Assembly (NCBI GenBank): GCA_964470485.1
Contig: CAYYCT010000003.1
Location: 1-42,702, forward strand
Origin: an uncultured Candidatus Saccharibacteria bacterium
GTDB lineage: Bacteria > Patescibacteriota > Minisyncoccia > Phycocordibacterales > UBA5272
Direction of reading: 5' to 3'
Length of the DNA: 42,702 nucleotides
Position numbers and translations under genes: made by a program. The notes under the pieces were generated by a model. That model was given only the letters and a program-made list of their open reading frames with translations. It did no database searches and was not told the origin of the DNA. This document shows, one piece after another, positions 1 to 42,702 of the stretch. Positions within the stretch are counted from its first letter, which is position 1; each line of letters opens with the position of its first letter.

Positions 1-68
1 CTTCTCAGATTCGAACTGAGGACCTACGGTTTACAAAACCGTTGCTCTACCGACTGAGCTAAAGTGGC
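1..68 (-). tRNA. tRNA-Thr (anticodon UGU), 3' end cut by the window edge
   Basis: Reverse complement reads GCCACTT-TA-GCTC-AGTCGGTA-GAGC-A-ACGGT-TTTGTAA-ACCGT-AGGTC-CTCAG-TTCGAAT-CTGAG-AAG. All arms pair and the anticodon loop is TT-TGT-AA. The last ~5 nt of the acceptor stem lie outside the window. Confidence 0.85.
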
Positions 69-241
69 TTATGTCCTATATAGTAAAAGGATTTTAACAC
101 TACCCTACTTAAATAGCGTAGCAACTATAATATCAAATTATGTCCCTTTTGTCGAACTTTTGTGCCCAATTAGAGCATGTATACACATAAAGATATCTTC
201 TTATTGTATTTGCCCAACCAATACCTACGATCGCCCCCCTT

Positions 242-760
242 TTATGGTTTCTCTTGTCCAGCTCCTGATATATCACTCGCCGCGATAACAATATCAGCCC
301 CTGGACGGTAAATATAAATCATTGTTGGATAAACAATTATAAAATCACCATTCTGCGAATCCTTAAAAAAGGCTTGCGTTTCTTTAATTTTATTTGCATC
401 TTGTACTTCTGCTATCTGAGGATCGCCATCGGGAAGAAGGATGTGCTTTCGCAGTGCTTTAACTATCTCTTCCCCAGTCATGGGGATACCCTCCCCACCT
501 GAGGTCAATTGCGCTCCAACATTAAGTTCTTCCCTGGTAAGTTTATACAACTTATATTGTGAATATGCAGTGATACCCGTGAGAACAAAAATAGAGCCAA
601 TGAGCCCACCAAGAATTACTTTTAATCTTTTCCTCTTGGCTTTTCTATTTTCAATCTTCTGTTTTATGTGGTCAACCTCTTCATGCACAAAAGAAGGCTC
701 AGAAAGAGGCATCATTCCTTCTTTATTTTTTTGGTCTTCTCCAAAACTAACAGTGTCCAT
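242..760 (-). CDS. hypothetical single-pass membrane protein (172 aa)
   Basis: Long ORF with a K/R-rich segment followed by one hydrophobic helix (LKVILGGLIGSIFVLTGITAY). No family recognised. Confidence 0.55.
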   Translation of the reverse strand: MDTVSFGEDQKNKEGMMPLSEPSFVHEEVDHIKQKIENRKAKRKRLKVILGGLIGSIFVLTGITAYSQYKLYKLTREELNVGAQLTSGGEGIPMTGEEIVKALRKHILLPDGDPQIAEVQDANKIKETQAFFKDSQNGDFIIVYPTMIYIYRPGADIVIAASDISGAGQEKP

Positions 761-790
761 ATATTGTTTTTATGGTATATGAAAATCCTA

Positions 791-1792
791 TTATTTAAGT
801 ATATCACAACCAATAACTTCGTTTGCTTTAGTGCGCGTAGAAACATTCCAGTTTCCAGAAGTAAAACTAAGGGTAACAATGCTTACAATATCTTTTCTAT
901 AAAAACGCTGAAATCGTTTTACTGCGTCGCGAGTACGTGGTCCATAGACACCACTTACTGGGACTTTTTCTCCTCGTACAATATTAAGAAACTGTTGTAC
1001 TTTTTTTACCTCATTCCCTTTGTCTCCATATTTTGTGTATATTTTAAAATATGGACACGATATCATAATAGGCTCTCCGCACACCTTTGTCGTCTGTCGT
1101 TCAATCTGACGTTGACTGAGTGTGTACACTGTTCCTGTTGGATTCTTAAGACGCATTGGGTCAAGAATATAACTTCTATACTTCTGTTGCCATCTTTTTA
1201 CAGCTGCAACATCTTGTTTTTCATAAACACCATTAACTGGAAGCTTTTCATTTTCGTAGGTATTGAGAAAAGTCTCTAACTTTTTTACATCCTCTTTTGA
1301 ATTTGTTGAAAGCCCATAATCAATTGGTCCTGAAAAAGTGATTCGTGAGCTGCAAGTGCTTCCTATAACTGGAGCTGTCTCTGTGCTCGTTGCGGTTATG
1401 ACCACCACTGTTCCTGTCGATGTAGGGGTTGGAAAAACAAAATACCCACCACCAGATGAACCTCCTCCCCCGCCTCCGGATGAAGGTGGTGTACTTATAC
1501 TACTCGTACCAAAGACCCCCGAAACAACATACCCACCACCAGACTCTAGACCCCCATGTTGTTGGGCTGACTGTTGTACTATATACCCATTCCCTGTGAG
1601 GTTCCCATTAATTGGTGAAATAATTTGCTGTACAGTATACCCACCTCCAGTAACTGTCTCCGCAAAAGACCTTTGGGCAAAACCAATCGAAAAAAACATA
1701 TATCCTATAAAGAATACTGCATTCATTTTTTTAGAAAAAACAAGATATCTCTTATCTCCTCTATTCCCATTTTTTTTAAAAATCGTTAACAT
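791..1792 (-). CDS. secreted protein with two peptidoglycan-binding (PG_binding_1-like) repeats
   Basis: Internal Met23 (start 1726) gives a signal-like MNAVFFIGYMFFSIGFAQRSFA. A Gly/Ser-rich linker follows. Two motif copies are present: VKKLETFLN..LPVNGVYEKQDVAAVKRWQ and VKKVQQFLN..VPVSGVYGPRTRDAVKRFQ. The start lies 10 nt after the stop of the upstream giant gene. Confidence 0.7.
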   Translation of the reverse strand: MLTIFKKNGNRGDKRYLVFSKKMNAVFFIGYMFFSIGFAQRSFAETVTGGGYTVQQIISPINGNLTGNGYIVQQSAQQHGGLESGGGYVVSGVFGTSSISTPPSSGGGGGGSSGGGYFVFPTPTSTGTVVVITATSTETAPVIGSTCSSRITFSGPIDYGLSTNSKEDVKKLETFLNTYENEKLPVNGVYEKQDVAAVKRWQQKYRSYILDPMRLKNPTGTVYTLSQRQIERQTTKVCGEPIMISCPYFKIYTKYGDKGNEVKKVQQFLNIVRGEKVPVSGVYGPRTRDAVKRFQRFYRKDIVSIVTLSFTSGNWNVSTRTKANEVIGCDILK

Positions 1793-1801
1793 CGCGCTTC
1801 A

Positions 1802-4800
1802 TTATGGTGTTACAGGGGTATCGGTTGTCGATGTGTCATTCTCTGATGATGTTGCTTGAGGGTCAATTGCTGGGGGATTTTCACCAGCAACACCATCATC
1901 TGATGATGTTGCTGTTGGTAATTCTTGTGGCGTAGTTGTAGCATCATCACTTGGTGGTGTCGATGAAGATGTTCCAGTCCCTCCACTTCCATCAGTTGGA
2001 CTGCCGTCTCCGATATTTCCAATCGGTGGCTGCATAAGAGGGATTGAAGATGTGTTTAATATGCTCTCAACCTGATCCCCATCAAGACAAACGTTCTCAC
2101 CATTTGCTTTCTTAATACATACTTTATCAGTATAAATTTCTTTTGCAAAAAGCTTATCAAAATACCCCGCAACAGCTCGCGTGGTAAGCGAAAGATATTC
2201 TACAACAACAGTATTTCCATGAATAAGCTTGTCGAATAGTGTTTGGTATACACTACGAGTCGGCGCTACAAAAGTGTCTGATGATGATGCAATTACTACA
2301 AGCCCTTCAGTGGATGAGAGGGTTAGTACTCGATGCTTATTTTCTACAACCATAAGTACTTTTGATGATGTTGCATCGAGTGGTGCATCTGAAATAGCGC
2401 GACCGATAGAATAGTTCGTCTCAAGTGCCTTCATAGCATATCCAGGGGTCGATGTTGAGATAGTAAGGTAGTCGCCTTGCTTAACAACACCATTTTCATT
2501 TGTCACAAATACTGGAACACGACCAGAAAATGCTATAGGTACTCCATTTTTTGTATTGCCTCCAAGAAGAATACCTGGGCGAGTTGAAATAACTCCGAGA
2601 GCCTCATCTCCAGCGTGCGCCTTTCTTACTGTCGACATCTGATAGGTATTAGTAGGTGTCTGCCCGTTGTCGAGCATCCACTCTTCTGTTGTTGAAGAAA
2701 ATGCTACAACAGTTCCTGCTATAAGAGGTTCGCTGGCTGGGTAATTTTCTGCAACGTCAGCAGGGGTACCTATAGTAGTCACACCATCAGTAAATATATC
2801 CCCATTTGCTTTAACTTTAAATACAGTATCTCCGGTACTTCCTACGTCAGAAATAATTCTTAACATGTCGGTACTCGTTGCAGCTGTAGCCTTATAAATA
2901 TCAAGAGTAGAGCCTGGTGTACTCGTTCCTATTCCAACATTACCATTTGCGAGAATTTGGAAAAGTGTCGCACCGGTTGAAGACGAGACTGCAAAAGGAT
3001 TAGTCGTTGACGTTCCTCTTACATAAAGTGTCTCTGCTGGAATAATGTCAGTCCCTACACTAACCCTCCCACGATTACTAGCTAAGAAAATATCCCCTGC
3101 TGAAGTCCCGTGTCCTCCATTTATAACCACATTACCTCCAGTATAAAGATCAGATGCTCCCGCTGTGAGAGTAATTGATCCTCCAGATGTAAGAGCTCCT
3201 GTTGACCCTCCCGCAGTAAGAGAAACATTTCCCCCAGCATTACCATTCCCAGAAATTAGATTAATATGCCCACCAGGACCGGCACTACCATTACCTCCAG
3301 TAACAGTAAATGTTCCACCGGTATTACCAGTCCCCCCAGTAAAAGAATATGCTCCTCCAGTACCTGCCGTGCCGTGCCCGTTACCACCTATGAATGAAAA
3401 TCCGCCACCATTACTTGCTGCGCCTGATCCATAATTCCCCCCCACAAATGAATACCCTCCACCATTACCAGATGTCCCAGCTATTGGTCGAGCATCAATG
3501 ATGTTAGGCGCTTGACCCGTTACTGAAGTGCCCCCAAGAGAAAGAAGCGCGGAGAATGATGATGTAGCAATCCCTACGTTACCGTTCTGAAGAATACGGA
3601 AGAGTGATGTCCCGCTAGAGGAAGCAATTTCTAGCGGGTTAATACCTCCTGTACCTCGTAATGTAAGTGTATAGTTAGGAGACGTAGTTCCTATACCAAC
3701 ATTTACCGCGTCAGTTGAAGTGCCACCAAGTACAATTGAGTTAGATAATGCTACTTTTGCGTTCTTTCCGATAGCAGTAATATTAGTAAGAGCAGTAGAC
3801 GATGATATTGTTGCATCACGAGAAGCTTGATAACCAATAAATGTTGAATAATTATCTATATAGCTTCTTTCATTAAGAAGCACACCAAACCCAGCTGAGC
3901 GTCCTATTGCTGTATTTCCATCTCCATATAGTAATGAATATAGCGCACCTCCACCAATACCAATATTGTAACTACTTGTAGCAACTGAAAAAAGACTGTC
4001 TGCGCCAATTGCTAGATTATGATTACCTGATGTATTAGTACTTAGTGTTCCATCTCCAATTGCGGTATTATTGTCTCCTGTAAGATTGTTTAAAAGTGCC
4101 TGCCTACCAACTGCGATGTTATAGTCCCCTTGTGTGTTATATCGAAGAGCCTCCGAACCAAATGCGGCGTTAGAATTACCAGAATTAGTGTTACTAAGGG
4201 CTCTATATCCAAATGCAGTATTTCTTGTATTTGTCGCTGATGATCCGGCTAAATAGCCAAGAAAAGTATTATCTTGTGTAGTTGATGCAAACATAAACTT
4301 AGCACTGTTCCAGTACATCCAGCTATCTCCATTACTTTTAGCTGCACCAAAATTTACTTCCCCAAAACTTGATGTTGCAGTTGTTGACGCAGCAATGAAA
4401 ATGTCTGCACTTGTAATCCCAGATACAGTTAGACTGTACGGAGGAGTCTTAGTTCCAATTCCAAGACGTGTATTAGTATTATCCCAGAAGAACTTAGAGT
4501 TATTTTCTGAAAGAAGCCCCCCTGTACTGATAAAAGGAATAGAACCAGAAGTAAAGTTAGAGAGATAAAAATTTCCAGATGTGGTAAACGCAGTAGCTGA
4601 TGCTGTAGCAAGCGTACTCTGTCCTGTGACAGAAAGAGAACCAACTGAAGCAGTTACAGACGAGAGGTTAGTTGAAGTAGCGTTTGTCGTCGAAGCATTT
4701 GTCGTAACAAGATTGGTTGTTGTTGCATTCGTAGCAGTAAGGTTAGTGAAGATTGCAGTAACAGCATTTAAGAGTGTGGAGTAGAGATTGGTTGCAGTTA

Positions 4801-5596
4801 ATCCAGTAGAGGAAGCGGTGGTAAGAGAGGTTTGGCCGGTAAATGTTTTATCTCCAGAAAACGACTGAGATGTAGTTGAAATAACTCCACGAGCACTTAC
4901 CCCCGCGTTTGGGATGTTAAGCGTATGGGTTATTCCAGATGAAGAAATAGTAGCATCACTCCCAGAAGCCCCGATAGCAAAAAGTTGTGATGCTCCAGAA
5001 AGCCCATTTAAAGAAGTTATCCCAGCCCCAGCAATTCCAAGCGCACTCCATGCAGACCCATCGTATACATAAAGTTGATTTGTTGTTGTATTAAAATACA
5101 TTTTCCCTTTTGCTGTAGCAAGCCCTGTACTTGTGGTGCTGGTAAGTGCTCCATAAGAAACCATCGAGAATGGTGCCATGCCTATTTGTGACCTGATCCC
5201 CCCAGCAAGAGTCATTTCGCCAGTAGAAAATGGTGCTCCAATTTCAACGGTAACATAATACGCTTTATCAAAATCAAGATCAGAAAGAGAAACGGCAGCA
5301 GTACTCCCATTAACATCCCCAACCTGACCGATTGGAATAGTGAAATAACCGTTTGTAATAGTAACCGTTCCTTCATTTTCTTCAAATAAAAGCACTCCAG
5401 AAGTTGGATCATCATAAACCCTAACAATAACAGATGCTGACCCAGACTGTGCAACTCCGCTAGAATTTGTAATGAACCCTTGATAGTTAATAAACGTTGG
5501 AGTTGATGCAGAGTAGGCGACGATTACCCCTCCTAAAATCAAAGAGGAAAGAAGGGCTACAAAAAATCTTTTTTTCAAAAAGAATGCTGACTGCAT
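1802..5596 (-). CDS. giant secreted repeat protein (~1264 aa) with tail-fibre/adhesin-like repeats
   Basis: The ORF track extends to 5719, but Met42 (ATG at 5596) begins a signal peptide: MQSAFFLKKRFFVALLSSLILGGVIVAYSAS. It contains NTAxG/NxAxG repeats (NTAFGYRALSNTNSGNSNAAFGSEAL..NIAVGRQAL..NTAIGDGTL). The module LRGT..NP..SSSG..LF.IL.NGNVGI.TS is duplicated. There is a Gly-rich GGxGxxG block and an S/T/P/D-rich C-terminal tail. Confidence 0.75.
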   Translation of the reverse strand: MQSAFFLKKRFFVALLSSLILGGVIVAYSASTPTFINYQGFITNSSGVAQSGSASVIVRVYDDPTSGVLLFEENEGTVTITNGYFTIPIGQVGDVNGSTAAVSLSDLDFDKAYYVTVEIGAPFSTGEMTLAGGIRSQIGMAPFSMVSYGALTSTTSTGLATAKGKMYFNTTTNQLYVYDGSAWSALGIAGAGITSLNGLSGASQLFAIGASGSDATISSSGITHTLNIPNAGVSARGVISTTSQSFSGDKTFTGQTSLTTASSTGLTATNLYSTLLNAVTAIFTNLTATNATTTNLVTTNASTTNATSTNLSSVTASVGSLSVTGQSTLATASATAFTTSGNFYLSNFTSGSIPFISTGGLLSENNSKFFWDNTNTRLGIGTKTPPYSLTVSGITSADIFIAASTTATSSFGEVNFGAAKSNGDSWMYWNSAKFMFASTTQDNTFLGYLAGSSATNTRNTAFGYRALSNTNSGNSNAAFGSEALRYNTQGDYNIAVGRQALLNNLTGDNNTAIGDGTLSTNTSGNHNLAIGADSLFSVATSSYNIGIGGGALYSLLYGDGNTAIGRSAGFGVLLNERSYIDNYSTFIGYQASRDATISSSTALTNITAIGKNAKVALSNSIVLGGTSTDAVNVGIGTTSPNYTLTLRGTGGINPLEIASSSGTSLFRILQNGNVGIATSSFSALLSLGGTSVTGQAPNIIDARPIAGTSGNGGGYSFVGGNYGSGAASNGGGFSFIGGNGHGTAGTGGAYSFTGGTGNTGGTFTVTGGNGSAGPGGHINLISGNGNAGGNVSLTAGGSTGALTSGGSITLTAGASDLYTGGNVVINGGHGTSAGDIFLASNRGRVSVGTDIIPAETLYVRGTSTTNPFAVSSSTGATLFQILANGNVGIGTSTPGSTLDIYKATAATSTDMLRIISDVGSTGDTVFKVKANGDIFTDGVTTIGTPADVAENYPASEPLIAGTVVAFSSTTEEWMLDNGQTPTNTYQMSTVRKAHAGDEALGVISTRPGILLGGNTKNGVPIAFSGRVPVFVTNENGVVKQGDYLTISTSTPGYAMKALETNYSIGRAISDAPLDATSSKVLMVVENKHRVLTLSSTEGLVVIASSSDTFVAPTRSVYQTLFDKLIHGNTVVVEYLSLTTRAVAGYFDKLFAKEIYTDKVCIKKANGENVCLDGDQVESILNTSSIPLMQPPIGNIGDGSPTDGSGGTGTSSSTPPSDDATTTPQELPTATSSDDGVAGENPPAIDPQATSSENDTSTTDTPVTP

Positions 5597-5806
5597 GAGA
5601 GTGAGGTACAGGATAAACCCATTGTATAAGTATATCGTGAAAAGTATTGAAAAATATGGACATAAAAGAGTTCTGGGGATAACATGTGGCTGATTAAAAA
5701 AAACTTTTTTCGCAATCATAGATAAGCTAGACCTACCCGAAAAAACCTATAAAAATATACCTTTAGAGGATGTCTCTCAATCATATCTGAAATCATTTTT
5801 TACCAT

Positions 5807-5850
5807 AAAAATATCCCCTGTAAAGATTCACCTTACGGGGGATATTTTTA
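5807..5850 (-). terminator. hairpin terminator downstream of the rpsB-tsf-ORF139 unit
   Basis: AAAAATATCCCCTGTAA..(10 nt)..TTACGGGGGATATTTTT. The 17-nt arms have one G-U/mismatch and A/T runs on both sides. Confidence 0.5.
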
Positions 5851-5887
5851 TTGGCGCTACGTACAAGAAAATGACTAAAGAGAAGAA

Positions 5888-6307
5888 CTACTTTGCAATG
5901 TCTTCACTTTCTTTTTCTTGATCCATTTCTTGTTTATAGACTTTTAGGTGTTCCCAAAAATGAGGAACAGTTCCTTTATTTTTTACAGCATTTTTCACAA
6001 ACCAGTTGCGAGATTTTGCATACATCTTTGTTGTTAAGATATCAAAGTGATACATAAATCTCACTATAAAATGAAATAAATACTGTATACAAAATTTTCG
6101 TATAAGAATACTTTTTCTTAATACAAAGCGAATAATTGTATGAAGTGTTACCGACACCTGCTCTGGCCCATTATAGAGCTCATCGACAACGATAGCCCCT
6201 TTATCCAATTTATATTTTTGTATCATAAGCAACGATATAGCGCTTAACGCAAATATCGTTCCAAACGCCACTAAAATAAGAATAAGCATGAGAGTATTAT
6301 GCCACAA
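5888..6307 (-). CDS. hypothetical membrane protein (139 aa)
   Basis: ORF 4 nt downstream of tsf with an N-terminal TM helix (LMLILILVAFGTIFALSAISLLMI). No family recognised. Confidence 0.5.
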   Translation of the reverse strand: MWHNTLMLILILVAFGTIFALSAISLLMIQKYKLDKGAIVVDELYNGPEQVSVTLHTIIRFVLRKSILIRKFCIQYLFHFIVRFMYHFDILTTKMYAKSRNWFVKNAVKNKGTVPHFWEHLKVYKQEMDQEKESEDIAK

Positions 6308-6310
6308 GTC

Positions 6311-6781
6311 TTACACAAGACTGTAGCGTGTAAATCTGGTGACTTTTGTATTTTCTCCAAATTTTTGTATTGCCCCTTGCAGTCGTTGCTCAACGGTGAG
6401 TGATGGATCTTTGAGAAATGCTTGGTGAAGGAGCGCTGTCTCTTCCCCTGCTCCATCCTCATTATCTATCGATGTTGGCGACATAGCACAAACATGCATA
6501 GCTAAATCTTTGGCAAGTCCCATAAATTCTTCATTCTTTGCCACAAAATCAGTCTCACAACAAAGTTCAAGAAGTACACCGATGGTACCTGTGCCATGTA
6601 CATACGAAGCAATTACCCCTGAAGCAAGTTCACGGTCTGCTTTTTTCTCTGCCTGAGCAGCTGAAAATTCTGCGAGAATAGCAAGTGCTTTTTCTTTATC
6701 TCCCCCTGCTTGATCAAGAGCTTTTTTTATTTGTGAAAGTGAAAGACCAGTCTTTTCACGAAGTTCCTTAATAGTGTCCAT
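6311..6781 (-). CDS. tsf: elongation factor Ts, short form (156 aa)
   Basis: N-terminal UBA-like motif IKELREKTGLSLSQIKKALDQAGGDKEKALAIL and core ASYVHGTGTIGVLLELCCETDFVAKNEEF. Located directly downstream of rpsB. Confidence 0.85.
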   Translation of the reverse strand: MDTIKELREKTGLSLSQIKKALDQAGGDKEKALAILAEFSAAQAEKKADRELASGVIASYVHGTGTIGVLLELCCETDFVAKNEEFMGLAKDLAMHVCAMSPTSIDNEDGAGEETALLHQAFLKDPSLTVEQRLQGAIQKFGENTKVTRFTRYSLV

Positions 6782-6875
6782 GGATTTTTGTGATTAGATG
6801 TTTAGAGATTAGAAAGTAAGTGATTTTAAGATTGTTTTCTGTAAAATCTAACTTCTACTATCTAAGAGTTAATAA

Positions 6876-7550
6876 TTACGCCTCTACAGCTAGAGCACTC
6901 TTGATTGCCTCAAGTACAAAGCGGACAGATGATACTGATCCGTCATTACCGACAACGGGATACTCTATACCTTCTATTGTACAGTCAGTATTGCAAAGTG
7001 CAACCACAGGAATGTGAAGAAGCTTTGCTTCCTTGATACACATTGCTTCGTGGCGTGGATCAACTACAACAACAACAGAAGGAATATTGGTAAGTGTAGA
7101 AATCCCCCCAAAATCACGATCCAATCTATCAATATCTCGCTGAATGAGAAGCTGTTCTTTTTTTGTATACACAGAAAGTTCACCTGTTTCTTTTTTCTTC
7201 AAAAGTTCGTGAAGTTTCTCGATACGCTTTTTTATCTGAGGAAAATTAGTAAGTGTGCCTCCGATAAATCGCTCAGCAACATATGGAGCATTAAGCGAAA
7301 GAGCTACCTCTTTAATAATTTGACGAATTTCCGGCTTTACCCCAACAAAAAGAATTACCTTACCAGTGCTAGAGAGGTTTTTTAAAAATGTAACAGCTTC
7401 TTCAAGTTGTTCCTTTGTTTTTTCGAGATTGATAAAGTCGTTACCATTTACATTCCCTTCAATGAAAGGTTTTACTGATGGGTGACGACGTGTACGAGAG
7501 TATCCGTATTGAAGACCTGCCGCCTTAAGTGCATCGATTGTGATTGACAT
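6876..7550 (-). CDS. rpsB: 30S ribosomal protein S2
   Basis: MSITIDALKAAGLQYGYSRTRRHPSVKPFI.. is a typical S2 N-terminus, and the rpsB-tsf order is conserved. Start taken at Met16 of the tracked ORF (ATG 7550), because the upstream 15 codons lie in a hairpin. Confidence 0.9.
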   Translation of the reverse strand: MSITIDALKAAGLQYGYSRTRRHPSVKPFIEGNVNGNDFINLEKTKEQLEEAVTFLKNLSSTGKVILFVGVKPEIRQIIKEVALSLNAPYVAERFIGGTLTNFPQIKKRIEKLHELLKKKETGELSVYTKKEQLLIQRDIDRLDRDFGGISTLTNIPSVVVVVDPRHEAMCIKEAKLLHIPVVALCNTDCTIEGIEYPVVGNDGSVSSVRFVLEAIKSALAVEA

Positions 7551-7705
7551 AAATATAATAGCTTGTAGCTTGTAGCAGTGGAACGCATTTTGCATTCCTA
7601 CAAGCTACTCGCTAACAGATGGGTTAATAAAACATTTACTCGTGCCACATCCGGAACAGTTGTTAGCCAGTAGCATATAGCTAGTAGCAACCCCAGTCCC
7701 ACTTT

Positions 7706-7734
7706 CTCATAAGTACCTGTTTGGTACGCGTCAA
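7706..7734 (-). promoter_or_regulatory. candidate sigma70-type promoter for rpsB-tsf
   Basis: Minus strand reads TTGACG-17 nt-TATGAG. This would give a ~150-nt leader ending in a strong hairpin (7559-7607) that abuts the rpsB ATG. Confidence 0.35.
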
Positions 7735-7808
7735 TATTGCTCGAAAGTGATGCTCAGGTGTCCAAATCCTGATTTGCCCGATTGGATGATTAGGTAGTAT
7801 TCTATCAT
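7731..7808 (-). CDS. candidate 25-aa small ORF (MIEYYLIIQSGKSGFGHLSITFEQY)
   Basis: AAAGGAG sits 7 nt upstream of the ATG at 7808, and the TGA stop is at 7731-7733. It is below the ORF-track length cutoff. The only evidence is the strong SD in a window whose native genes lack SD. Confidence 0.2.
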   Translation of the reverse strand: MIEYYLIIQSGKSGFGHLSITFEQY

Positions 7809-7880
7809 AAAATAACTCCTTTGGGAAGAGTTACTGAATTCTGTTTGTTTATTCATAACATATCTCTATGTCTCCTCTTT

Positions 7881-7912
7881 ACAAAAAACAAACCGGCGCG
7901 ATTACGCGCCGG
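7881..7912 (-). terminator. rho-independent terminator of ORF 7937-8431
   Basis: CCGGCGCG-ATTA-CGCGCCGG (7893-7912), followed on the minus strand by TTTGTTTTTTG. Confidence 0.65.
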
Positions 7913-7936
7913 GAATGTGTTGTCACGAGGAAAATT

Positions 7937-8431
7937 CTATCTTCCCCGCCAATAGGACATTGATCTTTTTGGTTGTTTTTTTCTTGTTTGTTGAATGTCA
8001 TCATGAAAGTGAAACATCCCAACCGCAAACATCATTGGCAGGAGGGGCATCCATTGTTTCTCAGTTGGCATCAGGAATATCGTGATGTATTGTGTTATCG
8101 CCAAGAACAGTGCAAGGTCATCCCAACGAGGGTTTTTCAAGATTGTCCAGATGGCGAAGTAGACAGCCAAAGACATCCAGAATACCTCCGTGCCGTCAAG
8201 AAGAGTATTGCTGGAGGAATACGCCGCATAGCTAACAAGAAGCGCAGAAAGCGCAACCGTAAGTGTTATCGACCAGCGATTTTCGTTAGAGTAACAAACC
8301 CCGAAAAAGATTGGTAGGCGAAATTGACGATTAATGGAAATAATTGATTCAATATATTTGCTCAACTGTATCAACGCAAAAACAAAAAAGACCATTGAAA
8401 AGAGAAGGCACACTACTGTCGTAATCAACAT
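7937..8431 (-). CDS. hypothetical multi-pass membrane protein (164 aa)
   Basis: Four to five hydrophobic segments. It has its own candidate promoter, an SD-like GGGAG 9 nt upstream of the ATG, and its own GC-clamp terminator. No family recognised. Confidence 0.6.
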   Translation of the reverse strand: MLITTVVCLLFSMVFFVFALIQLSKYIESIISINRQFRLPIFFGVCYSNENRWSITLTVALSALLVSYAAYSSSNTLLDGTEVFWMSLAVYFAIWTILKNPRWDDLALFLAITQYITIFLMPTEKQWMPLLPMMFAVGMFHFHDDIQQTRKKQPKRSMSYWRGR

Positions 8432-8485
8432 ACCTTTTGTCTCCCTTAAAGACTATGGAAGGTGAAGAGAACAAAGTTCCCGACC

Positions 8486-8514
8486 ATCCTACCTCTTACT
8501 GTTGTATACGTCAA
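8486..8514 (-). promoter_or_regulatory. candidate promoter for ORF 7937-8431
   Basis: Minus strand reads TTGACG-17 nt-TAGGAT, immediately downstream of the prfA stop. Confidence 0.35.
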
Positions 8515-8525
8515 CACTATGTGAA

Positions 8526-9506
8526 TTATTCCTCCTCTCCATCTCCAAATTCTCCTGTGAAATTTTTTAAGGCCTCGACAATTGGTGAAATCTCTCCTTG
8601 CATAATTTTTGGAAGACCGTGCCATGATTGCCGAATACGGTGATCAGTAACTCTATCTTGCGGAAAATTATACGTCCTAATCTTTTCACTTCTGTCCCCT
8701 GTTCCAACTTGAGATTTTTTTTCGGAAGCGTGCTTCTTATCATCTTCTTCTTGAGCAAGCTGATCTAACTTTGCCTGAAGCATTTCAAGGGCGCGCTCAC
8801 GATTTTTTAACTGACTACGCTCAATGGTACAACGAATAGCAATCCCTGTTGGTTTATGAATGATACGTACAGCTGTTTCTACTTTGTTCACATTTTGCCC
8901 CCCAGCCCCACCTGAACGAGATGTCTCAAACTCTAAGTCTGACATAGGAATAGTGACCTTCTTAAGAGAACGGATTGGCATAACCGACACTGTCACCGTA
9001 CTTGTGTGCACACGACCATTCTTCTCAGTCTCAGGAATTCTTTGTACTCGATGCACACCAGTCTCGTAGCGAAGCGCCTCATACGCACCACGACCTTTTA
9101 CTTCAAAAGAAACATCTTTGTACCCCCCAACATCTGATACTGATTCGTCGAGCTTACTCCATCCCCAACCACGTTCCTCTGCATAATTCTGGTACATAAG
9201 CGCAAGCTCTGCTGCAAAAAGAGATGACTCATCCCCTCCTGCCCCACCTTGTATTTCTAGAATCATTGCTTTTGGGGCTTCTTCTTCTTCCTTTGCAACG
9301 TGAGCAATGTCTGTCATCTGTTTCCAAAGTGATTCAAGTTGTGGAGCAAGAGCATCAATTTCACCTTGTGCTAATTCTTTCATTTCTGTGTCACCACCTG
9401 CGTCAGCAAGCATTCCCTCTGCTTCTACTTTTCCTTGCAAAAGTCGCTCGTACTCTTGTGCGAGATATGCTGTTCGCGGATTTGTTTTAAAGGATTCGAT
9501 ATCCAT
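8526..9506 (-). CDS. prfA: peptide chain release factor 1
   Basis: GGQ motif (SGGAGGQNVNKVETAVRIIH) and an RF1-type PxT tripeptide context (HRVQRIPETEKNGRVHTS). There is no SPF motif and no frameshift. Confidence 0.85.
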   Translation of the reverse strand: MDIESFKTNPRTAYLAQEYERLLQGKVEAEGMLADAGGDTEMKELAQGEIDALAPQLESLWKQMTDIAHVAKEEEEAPKAMILEIQGGAGGDESSLFAAELALMYQNYAEERGWGWSKLDESVSDVGGYKDVSFEVKGRGAYEALRYETGVHRVQRIPETEKNGRVHTSTVTVSVMPIRSLKKVTIPMSDLEFETSRSGGAGGQNVNKVETAVRIIHKPTGIAIRCTIERSQLKNRERALEMLQAKLDQLAQEEDDKKHASEKKSQVGTGDRSEKIRTYNFPQDRVTDHRIRQSWHGLPKIMQGEISPIVEALKNFTGEFGDGEEE

Positions 9507-9531
9507 ACTGTGTGTAGTATTTTACCATAGA

Positions 9532-9567
9532 AAAAGCGCGAAAGACCTTGGGGTCTTTCGCGCTTTT
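9532..9567 (-). terminator. hairpin terminator after rpmE
   Basis: AAAAGCGCGAAAGACC-TTGG-GGTCTTTCGCGCTTTT: perfect 16-bp arms flanked by A/T runs. Confidence 0.6.
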
Positions 9568-9574
9568 CTCTACG

Positions 9575-9787
9575 TTATGCTTTCTTGGTTGCAGCGATTC
9601 TCTTTTTGAAGCGGTCAACACGTCCTGTAGTATCGAGAACTTTTTCAAGTCCTGTATAAAAAGGGTGACAGGTTGCACAAATTTCAACAGAGATTTTCTC
9701 TACAGTAGATCCAACGGTATAGGTCGCACCACAAGCGCACGTTGCAATAGCTTGTGGGTAAAATGTTGGGTGAATATCTGCTTTCAT
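9575..9787 (-). CDS. rpmE: 50S ribosomal protein L31 (Zn-ribbon type)
   Basis: [28 protein letters not shown]. Confidence 0.9.
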
Positions 9788-9868
9788 AATTGAGTAATAC
9801 TAACACATTTTCGTGAAGTATGCAATCATTATATTATAAAGCTTTCTTATACTTTTTACTATTGTTTA

Positions 9869-11230
9869 TTACCTCTGTAACTTATCAATATCCGCCTGAA
9901 CGGCAACGATCTTCCGCATCACAGAGTTACCATAGGACGCTCCGGGACCTGAAGCACATGAGCGTCCAGAATAATACTTACATGCAGCATTTCTTTCGCT
10001 TGACTCATTTCCCGCAACAGCCCCGAGATCTGAAAGATAGAGCGCCGTTGCAGTAATAGCATCTCGTGGGTTCCATGGATCAGCAATACTTGCTCCTGTA
10101 ATCGCCTCAATTCTATCTTCAAAAAGTTTCCATGTCGAAGGAATAAATTGTGATGGCCCCATTGCCCCTCCCCATCCGGTTGGGCTCCCTCCACTATACA
10201 TTGCTATCCAACATGAGACAGGAGTTTTTTCCATCAAACGCCCAAGACGAGAAAGAAGGGAGGTAAAAACAGGAACATCTCGTGACGGGTTCATTGTTCT
10301 ATTGCGCACTTCACCAGACTTAATAGAAACCCCCGCCCCAGTTAGTGTATCCTTGAGATAACAAGCTCCGACGTTAACTCCTAACGATGATTCTTGCATA
10401 AGAATTGCCAAAATGAGCGCAGGACGTACCCCAGTTCCTTTGGATGCAAGTACTGATAAATCATACGCCTGACCAAATGAGATACTTGCTGTATCACGAA
10501 GCTCAAAAAGTTTTGCTCGTATCTGAGCAGCTTCTTTTTCTCGCGCAGCGAGAACTTTTTTATATTCTGATTCTTGATTTTTTGTTACTGCGAGAAGATT
10601 ATTTTTCTCATTCTGATTGGACTCAACTTTTTTCTTTTCTAGCTCTTGAGCTAATTTCTTTTCCGTCTCCTCATCTTTTGCTTCAAGAAGTTCAGTTTTT
10701 ACTGTTTCTAGTTCTGATTTTGTCGCTCGTATGTCATCAAAACTTTTTCCAAGGGCACGATTAAGTGTAGAAAAAGAATCTATATCTTCAAAAAATGAGG
10801 AGAGGCTCTTAGACTGTAGTCCAAAATCTAAAAGAGAATAATCTTCCATATACATAGTCTTACGCATAATCTGTGAAAGAGAATCCTTTTCACGACCCAT
10901 TTTTGCATCAAGCGCCCCTATTGTCCTGTTCTTTTCTGTTATGTTCTGATTAAGACGACTAATTGCTTTTAGATGTGCTTGAATTTTTAATTTACTTTGA
11001 GTAATTTTCTGCGTAAGGAGACTGATGTCTTTTTTAAGTGACGCTCCTTGCTGTTGTGTTGTTACAATACTCTGACTCAGAGATTTTATCTGGGCCTCCA
11101 GATCAGATAATTCTTGTTCAAGTTCTTGTCTGGTTTGTGTCGTTTGCGCTAACACACTCTTTGTTTCTCCAAAAAAGAAAACAAAAAGAAGTAGTGAGGC
11201 GACAGTAAAAACAGCGAGTGGTTGTCTCAT
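9869..11230 (-). CDS. secreted coiled-coil protein with a C-terminal lytic transglycosylase (MltB/SLT_2-like) domain
   Basis: Signal peptide MRQPLAVFTVASLLLFVFFFGETKSVLAQ, then ~230 aa of heptad-rich Q/E/K/L sequence, then ILAILMQESSLG and GAMGPSQFIPSTW motifs. Confidence 0.7.
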   Translation of the reverse strand: MRQPLAVFTVASLLLFVFFFGETKSVLAQTTQTRQELEQELSDLEAQIKSLSQSIVTTQQQGASLKKDISLLTQKITQSKLKIQAHLKAISRLNQNITEKNRTIGALDAKMGREKDSLSQIMRKTMYMEDYSLLDFGLQSKSLSSFFEDIDSFSTLNRALGKSFDDIRATKSELETVKTELLEAKDEETEKKLAQELEKKKVESNQNEKNNLLAVTKNQESEYKKVLAAREKEAAQIRAKLFELRDTASISFGQAYDLSVLASKGTGVRPALILAILMQESSLGVNVGACYLKDTLTGAGVSIKSGEVRNRTMNPSRDVPVFTSLLSRLGRLMEKTPVSCWIAMYSGGSPTGWGGAMGPSQFIPSTWKLFEDRIEAITGASIADPWNPRDAITATALYLSDLGAVAGNESSERNAACKYYSGRSCASGPGASYGNSVMRKIVAVQADIDKLQR

Positions 11231-11287
11231 GCGTACAGTATAGCAGGTACTTATGAGAAGATGGAGAGTGTTTGGTGTAAAAATAAA

Positions 11288-11324
11288 CCATAGAAGGCGA
11301 CCGCTTCGCGGTCGCCTTCTATGG
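11288..11324. terminator. bidirectional hairpin terminator
   Basis: CCATAGAAGGCGACCGC-TTC-GCGGTCGCCTTCTATGG with T-rich runs on both strands. It lies downstream of the L25 gene. Confidence 0.65.
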
Positions 11325-11347
11325 TTTTTATATATTGATACTTACTA

Positions 11348-11977
11348 CTATGCTGCTGCCCCTTCTTCCGCTTCTTCATCTTTCTTCCCCTTCTTCTCTA
11401 CTTCGATTGCTGAGAGATCAACTGGAGTAACTTCTGCTTTTTCTTCCTGAGTTATAGCAATAGATGCCACAATATCATTTTCTGATATGTGATAAAGCTC
11501 AACCCCTTTTGGAAGTTTAATATCACTAACGTGAATAACGCTATCAGCTTTTTCAAGAGAGCTAATGTCAACAATAAATTCGTGAGGAAGCATGCTCGGA
11601 TCTCCTTCAACAGAAAGCTCGTGGAGAACTTTAACAAGAACACCTCCTTCTTTTACCGCCTTTGATTCACCAATAAATTCTATTGGAGTCTTAACGTGTA
11701 CCTTTTGCCCTTTTTCAAGTACATAAAAATCTGCGTGAATAATATTTCCCTTTACTGGATGAACCTGTACATCTTGAATCATGGCAATCTCATTACCATG
11801 CTCAGTTACAAGTGTTACTGATGATGAGCTTCCTTCAGTAGAAAGGACCTTCCCAAACTCAATTGTATTAATAAAAATAGGTGTTGATTTAGCGTGTGCA
11901 CCATAATAAACAGCTGGAATAAAACCCTCTTTTTTAGTTTCTTTTGCGGCGCGAGGCGCAGTTTTTACTTGCAACAT
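11348..11977 (-). CDS. rplY: 50S ribosomal protein L25/general stress protein Ctc
   Basis: MLQVKTAPRAAKETKKEGFIPAVYYG.., a two-domain Ctc-type length, and an acidic C-terminal tail. Start taken at Met7 of the tracked ORF. Confidence 0.8.
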   Translation of the reverse strand: MLQVKTAPRAAKETKKEGFIPAVYYGAHAKSTPIFINTIEFGKVLSTEGSSSSVTLVTEHGNEIAMIQDVQVHPVKGNIIHADFYVLEKGQKVHVKTPIEFIGESKAVKEGGVLVKVLHELSVEGDPSMLPHEFIVDISSLEKADSVIHVSDIKLPKGVELYHISENDIVASIAITQEEKAEVTPVDLSAIEVEKKGKKDEEAEEGAAA

Positions 11978-12055
11978 AGTTGTGCAATTATACACTATTT
12001 TTCTGAAGTAATCAAGAAACTCCGCTTTTACTATAGTGCCTCTCTTATACCTCTC

Positions 12056-14530
12056 TTAGAGGAGATTAAATGATGCCAGAGAGTCTCCTTCACGCAATTT
12101 CATGATTCTTACACCCTGAGTATCTCGCCCAAGTGTTGGAATAGATGTTACCTCAGTACGAATTACCTGAGAATCTTTCGAAACAGCAAGAAGCTCTTCA
12201 TTCTCAACTGTAACAATGCGTGCCACCATAAGTTTACCGGTTTTTTCAGTTACTTTTACTGTCTTGATACCTGACCCGCCACGCTTTTGAACTTTATATT
12301 CAGAGATTTTTGTTTTCTTGCCATAACCATTTGCAGTCATAATAAGGAGCTCAGCGTTCTTTGCTCCTGTTGGAACTTTATCTGCAGCAACAATCATATC
12401 TCCTTTATCTAACTTCATACCAATAACGCCAGCCGCAGTACGCCCCATCTCACGAACATCATTGTGGTTGAAACGGATAGACTGGCCATTTTGTGTAGTG
12501 AGAATAACAGAATCTTCATCACGAACAAAAAGTGCCGAAAGTAATTCATCCTTATCGTCTAATTTAATGGCAATAAGACCATTACGACGAACATCTTTGA
12601 AACTCTGTGCAGCAGATTTTTTGGTTGTCCCATGCTTGGTAATCATCATAAGTGATACTCCTTGAATCTCTTTAATATCCTTCGGCATTGGAAGAATAGA
12701 CGTTACCTTCTCTCCATCGGCAAGCTGAAGGAAATTCATAATACTTTTACCACGAGTTGCACGCTTACCTTCTGGAAGGTCATACATTTTCATCTGATAT
12801 GCTTTTCCTTTATCAGTAAAGAAAAGCAGATCTGAGTGAGATGACGTGGTGACTGACATGGTCACGAAATCTTCTTCTTTGGTATTTAGATCCACCACAC
12901 CAACACCTCCACGTTTCTGAGTACGAAATTCAGATGGGTCAGTACGCTTAACATATCCACCTGAGGTATACACAAGAACTTCTTCTTTGTCGGCAATTAA
13001 ATCCTCAGGGTTAAACTCCTTAGCTTTATGTTTCACTATCTTAGTGCGACGCTCATCGCCATATTTTTCTTTAATATCAGTAAGTTCCCCTTTAATAATA
13101 GAAAGCATCTTCTTTTCTGATTTAAGAATAGCTTGTAGTTCCGCAATAAGCGCTTGTACAGCCTTCAAATCATCTTCAATCTTCTTTCGTTCAAGTCCAG
13201 CTAGGCGCTGAAGCTTCATTTCCAAAATCGCTGTTGCTTGTATATCAGAGAATTTAAACTTCTTAACGAGCTGTACGTGGGCATCCGGCGTATCTTTTGA
13301 TTTCTTGATTGTTTGAATGATCTCATCAATGTGGTCGAGGGCTTTTTTAAGACCAATCAAAATATGTTCTTTTTCAAGTGCACGACGAAGGTCGAACTCC
13401 GTGCGACGACGAACAACTTCTTTTCGATGACCAACAAACGCTTCAAGCGATCCTTTAAGCGAAAGTGTCTGTGGAATACCATCAACAAGAGCAACCACGT
13501 TGTAATGGAATGTGCTTTCAAGTTCAGTGTGTTTGTAGAGATAGTTAAGAACCTTTTGTGGTTGTATGCCACTCTTTAAATCAATAACCACACGAATATC
13601 TTTGGTTGATTCATCACGAAGACCTTTAATACCGTCGATCTTTTTATCTCGTACAAGGTCAGCAATATTTTCAATCAAATTACTTTTAACAACTCGAAAT
13701 GGAATAGAGGTAATAATAATTTGGAATTGGCCATTTTTTGTTTCAAAAATTTCTGCCTCTCCACGAACAACAACCCCACCGCGCCCCGTTGCGTATGCCT
13801 GACGAATATCAGACTGACCGAAAGCAACACCTCCAACTGGAAAATCAGGACCCTTAACATGCTCACAAAGATCTTCATTTGTCGCTGTTGGATTATCAAT
13901 TAAGTGTACTGTTGCATCAACCACCTCGCTAAGATTGTGTGGGGGAATATTCGTAGCCATTCCAACCGCAATACCAAGTGTCCCATTAAGAAGAAGACTG
14001 GGGACTGCTGTTGGAAGAACTCTTGGTTCTTTTTTGGTTCCATCATAATTGGCGTCCATTTGTACTGTTTCTTTTTCGATATCACGAAGCATTTCCATAG
14101 AAATTTTTGACATCTTGGCTTCGGTATAACGGTATGCCGCAGCCCCATCACCATCAATAGAACCGAAGTTTCCTTGTCCCAAAATAAGAGGATATCTGTA
14201 TGAAAAATCCTGTGCGGCTTTTGTCATCGCATCGTAGACGGATGCATCCCCGTGTGGGTGATAATTACCAAGAACCTCTCCAACAATTGTTGCTGACTTA
14301 CGGAACTTTGCTCCAGGAGTAAGCCCCATATTATTCATAGCAAAAAGAATACGTCGATGTACTGGCTTAAGTCCATCACGAGCATCCGGTAGCGCTCTAG
14401 CAGTAATAACACTCATTGCGTAATCAAGGTATGCAGTACGCATTTCTTCTGCAATACTGACAGCCTGAAGGCCAGTTCGAGGAGTTATTGGTTCTGGTAT
14501 TTCTTCTTGTTTTTGGGTCTTTTTAGCCAT
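12056..14530 (-). CDS. gyrA: DNA gyrase subunit A
   Basis: [34 protein letters not shown], the catalytic region [12 protein letters not shown], and C-terminal beta-pinwheel repeats. 824 aa. Confidence 0.95.
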
Positions 14531-14601
14531 AGGTCAGTCTATCTAGTGGGTATAAGTATAGCATATTTATCCCCAAAATAGAAGCAAAAACTTAATAGAA
14601 A

Positions 14602-14964
14602 TTATTCCCTCCTATACGTATCTTTGCCTGTTGGTAATGTGGTACTACTTATAGAAATATTCTTCAGTTTATCTCCTGCTTCATTAAAAAAATCTCCGAG
14701 CATTTCTTTTGGTGATCGTGTTTCCACTTCCGAGTTATCATTAACGTTATTTTCTTTTTCCATGATTTCAACCTCTCCACGAACATAGGTCTCATGCCAA
14801 AAACCATAATCAAAATAGAGAATACTCGCTGCAAGTAACAATGTAATAACTCCAGAAAAAAAAGCTGCATACACATGTCGTACATGCATCGGTTGTCTAC
14901 GAAGTATGGTTATATAGTGACGAAGATTGAGATACTTTTCGTATTGTTTAATAAATCTCTTCAT
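14602..14964 (-). CDS. hypothetical membrane protein (120 aa)
   Basis: Single TM helix (VYAAFFSGVITLLLAASILYF). No family recognised. Confidence 0.5.
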   Translation of the reverse strand: MKRFIKQYEKYLNLRHYITILRRQPMHVRHVYAAFFSGVITLLLAASILYFDYGFWHETYVRGEVEIMEKENNVNDNSEVETRSPKEMLGDFFNEAGDKLKNISISSTTLPTGKDTYRRE

Positions 14965-15027
14965 TGGAAGGTAGTATACCGCAAGCAGCTGTTAGCGCGT
15001 AGTATGTATCTACCACCAACATCTTCA

Positions 15028-15672
15028 CTACAATTCGTGGAATAGGACCACCTCACCAAGCTTCCCTTCAATATCTTTTTTCTTAATCGTCAGCTTCTCT
15101 AGTGGGTCGACTTTTTCTGCTCCAGCTTCTTTTAGAAAAACAGGAAGTGATTGCTCATCGTAATCCATCGGAATAACAAGTTTTGGCTCAAGTGATACCG
15201 CAAGCTTTTCTGCGTCATACGGACTAAGAAGAAAACGATCATTGCCAACTGGAACAAAGAGTATATCTGTCTCATCAATAATTTCTTTATGTTCTGGTTT
15301 AAGCATTTGAGAAAGCGCCCCTAGGAAAGTCACTCGTATTCCGTCAATAGTAAAAACATAGCTTGTGTTTTGATATACTTTTTCTTTCTTATTCTCAGGT
15401 AGTGTCGTTTCTGTAGTAAATCCTTTTATAAAAATATTTTGCACTTCATATTCGCCTGCTCCTCGTATAACAAAAGGAGATTTAGCTCCAAGTTCTGTTT
15501 GTTCAGCGCCATTATAATCTAGATGGTTCGTCGTAAGAAGTGTTATATCAGCTCCGTATTTTGCAACCTTTCCTTTCCCTTCTTTAGAAACAGGATTAAT
15601 AGCAACAGTAAGATCACCAACTTGTAGCTTAAAATGTTGTCGTCCGTAATATGAAATAATCATAGTGAGCAT
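15028..15672 (-). CDS. metallo-beta-lactamase-fold (UPF0173-like) hydrolase
   Basis: MIISYYGRQHFKLQVGDLTVAINP.. and ..ADITLLTTNHLDYNG.. resemble the small MBL-fold family. The start is ambiguous (15672 or 15663), and the tracked TTG at 15717 is unlikely. Confidence 0.6.
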   Translation of the reverse strand: MLTMIISYYGRQHFKLQVGDLTVAINPVSKEGKGKVAKYGADITLLTTNHLDYNGAEQTELGAKSPFVIRGAGEYEVQNIFIKGFTTETTLPENKKEKVYQNTSYVFTIDGIRVTFLGALSQMLKPEHKEIIDETDILFVPVGNDRFLLSPYDAEKLAVSLEPKLVIPMDYDEQSLPVFLKEAGAEKVDPLEKLTIKKKDIEGKLGEVVLFHEL

Positions 15673-15763
15673 TCTAACATAGATTGTATTGTTTTTGAAA
15701 AATACAAAATACATCAAAATAAATATGAATAGAGAAACTTTTTTCTCCTATAGAAACAAATCA

Positions 15764-15787
15764 GGGCGCGACCTGACGGTCGCGCCC
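15764..15787 (-). terminator. GC-clamp hairpin terminator at the left edge of the GC-rich cassette
   Basis: GGGCGCGACC-TGAC-GGTCGCGCCC, 6 nt after the stop of ORF 15794-16135, with T-rich flanks on both strands. Confidence 0.65.
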
Positions 15788-15793
15788 TTTTCC

Positions 15794-16135
15794 CTACTGA
15801 CGAACTTCTTCCTCTGTGGGAAGATACACCCCTTCTTCCAGGTTCATCATCGCCCCATGTGCTTCACACTTTCGCAAGTATTTCACATAGTACGAGACAG
15901 GGGTGTTACGTTCGCCATACTGCACCCAGATCAACTGATACAGACTTTGCAGTCCATCAACGGCACCATGCAGGAACGCATAGGCAATCAGCTGCTCTGG
16001 AGTGATCTTGTCTTCCTCCTCTATCCGAACCACCTTCAAACGAGGCTTAGTTGTATCCGGATGAGGTATTGTCTTCATGGGTTCCTTTCCCAACGAACGG
16101 TTGAAATCTTCATGCAAAACAAGGAGTTTTATCAT
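15794..16135 (-). CDS. acidic hypothetical protein (113 aa; alternative start 16078 gives 94 aa)
   Basis: About 48% GC by hand count. ATG 16135 is preceded by AGAAGAGG, and ATG 16078 by GGAAAGGAA. It is driven by TTGACA-16 nt-TATAAT. The tracked start at 16249 would read through the promoter. No family recognised. Confidence 0.65.
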   Translation of the reverse strand: MIKLLVLHEDFNRSLGKEPMKTIPHPDTTKPRLKVVRIEEEDKITPEQLIAYAFLHGAVDGLQSLYQLIWVQYGERNTPVSYYVKYLRKCEAHGAMMNLEEGVYLPTEEEVRQ

Positions 16136-16148
16136 GAAGGCCTCTTCT

Positions 16149-16214
16149 ATTATAGCAAATATAGACTTTTTGTCAATAGTATCTATTGACAAATATACTA
16201 TATTATGATATGAT
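16149..16214. promoter_or_regulatory. back-to-back divergent promoters sharing a perfect palindrome
   Basis: Minus strand: TTGACA (16171-16176 rc), 16 nt, TATAAT (16149-16154 rc). Plus strand: TTGACA (16186-16191), 17 nt, TATGAT (16209-16214). The palindrome TTTGTCAATAG-TAT-CTATTGACAAA (16169-16193) contains both -35 boxes. Confidence 0.6.
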
Positions 16215-16263
16215 ATAAAACAGTTAGTTCCCTCAACTCGCACAACCAATAAGGAGAGTCCCT

Positions 16264-16773
16264 ATGTGTGTGCTGATCGTCGAAAGCACTCCCGTTCGCT
16301 GTGCTTGGAACGGTGACGAAACCAAGAGGCCGAAGAATCGGCGCCGCAAGAAGGCAGGGAGTGTCGAGCAACTGGTCGAAGTTCGTAAGCCTTCGCTTGC
16401 AGACCTAGACCGTCAGCGCTTCTATCCGACGGCGGCGTCCCGGCACGTTTTCGTGCGGCCGGAGACCTCGCGTCTGGCTTTGGCCGCCAAGAACCAGTAC
16501 GACGAGTGTGAGGACATCCCCGTCGTCGGGTCCGCCCAGCGTGTGCGCATGCTCCCTTCCGACGAGAAGAAGGGGCGCAAGCATGTCTGCCGTCGCATCG
16601 GCATCGGGAAGCGCATGCCCGTCACCCGATTCATCATGGGTGTCAATCGCACGATCTTCGAGTGCGAAGACTACCACTACGTTGGTGGCCAGAAGCGCAG
16701 TGCCAGAATGCCGGAGTACAAGGATCGGCGTTCGAGTAAGTTCCGTGGCGCGATGAAGACCATCATCAACTGA
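16264..16773 (+). CDS. basic R/K-rich hypothetical protein (169 aa) in a ~60% GC gene
   Basis: AAGGAG lies 7 nt upstream of the ATG. I counted 307 G+C in 16261-16770 (510 nt). G/C is enriched at third codon positions in this frame. There is an internal repeat (ECEDIPVVGSAQRVRMLP / ECEDYHYVGGQKRSARMP). No family recognised. Confidence 0.7.
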   Translation: MCVLIVESTPVRCAWNGDETKRPKNRRRKKAGSVEQLVEVRKPSLADLDRQRFYPTAASRHVFVRPETSRLALAAKNQYDECEDIPVVGSAQRVRMLPSDEKKGRKHVCRRIGIGKRMPVTRFIMGVNRTIFECEDYHYVGGQKRSARMPEYKDRRSSKFRGAMKTIIN

Positions 16774-16782
16774 GGCACCAAC

Positions 16783-16805
16783 AAGGAGAATCCATGTTGA
16801 GATAA
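16783..16805 (+). other. SD-led 3-codon mini-ORF (ATG TTG AGA TAA)
   Basis: AAGGAG (16783-16788), 5 nt, ATG at 16794, TAA at 16803-16805. It begins 21 nt after the stop of the 169-aa ORF. Confidence 0.3.
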
Positions 16806-16932
16806 TCATTGCGCGGGCACTCAACCCGGCAAAGGATAGAGGAGTCGCGCCCTCGCGGTTAGAGTTCTTGGTATCCTAAAAGCCTCGCAAGCGAATCGGA
16901 TATCTCGGTCAAAAAAAGACCAATCTAACCAA

Positions 16933-16966
16933 CCGCCGAAACGACGAGAGTCGCCGGCGGTTTTTT
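16933..16966 (+). terminator. rho-independent terminator at the right edge of the GC-rich cassette
   Basis: CCGCCG-AAA-CGAC-GAGA-GTCG-C-CGGCGG followed by TTTTTT. Confidence 0.7.
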
Positions 16967-17182
16967 CATTTGTATATCGTATTGTATTTGCAACCCTACC
17001 CTGGCTTTTTCATGAGAAGCAACTCGTCACAGCGCGACCGGCGCGAGGCGGAAGAAAATTTTCAGCAGAAAATTATTCTGTTTGCTCCGATGAAAAAGTA
17101 AAAATATAAAACAATTCATTAAAAAAACGTTTGCTTTTTATATCAAAGTATTGTAGTATGAGGCCATTCTATTAAAAGAAAA

Positions 17183-17263
17183 CGTCTCGGACTTAATCCT
17201 CACAGTGCTGGTGTACATCAGTACTGTGAGACCCCGAGACGAGCACACGTCCACCATCGTGTG
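17183..17263 (+). promoter_or_regulatory. structured 5' leader of rpsA
   Basis: Long hairpin: CGTCTCGG (17183-17190) pairs with CCGAGACG (17234-17241), enclosing CTCACAGTGCTG/CAGTACTGTGAG. A second hairpin is CACACG..CGTGTG (17244-17263). A possible TTGCTT-17 nt-TAGTAT promoter lies upstream. Confidence 0.4.
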
Positions 17264-17278
17264 GACTATTATATTTTT

Positions 17279-18352
17279 ATGACAACAAACACAGAAGTTA
17301 TTGCACCGTACGCAGTAGGCGCAATTATTTTTAAAGAAGAGGACATCGTTGAGGGGGTAATCGTTGCTATTGAAAAATCAGCACTCTATGTAGATTTGGG
17401 TGTTGCTGGAACCGGTATCATTTATGGTATCGAATTTATGAATGCGCGCGATGTTATTAAGCGTATCAATATTGGAGACACTATTTCAGCAAAAATTGTT
17501 CTTCGTGAAAATAAAAATGGTTATGTGGAACTTTCTCTCAAGGAAGCTCGACAGGCTCTTATGTGGAATGATGCAGAGCAAGCTATCAAAGATAAGCGTA
17601 TTATGGATCTTGTGGTAAAAGATGCTAATAAAGGAGGACTCATCATTGAATGGCAAGGTATGTCAGGATTCCTGCCTGCTTCTCAACTTAAAGAAGATAA
17701 GTACCCACGTATTGAGGACGGCGATAAGGACAAAATCCTTCGCGAGTTGAAGAAACTTATTGGTAAACGTATCTCCGTTTCTATTATTAGCGCTATTCCA
17801 AAAGAAGGTAAGCTTATCTTCTCAGAAAAAGATGGTGGAACAAAAGAGGTTAAAGATGTATCTCTTGGTAACTATGGCATTGGAGATGAGGTAGAGGGTG
17901 TTGTTACTGGAGTTGTAGAGTTTGGTATCTTCGTCAAACTATCTGATGGCGTAGAAGGACTTGTACATAAGAGTGAAATCGACTGGGGACTTGTAGAAGA
18001 CACCAAGACACACGCTCGTGTTGGAGATAAAGTTCGTGCGAAGATTATCGAAATAAAAGATAATAAAATCTCTCTTTCACTCAAAGCTCTCAAAGAAAAT
18101 CCTTGGAAGGAGGCTGCCAAAAAATACAAGAAAGGTGATGAGGTAGCTGGTGTTGTCATCAAATTCAATAAACACGGCGCACTTATCTCTATTGAAGAAG
18201 GAGTTGCTGGACTTGTACATGTTTCTGATTTTGGAGATGAAGCGGCACTTCGTTCAACACTTTCACTTGGCATGAGTTACAAATTTACTATCACTCTCTT
18301 TGACGCAAACGAGGAAAGAATGACACTCAGTTACGGAGAAAAGAAAGCATAA
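17279..18352 (+). CDS. rpsA: 30S ribosomal protein S1 (four S1 domains, 357 aa)
   Basis: Four repeats of the S1 OB-fold pattern (G..V.G.V..I....v.V.L..g..G..h.SE). Start taken at ATG 17279 rather than the tracked GTG 17261. Confidence 0.8.
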   Translation: MTTNTEVIAPYAVGAIIFKEEDIVEGVIVAIEKSALYVDLGVAGTGIIYGIEFMNARDVIKRINIGDTISAKIVLRENKNGYVELSLKEARQALMWNDAEQAIKDKRIMDLVVKDANKGGLIIEWQGMSGFLPASQLKEDKYPRIEDGDKDKILRELKKLIGKRISVSIISAIPKEGKLIFSEKDGGTKEVKDVSLGNYGIGDEVEGVVTGVVEFGIFVKLSDGVEGLVHKSEIDWGLVEDTKTHARVGDKVRAKIIEIKDNKISLSLKALKENPWKEAAKKYKKGDEVAGVVIKFNKHGALISIEEGVAGLVHVSDFGDEAALRSTLSLGMSYKFTITLFDANEERMTLSYGEKKA

Positions 18353-18380
18353 GTAGGTTATAGAAAATACAACACATATC

Positions 18381-18424
18381 AAAATACATACGCGCCGCCC
18401 GAAGGGCGGCGCGTATGTATTTTT
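18381..18424. terminator. bidirectional hairpin terminator
   Basis: AAAATACATACGCGCCGCCC-GAA-GGGCGGCGCGTATGTATTTT: perfect 20-bp arms between convergent rpsA and the kinase-like gene. Confidence 0.7.
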
Positions 18425-18432
18425 ATTATTAC

Positions 18433-19428
18433 TCAAACCAGATAGTCCTTTTTCTTTCTACCCACATAATAAGTCAACCCGGATTGAACTATTGAAAATA
18501 TTCCGTGTATGTTTTCTTTATTACGCGAAACAATCAGATTTTCATTTTTACCAAATTTAATAGTAATTTGATCGTCTTCGCTAGGCGGGTTCCTCTCGAG
18601 TAATTCTTTTACCTCTTGTATTATTACTGAAGAATAATGGACTTTAATGTTCTGATCAAAATAATATTCTTCGCTAGTTAATGGTAGTTGCTCAAACTGA
18701 GCAGGTTTTATTGCTCTTATTTTTTCTAAACCAAAAAATATCTCGTCATATTTAGCCCAATCATCTTCTGTATGATCACGCCATTTAGATTCATTGTCTT
18801 TATCTAAAATAACTGACCTCCCAAAATCAATAACATAGGGCAAACCAGACTCTAAATCAATCATGACATTTCTAGGGTAAAGGTCTTGGTGTGCCACCCC
18901 TCTTTCTTTATGCATTGCATCAATAAAATCTTCTAAGGCTTTATAAAATAACTCGTAGTCAAAACCATCTGGCAACTCTTTTGTGCCGTTAAAAACATGT
19001 TGTAAATTAACTGCCTCTAACTTTTCCATAATAATAATTGCTGTATCCCCTGTTTCAATACACATTTCTGCAACCGGAGCTCTACAGCCCAGACGACTAA
19101 GCCCGTGAAGCCTTTCCATTATTTGAAACTCTTGAAGCGGAGTCCTTCCTAAATTAAACATATCTGAGTTTTTAGACAAATGTCTATTTTTCATTATCTT
19201 CAAACATCCCCCATTTCGATCTCCAAGGTCATATACCTTACCTGCCCCACCATGATCAATATAATTATCATTATCCTCAACAAGATGAGCTAGGTACTCG
19301 AGATACTTTTTTGCATTATTTTCAGCTTCGCTTTCATGGCCAGAATAAACAAAATCTTCAAAAAAAACCGTAGATATTCTGTTAGGCTCACCTTTTTCTC
19401 CTTCTATTGAAATTTCAGTTTTAAACAT
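18433..19428 (-). CDS. protein kinase-like fold protein (331 aa)
   Basis: Gly-rich loop GGAGKVYDL, candidate VAIK-type lysine in CLKIMK, catalytic loop HQDLYPRNVMI and DFG motif VIDFGRS. No TM or sensor domain seen. Confidence 0.65.
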   Translation of the reverse strand: MFKTEISIEGEKGEPNRISTVFFEDFVYSGHESEAENNAKKYLEYLAHLVEDNDNYIDHGGAGKVYDLGDRNGGCLKIMKNRHLSKNSDMFNLGRTPLQEFQIMERLHGLSRLGCRAPVAEMCIETGDTAIIIMEKLEAVNLQHVFNGTKELPDGFDYELFYKALEDFIDAMHKERGVAHQDLYPRNVMIDLESGLPYVIDFGRSVILDKDNESKWRDHTEDDWAKYDEIFFGLEKIRAIKPAQFEQLPLTSEEYYFDQNIKVHYSSVIIQEVKELLERNPPSEDDQITIKFGKNENLIVSRNKENIHGIFSIVQSGLTYYVGRKKKDYLV

Positions 19429-19442
19429 ATAAATACAGGATA

Positions 19443-19973
19443 TTAATTATACACCTCCATTGCCTTCATATACCCATCTTTCACGATCGTCTGTATTGCA
19501 CCAAGTACGCGACTAGCAATTGCGCGTACCATTTTTTCTTCTTCTTCTTTAATTGCCCCCAAGACATATCCTTGCACCATATCTCCGTGAGGAGCTTTAA
19601 TTTCCTTACCGTCAACCTCTGGTGGGGCAATACCGATACGAATACGAATAAAATCTTTTTTCCCAAGCGCAGCAATAATACTCTTAACCCCATTGTGTCC
19701 ACCATCTCCCCTATCATACGAAATACGAAATACTCCATACGGTAAATCCTTATCATCATACATAACCATAATATCTCTCCCCTCATGATATTTAAGATAT
19801 TCCAAAACAGCACGACCACTATCGTTCATAAAAGTACTAGGCACCATAATCTCACAATTTTCTATCCTCATAACATCATCTTTAATCATTGCAAGAAGTA
19901 CTCTAGCGATATTATGACGGGTATTGGCATATTTGCTCCCCGGATTACCAAGCGGAACTAAGGTGTACATCAT
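19443..19973 (-). CDS. pth: peptidyl-tRNA hydrolase
   Basis: MMYTLVPLGNPGSKYANTRHN.. and ..DDKDLPYGVFRISYDRGDGGHNGVKSI. Start taken at Met54 of the tracked ORF. Confidence 0.85.
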   Translation of the reverse strand: MMYTLVPLGNPGSKYANTRHNIARVLLAMIKDDVMRIENCEIMVPSTFMNDSGRAVLEYLKYHEGRDIMVMYDDKDLPYGVFRISYDRGDGGHNGVKSIIAALGKKDFIRIRIGIAPPEVDGKEIKAPHGDMVQGYVLGAIKEEEEKMVRAIASRVLGAIQTIVKDGYMKAMEVYN

Positions 19974-20178
19974 CACAATAGTATACAGCAGATATGAGAC
20001 TGTTTCACTTACAGATAACAGAACACAGATGATACATGTTGAATACTCTTTTTTCATGTACCATTCATAACTCCTGTCACCTGTTATTTGCATTATCTGT
20101 TGTCTGTCGTCTGTTCTCTGTAATCCATTCAAGGAATTCTTGCATCTCTCAAAACAAATCTATATACTGAGACTCACA

Positions 20179-20904
20179 ATGTTTTCTTCTATTGCAAATG
20201 TCATCATTAGTTCATTTTCTGACATGACCCAGAATCCGGTTTCGATAACTATCTTCGGAATTCTTTCACTTGTTATTCTTTCACTCATACTAGCAATCTT
20301 CTCTCCCAACACTCGTGATGTGCTTGTTCGCATAAAACTTCTTGAAGAAGACGAGGAGCCCTCTTCTCTCCTTTTTTGGATTATTGGGATAATCATTTTA
20401 GTAAAAATTGTACAAGCATTCCTCATTCAACCTTTCATTGTTGATGGAGCGTCGATGCTTCCGACATACCACAATCAAGAATTTTTACTGGTTGATAAGC
20501 TTTCTTATCACATAAGGACCCCCTCCCGAGGAGATGTCATTATCTTCAAGCTTTACGAGAATAATAATCCGTACAATGGAAAATACTTAATTAAACGCGT
20601 TATTGGCCTCCCTGGAGAACAAGTTATTATTAAGCGTGGAGTGACAACTGTTTATAATAAAGAAAACCCTAATGGTTTTATCCTTGATGAACCATACGTT
20701 GAATACAAAGATTTCCAAAAAGATGTCACCCTGACACTTGATGATCATCATTATTTTGTCATGGGGGATAATCGCGCCCAGAGTTACGATAGTCGTGACT
20801 GGGGAGCACTTGATACTATTAATATCAAAGGACAAGTACTCTTCCGAATCTATCCTTTTAAGCAAGCCGGGTACGAACCAGGAAGGTATACTTTTATAAA
20901 ATAG
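20179..20904 (+). CDS. lepB: signal peptidase I
   Basis: Catalytic Ser box VDGASMLPTY, KRVIGLPGE, and GDNRAQSYDSRDWG. An N-terminal TM is present. The start is ambiguous (20179 or 20224). Confidence 0.85.
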   Translation: MFSSIANVIISSFSDMTQNPVSITIFGILSLVILSLILAIFSPNTRDVLVRIKLLEEDEEPSSLLFWIIGIIILVKIVQAFLIQPFIVDGASMLPTYHNQEFLLVDKLSYHIRTPSRGDVIIFKLYENNNPYNGKYLIKRVIGLPGEQVIIKRGVTTVYNKENPNGFILDEPYVEYKDFQKDVTLTLDDHHYFVMGDNRAQSYDSRDWGALDTINIKGQVLFRIYPFKQAGYEPGRYTFIK

Positions 20905-20946
20905 AATGTAACCGTATCATACAATCACAAACCAAGCACCAGTTAT

Positions 20947-22254
20947 ATGAATGAAAACGAAAAACAATCCAAGAAAGAAGCTCCGATGTCGCTCAAAGGA
21001 ATGGAAGACTTACTTGATGAGAGATACTACGCATTTCAAGGTCTTTTTGAAAAAGCCCAGGAGATTGCTGTCTACTATGGATTCAAGCCAATAGAAACTC
21101 CAGTTCTTGAACATGAAGACGTTTTTGTCTCTGCGATTGGTGAGGGAACGGATATTATCGATAAGGAAATGTACACCCTCAAAACAAAAGGTGGGGACCG
21201 TCTTGCGATGCGACCAGAATATACAGCTGGGGTCATGCGAGCCTACCTTGAGCACGGAATGCAGACACTTCCTCAGCCAGTAATGCTCTACTCGTACGGC
21301 CAAACATACCGCCATGACAAACCACAGCGAGGACGCTGGCGACAGTTTAGACAATTTAACCTTGAAATTCTCGGAACATCAAAATCAATTGCCGACGCAC
21401 TTATCATTCGTACACTTACCACTATTCTTGAAGAATACGGTTTCAAAGATCTTATTGTCGACATCAACTCTATGGGAGATAAAGAGACTCGCCCTCTTTT
21501 TATTAAAGAACTAACCAACTATTATAAAAAACATTTGGATGGTCTCTGTAAAGATTGCCATGAACGCATTAAGACTAATCCTCTTCGTCTGCTTGACTGC
21601 AAACAAGAAGGCTGCCAACCATTAAAAGATAATGCGCCGTCATCTATTTCATTCCTTTCGAATGATGCACGAAACCATTTTAAGGAAGTGCTTCAGTATC
21701 TTGAGGAAATGGGTATACAGTACCGAGTCACTAATTCTCTTGTTCGTGGTCAAAGTTATTATACAAGAACAGTATTCGAAGTTATCAAGATTGATGCTGA
21801 TGAACATGGTAATGAAAAAGAGATATCAATTACTGGAGGTGGTCGCTATGATAATCTTGCTCGTATGATGGGTAGCAAAAAAGATGTCCCTGCCGTTGGG
21901 ACCGGACTTAGTATGGAACGTATTATGATGTTCCCAGAGTGTAAGCATATTGCGCCTCGAATTATGAAGACTCCTAAGGTGTATTTCATCCAGCTTGGCT
22001 TCGAAGCAAAACTAAAAAGTCTCTGTATCATGGAAACATTGAGAAAGAATCGTATTCCTGTGTACCAGTCAATTTCAAAAGACTCTCTTGGCGCCCAACT
22101 CTCATCAGCAGAAAAAATGGAGGTGCCATACTGCATTATTTTTGGACAAAAAGAAGCAATGGATAATACCGTTATTGTCAGACACATGGGCACACGCTCA
22201 CAGGACACAGTAAAGATAGATGCGCTTAGTGATTATATTAAACATTTGAAGTAA
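20947..22254 (+). CDS. hisS: histidine--tRNA ligase
   Basis: Class II motifs: LAMRPEYTAGVMRAY, YSYGQTYRHDKPQRGRWRQFRQFNLEILG, GGGRYDNL, plus a C-terminal anticodon-binding domain. Confidence 0.9.
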   Translation: MNENEKQSKKEAPMSLKGMEDLLDERYYAFQGLFEKAQEIAVYYGFKPIETPVLEHEDVFVSAIGEGTDIIDKEMYTLKTKGGDRLAMRPEYTAGVMRAYLEHGMQTLPQPVMLYSYGQTYRHDKPQRGRWRQFRQFNLEILGTSKSIADALIIRTLTTILEEYGFKDLIVDINSMGDKETRPLFIKELTNYYKKHLDGLCKDCHERIKTNPLRLLDCKQEGCQPLKDNAPSSISFLSNDARNHFKEVLQYLEEMGIQYRVTNSLVRGQSYYTRTVFEVIKIDADEHGNEKEISITGGGRYDNLARMMGSKKDVPAVGTGLSMERIMMFPECKHIAPRIMKTPKVYFIQLGFEAKLKSLCIMETLRKNRIPVYQSISKDSLGAQLSSAEKMEVPYCIIFGQKEAMDNTVIVRHMGTRSQDTVKIDALSDYIKHLK

Positions 22255-22349
22255 AGAAGACCTCATCAAATCCTTGCTTGATATAACTCTTTTCTCTGTT
22301 GTTAAGAATTTGCTAACTACTCAATCTCGTGATATAATTACCCCCACAT

Positions 22350-22598
22350 ATGTCAAACGTTAATGTAGAAGTTAAAAGAAACGCAAGCGAAAACGCTCTT
22401 TCTCTTGTTCGCCGCTTTCAGAAGCGAGTACAGGAGTCCGGGGTCCTTCCACGTGTTAGAGGTATTCGTTATAATGATCGTCCACTATCAGAACTCAAAA
22501 CAAAGCGAGCTAAACTTAAGAAATTGAAGAATATCGCTAAGTATGAGGAAGACAAGCGAATGGGAAAGGTAATCGAACGAAAGAAAGGTCGAAAATAA
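22350..22598 (+). CDS. rpsU: 30S ribosomal protein S21
   Basis: VEVKRNASENALSLVRRFQKRVQESGVLPRVRGIRYNDRP and a basic tail. Confidence 0.8.
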   Translation: MSNVNVEVKRNASENALSLVRRFQKRVQESGVLPRVRGIRYNDRPLSELKTKRAKLKKLKNIAKYEEDKRMGKVIERKKGRK

Positions 22599-22603
22599 TA
22601 CAC

Positions 22604-22637
22604 AAAGTAAGGAGCGCTCTAAGGCGCTCCTTACTTT
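22604..22637 (+). terminator. hairpin terminator after rpsU
   Basis: AAAGTAAGGAGCGC-TCTAAG-GCGCTCCTTACTTT. Confidence 0.6.
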
Positions 22638-22657
22638 AGACTAAAACAGATACTTGT

Positions 22658-23056
22658 ATGGCACTACTAGAACTCAACAACCTAACGGTTATCCGTAAAA
22701 ATGGAGCTCTACCAAAAATACCCTACCTTAAAATAAAAAATACACTTCTTGGTGCAGACTATTCGTTAACGATTGTTTTTTGCTCTCCATTAGAATCACA
22801 AGAAAGAAATAAGCTCTACCGAGATAAAGATTATCCAACCAATATCCTCTCGTTTCCTCTTGAAAAGAATGAGGGGGAAATATACGTTTCACTCTCTGTT
22901 GCACGACGTGATGCAAAAAATTTTAACCTATCATATCAAGAATTTCTCCATCTTCTTGTTATTCATGGCATGTTACATTTGAAAGGACACGCTCATGGTA
23001 GTACAATGGAGGAGTTAGAACAAACATATTGTAAAAAATTTTTCCGTGGCAAATAA
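22658..23056 (+). CDS. ybeY: rRNA maturation endoribonuclease YbeY
   Basis: Metal-binding motif HLLVIHGMLHLKGHAH (HxxxHxxxxxH). 132 aa. Confidence 0.8.
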   Translation: MALLELNNLTVIRKNGALPKIPYLKIKNTLLGADYSLTIVFCSPLESQERNKLYRDKDYPTNILSFPLEKNEGEIYVSLSVARRDAKNFNLSYQEFLHLLVIHGMLHLKGHAHGSTMEELEQTYCKKFFRGK

Positions 23057-23066
23057 ATCGAAAGAC

Positions 23067-24215
23067 ATGATTGTCGGTATAGACATAGGATCGGGCAACC
23101 TCCGTGCAGTCGGAGCTATTCGTCATGAGAATTCAAAATACCCTGTTGTTGTCGGTACGTTCAAGAAATCAATTGAAGGAGTAGACCGCGGAAACATACT
23201 TGATGAACAAGAAGTAGCAAATGCTGTGAATGACGCTATCATTTCACTTGAAGAACAGTCTGGTCTTAGCGCGCGACACACCCTTATTTCACTTGGAGCA
23301 ATCGGTCTTTCCTCACACCACACAAGTGGTTATGCTCAAGTATCAAGAGGAGATGCTTCTGTGACTGACCTTGATATTGAAAACGCAATAAAAGACGGCA
23401 ATCGTTCTATTCCCGATATACGCAATAAATCAATCATACACGCTATACCAATGGACTATAAAGTCGATGGTAATAAAATACAAGGAGGAATCATAGGGGT
23501 TCGTGGTAATAAACTCGAAGCAAAAACACTTTTTGTTACCTACCCCCTTCAATGTATGAATGTCCTAAAAAGGACAATCGATAATGCCGAGATTCGTGTC
23601 ACCGATATTGTTGCTGGCCCAATTGCTGAAAGTATCCCCTTGCTCACCAAAAAACAAAAAATTGCAGGCGTTGCACTCATCAACATTGGCCAAGCAGTTA
23701 CATCGCTTCTCGTGTATGAAAAAAATATTCCTCTTCTTGTTTCAACTATTGCTGTTGGTGGTGATGACATCACAAAAGATATTGCTCTGGGTATGAAAAT
23801 TACACTTGAAGAAGCTGAAGAAGTGAAGTGTGGTAGAACAATCAACGCTTATTCAAAAAGAAGGGTTGAGGAAATCATTGAAGCTCGCCTGGAAGATCTG
23901 TGTATGAAAATAACAAGAGAGCTTGCTCGTATACAACGATCCGAACTTCTTCCTGCAGGAATTATTGTTTGTGGGTCATCATCACTTGTTCCTCGTCTTG
24001 AATTTATTTTTAGAAATGAATTACGCCTCCCTATAAAAATAGTAAGCAATGAACTTGTAAGAATTACTGGTGACACGCTACGAGATAGTGGTTGGGCAAG
24101 AAGTTACGGACTTACATTCTTAGCGCCAACAGATACAGAAAAAGATGTATTTAAGGAGCTTTTAACACTATTTTTCACTCGTGTCAAAAAAGTGTTTTCT
24201 CAGTTTTTACCTTAG
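23067..24215 (+). CDS. ftsA: cell division protein FtsA
   Basis: Actin-like ATPase N-terminus MIVGIDIGSGNLRAVGA; ..LINIGQAVTSLLVY..; GGDDITKDIA. Upstream of ftsZ. ATG 23067 is preferred over the tracked GTG 23046, which overlaps ybeY. Confidence 0.8.
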   Translation: MIVGIDIGSGNLRAVGAIRHENSKYPVVVGTFKKSIEGVDRGNILDEQEVANAVNDAIISLEEQSGLSARHTLISLGAIGLSSHHTSGYAQVSRGDASVTDLDIENAIKDGNRSIPDIRNKSIIHAIPMDYKVDGNKIQGGIIGVRGNKLEAKTLFVTYPLQCMNVLKRTIDNAEIRVTDIVAGPIAESIPLLTKKQKIAGVALINIGQAVTSLLVYEKNIPLLVSTIAVGGDDITKDIALGMKITLEEAEEVKCGRTINAYSKRRVEEIIEARLEDLCMKITRELARIQRSELLPAGIIVCGSSSLVPRLEFIFRNELRLPIKIVSNELVRITGDTLRDSGWARSYGLTFLAPTDTEKDVFKELLTLFFTRVKKVFSQFLP

Positions 24216-24320
24216 ATAATAAGGCTTTTTTAGAAAATTTATCAAAAAAAACGACCTTTGCAAAAATACCCTGTAGTTGGTATAGTTGTTGTATAGTAAT
24301 GTAATGACCAAAAATCCTAT

Positions 24321-25577
24321 ATGGCAAAAGTAAACCCGGAAATTGAAAGCTTCGCACGCATCAAAGTAATTGGTATTGGAGGGTCAGGAAAAGGCGCACT
24401 CAACCACATGATTAACTCCAAACTTCAAGGAGTTGAGTTCATTGCGATGAACACCGACACACAAGACCTTCACCATTCTCTTGCTGAGAAAAAAATTCAC
24501 ATTGGTAAAAATCTTACCAAAGGACTTGGTGCTGGTATGGACCCAGAAGTCGGTAAGCGTAGCGCAGAGGAAACACGTGAGGAAATTCAAGATGTTATCA
24601 AGGGAGCTGACATGGTATTCATCGCAGGAGGTATGGGTGGAGGTACGGGAACAGGCGCAGCGCCTGTTGTTGCTGCGGTTGCAAAAAATGAAGGGATACT
24701 TACTATTGGGGTCGTTACTAAACCATTCTTTTTTGAAGGGGCATCTCGTATGAAGTTAGCAGAACGTGGTCTTGAAGAACTTGAAAAGGAAGTTGATGCA
24801 CTTATTGTTATTCCAAACGACAGACTTCTTTCTGTTATTGATAAAAATACAACTGTAAAACAGGCCTTTGAAATGTGTGACGAAGTACTCAAGCAAGCCG
24901 TCGAAGGTATATCAGATATTATTAGAACGGCTGGTACTATCAATCTCGATTTTGCTGATATTAAAAGAATTCTCAAAGATTCTGGTACCGCACTTATGGG
25001 GGTTGGTCGTGGTATGGGAGAGAACCGTGCACGCGAAGCAGCAACTGCTGCTGTAAACTCCCCTCTTCTTGACGTATCGATCCATGGAGCAAAAGGTGTC
25101 CTCTTCGCTATCTATGGAGCAGAAGATCTTGGAATGTTCGAAGTACAGGAGGCAGCGAAGATTATCACTGAATCAGTTGATAAGGATGCAAAAATTATCT
25201 TTGGTATTGCGACTGATTCAACACTCAAGAAAGATGAAATTAAAGTTACTGTCATTGCAACAGGCTTTCCAAGTGGTTTCTCTACACGAAATAATACTCT
25301 CCCTCTTCTTACAAATATTCACGAAGAATCAGTCAAGGAAACACCTCTTCATCCAGAACCTCGTACTGAAAAAAAGGAAACTATCCGAGAATCTATTGCT
25401 CAATCAGTAGACGAGAACCGTATCGACAATGAACTTCAAGAAGGAGAAACTAAAATTATTGAGGACGCTAAGAAAACAACTCCACTACAATCTACAAAAA
25501 AACCAGTTTTTAAATTTGATGAAGAAGATGACGATGAATGGGAAGCGCTACCTCCATTTTTAAGGAGAAAGAAATAA
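24321..25577 (+). CDS. ftsZ: cell division protein FtsZ
   Basis: IKVIGIGGSGKGALNHM and the tubulin signature GGMGGGTGTGAAPVVA. The linker is acidic and the C-terminal peptide is DDDEWEALPPFLRRKK. Confidence 0.95.
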   Translation: MAKVNPEIESFARIKVIGIGGSGKGALNHMINSKLQGVEFIAMNTDTQDLHHSLAEKKIHIGKNLTKGLGAGMDPEVGKRSAEETREEIQDVIKGADMVFIAGGMGGGTGTGAAPVVAAVAKNEGILTIGVVTKPFFFEGASRMKLAERGLEELEKEVDALIVIPNDRLLSVIDKNTTVKQAFEMCDEVLKQAVEGISDIIRTAGTINLDFADIKRILKDSGTALMGVGRGMGENRAREAATAAVNSPLLDVSIHGAKGVLFAIYGAEDLGMFEVQEAAKIITESVDKDAKIIFGIATDSTLKKDEIKVTVIATGFPSGFSTRNNTLPLLTNIHEESVKETPLHPEPRTEKKETIRESIAQSVDENRIDNELQEGETKIIEDAKKTTPLQSTKKPVFKFDEEDDDEWEALPPFLRRKK

Positions 25578-25629
25578 TTAAAAAATGCCTATCAGTGATA
25601 GGCATTTTTTAATTATTTCTTTCTCCTTA
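25561..25629. terminator. 69-nt perfect hairpin (33-bp arms, 3-nt loop) spanning the ftsZ stop codon
   Basis: TAAGGAGAAAGAAATAATTAAAAAATGCCTATC-AGT-GATAGGCATTTTTTAATTATTTCTTTCTCCTTA. The left arm includes the last 5 ftsZ codons and the TAA. Confidence 0.6.
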
Positions 25630-25693
25630 TGGTTTTATCACTTATGCTATACTCTCTTGTATCTCATTAGTAACTAGTAACGAATAATCTTTT

Positions 25694-26602
25694 ATGTACG
25701 ACCTAATTATCATCGGAGGAGGGCCTGCTGGATCAGCTGCTGCTGTGTATGCCGCACGTAAACAATTGAAAACACTTCTCATTGTTAAAGAATGGGGAGG
25801 ACAATCAACAGTCTCAGAAGATATACAAAACTGGATAGGCACACCCCATATCTCTGGTATGGATTTGGCTAAATCACTTCGTGCACATGTAGAGGAATAC
25901 AAAGGAGACATTCTTACCATCCTTGAGAGTGAGGTCTCTCATATTAGTGGTGCGGAAGGAGATTTTACTGTAACAACAGAAAAAGGCGGCCAAACTTCCA
26001 AGACAATTCTTATTGCGACAGGCTCGGTACGTCGTCGCTTAGAAGTGCCTGGTGCCGATATTTTGGAGCACAAAGGTCTTACCTACTGCGCATCATGTGA
26101 TGGACCTCTTTTTGGGGGAATGGATGTAGTTGTCGTTGGTGGTGGTAATGCGGGGTTTGAATCTGCAGCACAACTTCTCGCCTACTGTAAAAGTGTCACA
26201 TTACTTTCGCGTAGTGCACCTCGCGCTGATGCTATTACTGTAGAAAAATTAAAATTGAACCAAAAGTTTACTCTTATTGAAAATGCAATTCCTACAAAAG
26301 TAGATGGTTCAATGTTTGTAGAATCAATCTCTTACAAACAAAATGATGATGAAGAAGTAACACTTTCTGTTTCTGCGGTATTCGTAGAAATCGGCCAGAT
26401 TCCAGCAACATCATTTGCAACAGATATTGTTGCCATGACACCTACAAACAACATTGTCATAAACCCACGAACTCAAGAAACAAGTACAAAAGGTATATGG
26501 GCAGCAGGAGACTGTACTGATGTTCTCTATCATCAGAACAACATTGCAGCTGGTGATGCTGTGCGAGCACTTGAGGATATCTATCTTCATCTACACGCAT
26601 AA
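25694..26602 (+). CDS. trxB: thioredoxin-disulfide reductase
   Basis: FAD motif YDLIIIGGGPAGSAAAVYA, redox CxxC CASCDG, NADPH motif VVVVGGGNAGFESA, and GIWAAGDC. Confidence 0.85.
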   Translation: MYDLIIIGGGPAGSAAAVYAARKQLKTLLIVKEWGGQSTVSEDIQNWIGTPHISGMDLAKSLRAHVEEYKGDILTILESEVSHISGAEGDFTVTTEKGGQTSKTILIATGSVRRRLEVPGADILEHKGLTYCASCDGPLFGGMDVVVVGGGNAGFESAAQLLAYCKSVTLLSRSAPRADAITVEKLKLNQKFTLIENAIPTKVDGSMFVESISYKQNDDEEVTLSVSAVFVEIGQIPATSFATDIVAMTPTNNIVINPRTQETSTKGIWAAGDCTDVLYHQNNIAAGDAVRALEDIYLHLHA

Positions 26603-26679
26603 AAGTTTTAACAATACATTAGAATATTAAGAGCAATACAGTTGAATATAAAGTAAGGTACCATATTTTTGTATTGCTC

Positions 26680-27036
26680 TTACGTATTACGTTTGTTGTT
26701 TGATTTTTTGCCTGGTAATGTGGCCACACTTAATGCTACATCCAGCCACTCCTCTCGACTTTGTTTATTTTCATATACATCAGGGGGAACAACATAGTAA
26801 TATAAATGAGCATCTTCCCCTTCTTTCGTATAGGTAAATTGTTTTGATCTTCTTTCTAAATACCAAGGAGCTAATTCTTTTGAACCTTTAAAATAAAGCT
26901 CTTCATCCTCAACGATAGCAAAAGCCTTTCCTTCGTAATAGAGAATATGTGCGCCCATCATAGATCTAGCGGTAATAGGCTCACCCTCACCAAATATGTC
27001 ATATAAGATATACTCCAAAAATGGCGTAGTTTTCAT
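26680..27036 (-). CDS. TfoX N-terminal domain-like protein (118 aa)
   Basis: The pattern ARSMMGAHILYYEGKAFAIVEDEELYFKGS..FTYTKEGEDAHLYYYVVPPDV matches the TfoX_N consensus as I recall it (MFGG.GLY..G..FA.i.dd.LYLK...F.Y.r.gk...lsYy.vP). Confidence 0.55.
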   Translation of the reverse strand: MKTTPFLEYILYDIFGEGEPITARSMMGAHILYYEGKAFAIVEDEELYFKGSKELAPWYLERRSKQFTYTKEGEDAHLYYYVVPPDVYENKQSREEWLDVALSVATLPGKKSNNKRNT

Positions 27037-27126
27037 GGTTCTAGTGTACCAAAAATAAATTTCTCTTGCCCTCCATCCAATACTTAATACCTACAACCTA
27101 GTACCTATCCTTGATATACTTACTAC

Positions 27127-28398
27127 ATGTCAAAAATATCTATTTGGAAGCGTATTTCAAAATCTATTGGCCCTGGGGTCGTCACGGGAGTAGCTGATGA
27201 TGATCCATCTGGTATTGCAACTTATGCCCAAACTGGGGCTATTTTTGGGCTTTCACAGCTATGGCTAACCCTGTACTCTCTTCCTCTTATGATAGCCGTA
27301 CAAGAGATGTGTGCCCGTATCGGTATGACTACTGGAAAGGGAATTGCGGGAGTACTTAAATCTCATTACGGAAGACTTGTCCTTATCATCGCGGTGAGTC
27401 TTCTTTCGATTGCTAACATTGTTAACATTGGGGCTGACTTAGGCGCAATGGGAGAGGTAACAAGCCTCATATCTCCCTTACCTTTTGGTATTTCTCTTAT
27501 ACTCATCACGATATTTACTCTAGCGTGTGCAATATTTGTGCCGTATAAAACGTATGCCAAACTTTTAAAGTATTTTGCGGCTACAGTGCTCTCGTATATT
27601 GTCGCAGCATTTTTTGTAAATCAAGATTGGAGTGCTATTGCTTTCTCCTTGTTCATTCCTACTGTAGAGTGGAACAAGGACTTTCTTCTCAATATTACAG
27701 CATTTCTTGGAACCACCATTTCCCCTTATCTATTCTTCTGGCAGGCTGATGAAGAGGTAGAAGAAGAAATTGAAAAGAAAAAAATCCTCGCCTTCGGAAA
27801 AGGGACACCTAAGATAACTACTGGTGATATCCATCAAATGCGCGCAGACACAGTTGCAGGAATGTTCCTTTCCAATCTGGTAGCCTTCTTTATTATAATT
27901 ACCGCTTCAAGCACTCTTGCTGCCGATGGTGGTAATACTATTACCTCAGCTTCTGAACTTGCGCTTGCTCTACGCCCTCTCGCAGGTGATTTTGCAGTAT
28001 ACTTATTAGCTTTTGGTGTTTTAGGAACAGGATTACTTGCTATACCTGTTCTTGCTGGATCAATTGCGTATGCTGTTGCTGAAACATTTAACTTACCAAT
28101 TGGACTCAATAAGAAATTTAAACAAGCTATTGGATTCTATGGGGTACTTTCTATCGCGGTACTTGTAGGTGTAATTCTTAATTTTATAAACATTGATCCA
28201 ATAGTCATGCTTTACTATGCTGCGGCAGTTAATGGTATTCTTGCTGCCCCACTTTTAATAATCATTCTCTTTGTTGCCAATAATAAGAAAATATTAGGAG
28301 ACAACATAAATGGAAGGTTAAGTAACACACTTGTTATTATCGCGACTACTGCCATGGCAATAATTTCACTCTTTACCATCGAATCGTTCTTTAGGTAG
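27127..28398 (+). CDS. mntH: NRAMP-family divalent metal transporter
   Basis: GPGVVTGVADDDPSGIATYAQTGA signature and about 11 hydrophobic helices. 423 aa. Confidence 0.75.
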   Translation: MSKISIWKRISKSIGPGVVTGVADDDPSGIATYAQTGAIFGLSQLWLTLYSLPLMIAVQEMCARIGMTTGKGIAGVLKSHYGRLVLIIAVSLLSIANIVNIGADLGAMGEVTSLISPLPFGISLILITIFTLACAIFVPYKTYAKLLKYFAATVLSYIVAAFFVNQDWSAIAFSLFIPTVEWNKDFLLNITAFLGTTISPYLFFWQADEEVEEEIEKKKILAFGKGTPKITTGDIHQMRADTVAGMFLSNLVAFFIIITASSTLAADGGNTITSASELALALRPLAGDFAVYLLAFGVLGTGLLAIPVLAGSIAYAVAETFNLPIGLNKKFKQAIGFYGVLSIAVLVGVILNFINIDPIVMLYYAAAVNGILAAPLLIIILFVANNKKILGDNINGRLSNTLVIIATTAMAIISLFTIESFFR

Positions 28399-28461
28399 CC
28401 AGCCTATTTGTCCACTCTGTATAATCCATGTTCTATATCACATATGATATAATGGATATAT

Positions 28462-29976
28462 ATGGAACCTAATGATCAAGAAAAAATAGGTCTTTTTATA
28501 AAAAAATTGCGTGAGGAGCGTGGGATGACACAGGGCGATTTTGCAAAAAAACTAAAAACGTCTCAGTCGGCCGTAGCCAGAATAGAGTCTGGAAATCAAA
28601 ATGTCACAATAGAACAACTCATGAAAATGGGGGAAGTTCTTAAGCATAATATCGTTAGCATCCAAGATACAATAGATTTCAAGGTTGAAGGTGGTAGAAA
28701 ATTACGAGGAAGTATATCCACTAATACATCAAAAAATGGAGCTATTAATATGATGGTTGCTTCCTTGGTTAACTCTGGTACAACCATTTTGCGCGATATT
28801 CCTCATATTGAAGAAGTTAATCGCTATAAAGAGCTTTTAGAGAGTCTCGGTGTAAAAATTCGTTGGATATATAACGATACAGCTCTTGAAATTACCCCAC
28901 CAAAAAAACTATCTTTTTCAAAAATAAACAGAGACGTAGCCGAGAAAATCCGTTCGTTTACATTTGCTGGAGCATTTATTCATTTTAGTGAAAAATTTAA
29001 TCTCCCTCATTCTGGTGGCTGTAAAATGGGCGAACGAACTGTTGCTTCTCATAAATTTGCACTTGATTACCTTGGTGTTTTAGTTGAAACAAAAGAAAAT
29101 CATTATGTTGTCTCGCACAAAAAACTACGCCCAAATACTATCCCCCTTTATGAATCGTCTGATACCGGTGCAATAACAGCCATCATCGCTGCTGCTCGCA
29201 TTCCAGGAAAAACAACAATTATGTTTGCTCCTCCAAATTATCAGGTGCAGGATGTCTGTTTTTTACTTGAACAATTTGGGGTAACAATAGAAGGCATTGG
29301 GACAACGACACTCGTCATCCATGGCAAAGAAACCATCAATGTGCATGTTGAACATTATAATAGCGAAGACCCTATCGAAAGTATGTTTTTCATTGCTGCC
29401 GGGATTGTTACAAAGTCAAAATTAACAATAAGACGATGTCCTAGTATGTTTATCACTCTTGAACTTGAAAAACTGAAACGTATGGGGCTTATCTACTCAC
29501 TTTCAAAACAGTATCTTGCTAAGAACAATAAAACAGCGCTTGTTGATGTCACCATTTCCCCGTCATCTCTTACTGCTCCACTAGATAAAATACACACTCA
29601 ACCTTTCCCTGGAATCAACAATGATAACCTACCTTTTTTTGTCCCCATTGCTTGTGTTGCGTCTGGTCAAACACTTATTCATGATTGGACCTGGGAGAAT
29701 CGAGCTATTTATTTTACTGAACTTAATCGTCTCGGAGCAGATATTAAACTCCTCGATCCTCACCGAGCTCTTGTTACTGGAATAAAAAAATTACGCGGCG
29801 CTCAGATTGTTTCCCCTCCAGCGCTTAGACCTACGGCTATTATTTTAATCGCAATGCTTGCAGCAGAAGGAACTTCAATGCTTCGTAATGTCTACTCTAT
29901 AAAACGTGGTTATGCTGATATTGCTGAGCGTCTTAATAGTATTGGAGCAAAAATTACCGTACTGCGAGGGGTATAA
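28462..29976 (+). CDS. murA: XRE-type HTH domain fused to UDP-N-acetylglucosamine 1-carboxyvinyltransferase (MurA-like)
   Basis: Residues 1-65 are IGLFIKKLREERGMTQGDFAKKLKTSQSAVARIESGNQNVTIEQL (HTH_3-like). The rest is MurA-like: GGRKLRGSISTNTSKNGA, the active-site loop LPHSGGCKMGERTV (equivalent to Cys115), PFPGINNDNLPFF, and ALRPTAIILIAML. Confidence 0.75.
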   Translation: MEPNDQEKIGLFIKKLREERGMTQGDFAKKLKTSQSAVARIESGNQNVTIEQLMKMGEVLKHNIVSIQDTIDFKVEGGRKLRGSISTNTSKNGAINMMVASLVNSGTTILRDIPHIEEVNRYKELLESLGVKIRWIYNDTALEITPPKKLSFSKINRDVAEKIRSFTFAGAFIHFSEKFNLPHSGGCKMGERTVASHKFALDYLGVLVETKENHYVVSHKKLRPNTIPLYESSDTGAITAIIAAARIPGKTTIMFAPPNYQVQDVCFLLEQFGVTIEGIGTTTLVIHGKETINVHVEHYNSEDPIESMFFIAAGIVTKSKLTIRRCPSMFITLELEKLKRMGLIYSLSKQYLAKNNKTALVDVTISPSSLTAPLDKIHTQPFPGINNDNLPFFVPIACVASGQTLIHDWTWENRAIYFTELNRLGADIKLLDPHRALVTGIKKLRGAQIVSPPALRPTAIILIAMLAAEGTSMLRNVYSIKRGYADIAERLNSIGAKITVLRGV

Positions 29977-30007
29977 GACAGTCTTCAGCTTTTAGCAATT
30001 CATACAA

Positions 30008-30042
30008 TACAAATAGCGACACCGTAGGCGTCGCTATTTGTA
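30008..30042. terminator. hairpin terminator between convergent murA-like and histidine kinase genes
   Basis: TACAAATAGCGAC-ACCGTAGGC-GTCGCTATTTGTA. Confidence 0.55.
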
Positions 30043-30087
30043 TGTGAATTTTGTTTGCTACATGCTACAAGCTACAAGCTTTACATT

Positions 30088-30891
30088 TTAGTCTAGTGTT
30101 GTTGTTCCTTCTTTCTTTTTCATTCCTTCTGTTGGGAAAATGACATAAAATGTAGTCCCAACATTAACGACAGACGTGAACCAAATTTGCCCACCGACAT
30201 AGTCAATAATAGTTTTTACAACATACAGACCAAGGCCGGAATCAGATCCTTCCGAATCTTTTACATTACTCGCTCGGAAAAGCTTAGAAAATATCTTGCC
30301 CTTGTCTTCATCTGGAATACCGATCCCAGAATCAGCGATCGAAACTAAAATACTTTCTTTACTTATCATTACCTCACCGACTTTTTCATTCGATGGAACT
30401 AGAGCTGTTGTAACAGTAACACTGCTTCCTTGTTTAGAAAAAGCAATAGCATTAGATAAAAGAGTCTTTATTACCATGAGACATAAGTGTCTGTCGGCTT
30501 GTATTTTTTTATCAACCCCTTTTTCTTCTTTGATAGTAACCTCTTTTCGGGCTGCATCTTTTTTGAAGAAGTTGATTGCTTCATCAACCGCCTCAAGAAC
30601 AGACATCTCTACAGGTGAAACACTAAACGTACCTAGGTTTAACCTAGATACGTTTAGTAATGACCTAACGAGGTCTATTGCCCGCTGATTACTTGATTCT
30701 ATAATAGTAAGATACTTGCGTTGATCTTCTGTAAGAGGCCCTGCATCACCATCAAGAAGTATTTCTGTATACCACTTGATTATTGAAAGAGGTGATCGCA
30801 GTTGATGAGAAGAAAGAGATACAAAATCATCTCCTTCTTTCTTTTCATTTTGAAGAACTTGCTTTTCTTTCCTTGAGAACCATGTAATCAT
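30088..30891 (-). CDS. cytoplasmic histidine kinase without a sensor domain (267 aa)
   Basis: H-box SLSSHQLRSPLSII about 25 aa from the N-terminus. N/G boxes in the C-terminal half (LLSNAIAFS; DSGIGIP; GSDSGLGLYVVK). No TM helix. Confidence 0.8.
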   Translation of the reverse strand: MITWFSRKEKQVLQNEKKEGDDFVSLSSHQLRSPLSIIKWYTEILLDGDAGPLTEDQRKYLTIIESSNQRAIDLVRSLLNVSRLNLGTFSVSPVEMSVLEAVDEAINFFKKDAARKEVTIKEEKGVDKKIQADRHLCLMVIKTLLSNAIAFSKQGSSVTVTTALVPSNEKVGEVMISKESILVSIADSGIGIPDEDKGKIFSKLFRASNVKDSEGSDSGLGLYVVKTIIDYVGGQIWFTSVVNVGTTFYVIFPTEGMKKKEGTTTLD

Positions 30892-30899
30892 CTTTTAAT

Positions 30900-31355
30900 C
30901 TATCGTGTTACAGAGATAGTTGCTCCACTTTCTGGGAACTGAGCAGCAACGGTAACACGTCCAGTTGCGTTTCGATAAATTGTGTATCCCGCACCATTAG
31001 GGTTAGTCTTCTGTGGTTCATCAGGGATAGCTGTAAGATACTTTCCGTTGATTGTAAGCACAGAAAGATCTACAAGACCAGTACATGATGATGTTGCAAC
31101 CGCTGAAGAACAAATTTCTGTTGTTGTTGTTGAAATTCCTGTTGGAAGGATTCCATTATTATCAACAGCGTATTGTGTTACAGCGTTAAGAATAGTATTA
31201 ACAGCTGAGTTTCTAGAAGCGTTACGAGTATCTCCTAGCTGTTTAGCTGGGTTAATAGCAACAATAACGATACCTGCAAGAATAGCGATAGCTGCAACCA
31301 CAAGGAGGATTTCAATAAGTGTAAATCCTTTTTGATTGCGTAAAAATTTTTTCAT
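30900..31355 (-). CDS. type IV major pilin candidate (151 aa)
   Basis: Prepilin leader and cleavage motif MKKFLRNQKG/FTLIEILLVVAAIAILAGIV with Glu at +5. A Cys pair is present in the C-terminal part. A separate 145-nt upstream region suggests its own promoter. Confidence 0.8.
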   Translation of the reverse strand: MKKFLRNQKGFTLIEILLVVAAIAILAGIVIVAINPAKQLGDTRNASRNSAVNTILNAVTQYAVDNNGILPTGISTTTTEICSSAVATSSCTGLVDLSVLTINGKYLTAIPDEPQKTNPNGAGYTIYRNATGRVTVAAQFPESGATISVTR

Positions 31356-31500
31356 AAATATGAAGAATACAGTTTAGATTATGTATTCGAAACGAAATTA
31401 AACTATTAAAGTAAAACGTTGTTAGGCTTGAGTCCACTACAACTAGGTTGAGCAGATACTCTACCAACCTACCTTTTCAGTATATCAGACAATATACACT

Positions 31501-31929
31501 TTAAAAGTCCGCAACTTCCTCCCATGAGGATAACGTAATCGATGGGGAAGTGCTGGAAACAACCACTTTTATCTTAGAAGTAACTCCGCCAAGAAACCCA
31601 CTTGCGTTAATGGTTATTATGCTGCTTGATGAAACAATGAGATAACTACAGGTCCCCGAGGCAATAGTAAGGTTCCCAATACTTGACGTTGTGGCTGTTT
31701 CTAAAATTTTTTGTAAGGCTTCTTCTGCGCAAGAAACTGCCATACTTCTCGCAGCCCCAGATTGCTGTAAAGAAAAGTCTGTTTTTGATGCATTAATTCC
31801 AGAAGATATGACTGCAACCATAATAGCCACCCCAATAGCTGAAATAAGAATAACTGAAATAAGAGCAATGTACCCTTTATTTATTTCTTTAGAAATTAAT
31901 AGTGTTGTACTTGTAAGTATTTTTTTCAT
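31501..31929 (-). CDS. pilus-associated protein, PilX-N-like (142 aa)
   Basis: N-terminal hydrophobic helix NKGYIALISVILISAIGVAIMVAV with no Glu at +5. Lies within the pilin gene run. Confidence 0.55.
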   Translation of the reverse strand: MKKILTSTTLLISKEINKGYIALISVILISAIGVAIMVAVISSGINASKTDFSLQQSGAARSMAVSCAEEALQKILETATTSSIGNLTIASGTCSYLIVSSSSIITINASGFLGGVTSKIKVVVSSTSPSITLSSWEEVADF

Positions 31930-31937
31930 ACAATCCT

Positions 31938-32453
31938 TTATCGTAGTGTAGCACTCCCACTAAATGTCTTAGTGAAAGAATACTCACCTCTTCCTTCTGG
32001 ATTAACGGCATCAATAGTAAAAGAAACTCTCAAAACCTTGTCTGTTGAGCTTGTTGATGAAATATTTTGAAATGTAAGGGATGAAATTCTTATTCGTGAA
32101 TTAGTAAGTGCGACTGGAGCTTTTCCTCCTTCTTGAATAAAAAATGTACTACTACTCACACTAAAGATTGTTGGGTTAAGAATAGGGCTTGCTGTGGTAA
32201 GCGATAGTGTTTGAGAGGTTGCCCCGGGCGCTGGTGTTTGTATACTTCTTCCATTACGAACAGTTTGAGTGATCAAATGCATAACCTGAAAACCTTGTTG
32301 ATTAACTTCAGTAATTACTTGACTTCTGACTCGCGAGCCAAGAAGAGATGAGAGCATCATAGAAATAATAAGCAGAATGATAGAACATAGTGATACATAA
32401 AGCACCATCTCTACCAGAGTAAAACCTTTTATTGTGTGACGAAAAGGAGTCAT
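31938..32453 (-). CDS. prepilin-type minor pilin (171 aa)
   Basis: MTPFRHTIKG/FTLVEMVLYVSL class III signal with Glu at +5. Confidence 0.7.
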   Translation of the reverse strand: MTPFRHTIKGFTLVEMVLYVSLCSIILLIISMMLSSLLGSRVRSQVITEVNQQGFQVMHLITQTVRNGRSIQTPAPGATSQTLSLTTASPILNPTIFSVSSSTFFIQEGGKAPVALTNSRIRISSLTFQNISSTSSTDKVLRVSFTIDAVNPEGRGEYSFTKTFSGSATLR

Positions 32454-32462
32454 AACAAGTTT

Positions 32463-34778
32463 TTACTGTTGCCAAAACGCAAAGGAGAACGGAGAAGAAA
32501 TAATCTGCGGAAGTGTTGTCTGTAGTGGCGTGCCTCCATCAGAATTTGTCCACGTAAATGTAGATGTCCCCGTAAGCATAAGGCGTTTCGCAAAAAGATC
32601 GCTATTATTATCTGAGGTAACATACATAAGCTGGGCTGGATCACGTGGATTCATGTGAATATCCATATACCCACGAGGAAAAGCTATCGGGTTCGATGGC
32701 GTAAAATCAGTTTGCCGAGTAAATGTCCCCCCATTTCCGGTATACCAATTAATGTCAGTTGAATTGAGATCTGAATATACTACAATCGATCGTGTTGTGC
32801 TTCCAAGAGTAAGCCATCCTGTAGAAACGAGTTTTGAGGCAGTATACGGTACCGTGCATGAGGTGTCAACATTGGCAGTATTTGTCCAGGCTGTACCGTT
32901 CCAATACCCAAGCTGAAGATCTCCTCCAGAATTTCCAATGGAAGCAAATACAATTTCATCAGTCAGGAGATTTGGTGACATATCAAGACTTGTGGCATCA
33001 TCAGCAAATGTTGGCGGGGTTGTAACTGCCCCCCAGGTGCACATTGCAATTCCACCAGTACAAGTACGATACCTGGCCCCATTTGTCCCATTACTACCAT
33101 TTGCATTCCCCCATACAAGCATGACATCTCCTGACAAGGACTCATAATCTATGTCCATATTTTCGATATCGTGTGATGAAGAAACTTTTTCAAGATTATT
33201 ATCTGTTACAGCACTTGGCTCATTCACCCAGGCACCTCCATCCCATATCTTGGCAGAAATATCTTCGCTTATATCGACCCACGTCGCTGCAATGAGATTT
33301 GAACCAGCGCGCCTATCTTGAGCAAGTTTTACATACATGATATCGTTTGAAGTTCTAAGTGGGGTAAGAATTTGCTCAGCTGCCCACCCAGCTCCACAGC
33401 CGGTCCCGCCGGACTTTGTTCTCCAACCAAGCTTGCCCCATCGTGATGCATCACCGCGTGATCCTCCTTTACTAAAGAGTACGATTGCGTCCCCTGATGT
33501 TTTTTCAAAAGCAATATCAAAACGATGTCTATTCCCAACCCCACCTGAGACTCCTTGCCATTCCTGTGTCCAAACGGTGCCATTAAAACACATAATGGTG
33601 AGTGTTCCTGTCACATCATAATACCCCGCAAGTGCAATATGTTGTGTCGGCGATGTACGAATAAGCCATGTTGGACCGACCGTTGCAGTAAACGTACCTG
33701 TTTGTGCACTAAAAACATTAGCTACATGATCAAATGTACGAAATTTGGGGACATTAGTTCCATCTCCATAAATAATAACTCCAGCCAGCGAAGGACTTCC
33801 CCCTCCAGTAACCTCCTCTTCATTAGTAAGAGAACATGTTTTATTATCCCCTGGATTTAAGGTAATGGATCCATCAGTAAAACAATCGCCACTAAAAGTA
33901 AGATTATAGTTTGGGTCTATCGTCTCAGTAATTGTGTATGCCCCAGAATTAATTGGTGTTGTCGCACCAAGTGTTACTGTTGTTGAACCAATCTTATATG
34001 GAGCAAATGATGCTGTAGTCTTTGAACCACCGTGATTTATTACTGTTTTATTAAGAGTAATGTATGCGAGTTTTTCTTCATTGGTAATAGTACAGAGCTT
34101 TGCTGTCCCTGTTGCAAGAACTGTGATCTGCCCACTAGAATTACAATCTCCAGTAAACGTTTGTGTATATTCTGAATTAGTTGTTTCAGAGACGGTATAT
34201 GTCCCTGGATTAAAAACTGTCGAACTTGCAAGTGTTACTGTAGTTGTTCCAACTTTAAATGGCGCAAAATCAGATGCCACTTTCGATCGACCATGATTAA
34301 TTACTATTTTGTTAACAGTTATTCCGACTCCAAGATTAAGAATTGTCTTCCAGTTAGTAAGTAGTGCGGAGGTGGTAACACTTCCTGTGCGATCTGGAGT
34401 CTGTTGCCACGTTACCGTAACTGTCGAAATTTTTCTATTTGCCCCAGCGCTACTTACTGTAACGCGACGAGTAAAAGCCCCAGAAACATCTGATGCCCCA
34501 GAAAAACTCCATGCGCCACCGCTGTACGTAAGCCCATATGTGCCATCAACGAGATTGGCAAAGTTTGCGTTTCGTATACTCCTTACCGCCTCTTGTCCTT
34601 CTTCTGCTAACATAATTGCTCTTCCTCTGTCTCCTGCAAATGAAGATGACTGTAGACCATAATAAAAGACTCCAGCAAAAGCAGTTACAAACAAAGCAAA
34701 AATAGAACTCGTGAGAATAATCTCAACAAGCAAGAAACCTTTTTTGTTGTATTTAGTAATCAACCATCCCTTTTTCAT
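32463..34778 (-). CDS. giant prepilin-type protein (771 aa), candidate pilus tip adhesin
   Basis: MKKGWLITKYNKKG/FLLVEIILTSSIFALFV with Glu at +5, followed by a GspH-like pilin core. Two tandem ~85-aa repeats follow (VINHG.SK...F AP.K.G.TTVTL....G.YT..ET....Y...F.GDC...G.I......K.C...NEE), then a ~440-aa Trp/Gly-rich C-terminal domain. Start taken at Met21 of the tracked ORF, which overlaps the upstream gene by 26 nt. Confidence 0.7.
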   Translation of the reverse strand: MKKGWLITKYNKKGFLLVEIILTSSIFALFVTAFAGVFYYGLQSSSFAGDRGRAIMLAEEGQEAVRSIRNANFANLVDGTYGLTYSGGAWSFSGASDVSGAFTRRVTVSSAGANRKISTVTVTWQQTPDRTGSVTTSALLTNWKTILNLGVGITVNKIVINHGRSKVASDFAPFKVGTTTVTLASSTVFNPGTYTVSETTNSEYTQTFTGDCNSSGQITVLATGTAKLCTITNEEKLAYITLNKTVINHGGSKTTASFAPYKIGSTTVTLGATTPINSGAYTITETIDPNYNLTFSGDCFTDGSITLNPGDNKTCSLTNEEEVTGGGSPSLAGVIIYGDGTNVPKFRTFDHVANVFSAQTGTFTATVGPTWLIRTSPTQHIALAGYYDVTGTLTIMCFNGTVWTQEWQGVSGGVGNRHRFDIAFEKTSGDAIVLFSKGGSRGDASRWGKLGWRTKSGGTGCGAGWAAEQILTPLRTSNDIMYVKLAQDRRAGSNLIAATWVDISEDISAKIWDGGAWVNEPSAVTDNNLEKVSSSHDIENMDIDYESLSGDVMLVWGNANGSNGTNGARYRTCTGGIAMCTWGAVTTPPTFADDATSLDMSPNLLTDEIVFASIGNSGGDLQLGYWNGTAWTNTANVDTSCTVPYTASKLVSTGWLTLGSTTRSIVVYSDLNSTDINWYTGNGGTFTRQTDFTPSNPIAFPRGYMDIHMNPRDPAQLMYVTSDNNSDLFAKRLMLTGTSTFTWTNSDGGTPLQTTLPQIISSPFSFAFWQQ

Positions 34779-35205
34779 TGATTGTAACTGTTCTTGTTTC
34801 ATTATTTTGTGAAGTAAGGATAAATGTTCCAGTAGCATTTGGCATACCAGTCATTTTTGAAAACACAACTTCATTAATTCCTGTTGGAATGATCGTTGTC
34901 GGAATAGAAGTATTTTCGTCAAAAGAAGAATCCCTCGAAATATAACTTGCTCCTTTGTAGATTAGTATACTCCCTACCCCCACCCGAACACCCCATGTTG
35001 TATCCCCATCCCCCGATTCAGAGAGAGCTTGTGCTCTTCGCAAATTCTGTGCGATGGTCATGGTAGAAATATCTAAATCATTTCTTACCATAAATGTACG
35101 GTACATTGGAATTGTCATGCCTCCAATAATACTAAGAAGCGTAATCGAAAGAAGAACCTCTGGTAAGGTAAACCCTTTTCTTGTTGAGTATATTCCTGCT
35201 TTCAT
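34753..35205 (-). CDS. prepilin-type minor pilin (150 aa)
   Basis: MKAGIYSTRKG/FTLPEVLLSITLLSIIGG with Glu at +5. Confidence 0.7.
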   Translation of the reverse strand: MKAGIYSTRKGFTLPEVLLSITLLSIIGGMTIPMYRTFMVRNDLDISTMTIAQNLRRAQALSESGDGDTTWGVRVGVGSILIYKGASYISRDSSFDENTSIPTTIIPTGINEVVFSKMTGMPNATGTFILTSQNNETRTVTINEKGMVDY

Positions 35206-35208
35206 GTT

Positions 35209-36708
35209 CTACTTTATATTATTAAGCCCTCCAACAAGACTATAAATAGGTAGAATCACTGCAAAAGCAACAGTTACTACTCCAGCCCAAACAATAACAA
35301 GAAGTATTGGTTCCATAATAATCGTTAAGTTTTTTGTTGTTGTGTCTGATTTTTCTTCAAGCACCTGCCCTACCTTGATAAGTGTTTTATTTAAATTGCC
35401 AGATTGCTCGCCAGAGATAATGAGTTGCTGTATTGGTGGTGGAACAAGCTTATTAATGTCTTTATAGAGAGCAAAACTTTTTTGAAATGAATTTCCCATA
35501 TCAATTGATTCTCGAAGCGCAAGATAAAACTTTTTATAACGAATAACATCAGATGCTCCAGCAAGAGAGTCAATTGCTTTTGTCACAGGAAGCCCAGCAT
35601 CAAGAAGTGTTCCAAGGAGATATCCAAATCGAGCAACTTCTACTTCCATAAGAAGTGTTTTGATCCCTGGTATAGAAAATATAATTGCCTCACCTATAAA
35701 TTTAGTCTTTTTATAAAAAAAGACAATGTAAGCAACCCCCCAGATAACAACAAGGCCTACTGGTACAGCGATAAGTCCATGTTTATTCAAAAATAAACCA
35801 AACGACATAAGAACACGAGTAACAAGTGGAAGGGTCAGTTTAAGATCGGTAAAAATTTTTGCAAGTTTTGGAAGAATAAACCAAGAAATACCTATCCCAA
35901 TAAACCCAGTTAGACCAAGCACAAAAACTGGATACATAAGGGCTGATTTAATTTTTGACTTGAAACCTCTATCTTTTTCCTCTTCAAGAGCAACAACTTT
36001 TAAGTTCTCTGCAAAATTCCCAGACTCTTCTCCAAGACGGATAAGAGAGATGGTGTACCCTTTAAAAAACCCAGTCTTATCGAACGACTTCCATACAGGT
36101 GATCCTGCCTCTATTTCAAGTTGCATTCTCTCAAGAATCTTTTTCATTCCAGGAGATTTGGTTTGTTTTATAATAGAATCAAGTGCGCTAACAATAGACA
36201 TCCCAGAAAGAACAAGCATGCTCAGATTCTCGATGAACTGATCTCGCTCTTTTGAAAGACCAAATGTTGATAGTTTTTTCTGTTCTGCTATTTTTCTTTG
36301 TGGTGCGGGGGTTGCTTTTACTGGTTCTGATATGATAACTTTTTCTTCTGGCGGAGTATTTTTTGTGGCTTGATTTTTATTGTCGTTTTGTTGTTCTTTT
36401 GGTATTTTTGTTTCTTCTATTTTTTTTATTTCCTCGGGCTTTTTTGTTACAACAGCCTCTTTCACTTCTATTGGTTTTTTGTCTTCTTCTTTATCTTTTT
36501 TAAGAGTATCTGTTACAGAAGAAATACTAGAGCCACTGGCGCTTGTACTTGTATCATTTTTATTTCTAGAGAAAATACCAGCAACAAGATTTGTCATGCT
36601 AGTCTTTTTTTTAACAGGGGTTTCTATTATTTCTGAATGAGTAGTTTTTGTTGCTGGTGTGCTGGGTGATTTTATCTTTTTCTTTGTGCTTTTGGTTGGC
36701 ATACTCAT
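35209..36708 (-). CDS. pilC: type IV pilus platform protein PilC (GspF family) with a ~140-aa K/E/T-rich N-terminal extension
   Basis: Two GspF-type repeats (..LSMLVLSGMSIVSALD.. and ..FGYLLGTLLDAGLPVTKAID..) and three TM segments. The ATG overlaps the pilB stop by 1 nt. Confidence 0.8.
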   Translation of the reverse strand: MSMPTKSTKKKIKSPSTPATKTTHSEIIETPVKKKTSMTNLVAGIFSRNKNDTSTSASGSSISSVTDTLKKDKEEDKKPIEVKEAVVTKKPEEIKKIEETKIPKEQQNDNKNQATKNTPPEEKVIISEPVKATPAPQRKIAEQKKLSTFGLSKERDQFIENLSMLVLSGMSIVSALDSIIKQTKSPGMKKILERMQLEIEAGSPVWKSFDKTGFFKGYTISLIRLGEESGNFAENLKVVALEEEKDRGFKSKIKSALMYPVFVLGLTGFIGIGISWFILPKLAKIFTDLKLTLPLVTRVLMSFGLFLNKHGLIAVPVGLVVIWGVAYIVFFYKKTKFIGEAIIFSIPGIKTLLMEVEVARFGYLLGTLLDAGLPVTKAIDSLAGASDVIRYKKFYLALRESIDMGNSFQKSFALYKDINKLVPPPIQQLIISGEQSGNLNKTLIKVGQVLEEKSDTTTKNLTIIMEPILLVIVWAGVVTVAFAVILPIYSLVGGLNNIK

Positions 36709-38387
36709 TATTTTTGTTTGCTGATTATTTGATCAGGAGGAGGCGCAATACGAACCAACTCTTCTATTGAAGTCACCCCATTCTTAACTTTTTCGAGACC
36801 ATCTTCAAAAACAGATTTTGCCCCCTCTTTTCGTGCTAAATTCCATATTTCTTGAGCAGATGGTCGTTTAACAATAAGCTCTTGCATCGTTGGAGTAACC
36901 TTAATCACCTCATAAATTGAAGTACGCCCTTTATATCCAGTAAATCCACATACTTCACACTTCTTTCCTTCATAAAGGGTAAGGTTTTTTTGTGGTAAAT
37001 ACTTCATCACACCTTTTAGTTGTGGGGTATCAAAATCAGAAGGCTTTTTTACAACACTCACCTTACAATGATCACATATCTTGCGCACAAGCCTTTGTGC
37101 AATAATCAAGTTCATTGTCGAAGAAAGAAGGAATGGTTCTGTCCCCATATCAAGAAGACGTGGAACGGCGGTAGCAGCATCATTGGCGTGAAATGTCGAA
37201 AGAAGGAGGTGCCCGGTAAGCGCTGCGTTAACGGAGATTTCAACAGTTTCAAGATCTCGAATTTCCCCCACAAGAATAATATCTGGATCCTGTCTCACAA
37301 TAGCTCGAAGACCTCTCACAAACGTAAGACCGGTTACTTGATTTACTTGTATTTGATTAAGCCCCTGTACTTTATATTCAACAGGATCCTCAATGGTTGT
37401 AATGTTGGTATCTGGGGTGTTAAGCATCTTGAGAAGCGAGTATAGTGTAGTTGTTTTACCAGACCCTGTTGGCCCAACCACAAGAATCATTCCGAATGGC
37501 TTATCCGCGGCCTCTCGTAATAATTCTTGATTTCTTGGGGTAAGTCCTAGATCATTAAACGTGAGTCCTTGCACATACGACCCCAAAATACGAAGCACTA
37601 CTTTCTCTCCTTCAACAATTGGGATAATAGATGTTCGCATGTCAACGGAAATGCCATTTTTCCCTTCATAGTGAAGAGCGCCGTCTTGTGCCGCATAGTG
37701 CTCATCGATACGAAGCGCACTTTTTACTTTGATTCTATTTAAAACATTTTCGTAGTACTCCTTAGGAAGACGCCCAGCCTCGTGAAGTACTCCGTCGACA
37801 CGAAAACGAATAACAATAACGCGAGCTTGTGGCTCGAAGTGTACGTCGGAAGCTTTATACGTAAGTGCGTCATCAAAAATCTCTTCAAGAATCTCTGGGG
37901 CAACACGATCTGATTCTTCGATAATTTTTGAAAATCTAGTGTCGAGTGGCTTTTCATAAAAAATAAAAAAACTGTCAATATCTTCTGGGAGTGAGTATGT
38001 TATTTTTATTTTTTTATCAGCAAATAGTGTCTGGAGTTCCTTCTCAAGATCATCCTGTAACGGGTTATCAGTAGTGATTGTTACTTCTTTTTCATTTGTA
38101 TCATCAAAAAGAATGGTTCGTAATTTCTTGGCGGTTTCTTCTGGAATTTTTCTAACCTGATCAGCGCCAATAGCTGCCGAGTTAAGGTCTGCATACGGAA
38201 CCTTGAAACTCTCTGCTGTTGCTTGCCCGACAATGTCACTATTAACAATACCATCACGCAAGAGCGCGTCTATAAACGTGATGCTATTTTTTTTAGCAAC
38301 GTCCTCTGCTTTTTGTACATCTTCTTCGCTAATGTAGTTTCCTGCGATAAGAATGTCTTTTATATTGTTAGTGTCAATGTTCTTCAT
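36708..38387 (-). CDS. pilB: type IV pilus assembly ATPase PilB (GspE family)
   Basis: T2SSE N-terminal domain, Walker A VGPTGSGKTTTLYS, Asp/His boxes (ILVGEIRDLET; TGHLLLSTFHAND), and a tetracysteine motif (CDHC..CEVC). Confidence 0.9.
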   Translation of the reverse strand: MKNIDTNNIKDILIAGNYISEEDVQKAEDVAKKNSITFIDALLRDGIVNSDIVGQATAESFKVPYADLNSAAIGADQVRKIPEETAKKLRTILFDDTNEKEVTITTDNPLQDDLEKELQTLFADKKIKITYSLPEDIDSFFIFYEKPLDTRFSKIIEESDRVAPEILEEIFDDALTYKASDVHFEPQARVIVIRFRVDGVLHEAGRLPKEYYENVLNRIKVKSALRIDEHYAAQDGALHYEGKNGISVDMRTSIIPIVEGEKVVLRILGSYVQGLTFNDLGLTPRNQELLREAADKPFGMILVVGPTGSGKTTTLYSLLKMLNTPDTNITTIEDPVEYKVQGLNQIQVNQVTGLTFVRGLRAIVRQDPDIILVGEIRDLETVEISVNAALTGHLLLSTFHANDAATAVPRLLDMGTEPFLLSSTMNLIIAQRLVRKICDHCKVSVVKKPSDFDTPQLKGVMKYLPQKNLTLYEGKKCEVCGFTGYKGRTSIYEVIKVTPTMQELIVKRPSAQEIWNLARKEGAKSVFEDGLEKVKNGVTSIEELVRIAPPPDQIISKQK

Positions 38388-38411
38388 AAAGGTAATACGT
38401 TCTGGACGTTA

Positions 38412-38792
38412 TCAAGAGCTAGATATTTTACTCTTTACACCCGCAACTATTTCAGAAATAGGAGAATTAGATTTTACAAAAAAGGCGACCGCACCAAGAT
38501 CAAAGACCTTCTTCTTGTCTTCTTCTTGGTTGAGATTAGTAATAACAATTGCTGGGGTTTTCATTTTTTTCTCTTGTATTGTTTCTAGGATTTTGAATCC
38601 ATCCACGCCAGGGATAATAAGGTCGGTAAGAACCATGTCAAATTTTTCTTTTGCCAAATAATCCAACCCTTCTTGGCCACTCTCTGTTGCAATAACATCA
38701 AAACCTTCATGAGTAAGTTTGAGTAAAAGTGCATGTGCGAGTGGTTTTTCATCTTCAATAATTAAAATTTTCTTTTTTTCCGCTTCTTTCAT
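38412..38792 (-). CDS. single-domain response regulator (REC only, 126 aa)
   Basis: KILIIEDEKPLA, the phospho-acceptor context MVLTDLIIPGVDG, and a conserved Lys region (AFFVKS). First gene of the pilus operon. Confidence 0.8.
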   Translation of the reverse strand: MKEAEKKKILIIEDEKPLAHALLLKLTHEGFDVIATESGQEGLDYLAKEKFDMVLTDLIIPGVDGFKILETIQEKKMKTPAIVITNLNQEEDKKKVFDLGAVAFFVKSNSPISEIVAGVKSKISSS

Positions 38793-38894
38793 TGTATGTA
38801 CATTACTGCGTAAGATTATTCTTCAAGTGTATAACACTTCTCCAAAAAAGACTATAGTAATTAACACAAATGCTAGAGTTTCCCTCCATGGCGT

Positions 38895-39368
38895 TTAGTT
38901 TTTTAGAAGAAACAGAGTCATTGCTATTACCACAGAAACAACCAAATAATACCCCGATGAGACCAAAAATTTCATCTGTGACTTTGCATCATAGTGATTC
39001 CCTTGTATTGTGTAAATCATGTCAACAAAACGCGTTGTAACAATAAAACCAAAAGCAAGTAACAAACTGAGACTTATAGCAAGTTTTAGTGAACTAATGC
39101 TAAGGAGATCAAATATGATGGCAAGCACTGACGCCATTGCTCCATGAGCAATAAAAGAGTACGTCTGAATCTGTACCATATATCTAGCACTTCTTTTTGG
39201 GAGCTGACTTTTTGTAATTCCTTCCCCCTTCATCCAAGCATTAATAAAAAGAAGTGGTGAATACCAAAGGGCTCCAATAGCAAAACCAGCACACGTTGCA
39301 ATAAAAATACTACCTGGTGTCAAAAAAGTTTCCATACCTAATAGTATATCGCTGAAAAGCCAATCCAT
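38895..39368 (-). CDS. DUF1761-like membrane protein
   Basis: FIATCAGFAIGALWYSPLLFINAWMKGEG matches the DUF1761 N-terminal pattern as I recall it. Four hydrophobic helices. The start may be Met12 (39335). Confidence 0.5.
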   Translation of the reverse strand: MDWLFSDILLGMETFLTPGSIFIATCAGFAIGALWYSPLLFINAWMKGEGITKSQLPKRSARYMVQIQTYSFIAHGAMASVLAIIFDLLSISSLKLAISLSLLLAFGFIVTTRFVDMIYTIQGNHYDAKSQMKFLVSSGYYLVVSVVIAMTLFLLKN

Positions 39369-39418
39369 AGGACTACGTTGTGCACATTATTTCATCAATC
39401 TCCTAATACCGACCAGAA

Positions 39419-39607
39419 TTACCAAGAATATCCTTTTTTGTTTATCACAATAATACTAATTCCAAGAGCAATAAATATACCTCCACCAATAACTGCCCCG
39501 AGGGTGTTTATTCCCTGAAGTGATGCAAGAACTCCGAGCACGGTGATACCTGACCCGCCAACAATTATTGCAACACCAAGCAGTTTAAAAATTATCTTCA
39601 TAGACAA
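39419..39607 (-). CDS. small two-helix membrane protein (62 aa)
   Basis: Gly/Ile-rich hydrophobic ORF, 7 nt downstream of the preceding gene. Confidence 0.4.
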   Translation of the reverse strand: MSMKIIFKLLGVAIIVGGSGITVLGVLASLQGINTLGAVIGGGIFIALGISIIVINKKGYSW

Positions 39608-39613
39608 ATACTT

Positions 39614-39868
39614 TTATTTTACCGGAGACCCTATCTGTTCAAGCGCTGCCCGAAATTCTGCCACCTGAGCATTAAATGCTGGAATAACACCAATAATATT
39701 AAGAACCCATCCGATTAGAATAACAATGAGGGCTGCCCCAATAATATACCCCGCACCATAGATAAGTCCACGCACTAGCGTAGCAAAAAGCCCATTAGAA
39801 CCTTTTCGCAATTCAACAATTTCTCTTTCTATATTTTCGAGGTGAGTTTTTAGTTCTGGATCTATCAT
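39614..39868 (-). CDS. small membrane protein (84 aa)
   Basis: An N-terminal amphipathic segment followed by one long hydrophobic helix (GLIYGAGYIIGAALIVILIGWVLNIIGVI). Confidence 0.5.
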   Translation of the reverse strand: MIDPELKTHLENIEREIVELRKGSNGLFATLVRGLIYGAGYIIGAALIVILIGWVLNIIGVIPAFNAQVAEFRAALEQIGSPVK

Positions 39869-39926
39869 ATATGGTTATGATAGAAGTATAGCATGGAGAA
39901 ATGAATAGATCTCTAACTTCAAAACG

Positions 39927-39986
39927 GAGTCGGTCGCAAATCTGCCTCGCTCTGCTCAAAGCAGATTCGCGACCCCTATTCGACTC
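39927..39986 (-). repeat. 60-nt structured element, copy A (inverted partner of 41615-41674)
   Basis: Identical to the reverse complement of copy B at 59/60 positions. Folds as GAGTC / 7-nt bulge / 14-bp stem / 15-nt loop. The strand is assigned from G-U versus A-C pairing logic. Confidence 0.7.
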
Positions 39987-40028
39987 TCCCGTAAACCATG
40001 CAGATGGTTTACTTATACTGATCACAGT

Positions 40029-40066
40029 CAACAAAAATACATAGGAAAACCTATGTATTTTTGTTG
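40029..40066 (-). terminator. hairpin terminator after tRNA-Glu
   Basis: CAACAAAAATACATAGG-AAAA-CCTATGTATTTTTGTTG: perfect 17-bp arms, 3 nt from the tRNA 3' end. Confidence 0.65.
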
Positions 40067-40069
40067 ATG

Positions 40070-40141
40070 TGACCCCACGGAGAGTCGAACTCCGCTTACC
40101 GGCATGAAAAGCCGATGTCCTAACCGATAGACGATGGGGCC
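40070..40141 (-). tRNA. tRNA-Glu (anticodon UUC)
   Basis: GGCCCCA-TC-GTCT-ATCGGTTA-GGAC-A-TCGGC-TTTTCAT-GCCGG-TAAG-CGGAG-TTCGACT-CTCCG-TGGGGTC-A. CCA is not encoded. Confidence 0.9.
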
Positions 40142-40252
40142 AGATATAAACAGCCCTTAGCTTTTAGCGAGAACTGAAATATGTACATGGCATAATACCA
40201 TATTATTTTACTTTTTCAAAATTGGTGGTCATACTGTATAATACTATCCATA

Positions 40253-40325
40253 AGGGCGGTTAGCTCAGTTGGTAGAGCGCCACATTGACGTTGTGGATGT
40301 CAGAGGTTCGACTCCTCTATCGCCC
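40253..40325 (+). tRNA. tRNA-Val (anticodon GAC)
   Basis: GGGCGGT-TA-GCTC-AGTTGGTA-GAGC-G-CCACA-TTGACGT-TGTGG-ATGTC-AGAGG-TTCGACT-CCTCT-ATCGCCC-A. TATAAT at 40236-40241 lies upstream. Confidence 0.9.
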
Positions 40326-40431
40326 ACTCTAACAGTAGACACCCAAAAACCAGTTGAAAAGAAACCAACTATAGGTGAAAAAGTGTCAGGATTTTTTAAG
40401 AAGATATTTTGGAGATAATTTGAGCGAACAC

Positions 40432-40460
40432 TTGACAGATATAGTTTATATGTATAGTAT
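40432..40460 (+). promoter_or_regulatory. candidate promoter of ORF 40516-40908
   Basis: TTGACA (40432-40437), 17 nt, TAGTAT (40455-40460). Confidence 0.4.
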
Positions 40461-40515
40461 TATGTCCACCATTCTTAGTGGTAAGCTCTTTCATTAACCC
40501 AATCAGGAGAACATC

Positions 40516-40908
40516 TTGAAACCAGAAGAAATTGAGTTCCGTGTGAACCGTGACGAAAATGGTGTGACTGGTTTCAGTCTCACCGCCAAACCAGAACACT
40601 ACGCTGAGTGCTACTGCTTGTCGTTTGTGTCTGCCCAACAAAAGGGCAACGCAACGGTGAAGTTCGAGGGTGGCAAGATTGTTTTTGACCACAAGGGTGC
40701 TTCTGACGACAAGCTCGGTGTCTTTGGATACAGCGATGGCGGTATCTTCACTGCTGAAATCTCGCCCGAAGACCAAGAAGCCCTTGAATCCTTGATGTCT
40801 CGTACTGGCAAGTATGCCAACGCCGAAGTTCGGGTCAAGTATGAAATGGCGTTCAGTCGTGGCTTCACCCTCTACGCCAAACTTGCAGAGCAGACCAGTC
40901 CTGCATAA
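40516..40908 (+). CDS. hypothetical protein (130 aa) in a ~51% GC gene
   Basis: TTG start preceded by AGGAG at a 6-nt spacing. G/C-rich third codon positions. A terminator hairpin follows at 40934-40956. No family recognised. Confidence 0.6.
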   Translation: MKPEEIEFRVNRDENGVTGFSLTAKPEHYAECYCLSFVSAQQKGNATVKFEGGKIVFDHKGASDDKLGVFGYSDGGIFTAEISPEDQEALESLMSRTGKYANAEVRVKYEMAFSRGFTLYAKLAEQTSPA

Positions 40909-40923
40909 CAACAACCAGAAGCA

Positions 40924-41352
40924 TTACAACTTCAAAACCGACCTTGTGTCGGTTTTAACTTTTATAGAAATATCTTTTATCCTTTTTATAGCCTCTTGTA
41001 ACTCTGGTGAGTCATAACCTCCGTATCTTCCTCGGACCGAATGAGTACCAAACTCTTGAGGGAGCTTTCTTTCTAAGTATCTAAGGGCAAGACGTCCATC
41101 TTTTTCTATTGCTTTTACTAATTGCTCTCTAGCCTTTAATATGACCTCATTTTTCCACTGTTGTTTTTGCTGTAAAAAGTCAGGGTTATTTTTCTGGTAA
41201 TTATAGAGTGTCTTTTCTGAGATACCAGCCAAACTACAAGCTTCTTTATCTGTAGAGTCCACAGAGTAAGCCATTTTTAGCTCACTTAAAACGTGTCTAC
41301 TTATTACAGTCGGTCTTCCGTATTTTTTATGATTTTTTGAAAAAGTTTTCAT
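40924..41352 (-). CDS. HTH DNA-binding protein (142 aa) with a phage small-terminase-like N-terminal pattern
   Basis: GRPTVISRHVLSELKMAYSVDSTDKEACSLAGISEKTLYNYQKNNPDFLQQKQQW follows the GRP(T/S)..-HTH-..W pattern common in phage small terminase and transposase-type HTH proteins. This is from memory, not searched. Confidence 0.55.
   Translation of the reverse strand: MKTFSKNHKKYGRPTVISRHVLSELKMAYSVDSTDKEACSLAGISEKTLYNYQKNNPDFLQQKQQWKNEVILKAREQLVKAIEKDGRLALRYLERKLPQEFGTHSVRGRYGGYDSPELQEAIKRIKDISIKVKTDTRSVLKL
40934..40956. terminator. bidirectional hairpin terminator between convergent ORFs
   Basis: AAAACCGAC-CTTGT-GTCGGTTTT. It overlaps the last codons of the minus-strand HTH ORF. Confidence 0.55.
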
Positions 41353-41526
41353 ATTTTCTTTACTTACAGTGTAGTGTTCTAATACTCTTACGTTATAATC
41401 TTAATGAGCATTATCGTTACCAAACAAGCCCACTTTGAGCAAACTCTGGTATGGTTCTTGATGTAAAAACCATTTTCCAACGTAAAACCTCACTTTCTAA
41501 GGTGTTCCAGTTCAAAAAACTAGAGT

Positions 41527-41580
41527 CCACAGAAATTTAAAACGTGACATCATATGATGTCACGTTTTAAATTTCTGTGG
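41527..41580. repeat. perfect 54-bp palindrome (27-bp arms, no spacer)
   Basis: CCACAGAAATTTAAAACGTGACATCAT|ATGATGTCACGTTTTAAATTTCTGTGG, in a divergent intergenic region. Confidence 0.85.
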
Positions 41581-41622
41581 GCGATAAGCACATGACTTAG
41601 GTTATGTGCGTGAGGAGTCGAA
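41577..41622 (-). pseudogene. inverted, interrupted copy of the tRNA-Val 3' end
   Basis: The reverse complement reads TTCGACTCCTC-[25 nt with a 6-bp hairpin]-TATCGCCCAC. The two parts together equal tRNA-Val 40306-40326 (21/21 nt). Confidence 0.6.
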
Positions 41623-41674
41623 TAGGGGTCGCGAATCTGCTTTGAGCAGAGCGAGGCAGATTTGTGACCGACTC
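41615..41674 (+). repeat. 60-nt structured element, copy B
   Basis: GAGTCGAATAGGGGTCGCGAATCTGCTTTGAGCAGAGCGAGGCAGATTTGTGACCGACTC. The fold is the same as copy A. It starts 133 nt upstream of the start of the 41807 gene. Confidence 0.7.
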
Positions 41675-41806
41675 TTCCTTGGAGCGAAGTGATTTTAATG
41701 TCTGTATTTTACAACAACACACATTTTGTAAATAAATGGTGGCTGTCGCTATTCTCCTTCAACGATCCCTAGCAATTACCACAGAAGAGTAATAAAATGT
41801 AAAGAT

Positions 41807-42702
41807 ATGAAAATTAATAATAGAAAAATGTTTAGCTTAGCTTTTATTCTTTTTAGCGCTCTAGCCTCAATATCTGTGACTTCGGCTCTCACTATTTCTC
41901 CTGCAAAAGCAGAACTCACTGCTGACCCGGGCGAAACAATCACTAGTACTTTCATTATTATTAATGAGCAAGATACTGAGCAAACATTTTATACTTCGGT
42001 AGAGAATTTTGAATCTTCAGGCAAAGCAGGAATACCTAATTTCACTAACTCAAAAGAAGGACTTCCTTCTTGGACAAAAGTGGATGAGAAAGTGGTGCTT
42101 AAAAAAGGAGAAAGACTTAAGATTCCTTATTCTGTCGCCGTTCCGAAGGATGCGGATGCTGGAGGGCACTTTGCAGCAATTTTCCTATCAACATCATCTA
42201 CTACAGCAGGGGTTGGTTCCAAGCTTGGCATGCTTGTTTTTCTTAAAGTTACGGGTGTCACTAAAAAAATAGAGACTCCTGTTTTAAAGAGATCAACTTC
42301 TACGCAAGCTCTATTAACAATAAACGCAACCACAACAGAGAAAGATATTGTTACAATAAATAGTAACCTAAAATACGGACAAAGAAACTCAGAAATCTTT
42401 GCACTACAGGATTTTCTTATTGATAAAGGTTTTCTAAATGGTAATTCTTCTGGTTTCTTCGGGTTGTTAACTTTTAAAGCTGTTAAAGCCTATCAGAAGA
42501 GTGTTGGCATTAATCCAACAGGCTATGTTGGACTACTTACTCGACAAAAAATAAACAGTGAGATTATAGCAGAAGTGGGGAGCTCCATCAAAGCAGAGCA
42601 ACAAGAGGTTGGGACATCAACTCAAAGTTTTAACAACAGCACTACAACATCAAGTAAAAATGGAAGCGAGGATAGGAAAACTGTAAAAGCATTTATAACA
42701 AC
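41807..42702 (+). CDS. secreted protein with a C-terminal-side peptidoglycan-binding domain; 3' end outside the window
   Basis: Open frame from ATG 41807 to the window edge. It is absent from the ORF track because it has no stop. Signal peptide MKINNRKMFSLAFILFSALASISVTSA. A DUF916-like segment reads ISPAKAELTADPGETITSTFIIINE..AGGHFAAIF. A PG_binding_1-like motif reads GQRNSEIFALQDFLIDKGFL..GLLTFKAVKAYQKSVGINPTGYVG. Confidence 0.7.
   Translation, partial: MKINNRKMFSLAFILFSALASISVTSALTISPAKAELTADPGETITSTFIIINEQDTEQTFYTSVENFESSGKAGIPNFTNSKEGLPSWTKVDEKVVLKKGERLKIPYSVAVPKDADAGGHFAAIFLSTSSTTAGVGSKLGMLVFLKVTGVTKKIETPVLKRSTSTQALLTINATTTEKDIVTINSNLKYGQRNSEIFALQDFLIDKGFLNGNSSGFFGLLTFKAVKAYQKSVGINPTGYVGLLTRQKINSEIIAEVGSSIKAEQQEVGTSTQSFNNSTTTSSKNGSEDRKTVKAFIT

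Follow-up and report, generated by a model that had tools for sequence, protein, structure and literature searches.

The window analysed here, a 42,702-nt stretch of a contig from an uncultured Candidatus Saccharibacteria bacterium, carries a compact GC-rich locus between the gene for an MBL-fold protein and rpsA. The 3′ part of this locus (positions 16778–16966, plus strand) is, as judged from comparison with its relatives, a conserved structured RNA that has not been described previously. It lies at the end of the transcript of gene B (16264–16773, plus strand), which encodes a 169-aa basic orphan protein, and gene B in turn is read back to back with a smaller gene A (15794–16078, minus strand). 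Comparative mapping of the gene order has shown that the locus is ancestral, chromosomally fixed and specific to one Saccharibacteria clade, and not imported. Tentatively, and with somewhat less than even confidence, the locus can be regarded as a protein–RNA module encoded in cis, on a transcript that is rich in GC and strongly structured.

The locus forms a discrete unit, with a bidirectional promoter inside and a terminator at either end, in agreement with the original prediction. A promoter scan returned 7 promoter-like sites against 2.2 expected in shuffled sequences. The promoter of gene A (16149–16176, minus strand) has the structure TTGACA-16-TATAAT, matches the consensus at 12 of 12 positions and has a TG upstream. 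The promoter of gene B (16186–16214, plus strand), TTGACA-17-TATGAT with an extended −10 TG, matches at 11 of 12 positions and is kept in all 12 loci; the back-to-back, near-consensus promoters proposed earlier were found in the expected place. Both −35 boxes are contained in a perfect palindrome, TTGTCAATAG-TAT-CTATTGACAA (16170–16192), which may also serve as an operator. The inverted pair of the palindrome is kept in 8 of the 12 loci (the window, L007, L008, L011, L012, L014, L019 and L020), in most of them as near-consensus TTGTCAA-N8-TTGACAA and in L007 and L019 with one or two substitutions. It persists in L012 and L014, both of which are without an intact gene A.

The canonical Shine–Dalgarno (SD) sites noted before are present upstream of both genes, as AAGGAG before gene B and GGAAAGGA before gene A. 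The former occupies positions 16251–16256 of the gene B 5′ UTR (16215–16263, plus strand), 7 nt before the start codon, and an nhmmer profile of this UTR, built from the window and L001, also detects L003, L004, L008 and L009. On the left, gene A is followed by an intrinsic terminator hairpin (15763–15788, minus strand), AGGGCGCGACC-TGAC-GGTCGCGCCCT, with 11 bp, nine of them G-C, which was also picked up as the perfect inverted repeat I8. Terminators had been predicted at both outer edges and exist at both, except that the right one is not a separate element: it is the last helix of the conserved RNA of about 190 nt.

Gene A, taken from the ORF list, encodes a small, fast-evolving protein, probably of 94 aa. 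An alternative in-frame ATG at 16135 would give 113 aa; the ATG at 16078 is the most likely start, being favoured by the SD site in front of it and by a 1-nt indel that the close relative L006 has in the stretch from one candidate start to the other. The changes in this stretch are non-synonymous. With a pI of 5.6 and a net charge of −3, the product is only mildly acidic, so that of the acidic 113-aa protein described at first the acidity stands in a weaker form and the length most likely does not. Close homologs of gene A (P0004–P0006) adjoin the MBL-fold gene in relatives with 85–92% DNA identity, and a profile search revealed distant homologs in L019, L024 and L007. The A–B pairing, for which a search in other genomes had been suggested, recurs in these three. 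Gene A is truncated in L014 and absent in L012, and unrelated small ORFs take its position in L011 and L020; gene B is intact in all four loci. Since gene A has been lost or replaced in several relatives, it is not an obligate partner of gene B. The AlphaFold2 (AF2) model of its product (pLDDT 49) was unusable. Neither protein had been recognised in the first reading, and searches of the products of A, B, B2 and C and of the other gene B alleles against Pfam, PHROGs, PADLOC and NCBIfam likewise returned no known family.

Gene B has a GC-content of 60% and a GC3 of 75%, and its product has a pI of 10.3 and a net charge of +19, with ranges of 9.2–10.3 and +8 to +25 among the alleles. It had been described as a basic, cysteine-containing protein; the basic character was borne out, and the cysteines are not conserved in the family. 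Family members share the motifs GS.ER.PM, RRIGIGKR.P and RKPKYKD.RS.FRVKH, within which synonymous changes predominate. The GC-content of the three codon positions is 0.59, 0.46 and 0.75 (GC3 > GC1 > GC2), dN/dS in the closer pairs is 0.16–0.56, and an SD site and an ATG are found in every allele. These sequence features indicate that gene B is protein-coding and under purifying selection. The antisense ORFs of 139–328 aa over gene B are shadow ORFs expected in GC-rich DNA, as the GC3 peak falls on the gene B strand.

The AF2 model of the gene B product has an overall pLDDT of 60.6, with values of 85–95 in a beta-hairpin (residues 107–143) and low confidence elsewhere; the protein is predicted to be mostly disordered, with one long beta-hairpin. 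Taken with the pI and the charge, this suggests a protein of a nucleic-acid-binding type. Querying the PDB sequences with the family profile produced no match, and a Foldseek search of the model against the PDB gave nothing below E = 2. Two candidate assignments were rejected. The N-terminus MCVLIV...GD is loosely similar to CsrA and the RNA contains many GGA motifs; the hhalign probability was 1.3%. A zinc finger was dismissed because neither the cysteines nor the histidines are conserved.

The structured RNA domain spans about 190 nt, is pseudoknotted and forms the 3′ end of the gene B transcript. Protein coding does not explain its conservation: no plus-strand ORF of at least 20 aa is present in 16774–16966. 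The G-U pairs are consistent with the plus strand only. The nhmmer E-values range from 1e-31 to 1e-54 across loci. A covariance model detects the RNA in 11 of the 12 gene B loci (weakly in L018 and L019, not in L009), in one copy per locus, always directly after gene B and never apart from it among the loci collected here; the window scores 164 bits. With the proposed pairing, 83% of alignment cells are paired, against 24–39% when the partners are slid. There are 27 covarying pairs against 4–8 in the slid controls, and none of 500 shuffles reaches the observed value, these figures being drawn from 9–11 related sequences with controls that do not remove phylogenetic non-independence. Realignment to the covariance model left the register of P1, P4, P5 and P6 unfixed in the subgroup with short hairpins, so that the pair counts understate these four helices. 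The fold z-score is −3.5, and many unpaired nucleotides are invariant. The RNA was overlooked in the first reading; it is the best-conserved component of the locus, ahead of either protein.

At its 5′ edge the RNA carries a strong SD site (AAGGAG, 16783–16788) followed by a mini-ORF, ATG TTG AGA TAA (16794–16805, plus strand). Such an SD site with a mini-ORF of 2–5 sense codons was present in 10 of the 10 loci examined, and the ribosome-binding site duplicates that of gene B itself (repeat D5). The encoded peptides are not conserved (MLR, MLLR, MSL, MMQRI, MS, MRL, MRV, MMRR, MSCCR and MER).

Downstream of the mini-ORF, all on the plus strand, hairpin P1 (16811–16830) covaries as CGGG/CCCG, TGGG/CCCA, GCCAGG/CCTGGC, GCCGGA/TCCGGC, GACC/GGTC and GGTC/GACC. 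Helix P2 (16832–16837 with 16864–16869) is 95% paired and encloses both P3 and the 5′ strand of the pseudoknot. Helix P3 (16839–16842 with 16851–16854) is 97% paired, has a conserved UCGC in its loop and covaries at three of its four pairs. The pseudoknot (16857–16930) joins GGTTAGA at 16857–16863 to TCTAACC at 16924–16930; 96.8% of its cells pair and 4 of 7 pairs covary. In most relatives it reads GATCAAG/CTTGATC, so that four positions are changed on both strands in the window, and in L012 it is GATCAGA/TCTGATC. Helix P4 (16870–16876 with 16898–16904), of variable length, covaries at 8 of 8 pairs, and per-sequence folds agree with it as they do with P5 (16907–16921; GGTC-A7-GACC). The domain ends in the terminator helix P6 (16933–16966), CCGCCG..CGAC-GAGA-GTCG..CGGCGG followed by T6, whose inner hairpin CGAC-GNGA-GUCG is nearly invariant across loci, beyond the needs of a plain terminator.

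ACUCUUG could also pair with UAGGAGU, and no conserved anti-terminator alternative was found in the loci compared. Competition of the SD site with P3 for CUCC was also considered and is unsupported by the covariation GAGG/CCTC in the window. Tandem repeats are absent from the RNA. A search of Rfam 15 with 16778–16966 gave nothing at the gathering threshold and nothing relevant at E ≤ 5; the only gathering-threshold matches in the whole window are tRNAs. When metagenomes were scanned for the RNA by a DNA pattern, a single chance match came up, within an unrelated coding region (L013). A literature search on GC-rich or structured RNAs of Saccharibacteria and on the core sequence of the RNA yielded nothing relevant.

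The composition of the locus is strongly deviant. A recount of 16261–16770 gave 307 G+C in 510 nt (60.2%), identical to the earlier count, and gene A has a GC-content of 47%, close to the 48% estimated before. The mean over all 510-nt windows is 39.7% (sd 3.7%); 16261–16770 ranks highest, and nowhere else does the value exceed about 50%. The GC3 of gene B compares with 29–30% in gyrA and rpsA and reaches 68–83% among the alleles; pooled over all of them, the codon usage is the inverse of that of the host. The preferred codons (CTG, CGG, GGC, GCC, ACC, GTC and TCC) resemble those of high-GC bacteria. All nine alleles of gene B examined have an mRNA that folds more stably than its dinucleotide-shuffled versions (z between −0.2 and −5.7, modest for most), in contrast to five host gene segments (z +0.1 to +0.7), with MFE values per nucleotide of −0.32 to −0.49 against −0.22 to −0.25.

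A GC-rich gene B homolog between the MBL-fold gene and rpsA was found in 8 independently assembled relatives. As far as the contigs reach, the order gyrA, TM protein, MBL, [small gene], B, RNA, [small genes], rpsA, x, pth, lepB, hisS is repeated in L007, L011, L012, L014, L019, L020 and L024. The region downstream of the RNA is variable, with small genes (C or an RHH-like ORF) in several loci; in the window and L007 there is only rpsA, preceded by a leader of its own. The rpsA leader lies downstream of gene B in L009 and L018 as well. The synteny relatives share 87–92% identity in GyrA, 91–94% in RpsA (full-length matches), 82–88% in MBL and 79–84% in Pth. Whereas these flanking proteins are 79–94% identical, gene B products share 29–44% with their relatives over the longer matches. 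The alleles of L003 and L004 differ from that of the window, and contigs break at this locus. Two relatives with the locus are named Candidatus Saccharibacteria, which suits the epibiont-type organism supposed at first.

Such a block, with 60% against 40% GC and a GC3 of 75% against 30%, might be taken for a two-gene cassette recently gained from a high-GC donor, e.g., an actinobacterial host; a high-GC donor was a speculation of the original prediction. We hold such a transfer to be very unlikely. The locus occupies the same position in every relative with context, the synonymous divergence of its alleles is saturated, and the AT-rich promoter and 5′ UTR, which are native, have been conserved. 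Among 1.84 billion representative proteins, 12 belong to the gene B family, and each of them is encoded between AT-rich flanks; no homolog was found among these proteins in high-GC organisms, none in phages and plasmids (BLAST) or IMG/VR, and a metagenome scan with peptide patterns added no relatives. Neither an integrase, an attC-like site, a tRNA junction nor island-type flanking direct repeats are present in the window; the 15 kb to the left and the right contain no mobility gene, and every tRNA is farther away than that. A repeat-bounded mobile element (D2, I2) was considered and discarded, the repeats being weak AT-rich matches and the synteny making an insertion unnecessary. Gene B must therefore be old, from its shared site and saturated synonymous divergence, and yet it has not drifted to the host composition. 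A chimeric assembly or contamination, in which a GC-rich fragment had been joined into an AT-rich contig, has only the abrupt change of composition in its favour and deserves next to no credence: 8 or more assemblies made independently, with different samples and pipelines behind them (ENA metaSPAdes and MEGAHIT, JGI, Logan and NCBI MAGs), show the layout with its junctions and gene order, and in all of them the conserved AT-rich sequence of promoter and 5′ UTR passes without a break into the GC-rich ORF.

The protein–RNA module proposed above would operate as follows. The palindromic, near-consensus bidirectional promoter would give two transcripts, a leftward one with the small, dispensable and fast-evolving gene A and a rightward one of about 750 nt, as predicted from the promoter and terminator positions. 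The latter, GC-rich and unusually structured, would carry gene B, the ribosome-binding site with the few-codon mini-ORF and the pseudoknotted RNA with its intrinsic terminator. The gene B product, in which the long beta-hairpin and a basic motif at the C-terminus are conserved, would bind nucleic acid, with the RNA domain on its own message as the partner or regulator, resulting in a small ribonucleoprotein or an autoregulatory module. The SD site and mini-ORF may hold a ribosome in place where the RNA begins, which would stabilise the RNA or control its folding. High GC and inverted codons would be kept by selection at the RNA level (structure, stability or throttled translation) rather than being a relic of transfer. 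Synonymous-site selection strong enough for the GC3 seen in the alleles would be unusual in a small-genome symbiont, and this counts against the selection view. The adjacency and co-occurrence of gene B and the RNA in one narrow clade may also reflect shared descent only.

A role in conflict or host interaction would fit the rapid divergence of A and B against the conserved RNA. One such explanation is that gene B encodes a toxin or abortive-infection effector, checked by the gene A product (type II-like) or by the RNA (type III-like), its rapid evolution being an arms race with phages or the host. The small, fast-evolving products of both genes, the shared palindromic promoter region with its possible operator and the hypervariability of the locus between strains are consistent with this, as is the capacity of rare codons to hold a toxic protein at a low level; type III systems such as ToxIN use RNA pseudoknots as antitoxins. 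We nevertheless judge it improbable. The two genes diverge, are served by separate promoters and are not co-transcribed. The persistence of gene B in L014, L012, L011 and L020 also means that gene A is not an essential antidote, and it speaks against an obligate form of the oppositely charged, toxin–antitoxin-like pair suggested earlier. A type II toxin fold or antitoxin DNA-binding domain was not recovered from Pfam, NCBIfam or PADLOC, which match no component of the locus, and the AF2 models were uninformative in this respect; nor did Pfam or PADLOC give a ToxN/AbiQ-like endoribonuclease match for the gene B product, which is predicted to be mostly disordered and not an enzyme fold. The RNA, moreover, lacks tandem repeats and lies downstream, not upstream, of the protein gene.

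Alternatively, the RNA could regulate on its own, as a riboswitch, ribozyme, sRNA, or 3′ UTR stabiliser or terminator element, with a function unrelated to gene B. Gene B would then be an orphan in its own right that evolves fast and may have arisen recently within GC-rich DNA. Conservation far above that of gene B, a pseudoknot with invariant unpaired nucleotides like those of ligand-binding or catalytic RNAs, and the small genes that follow the RNA in several loci argue in this direction; SD-like ribosome docking that stabilises a downstream RNA is established for the STAB-SD of cryIIIA in Firmicutes. However, the strong terminator at the end without a conserved anti-terminator alternative, the varying downstream content, the constant company of gene B in the loci collected here and the lack of any Rfam riboswitch or ribozyme match even at E ≤ 5 leave this explanation a minor chance, too. 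Saccharibacteria are obligate epibionts with tiny genomes, and their usual hosts are high-GC Actinobacteria. It is conceivable, with a very low probability, that the rightward transcript is adapted to function away from the epibiont's own translation apparatus, the RNA or an RNA–B particle being delivered to the host and translated or active there. The codons, reverse to those of the symbiont and Actinobacteria-like, the stable structure, the strong ribosome-binding sites and the conserved RNA prompted this idea, a milder form of which would be a small ribonucleoprotein of a new class, or else a ribozyme or riboswitch not described before.

Maintenance of the locus at one site across a clade of epibionts with such small genomes suggests that it is probably useful. 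A new pseudoknotted RNA with strong covariation and without an Rfam family merits a family description on its own. The mirror-image codon usage has persisted while the gene B product diverged to about 30% identity, with no visible donor lineage; such persistence implies a force acting on one transcript, be it selection at the level of the RNA, a brake on translation or a use of the transcript in a different cell. The locus breaks the usual rule that deviant GC-content means recent transfer, and composition-based island callers would mark it as foreign although it is ancestral. If a B–RNA particle or a module of conflict with phage or host proves true, it would represent a new small system in a lineage with few known molecular mechanisms.

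Several known systems share features with the locus. Type III toxin–antitoxin systems (ToxIN, CptIN, TenpIN) likewise combine a small protein gene and a pseudoknotted RNA on one terminator-containing transcript and evolve fast. Their RNA, however, consists of tandem repeats upstream of the toxin, whereas here a single multi-helix domain lies downstream, and their toxin is a folded endoribonuclease, unlike the gene B product with its predicted disorder and lack of PADLOC and Pfam matches. Autoregulated RNA-binding proteins (ribosomal-protein leaders, the phage coat protein with its operator hairpin) also place a basic protein and a structured RNA on one transcript. The targets of these proteins are 5′ leaders or initiation regions, and their families are universal and evolve slowly, while the RNA found here is 3′ of the ORF and gene B is a clade-restricted orphan with 29–44% identity among genus-level relatives. 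The location of the locus next to rpsA is a further likeness. Genomic islands and integron cassettes resemble the locus in deviant composition, conserved bounds on both sides and alleles that vary by strain; here, integrase, attC-like site, tRNA junction and direct repeats are all missing from the window, and the alleles of the locus represent one protein family at one fixed site with no visible donor pool. STAB-SD elements and attenuator leader ORFs have in common with it a strong SD site without a real gene, just upstream of a structured RNA and terminator, but they are 5′ leaders serving a downstream gene, and here the element comes after a gene and the terminator ends the transcript. OLE, GOLLD, ROOL and the raiA motif are, like the RNA described here, GC-rich, multi-helix covarying RNAs of low-GC genomes, detectable by composition; the present RNA is smaller, is fused 3′ to a coding transcript and starts with a mini-ORF and a ribosome-binding site that looks functional.

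Between the MBL-fold gene and rpsA lie a minus-strand small gene, A (15794–16078), a plus-strand gene, B, and a non-coding segment 3′ of B, here termed the RNA. The count of 307 G+C in the 510 nt of 16261–16770 (60.2%) confirms the GC-rich block of the original prediction. The mean of all 510-nt windows is 39.7% (standard deviation 3.7%); this segment is the maximum, about 5.6 standard deviations higher, and no other 510-nt part of the 42.7 kb comes near it. The surplus is located in the third codon positions of B (plus strand, 16264–16773, 169 aa), where GC1/GC2/GC3 are 0.59/0.46/0.75, compared with a GC3 of 0.29–0.30 in gyrA and rpsA. The GC-content of A is 47%. Every promoter, Shine-Dalgarno (SD) site and terminator predicted originally is present: a terminator hairpin at 15763–15788, a minus-strand promoter TTGACA-16-TATAAT (12 of 12 consensus matches), a plus-strand promoter TTGACA-17-TATGAT with an upstream TG (11 of 12), a perfect 23-nt palindrome containing both −35 boxes (16170–16192), AAGGAG SD sites and a GC-rich hairpin followed by T6 (16933–16966). 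The terminator of A (15779–15788) and the P3 helix region of the RNA (16844–16853) share the 10-mer GTCGCGCCCT, probably by chance. The sole other part of the window exceeding 48% GC (510-nt windows) is the 3.0–3.5 kb stretch of a minus-strand ORF of 1305 aa (1802–5719), for which Pfam gave no match.

The window is core chromosome. It contains tsf, rpsB, a release factor, L25, gyrA, the MBL-fold protein, rpsA, a kinase-like protein, pth, lepB, hisS, ybeY, ftsA, ftsZ, trxB, tfoX, an Nramp transporter, murA and type IV pilus genes, and no integrase, reverse transcriptase or phage genes. The MurA/EPSP-synthase-family protein encoded at 28462–29976 (+) carries an N-terminal HTH_3 (Cro/C1-type) domain, an unusual fusion. 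When the B profile was run with HMMER against 1.84 billion representative proteins, it yielded 12 family members only, all of which were located; two of the loci belong to GTDB representatives under the name “uncultured Candidatus Saccharibacteria bacterium”. Over the extent of their contigs, the seven relatives with usable flanks (L007, L011, L012, L014, L019, L020 and L024) have the gene order of the window: gyrA, small TM protein, MBL, a variable small gene, B, RNA, a variable position, rpsA, x, pth, lepB and hisS. In the short contigs L009 and L018 the rpsA leader likewise lies downstream of B. The relatives’ assemblies originate from ENA, JGI, Logan and NCBI and from different assemblers; mis-assembly is therefore excluded, and the chance that the block is a chimera is negligible. 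The deviant composition had also been taken for a sign of foreign, high-GC origin. B has a GC-content of 53–64% and a GC3 of 68–83% in every locus, with flanks of 25–45% GC, and neither B homologs nor matches to the DNA of the whole transcript were found in phage genomes, plasmids or IMG/VR. Given the fixed site and the lack of homologs elsewhere, B is an old gene at this position, without a visible donor, and has retained its deviant composition, which makes recent transfer from a high-GC donor very improbable. It is nearly certain that the locus is ancestral and that it includes a new structured RNA.

In the best-conserved stretch of B, most differences between the window and the related locus L001 are synonymous third-position changes. 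In closer pairs, dN/dS (Nei-Gojobori) is 0.16–0.56 with synonymous sites saturated, and the SD and ATG are kept in every allele. These comparisons argue for a real gene, and one that evolves fast, since B is 29–44% identical (longer matches) to the seven flanked relatives, compared with 87–92% for GyrA, 91–94% for RpsA (full-length matches), 82–88% for MBL and 79–84% for Pth. The protein is strongly basic (pI 10.3, net charge +19), with conserved motifs GS.ER.PM, RRIGIGKR.P and RKPKYKD.RS.FRVKH and an N-terminus of either of two forms, MCVLI...AW.GD or M.VS..MSIEAYLASKNLT; its cysteines are not conserved in the family. AlphaFold2, run on the 12-sequence alignment, gave a poor overall model (pLDDT 60.6) with a confident long beta-hairpin at residues 107–143 (pLDDT 85–95). 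No match to B was found in Pfam, PHROGs, PADLOC, NCBIfam, PDB sequences or Foldseek-PDB.

When 11 alleles are pooled, the codon usage of B is the reverse of that of the host genes: CTG (Leu) 36% vs. 1%, CGG (Arg) 23% vs. 1%, GGC (Gly) 56% vs. 9%, TCC (Ser) 36% vs. 5%, AAG (Lys) 86% vs. 37% and third-base G+C 74% vs. 28%. The entire B message is unusually structured: all nine alleles tested fold better than dinucleotide shuffles (z −0.2 to −5.7), compared with z of +0.1 to +0.7 for five host gene segments, and their MFE per nt reaches about 1.5 times the value of the host segments.

The other protein of the predicted acidic (113 aa) and basic (169 aa) pair needs revision, the basic partner being as described. 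A probably starts at ATG 16078 (94 aa) rather than at 16135, because the former is preceded by the SD GGAAAGGA, and the stretch between the two candidate starts contains a 1-nt indel in L006 and non-synonymous differences; the product is only mildly acidic (pI 5.6, net charge −3). The A profile matches L019 (E = 1e-11), L024 (8e-5) and L007 (4e-5, second round), and the position holds small unrelated ORFs in L011 and L020, a 40-aa stump in L014 and nothing in L012. The inverted pair TTGTCAA-N8-TTGACAA persists in 8 of 12 loci, either unchanged or with 1–2 substitutions; among them are L012 and L014, where intact A is missing. The −35 box of B is conserved in every one of the 12. Some loci carry, between B and the RNA, a GC-rich ORF, B2 (46–63 aa, ending PWQR or PWKR; L001 712–852, L008 662–853, L019 2541–2699), at the end of which the motif CCCTGGCAACGGTRA is conserved. 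Downstream of the RNA, some carry ORF C (62–89 aa, acidic, with VDAKMRAFPFRG and an acidic C-terminus; L011 6801–6989, L012 7057–7326, L019 3028–3225), and L014 and L020 have another acidic protein of 75 aa at this position. The window has neither B2 nor C, and after the RNA it lacks the 75-aa protein too, as L007 lacks both C and this protein. L003 and L004 share 85% identity with the window across MBL, A and the promoter and then carry a different B allele, reflecting either strain-level heterogeneity or assembly breaks at a hypervariable gene. On the reverse strand, B of L003 (1–60) and L004 (1–100) begins with VCVFRKVGGGIV, after which the two diverge from each other, L004 with a (Gly-Val)n run. 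What stays constant across the loci is therefore the promoter together with B and the RNA.

The description of the block as a two-gene cassette had overlooked this RNA (16778–16966), which is non-coding, directly 3′ of B and conserved far above the A or B protein (nhmmer E-values of 1e-31 to 1e-54 across loci). It contains no plus-strand ORF of at least 20 aa and matches no Rfam 15 family at the gathering threshold or at E ≤ 5. R1, the covariance model of the RNA built here, finds a single copy just after B in each matched locus; the one match in the window scores 164 bits. On the plus strand, a strong SD (16783–16788), which duplicates the B ribosome-binding site (repeat D5), and a mini-ORF ATG TTG AGA TAA (16794–16805) precede hairpin P1 (16811–16830). 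Helix P2 (16832–16837 with 16864–16869) encloses P3 (16839–16842 with 16851–16854), which has a conserved UCGC in its loop, and is followed by P4 (16870–16876 with 16898–16904) and P5 (GGTC-A7-GACC, 16907–16921). A pseudoknot joins 16857–16863 to 16924–16930, and terminator helix P6 (16933–16960), with a nearly invariant inner hairpin CGAC-GNGA-GUCG, is followed by a U-run.

Covariation was counted in a MAFFT alignment of nine sequences from one narrow clade, for which the controls lessen the effect of shared ancestry without removing it. Paired cells amount to 83%, vs. 24–39% with partners slid by 1–3 columns; 27 pairs are changed on both sides, vs. 4–8 in the slid controls, and none of 500 shuffles reached the observed values. 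The clearest example is the pseudoknot (96.8% of cells pair, 4 of 7 pairs covary): its strands are GATCAAG/CTTGATC in most relatives, GATCAGA/TCTGATC in L012 and GGTTAGA/TCTAACC in the window, where four positions are compensated. P1 occurs as CGGG/CCCG, GCCAGG/CCTGGC, GACC/GGTC and GGTC/GACC, and the G-U pairs are compatible with the plus strand alone. The SD and mini-ORF (2–5 sense codons) are kept in all 10 loci examined while the peptide varies (MLR, MLLR, MSL, MMQRI, MS, MRL, MRV, MMRR, MSCCR, MER), which points to ribosome loading rather than a peptide product. The P2 3′ strand (ACUCUUG in most loci) can alternatively pair with the P3 5′ strand (UAGGAGU; 16857–16870 and 16832–16845) and partially with the SD (CAAGGAG). 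The RNA has three purine-rich SD-like and two anti-SD-like tracts in all, so alternative conformers are possible.

Towards rpsA, a non-coding block at 17005–17098 is conserved in relatives. It contains a covarying hairpin (GAAAATTTTC-AGCA-GAAAATT in the window, AATCCGCC-AGTA-GGCGGAT in L012, ACTTTTC-ACCA-GAAAAGT in L014) followed by a conserved TTCGATGAAAAAG. In L012 the counterpart is found upstream of B rather than downstream, which indicates a rearrangement of the locus. The promoter and 5′ leader of rpsA (17120–17278) retain about 71–81% nucleotide identity in relatives and include a long near-perfect hairpin (17199–17230) and a second just before the start codon (17249–17266); this may be an S1 autoregulatory leader. 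The minus-strand kinase-like gene between rpsA and pth (18433–19428; Pkinase/Kdo/APH matches) is likewise hypervariable, with 33% identity in L012 and an unrelated ORF of about 300–360 aa in its place in L007, L011, L014 and L020.

This Saccharibacteria locus is thus ancestral and hypervariable, and at its core are a new pseudoknotted RNA and an orphan basic protein whose codon usage is inverted. It is old and clade-specific, and the RNA lies between the stop codon of a translated-looking gene and an intrinsic terminator. A single rightward transcript is predicted, from the near-consensus promoter to the terminator of the RNA. As a basic, disordered protein with one rigid hairpin, B may bind nucleic acid, and the RNA domain on its own message could be its partner or regulator, although a specific B–RNA partnership is in itself rather doubtful. 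The SD and mini-ORF might hold a ribosome at the border of the RNA domain, which could shield this domain from 5′–3′ decay or control its folding. The GC-richness could reflect RNA-level selection, or translation throttled through codons nearly unused by the host. We give the whole package (ancestral locus, B–RNA module, ribosome docking, RNA-level selection or throttling) slightly less than an even chance. A conflict module in which the RNA or A would act as the antidote to a B toxin is unlikely, since A is dispensable, RNA repeats are absent and no enzyme fold is seen. The reading as a foreign toxin-antitoxin-like cassette is abandoned. Independent action of the RNA, apart from B, is likewise improbable.

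The finding is confirmed, and it is of greater interest than the original account suggested, though for different reasons. To our knowledge, no gene has been described that keeps a codon usage opposite to that of its genome across species without a donor lineage, nor any RNA of this architecture, and literature searches found neither. Type III toxin-antitoxin systems, autoregulated RNA-binding proteins and the large orphan ncRNAs of AT-rich bacteria each share only single traits with the locus, which lacks those defining features of each that were tested; with no described precedent, it is therefore rated as lying outside the known kinds.

Follow-up and report, generated by a model that had tools for sequence, protein, structure and literature searches.

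The locus considered here raises a simple question: do two near-identical inverted copies of a 60-nt sequence, enclosing two tRNA genes and two open reading frames, mark the ends of a single 1.75-kb element, or do they have another origin? The locus lies in the window (the whole 42,702-nt stretch of DNA analysed), which belongs to a 733 kb genome of Paceibacteria-type CPR with a GC content of ~39%. The inverted repeat itself, reported in the first-pass annotation at 39927-39986 and 41615-41674, was recovered in full: its arms are 60 nt long, complementary at 59/60 positions (98%) and 1628 nt apart, and a 38-nt core pattern gave 2 exact matches in the window against 0 expected from shuffles. 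Comparison with related genomes (denoted here by G and a number, contigs of the genome's own assembly being denoted by C and a number) leads to an answer that we hold with high confidence, namely that the region is composed of three independent things: a divergent tRNA-Glu/tRNA-Val pair, one tRNA-trailing module for each tRNA, and a separate foreign cassette. The 60-nt inverted repeat consists of two arms drawn from a many-copy tRNA-trailing family and does not form the borders of a mobile or invertible segment. The features of the region, in window coordinates, are as follows.

39922..40014, minus strand: trailing module of tRNA-Glu (covariance model R1, 93.4 bits, E 2e-21), made up of a CUGC-loop hairpin (39991-40012), an outer stem P1, a GAAUAGG bulge and a 14-bp P2 hairpin with a short tail after it; 39927-39986, the left repeat arm, lies inside the module
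40028..40067, minus strand: perfect 18-bp A/T-rich hairpin immediately 3' of tRNA-Glu (inverted repeat I5)
40069..40141, minus strand: tRNA-Glu(UUC), CCA not encoded (ARAGORN; Rfam tRNA model, 52.6 bits)
40192..40242: back-to-back promoter-like hexamers for the divergent tRNAs (consensus scan)
40254..40327, plus strand: tRNA-Val(GAC) (ARAGORN; Rfam tRNA model, 67.7 bits)
40328..41530: foreign cassette of 1,203 bp (empty sites in relatives)
40432-40460, plus strand: promoter-like site of the 130-aa ORF
40516..40908, plus strand: orphan 130-aa ORF
40924..41352, minus strand: 142-aa HTH ORF
40934..40956, plus strand: terminator-like hairpin between the two convergent cassette ORFs (scan: 9 pairs, then a T-rich tail)
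41527..41580, plus strand: perfect 54-bp palindrome (inverted repeat I2)
41577-41586 and 41612-41622, plus strand: last 21 nt of tRNA-Val copied in antisense, with a small hairpin (41588-41609) between the two parts
41586..41679, plus strand: trailing module of tRNA-Val with the right repeat arm, 41615-41674, and the tail CGACTCTTCC (R1, 96.8 bits, E 3e-22)

Each repeat arm proved to be the core of a ~95-nt structured module. First in the order of its parts is a terminator-like hairpin; next comes the tRNA 3' end in antisense, split by a small hairpin whose loop is usually CUGC; the GAAUAGG bulge and the 14-bp P2 hairpin follow, and last come the T-loop and 3' end of the tRNA in sense orientation. 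The outer stem copies the T-loop and 3' end of the upstream tRNA. The 60-mer had implicitly been treated as unique; in fact 12 copies were found in its own genome by BLAST and at least 16, all on the sense strand, with the covariance model, nearly all of them placed either 55-85 nt 3' of a tRNA on the same strand or where a contig ends within a tRNA. Matches to the model occur in 24/24 genomes of the genus, at 1-24 per genome, and score more weakly in other families of the same order. A same-strand tRNA ends no more than 150 nt upstream of 102/130 modules in Paceibacteria loci, where the tRNAs concerned represent at least 18 amino-acid types. The search of its own and related genomes thus showed the 60-mer to be a dispersed, multi-copy repeat unlinked to the cassette's cargo, which is in large part what the first-pass annotation had named as counting against its proposal.

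The proposed fold was assessed quantitatively in several ways. Among the 12 copies of the genome itself, compensatory changes are present at 19/33 pairs. For a larger set of 135 module sequences, 94.2% of paired cells were occupied by pairs, compared with 75.4% in shuffles, and the covariation score of 0.524, a value reached by 0/500 shuffles, may be compared to 0.195 for shuffled alignments and to no more than 0.099 for slid controls. G-U outnumbers A-C in the stems by 381 to 43, or by 147 to 43 when two fixed G-U pairs, which were partly imposed by the search pattern used to collect the modules, are left aside. The predicted folding energies of the window copies are -35.4 kcal/mol (z -4.7, minus strand) for the tRNA-Glu module, the strand of which is fixed by its G-U pairs, and -38.2 kcal/mol (z -4.1, plus strand) for the tRNA-Val module. 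A cmscan of 39000-42702 against Rfam, with E values up to 10 admitted, returned only the two tRNAs and chance miRNA-like matches on palindromes, leaving the modules unmatched, and a literature search yielded no description of a CPR tRNA-trailing module in anything found. The module constitutes a large, covarying and strand-biased family lacking an Rfam entry, in organisms with very small genomes. A different explanation of the arms, as parts of coding ORFs of 47 aa and 41 aa, was rejected: the two arms are read in different frames.

Alignment with relatives shows tRNA-Glu(UUC) and tRNA-Val(GAC) to be a conserved and evidently divergently transcribed pair; in the window each has its own module downstream and on its own strand. 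Both genes, placed between the arms in the first-pass annotation, were identified by ARAGORN and by the Rfam tRNA model; tRNA-Val is 100% identical in relatives. The promoter-like hexamers between them match the consensus at 10/12 positions on the plus strand (40213-40242) and at 10/12, with a TG, on the minus strand (40219-40192). With the two tRNAs facing in opposite directions, the modules behind them are arranged as an inverted repeat. The hairpin at 40028..40067, with its A-tract, stem and U-tract, is terminator-like and, as hairpins are present at the same position 3' of other tRNAs that have modules, is probably a terminator, albeit one unflagged by a simple terminator scan. The outer limit of the 60-nt match is set by the T-loop sequence CGACTC, common to tRNA-Glu and tRNA-Val.

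The near-identity of the two arms had been attributed to selection or recent gene conversion. An identity matrix shows that the window cores are 98% alike to each other, compared with 77% for the window Glu core and the orthologous Glu module of G062. This speaks for the second of these causes, and the two cores have probably been homogenised by gene conversion within their own genome.

The boundaries of the foreign DNA lie elsewhere. In G009 (L138) the window stretch 40254-40327 aligns to 944-1017 and the stretch 41527-41674 to 1014-1161, and therefore the two are contiguous there, forming an empty site. The same arrangement, with tRNA-Val directly followed by hairpin and module, is seen in G023, G064 and G062; relatives share the divergent tRNA pair with the Val module right behind tRNA-Val. 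By this comparison, a 1,203-bp cassette inserted at the extreme 3' end of tRNA-Val (...CCCAC|AGAAAT) has evidently displaced the Val hairpin and module by 1.2 kb, separating the gene from its own terminator hairpin. The first proposal, that the 1.75-kb segment is a single bounded unit, is thus not supported: in relatives the tRNA pair and Val module are present and the cargo is not, and the insert borders lie inside the repeats. Of the three readings originally offered, it is the third, two outward-facing copies of an RNA element around an islet, that agrees with these data, the arms being copies of the tRNA-trailing family and the relatives having modules and no cargo. The first, a decayed tRNA-targeting integrative element, fits 40328-41530, which is bordered by the tRNA-Val 3' end and the start of the palindrome and not by the 60-nt repeats, and fails for the whole block.

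At the left junction the bases of the tRNA-Val end read ...TATCGCCCAC, and the right edge of the cassette, GGTGTTCCAGTTCAAAAAACTAGAGTCCAC, resembles the tRNA-Val 3' end as a degenerate mimic. With this mimic, and with CCAC at both insert junctions, the earlier statement that there was no obvious target-site duplication needs to be revised. By eye, the right edges in the window and in G061 match at 17/30 positions over 30 nt. The perfect 54-bp palindrome noted at 41527-41580 is present, and on alignment it is readable as the terminator-like hairpin of tRNA-Val, now displaced: where the site is empty, its left arm runs on directly from the tRNA-Val 3' end, and it aligns both to the hairpin immediately behind tRNA-Val in G009 and to a hairpin at the far end of an island in G061. 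In G064, G023 and G056, another hairpin occupies this position. The inverted tRNA-Val fragment described beyond the palindrome is likewise real, its two parts (41577-41586 and 41612-41622) being the reverse complement of the tRNA-Val 3' end with a hairpin between them, a layout shared by relatives.

The two genes of the cassette differ in character. The 130-aa ORF has 50% GC, as against 35% for the HTH ORF and ~39% for the genome, and is accompanied by the promoter-like site and terminator-like hairpin ascribed to it before. It matches no Pfam or PHROG family, is found in 0/52 genomes of the genus and has only 2 homologues among 5.8 billion proteins, one on a 908-bp contig and the other beside a LAGLIDADG gene and a weakly AcrVA2-like gene, neither of which is informative about the ORF. 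The description of the 142-aa HTH ORF as small-terminase/transposase-like is borne out by a match to phrog_4102 (terminase small subunit, 1.1e-20), while the match to Pfam HTH_Tnp_1_2, at 20.7 bits, is below the cut-off. Homologues in 3/52 genus genomes mark it as a patchy accessory gene, and the closest, 77% identical, lies in G002 at 1.5 kb from a 535-aa large serine recombinase. In G061 a 5.6-kb island occupies the same integration point and encodes a Resolvase + Recombinase + Zn_ribbon protein.

As first noted, no integrase or transposase gene is contained in the segment; the cassette has no recombinase gene. Nor does the search for a cognate recombinase elsewhere in the genome supply one, there being no Resolvase-domain gene in the assembly and a sole tyrosine recombinase, probably housekeeping, on contig C5. 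Searching the same assembly by tblastn with the serine recombinases of G061 and G002 and the IS200-type Y1 transposase of G002 detected none of these, the only match being a truncated Rep on C32. Because the same-site island of G061 and the HTH homologue of G002 come with a serine recombinase, the most likely reading of the cassette is as the remnant, now without a recombinase, of a large-serine-recombinase island or phage-satellite-like element that integrates at tRNA 3' ends. The link to serine recombinases is indirect, coming as it does from relatives, and since the cassette lacks the recombinase, the window copy may be called only a remnant. Among the serine-recombinase cassettes directed at tRNA 3' ends in Patescibacteria, the window would nevertheless provide one more example, small and without a recombinase.

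A second island in the same genome shows a comparable arrangement. On contig C32, 2.9 kb of DNA with the truncated Rep, which is of G2P type, lies between tRNA-Leu(CAA) and its module, the tail of which repeats 22 nt of that tRNA. Here, as in the window, it is the resident module that accounts for the conspicuous tRNA-derived repeats, and the true edge of the island is found elsewhere. For annotation, this means that inverted or direct repeats around CPR tRNA genes need to be checked for modules before being called the borders of islands or transposons.

Among tRNA-targeting islands (tycheposons, PICI-like satellites and Islander-type elements), the cassette is familiar in its position at a tRNA 3' end with the tRNA left intact, in the weak mimicry of the tRNA end at its far edge and in its small-terminase-like gene. 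It is unlike them in having two genes only and no recombinase, and in that the obvious tRNA-derived repeats nearby are the module's and not island att sites. In Prochlorococcus, a minority of tycheposons rely on a large serine recombinase, and terS is present in some (bioRxiv 10.1101/2020.12.28.424599).

For the modules, the closest analogues are the tRNA-linked repeats (TLRs) of Escherichia coli, comprising RtT behind tyrT-tyrV (Rfam RF00391) and rrA, rrB and rrF behind 5S rRNA. Both kinds of repeat are multi-copy and lie immediately 3' of a tRNA or rRNA gene on the same strand. TLRs carry at their 3' end 18-19 bp of the 3' end of the upstream gene (PMC8144298), and many modules (those for Gly and Pro on C17, and those on C18, C31 and C32) similarly repeat 19-22 nt of their tRNA, whereas the window modules keep just 7-10 nt of sense repeat (CGACTC and a few bases). 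The module differs further in adding an antisense tRNA 3' end, the CUGC-loop hairpin, the conserved bulge and the P2 hairpin, as read here from sequence alone; the cmscan of 39000-42702 gave no sequence or structure match to RF00391 (RtT) at E up to 10. Three TLRs are transcribed by terminator read-through and then processed, some sit between two terminators, and for most the function is not known (PMC8144298). Their resemblance to the modules, after TLRs have stood largely without a known function since 1978, makes a possible shared logic worth testing.

By analogy with these TLRs, and given the strand bias, the module may be transcribed by read-through past the tRNA terminator. The RNA would then take the form of a rod with a base resembling the acceptor/T-arm helix of the cognate tRNA, a mimicry that could lead to trimming by tRNA 3'-end processing enzymes, while the conserved P2 apex and bulge would offer a putative binding site for a partner. 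We rate this picture of a processed, tRNA-mimicking rod at somewhat below an even chance. The hairpin ahead of the module looks like an efficient terminator and may block read-through. Modules are also polymorphic at orthologous tRNA-Glu genes, being absent in G009, G023, G056, G066 and G067; G017, although 100% complete, has one module match, and the Val module of the window, severed from its tRNA, is without visible decay. Such dispensability and polymorphism speak more for a selfish or relic element than for a cis-acting RNA that is needed.

It is accordingly a tenable, though rather doubtful, alternative that the modules are not RNA genes but footprints or active copies of a miniature mobile element, inserting at tRNA T-loops and duplicating the tRNA 3' end, in which case the window would hold two such insertions and an unrelated cassette. 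The tRNA-Pro site, module-filled in some genomes and empty in others, provides a clean presence/absence pair: between G017 and G047 the flanks agree at 98% and 85% of positions, and G047 contains an additional ~195 nt, at the end of which the tRNA 3' end and trailer are repeated. Pointing the same way are the spread of 1-24 model matches per genome, the occurrence of tandem modules, the polymorphism at tRNA-Glu and a tRNA-Glu copy in G023 whose T-loop is broken by a P2-type core. The antisense stretch of each copy, however, is tailored to its own tRNA and could not be brought by simple cut-and-paste; 'empty' sites also arise through deletion between direct repeats; the strong covariation and the bias towards G-U point to a folded single strand as the target of selection; and the assembly has one tyrosine recombinase but neither a transposase, a serine recombinase nor a Y1 transposase. 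The comparison with MITEs and REPINs is similarly mixed. Like these, the modules are short, gene-less, multi-copy, hairpin-forming and intergenic, are often found as inverted pairs and break short-read assemblies, in this case at tRNA loci; unlike these, they are tied and strand-locked to a tRNA 3' end, with stems copied from that tRNA, and the assembly yielded no gene for a RAYT or Y1 transposase.

Such an origin by small insertion with duplication of the tRNA 3' end, though rather doubtful, is compatible with the read-through RNA model. A broader proposal would make the modules undescribed, strand-specific hairpin elements that enter tRNA T-loops, copy the tRNA 3' end in both senses and perhaps survive as small RNAs that mimic tRNA; local gene conversion and an occasional inversion of tRNA clusters would be brought about by their inverted copies, and the gap between tRNA and module would be a preferred docking zone for serine-recombinase cassettes. 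This is unlikely to hold as a whole, but were it true the window would show all three effects together.

The modules might instead be landing pads, that is recombination sites, for large-serine-recombinase islands, functionally linking the cassette to the Val module. Three islands do lie exactly between a tRNA and its module: those of the window (Val), C32 (Leu-CAA) and G061 (Val, with the recombinase present). The crossover at CCCAC|AGAAAT is nevertheless at the acceptor end, ~50 nt before the module and outside it, the majority of modules have no island, and the genome's own assembly has modules while no serine recombinase was found in it. The idea is accordingly improbable.

Less probable still is that the segment between the modules is an invertible switch, or is occasionally inverted by homologous recombination at the arms, flipping the tRNA pair and cassette. 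An inverted match of 59/60 over 60 nt would be a workable substrate, its identity suggests recent exchange between the arms, and in G066 and G067 the tRNA-Glu/Val pair is opposite to that of the window relative to the PilB, response-regulator and DUF1761 genes. The window orientation is, however, that of six relatives (G062, G056, G023, G006, G015 and G059), and the flipped cases differ by kilobases of other sequence, with no model match behind either tRNA in G067. No invertase gene was found, the assembly having no Resolvase-domain gene and its tyrosine recombinase lying on another contig. The antisense copy on the Val side exactly fits tRNA-Val, the Val tail is ordinary and diverged when set against orthologous Val tails, and the arrangement is symmetrical, so that no regulatory consequence of a flip is apparent. 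An earlier inversion with exchange of the tails (right tail from Glu, left from Val) was also considered and rejected, orthologous Val tails holding only CGACTCC(TC) before diverging freely.

Last, that the 1.75-kb block is one composite or decayed mobile unit, with the tRNAs and two ORFs as cargo, can be virtually dismissed: near-identical inverted arms do resemble terminal inverted repeats, and the enclosed ORFs are accessory and partly phage-like, but no target-site duplication exists outside the 60-nt arms, no transposase or serine recombinase was found in the window or assembly, the arms are members of a family with at least 16 copies, every one tied to its own tRNA, relatives without the two ORFs still have the divergent tRNA pair with the Val module behind tRNA-Val, and the true insert borders, 40328 and 41530, are internal to the repeats.

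The 60-nt inverted repeat is genuine: its arms, at 39927-39986 and 41615-41674, are 98% complementary with 1628 nt between them, and a 38-nt core pattern has exactly two matches in the window and none in shuffled sequences. Each arm is the core of a folded module trailing a tRNA gene on that gene's strand, and the inverted repeat is an ordinary consequence of two such modules facing apart. The tRNA genes reported between the arms were both confirmed (ARAGORN map and Rfam scan), as was a perfect 54-bp palindrome at 41527-41580. The remaining GC-rich ORF, described in the first-pass annotation as having a promoter and terminator, stands as an ORF with promoter-like and terminator-like elements.

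40069-40141, minus strand: tRNA-Glu(UUC)
40254-40327, plus strand: tRNA-Val(GAC)
40432-40460: promoter-like site of the 130-aa ORF (TTGACA-17-TAGTAT)
40516-40908: 130-aa ORF, 50% GC
40924-41352, minus strand: 142-aa helix-turn-helix (HTH) ORF, 35% GC
40934-40956: terminator-like hairpin of the 130-aa ORF

The interest of the finding lies in the module family, which appears undescribed in the literature searched; an Rfam 15 scan of the region gave no family match over the modules. The arms fold better on the strand reading outward from the segment (-35.4 and -38.2 kcal/mol, z about -4.5), owing to G-U pairs. A similarity search of the window's own genome (733 kb, 58 contigs, 92% complete) yielded 12 diverged copies, nearly all of which lie 55-85 nt 3' of a same-strand tRNA in the ARAGORN map or at a contig end cutting a tRNA; R1, the covariance model built for the module, finds at least 16 sense-strand copies there. 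R1 matches occur in all 24 genus genomes tested, at 1-24 per genome, are weaker in other families of the same order, and the family is also present, by record titles, in Candidatus Paceibacterota, Parcubacteria and Nomurabacteria MAGs. Upstream sequence sufficed for 130 modules: in 102 of these a tRNA on the same strand ends at most 150 nt upstream, and in nine others it lies at 150-236 nt, a spacing that indicates tandem modules; the tRNAs concerned represent 18 amino-acid types.

The flanks of the own-genome copies share one plan. Behind the tRNA comes an A/T-rich hairpin of terminator-like form; next are two stretches antisense to the tRNA, first its acceptor 3' strand and then its T-stem and T-loop, separated by a 9-bp hairpin whose loop is usually CUGC. 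After these come the conserved GAAUAGG bulge, the 14-bp P2 hairpin and a sense tRNA copy that starts at the T-loop (CGAWUC) and in many modules takes in the acceptor end as well as a few bases of the trailer. Outer stem, bulge and P2 together make up the 60-nt arm. A second subtype, mostly missed by R1, lies behind tRNA-Val in two relatives (L142, G062:C20, 1821-2080; L150, G067, 2607-2780), in which the antisense copy (GGCGATAGAGGAGTCGAAC) is unbroken and leads into a different hairpin (TGAGATGC...CATTTTG...CAAAATGG...), followed by the P2 core; G062 has this subtype in tandem with the usual one. Many own-genome contigs end in or beside a module or a cut tRNA (both ends of C18 and C31, the starts of C54 and C11), so that the repeat family breaks short-read assembly and the tRNA and module counts are underestimates.

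The module structure is under selection. Two-sided changes retain 19 of the 33 predicted pairs among the 12 own-genome copies and are seen in 26 of 33 among 135 distinct sequences. In this larger set, where fitting the alignment to the model tilts the figures in its favour, paired cells reach 94.2% against 75.4% in shuffles, and the covariation score is 0.524 compared with 0.195 when shuffled (0.524 being reached in 0 of 500) and at most 0.099 with partners slid. G-U outnumbers A-C by 381 to 43, or by 147 to 43 without two G-U pairs partly fixed by the search pattern, an excess indicating that the tRNA-sense strand exists in single-stranded form.

The divergent tRNA-Glu/tRNA-Val pair is also found in relatives, and in four of them (G009, G023, G064 and G062) the Val hairpin and module come straight after tRNA-Val. 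The G009 junction reads ...TATCGCCCAC immediately followed by AGAAATACAAAAAGCAGAATC..., and in the alignment (L138) window positions 40254-40327 and 41527-41674 correspond to 944-1017 and 1014-1161. The window therefore holds a 1,203-bp insert (40328-41530) between CCCAC and AGAAAT, with CCAC at both junctions and a right edge loosely imitating the tRNA-Val 3' end. Thus the palindrome is the displaced tRNA-Val hairpin, and what had been called an inverted tRNA-Val fragment, although present (41577-41586 and 41612-41622), is an antisense part of the Val module. The 1.75-kb repeat-bounded unit was a mistaken frame around a real repeat, and both ORFs belong as cargo to the insert rather than to the block; the earlier alternative, two outward-facing element copies flanking an islet, agrees with arms that are module copies and with relatives that keep tRNA-Val and module without the insert.

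The 130-aa ORF occurs in none of 52 genus genomes and matches no Pfam or PHROG family; a search of 5.8 billion proteins gave two homologues. The small-terminase-like character proposed for the HTH ORF is borne out by a match to phrog_4102, terminase small subunit (1e-20); homologues occur in 3 of the 52 genomes, that of G002 being 77% identical and 1.5 kb from a 535-aa Resolvase + Recombinase + Zn_ribbon protein. In G061, precisely at the window's insertion point behind tRNA-Val, stands a 5.6-kb island whose first gene encodes a 519-aa large serine recombinase and which also has a G2P-type rolling-circle Rep. On own-genome contig C32 (399-3534; L013 = 1942-5034), an island of about 2.9 kb and 35% GC parts tRNA-Leu(CAA) from its module; it carries a Peptidase_S51 gene and a truncated G2P/Phage_CRI-type Rep, 75% identical to that of G061, and no recombinase was found in it.

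C32 399-480: tRNA-Leu(CAA)
C32 3442-3534: Leu module, tail repeating 22 nt of tRNA-Leu(CAA)

A Resolvase domain search and tblastn found no serine recombinase in the own assembly. From these relatives we infer that the window cassette, between tRNA-Val and the Val module, is a small recombinase-less remnant of this serine-recombinase island type. Within the G061 island (L139, G061:C4), a stretch of 160-200 nt that takes in the island's right-edge sequence occurs twice, at 5223-5402 and 5810-6012 (76-88% identity), on either side of one small gene, which suggests that cassettes are stacked here and att-like sites repeated.

Two readings of the module itself, mutually compatible, deserve weight. 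We place first, at slightly under an even chance, an RNA imitating the tRNA end, which would be transcribed by read-through. Such a working RNA is favoured by the covariation and strand bias, by conservation of the bulge and loops, and by the fixed place behind tRNAs. The E. coli tRNA-linked repeats also count for it: they contain 18-19 bp from the 3' end of the gene upstream, three are made by terminator read-through and then processed, and most have no known function (PMC8144298). The module shows no homology to that family (RtT, RF00391) in the Rfam scan and is therefore an analogue, not a member. Somewhat less probable, as a description of the module, is a miniature insertion element. In its favour, G017 and G047 are 98% and 85% identical on the two sides of tRNA-Pro, and immediately behind the tRNA G047 carries about 195 additional nt, ending in a second copy of the tRNA-Pro 3' end and trailer start before the orthologous terminator. 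This tRNA-Pro site is empty in G001, G017 and G063, and the tRNA-Glu site in five relatives. G017, which belongs to the same genus and is 100% complete, has a single R1 match against 1-24 elsewhere and a plain terminator directly behind tRNA-Pro (L158), so modules are dispensable within the genus. In G023 a P2-type core interrupts the T-loop of a tRNA-Glu copy that lies a short way upstream of the intact gene (L140, G023:C7, about 1116-1290): the copy is normal up to the T-stem 5' strand, about 90 nt including the core (GGGGTCGCGAC...GTTGTGACC) replace the T-loop, and it resumes with GACTCTCCGTGGTGT.

The near-identity of the arms, earlier credited to selection or gene conversion, does have a gene-conversion pattern, or one of recent spread within the genome. 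The Glu and Val cores of the window are 98% identical to each other and 93-95% identical to the C32 copy, compared with 77% between the Glu core and its G062 orthologue and 68-93% between the Val core and five Val orthologues. Copies within the genome are thus more alike than orthologues, as conversion or recent spread would produce. The outer stems agree because both tRNAs share the T-loop CGACTC, and the arm match stops at the point from which tRNA-Glu and tRNA-Val differ in their 3' ends.

A dedicated inversion switch is unlikely, and occasional homologous inversion of the segment is possible: six relatives (G062, G056, G023, G006, G015 and G059) have the window's gene order, while the tRNA-Glu/Val pair is flipped relative to the PilB, response-regulator and DUF1761 genes in G066 (L151, G066:C1) and G067 (L150, G067:C3), which also differ by other rearrangements, with no R1 match behind either tRNA in G067.

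Finally, the window's contig and own-genome contig C30 overlap in the assembly: the final 55 nt of the former (42648-42702) and the opening 55 nt of the latter are identical. The secreted peptidoglycan-binding-domain gene (41807 onward) therefore probably runs on into C30.
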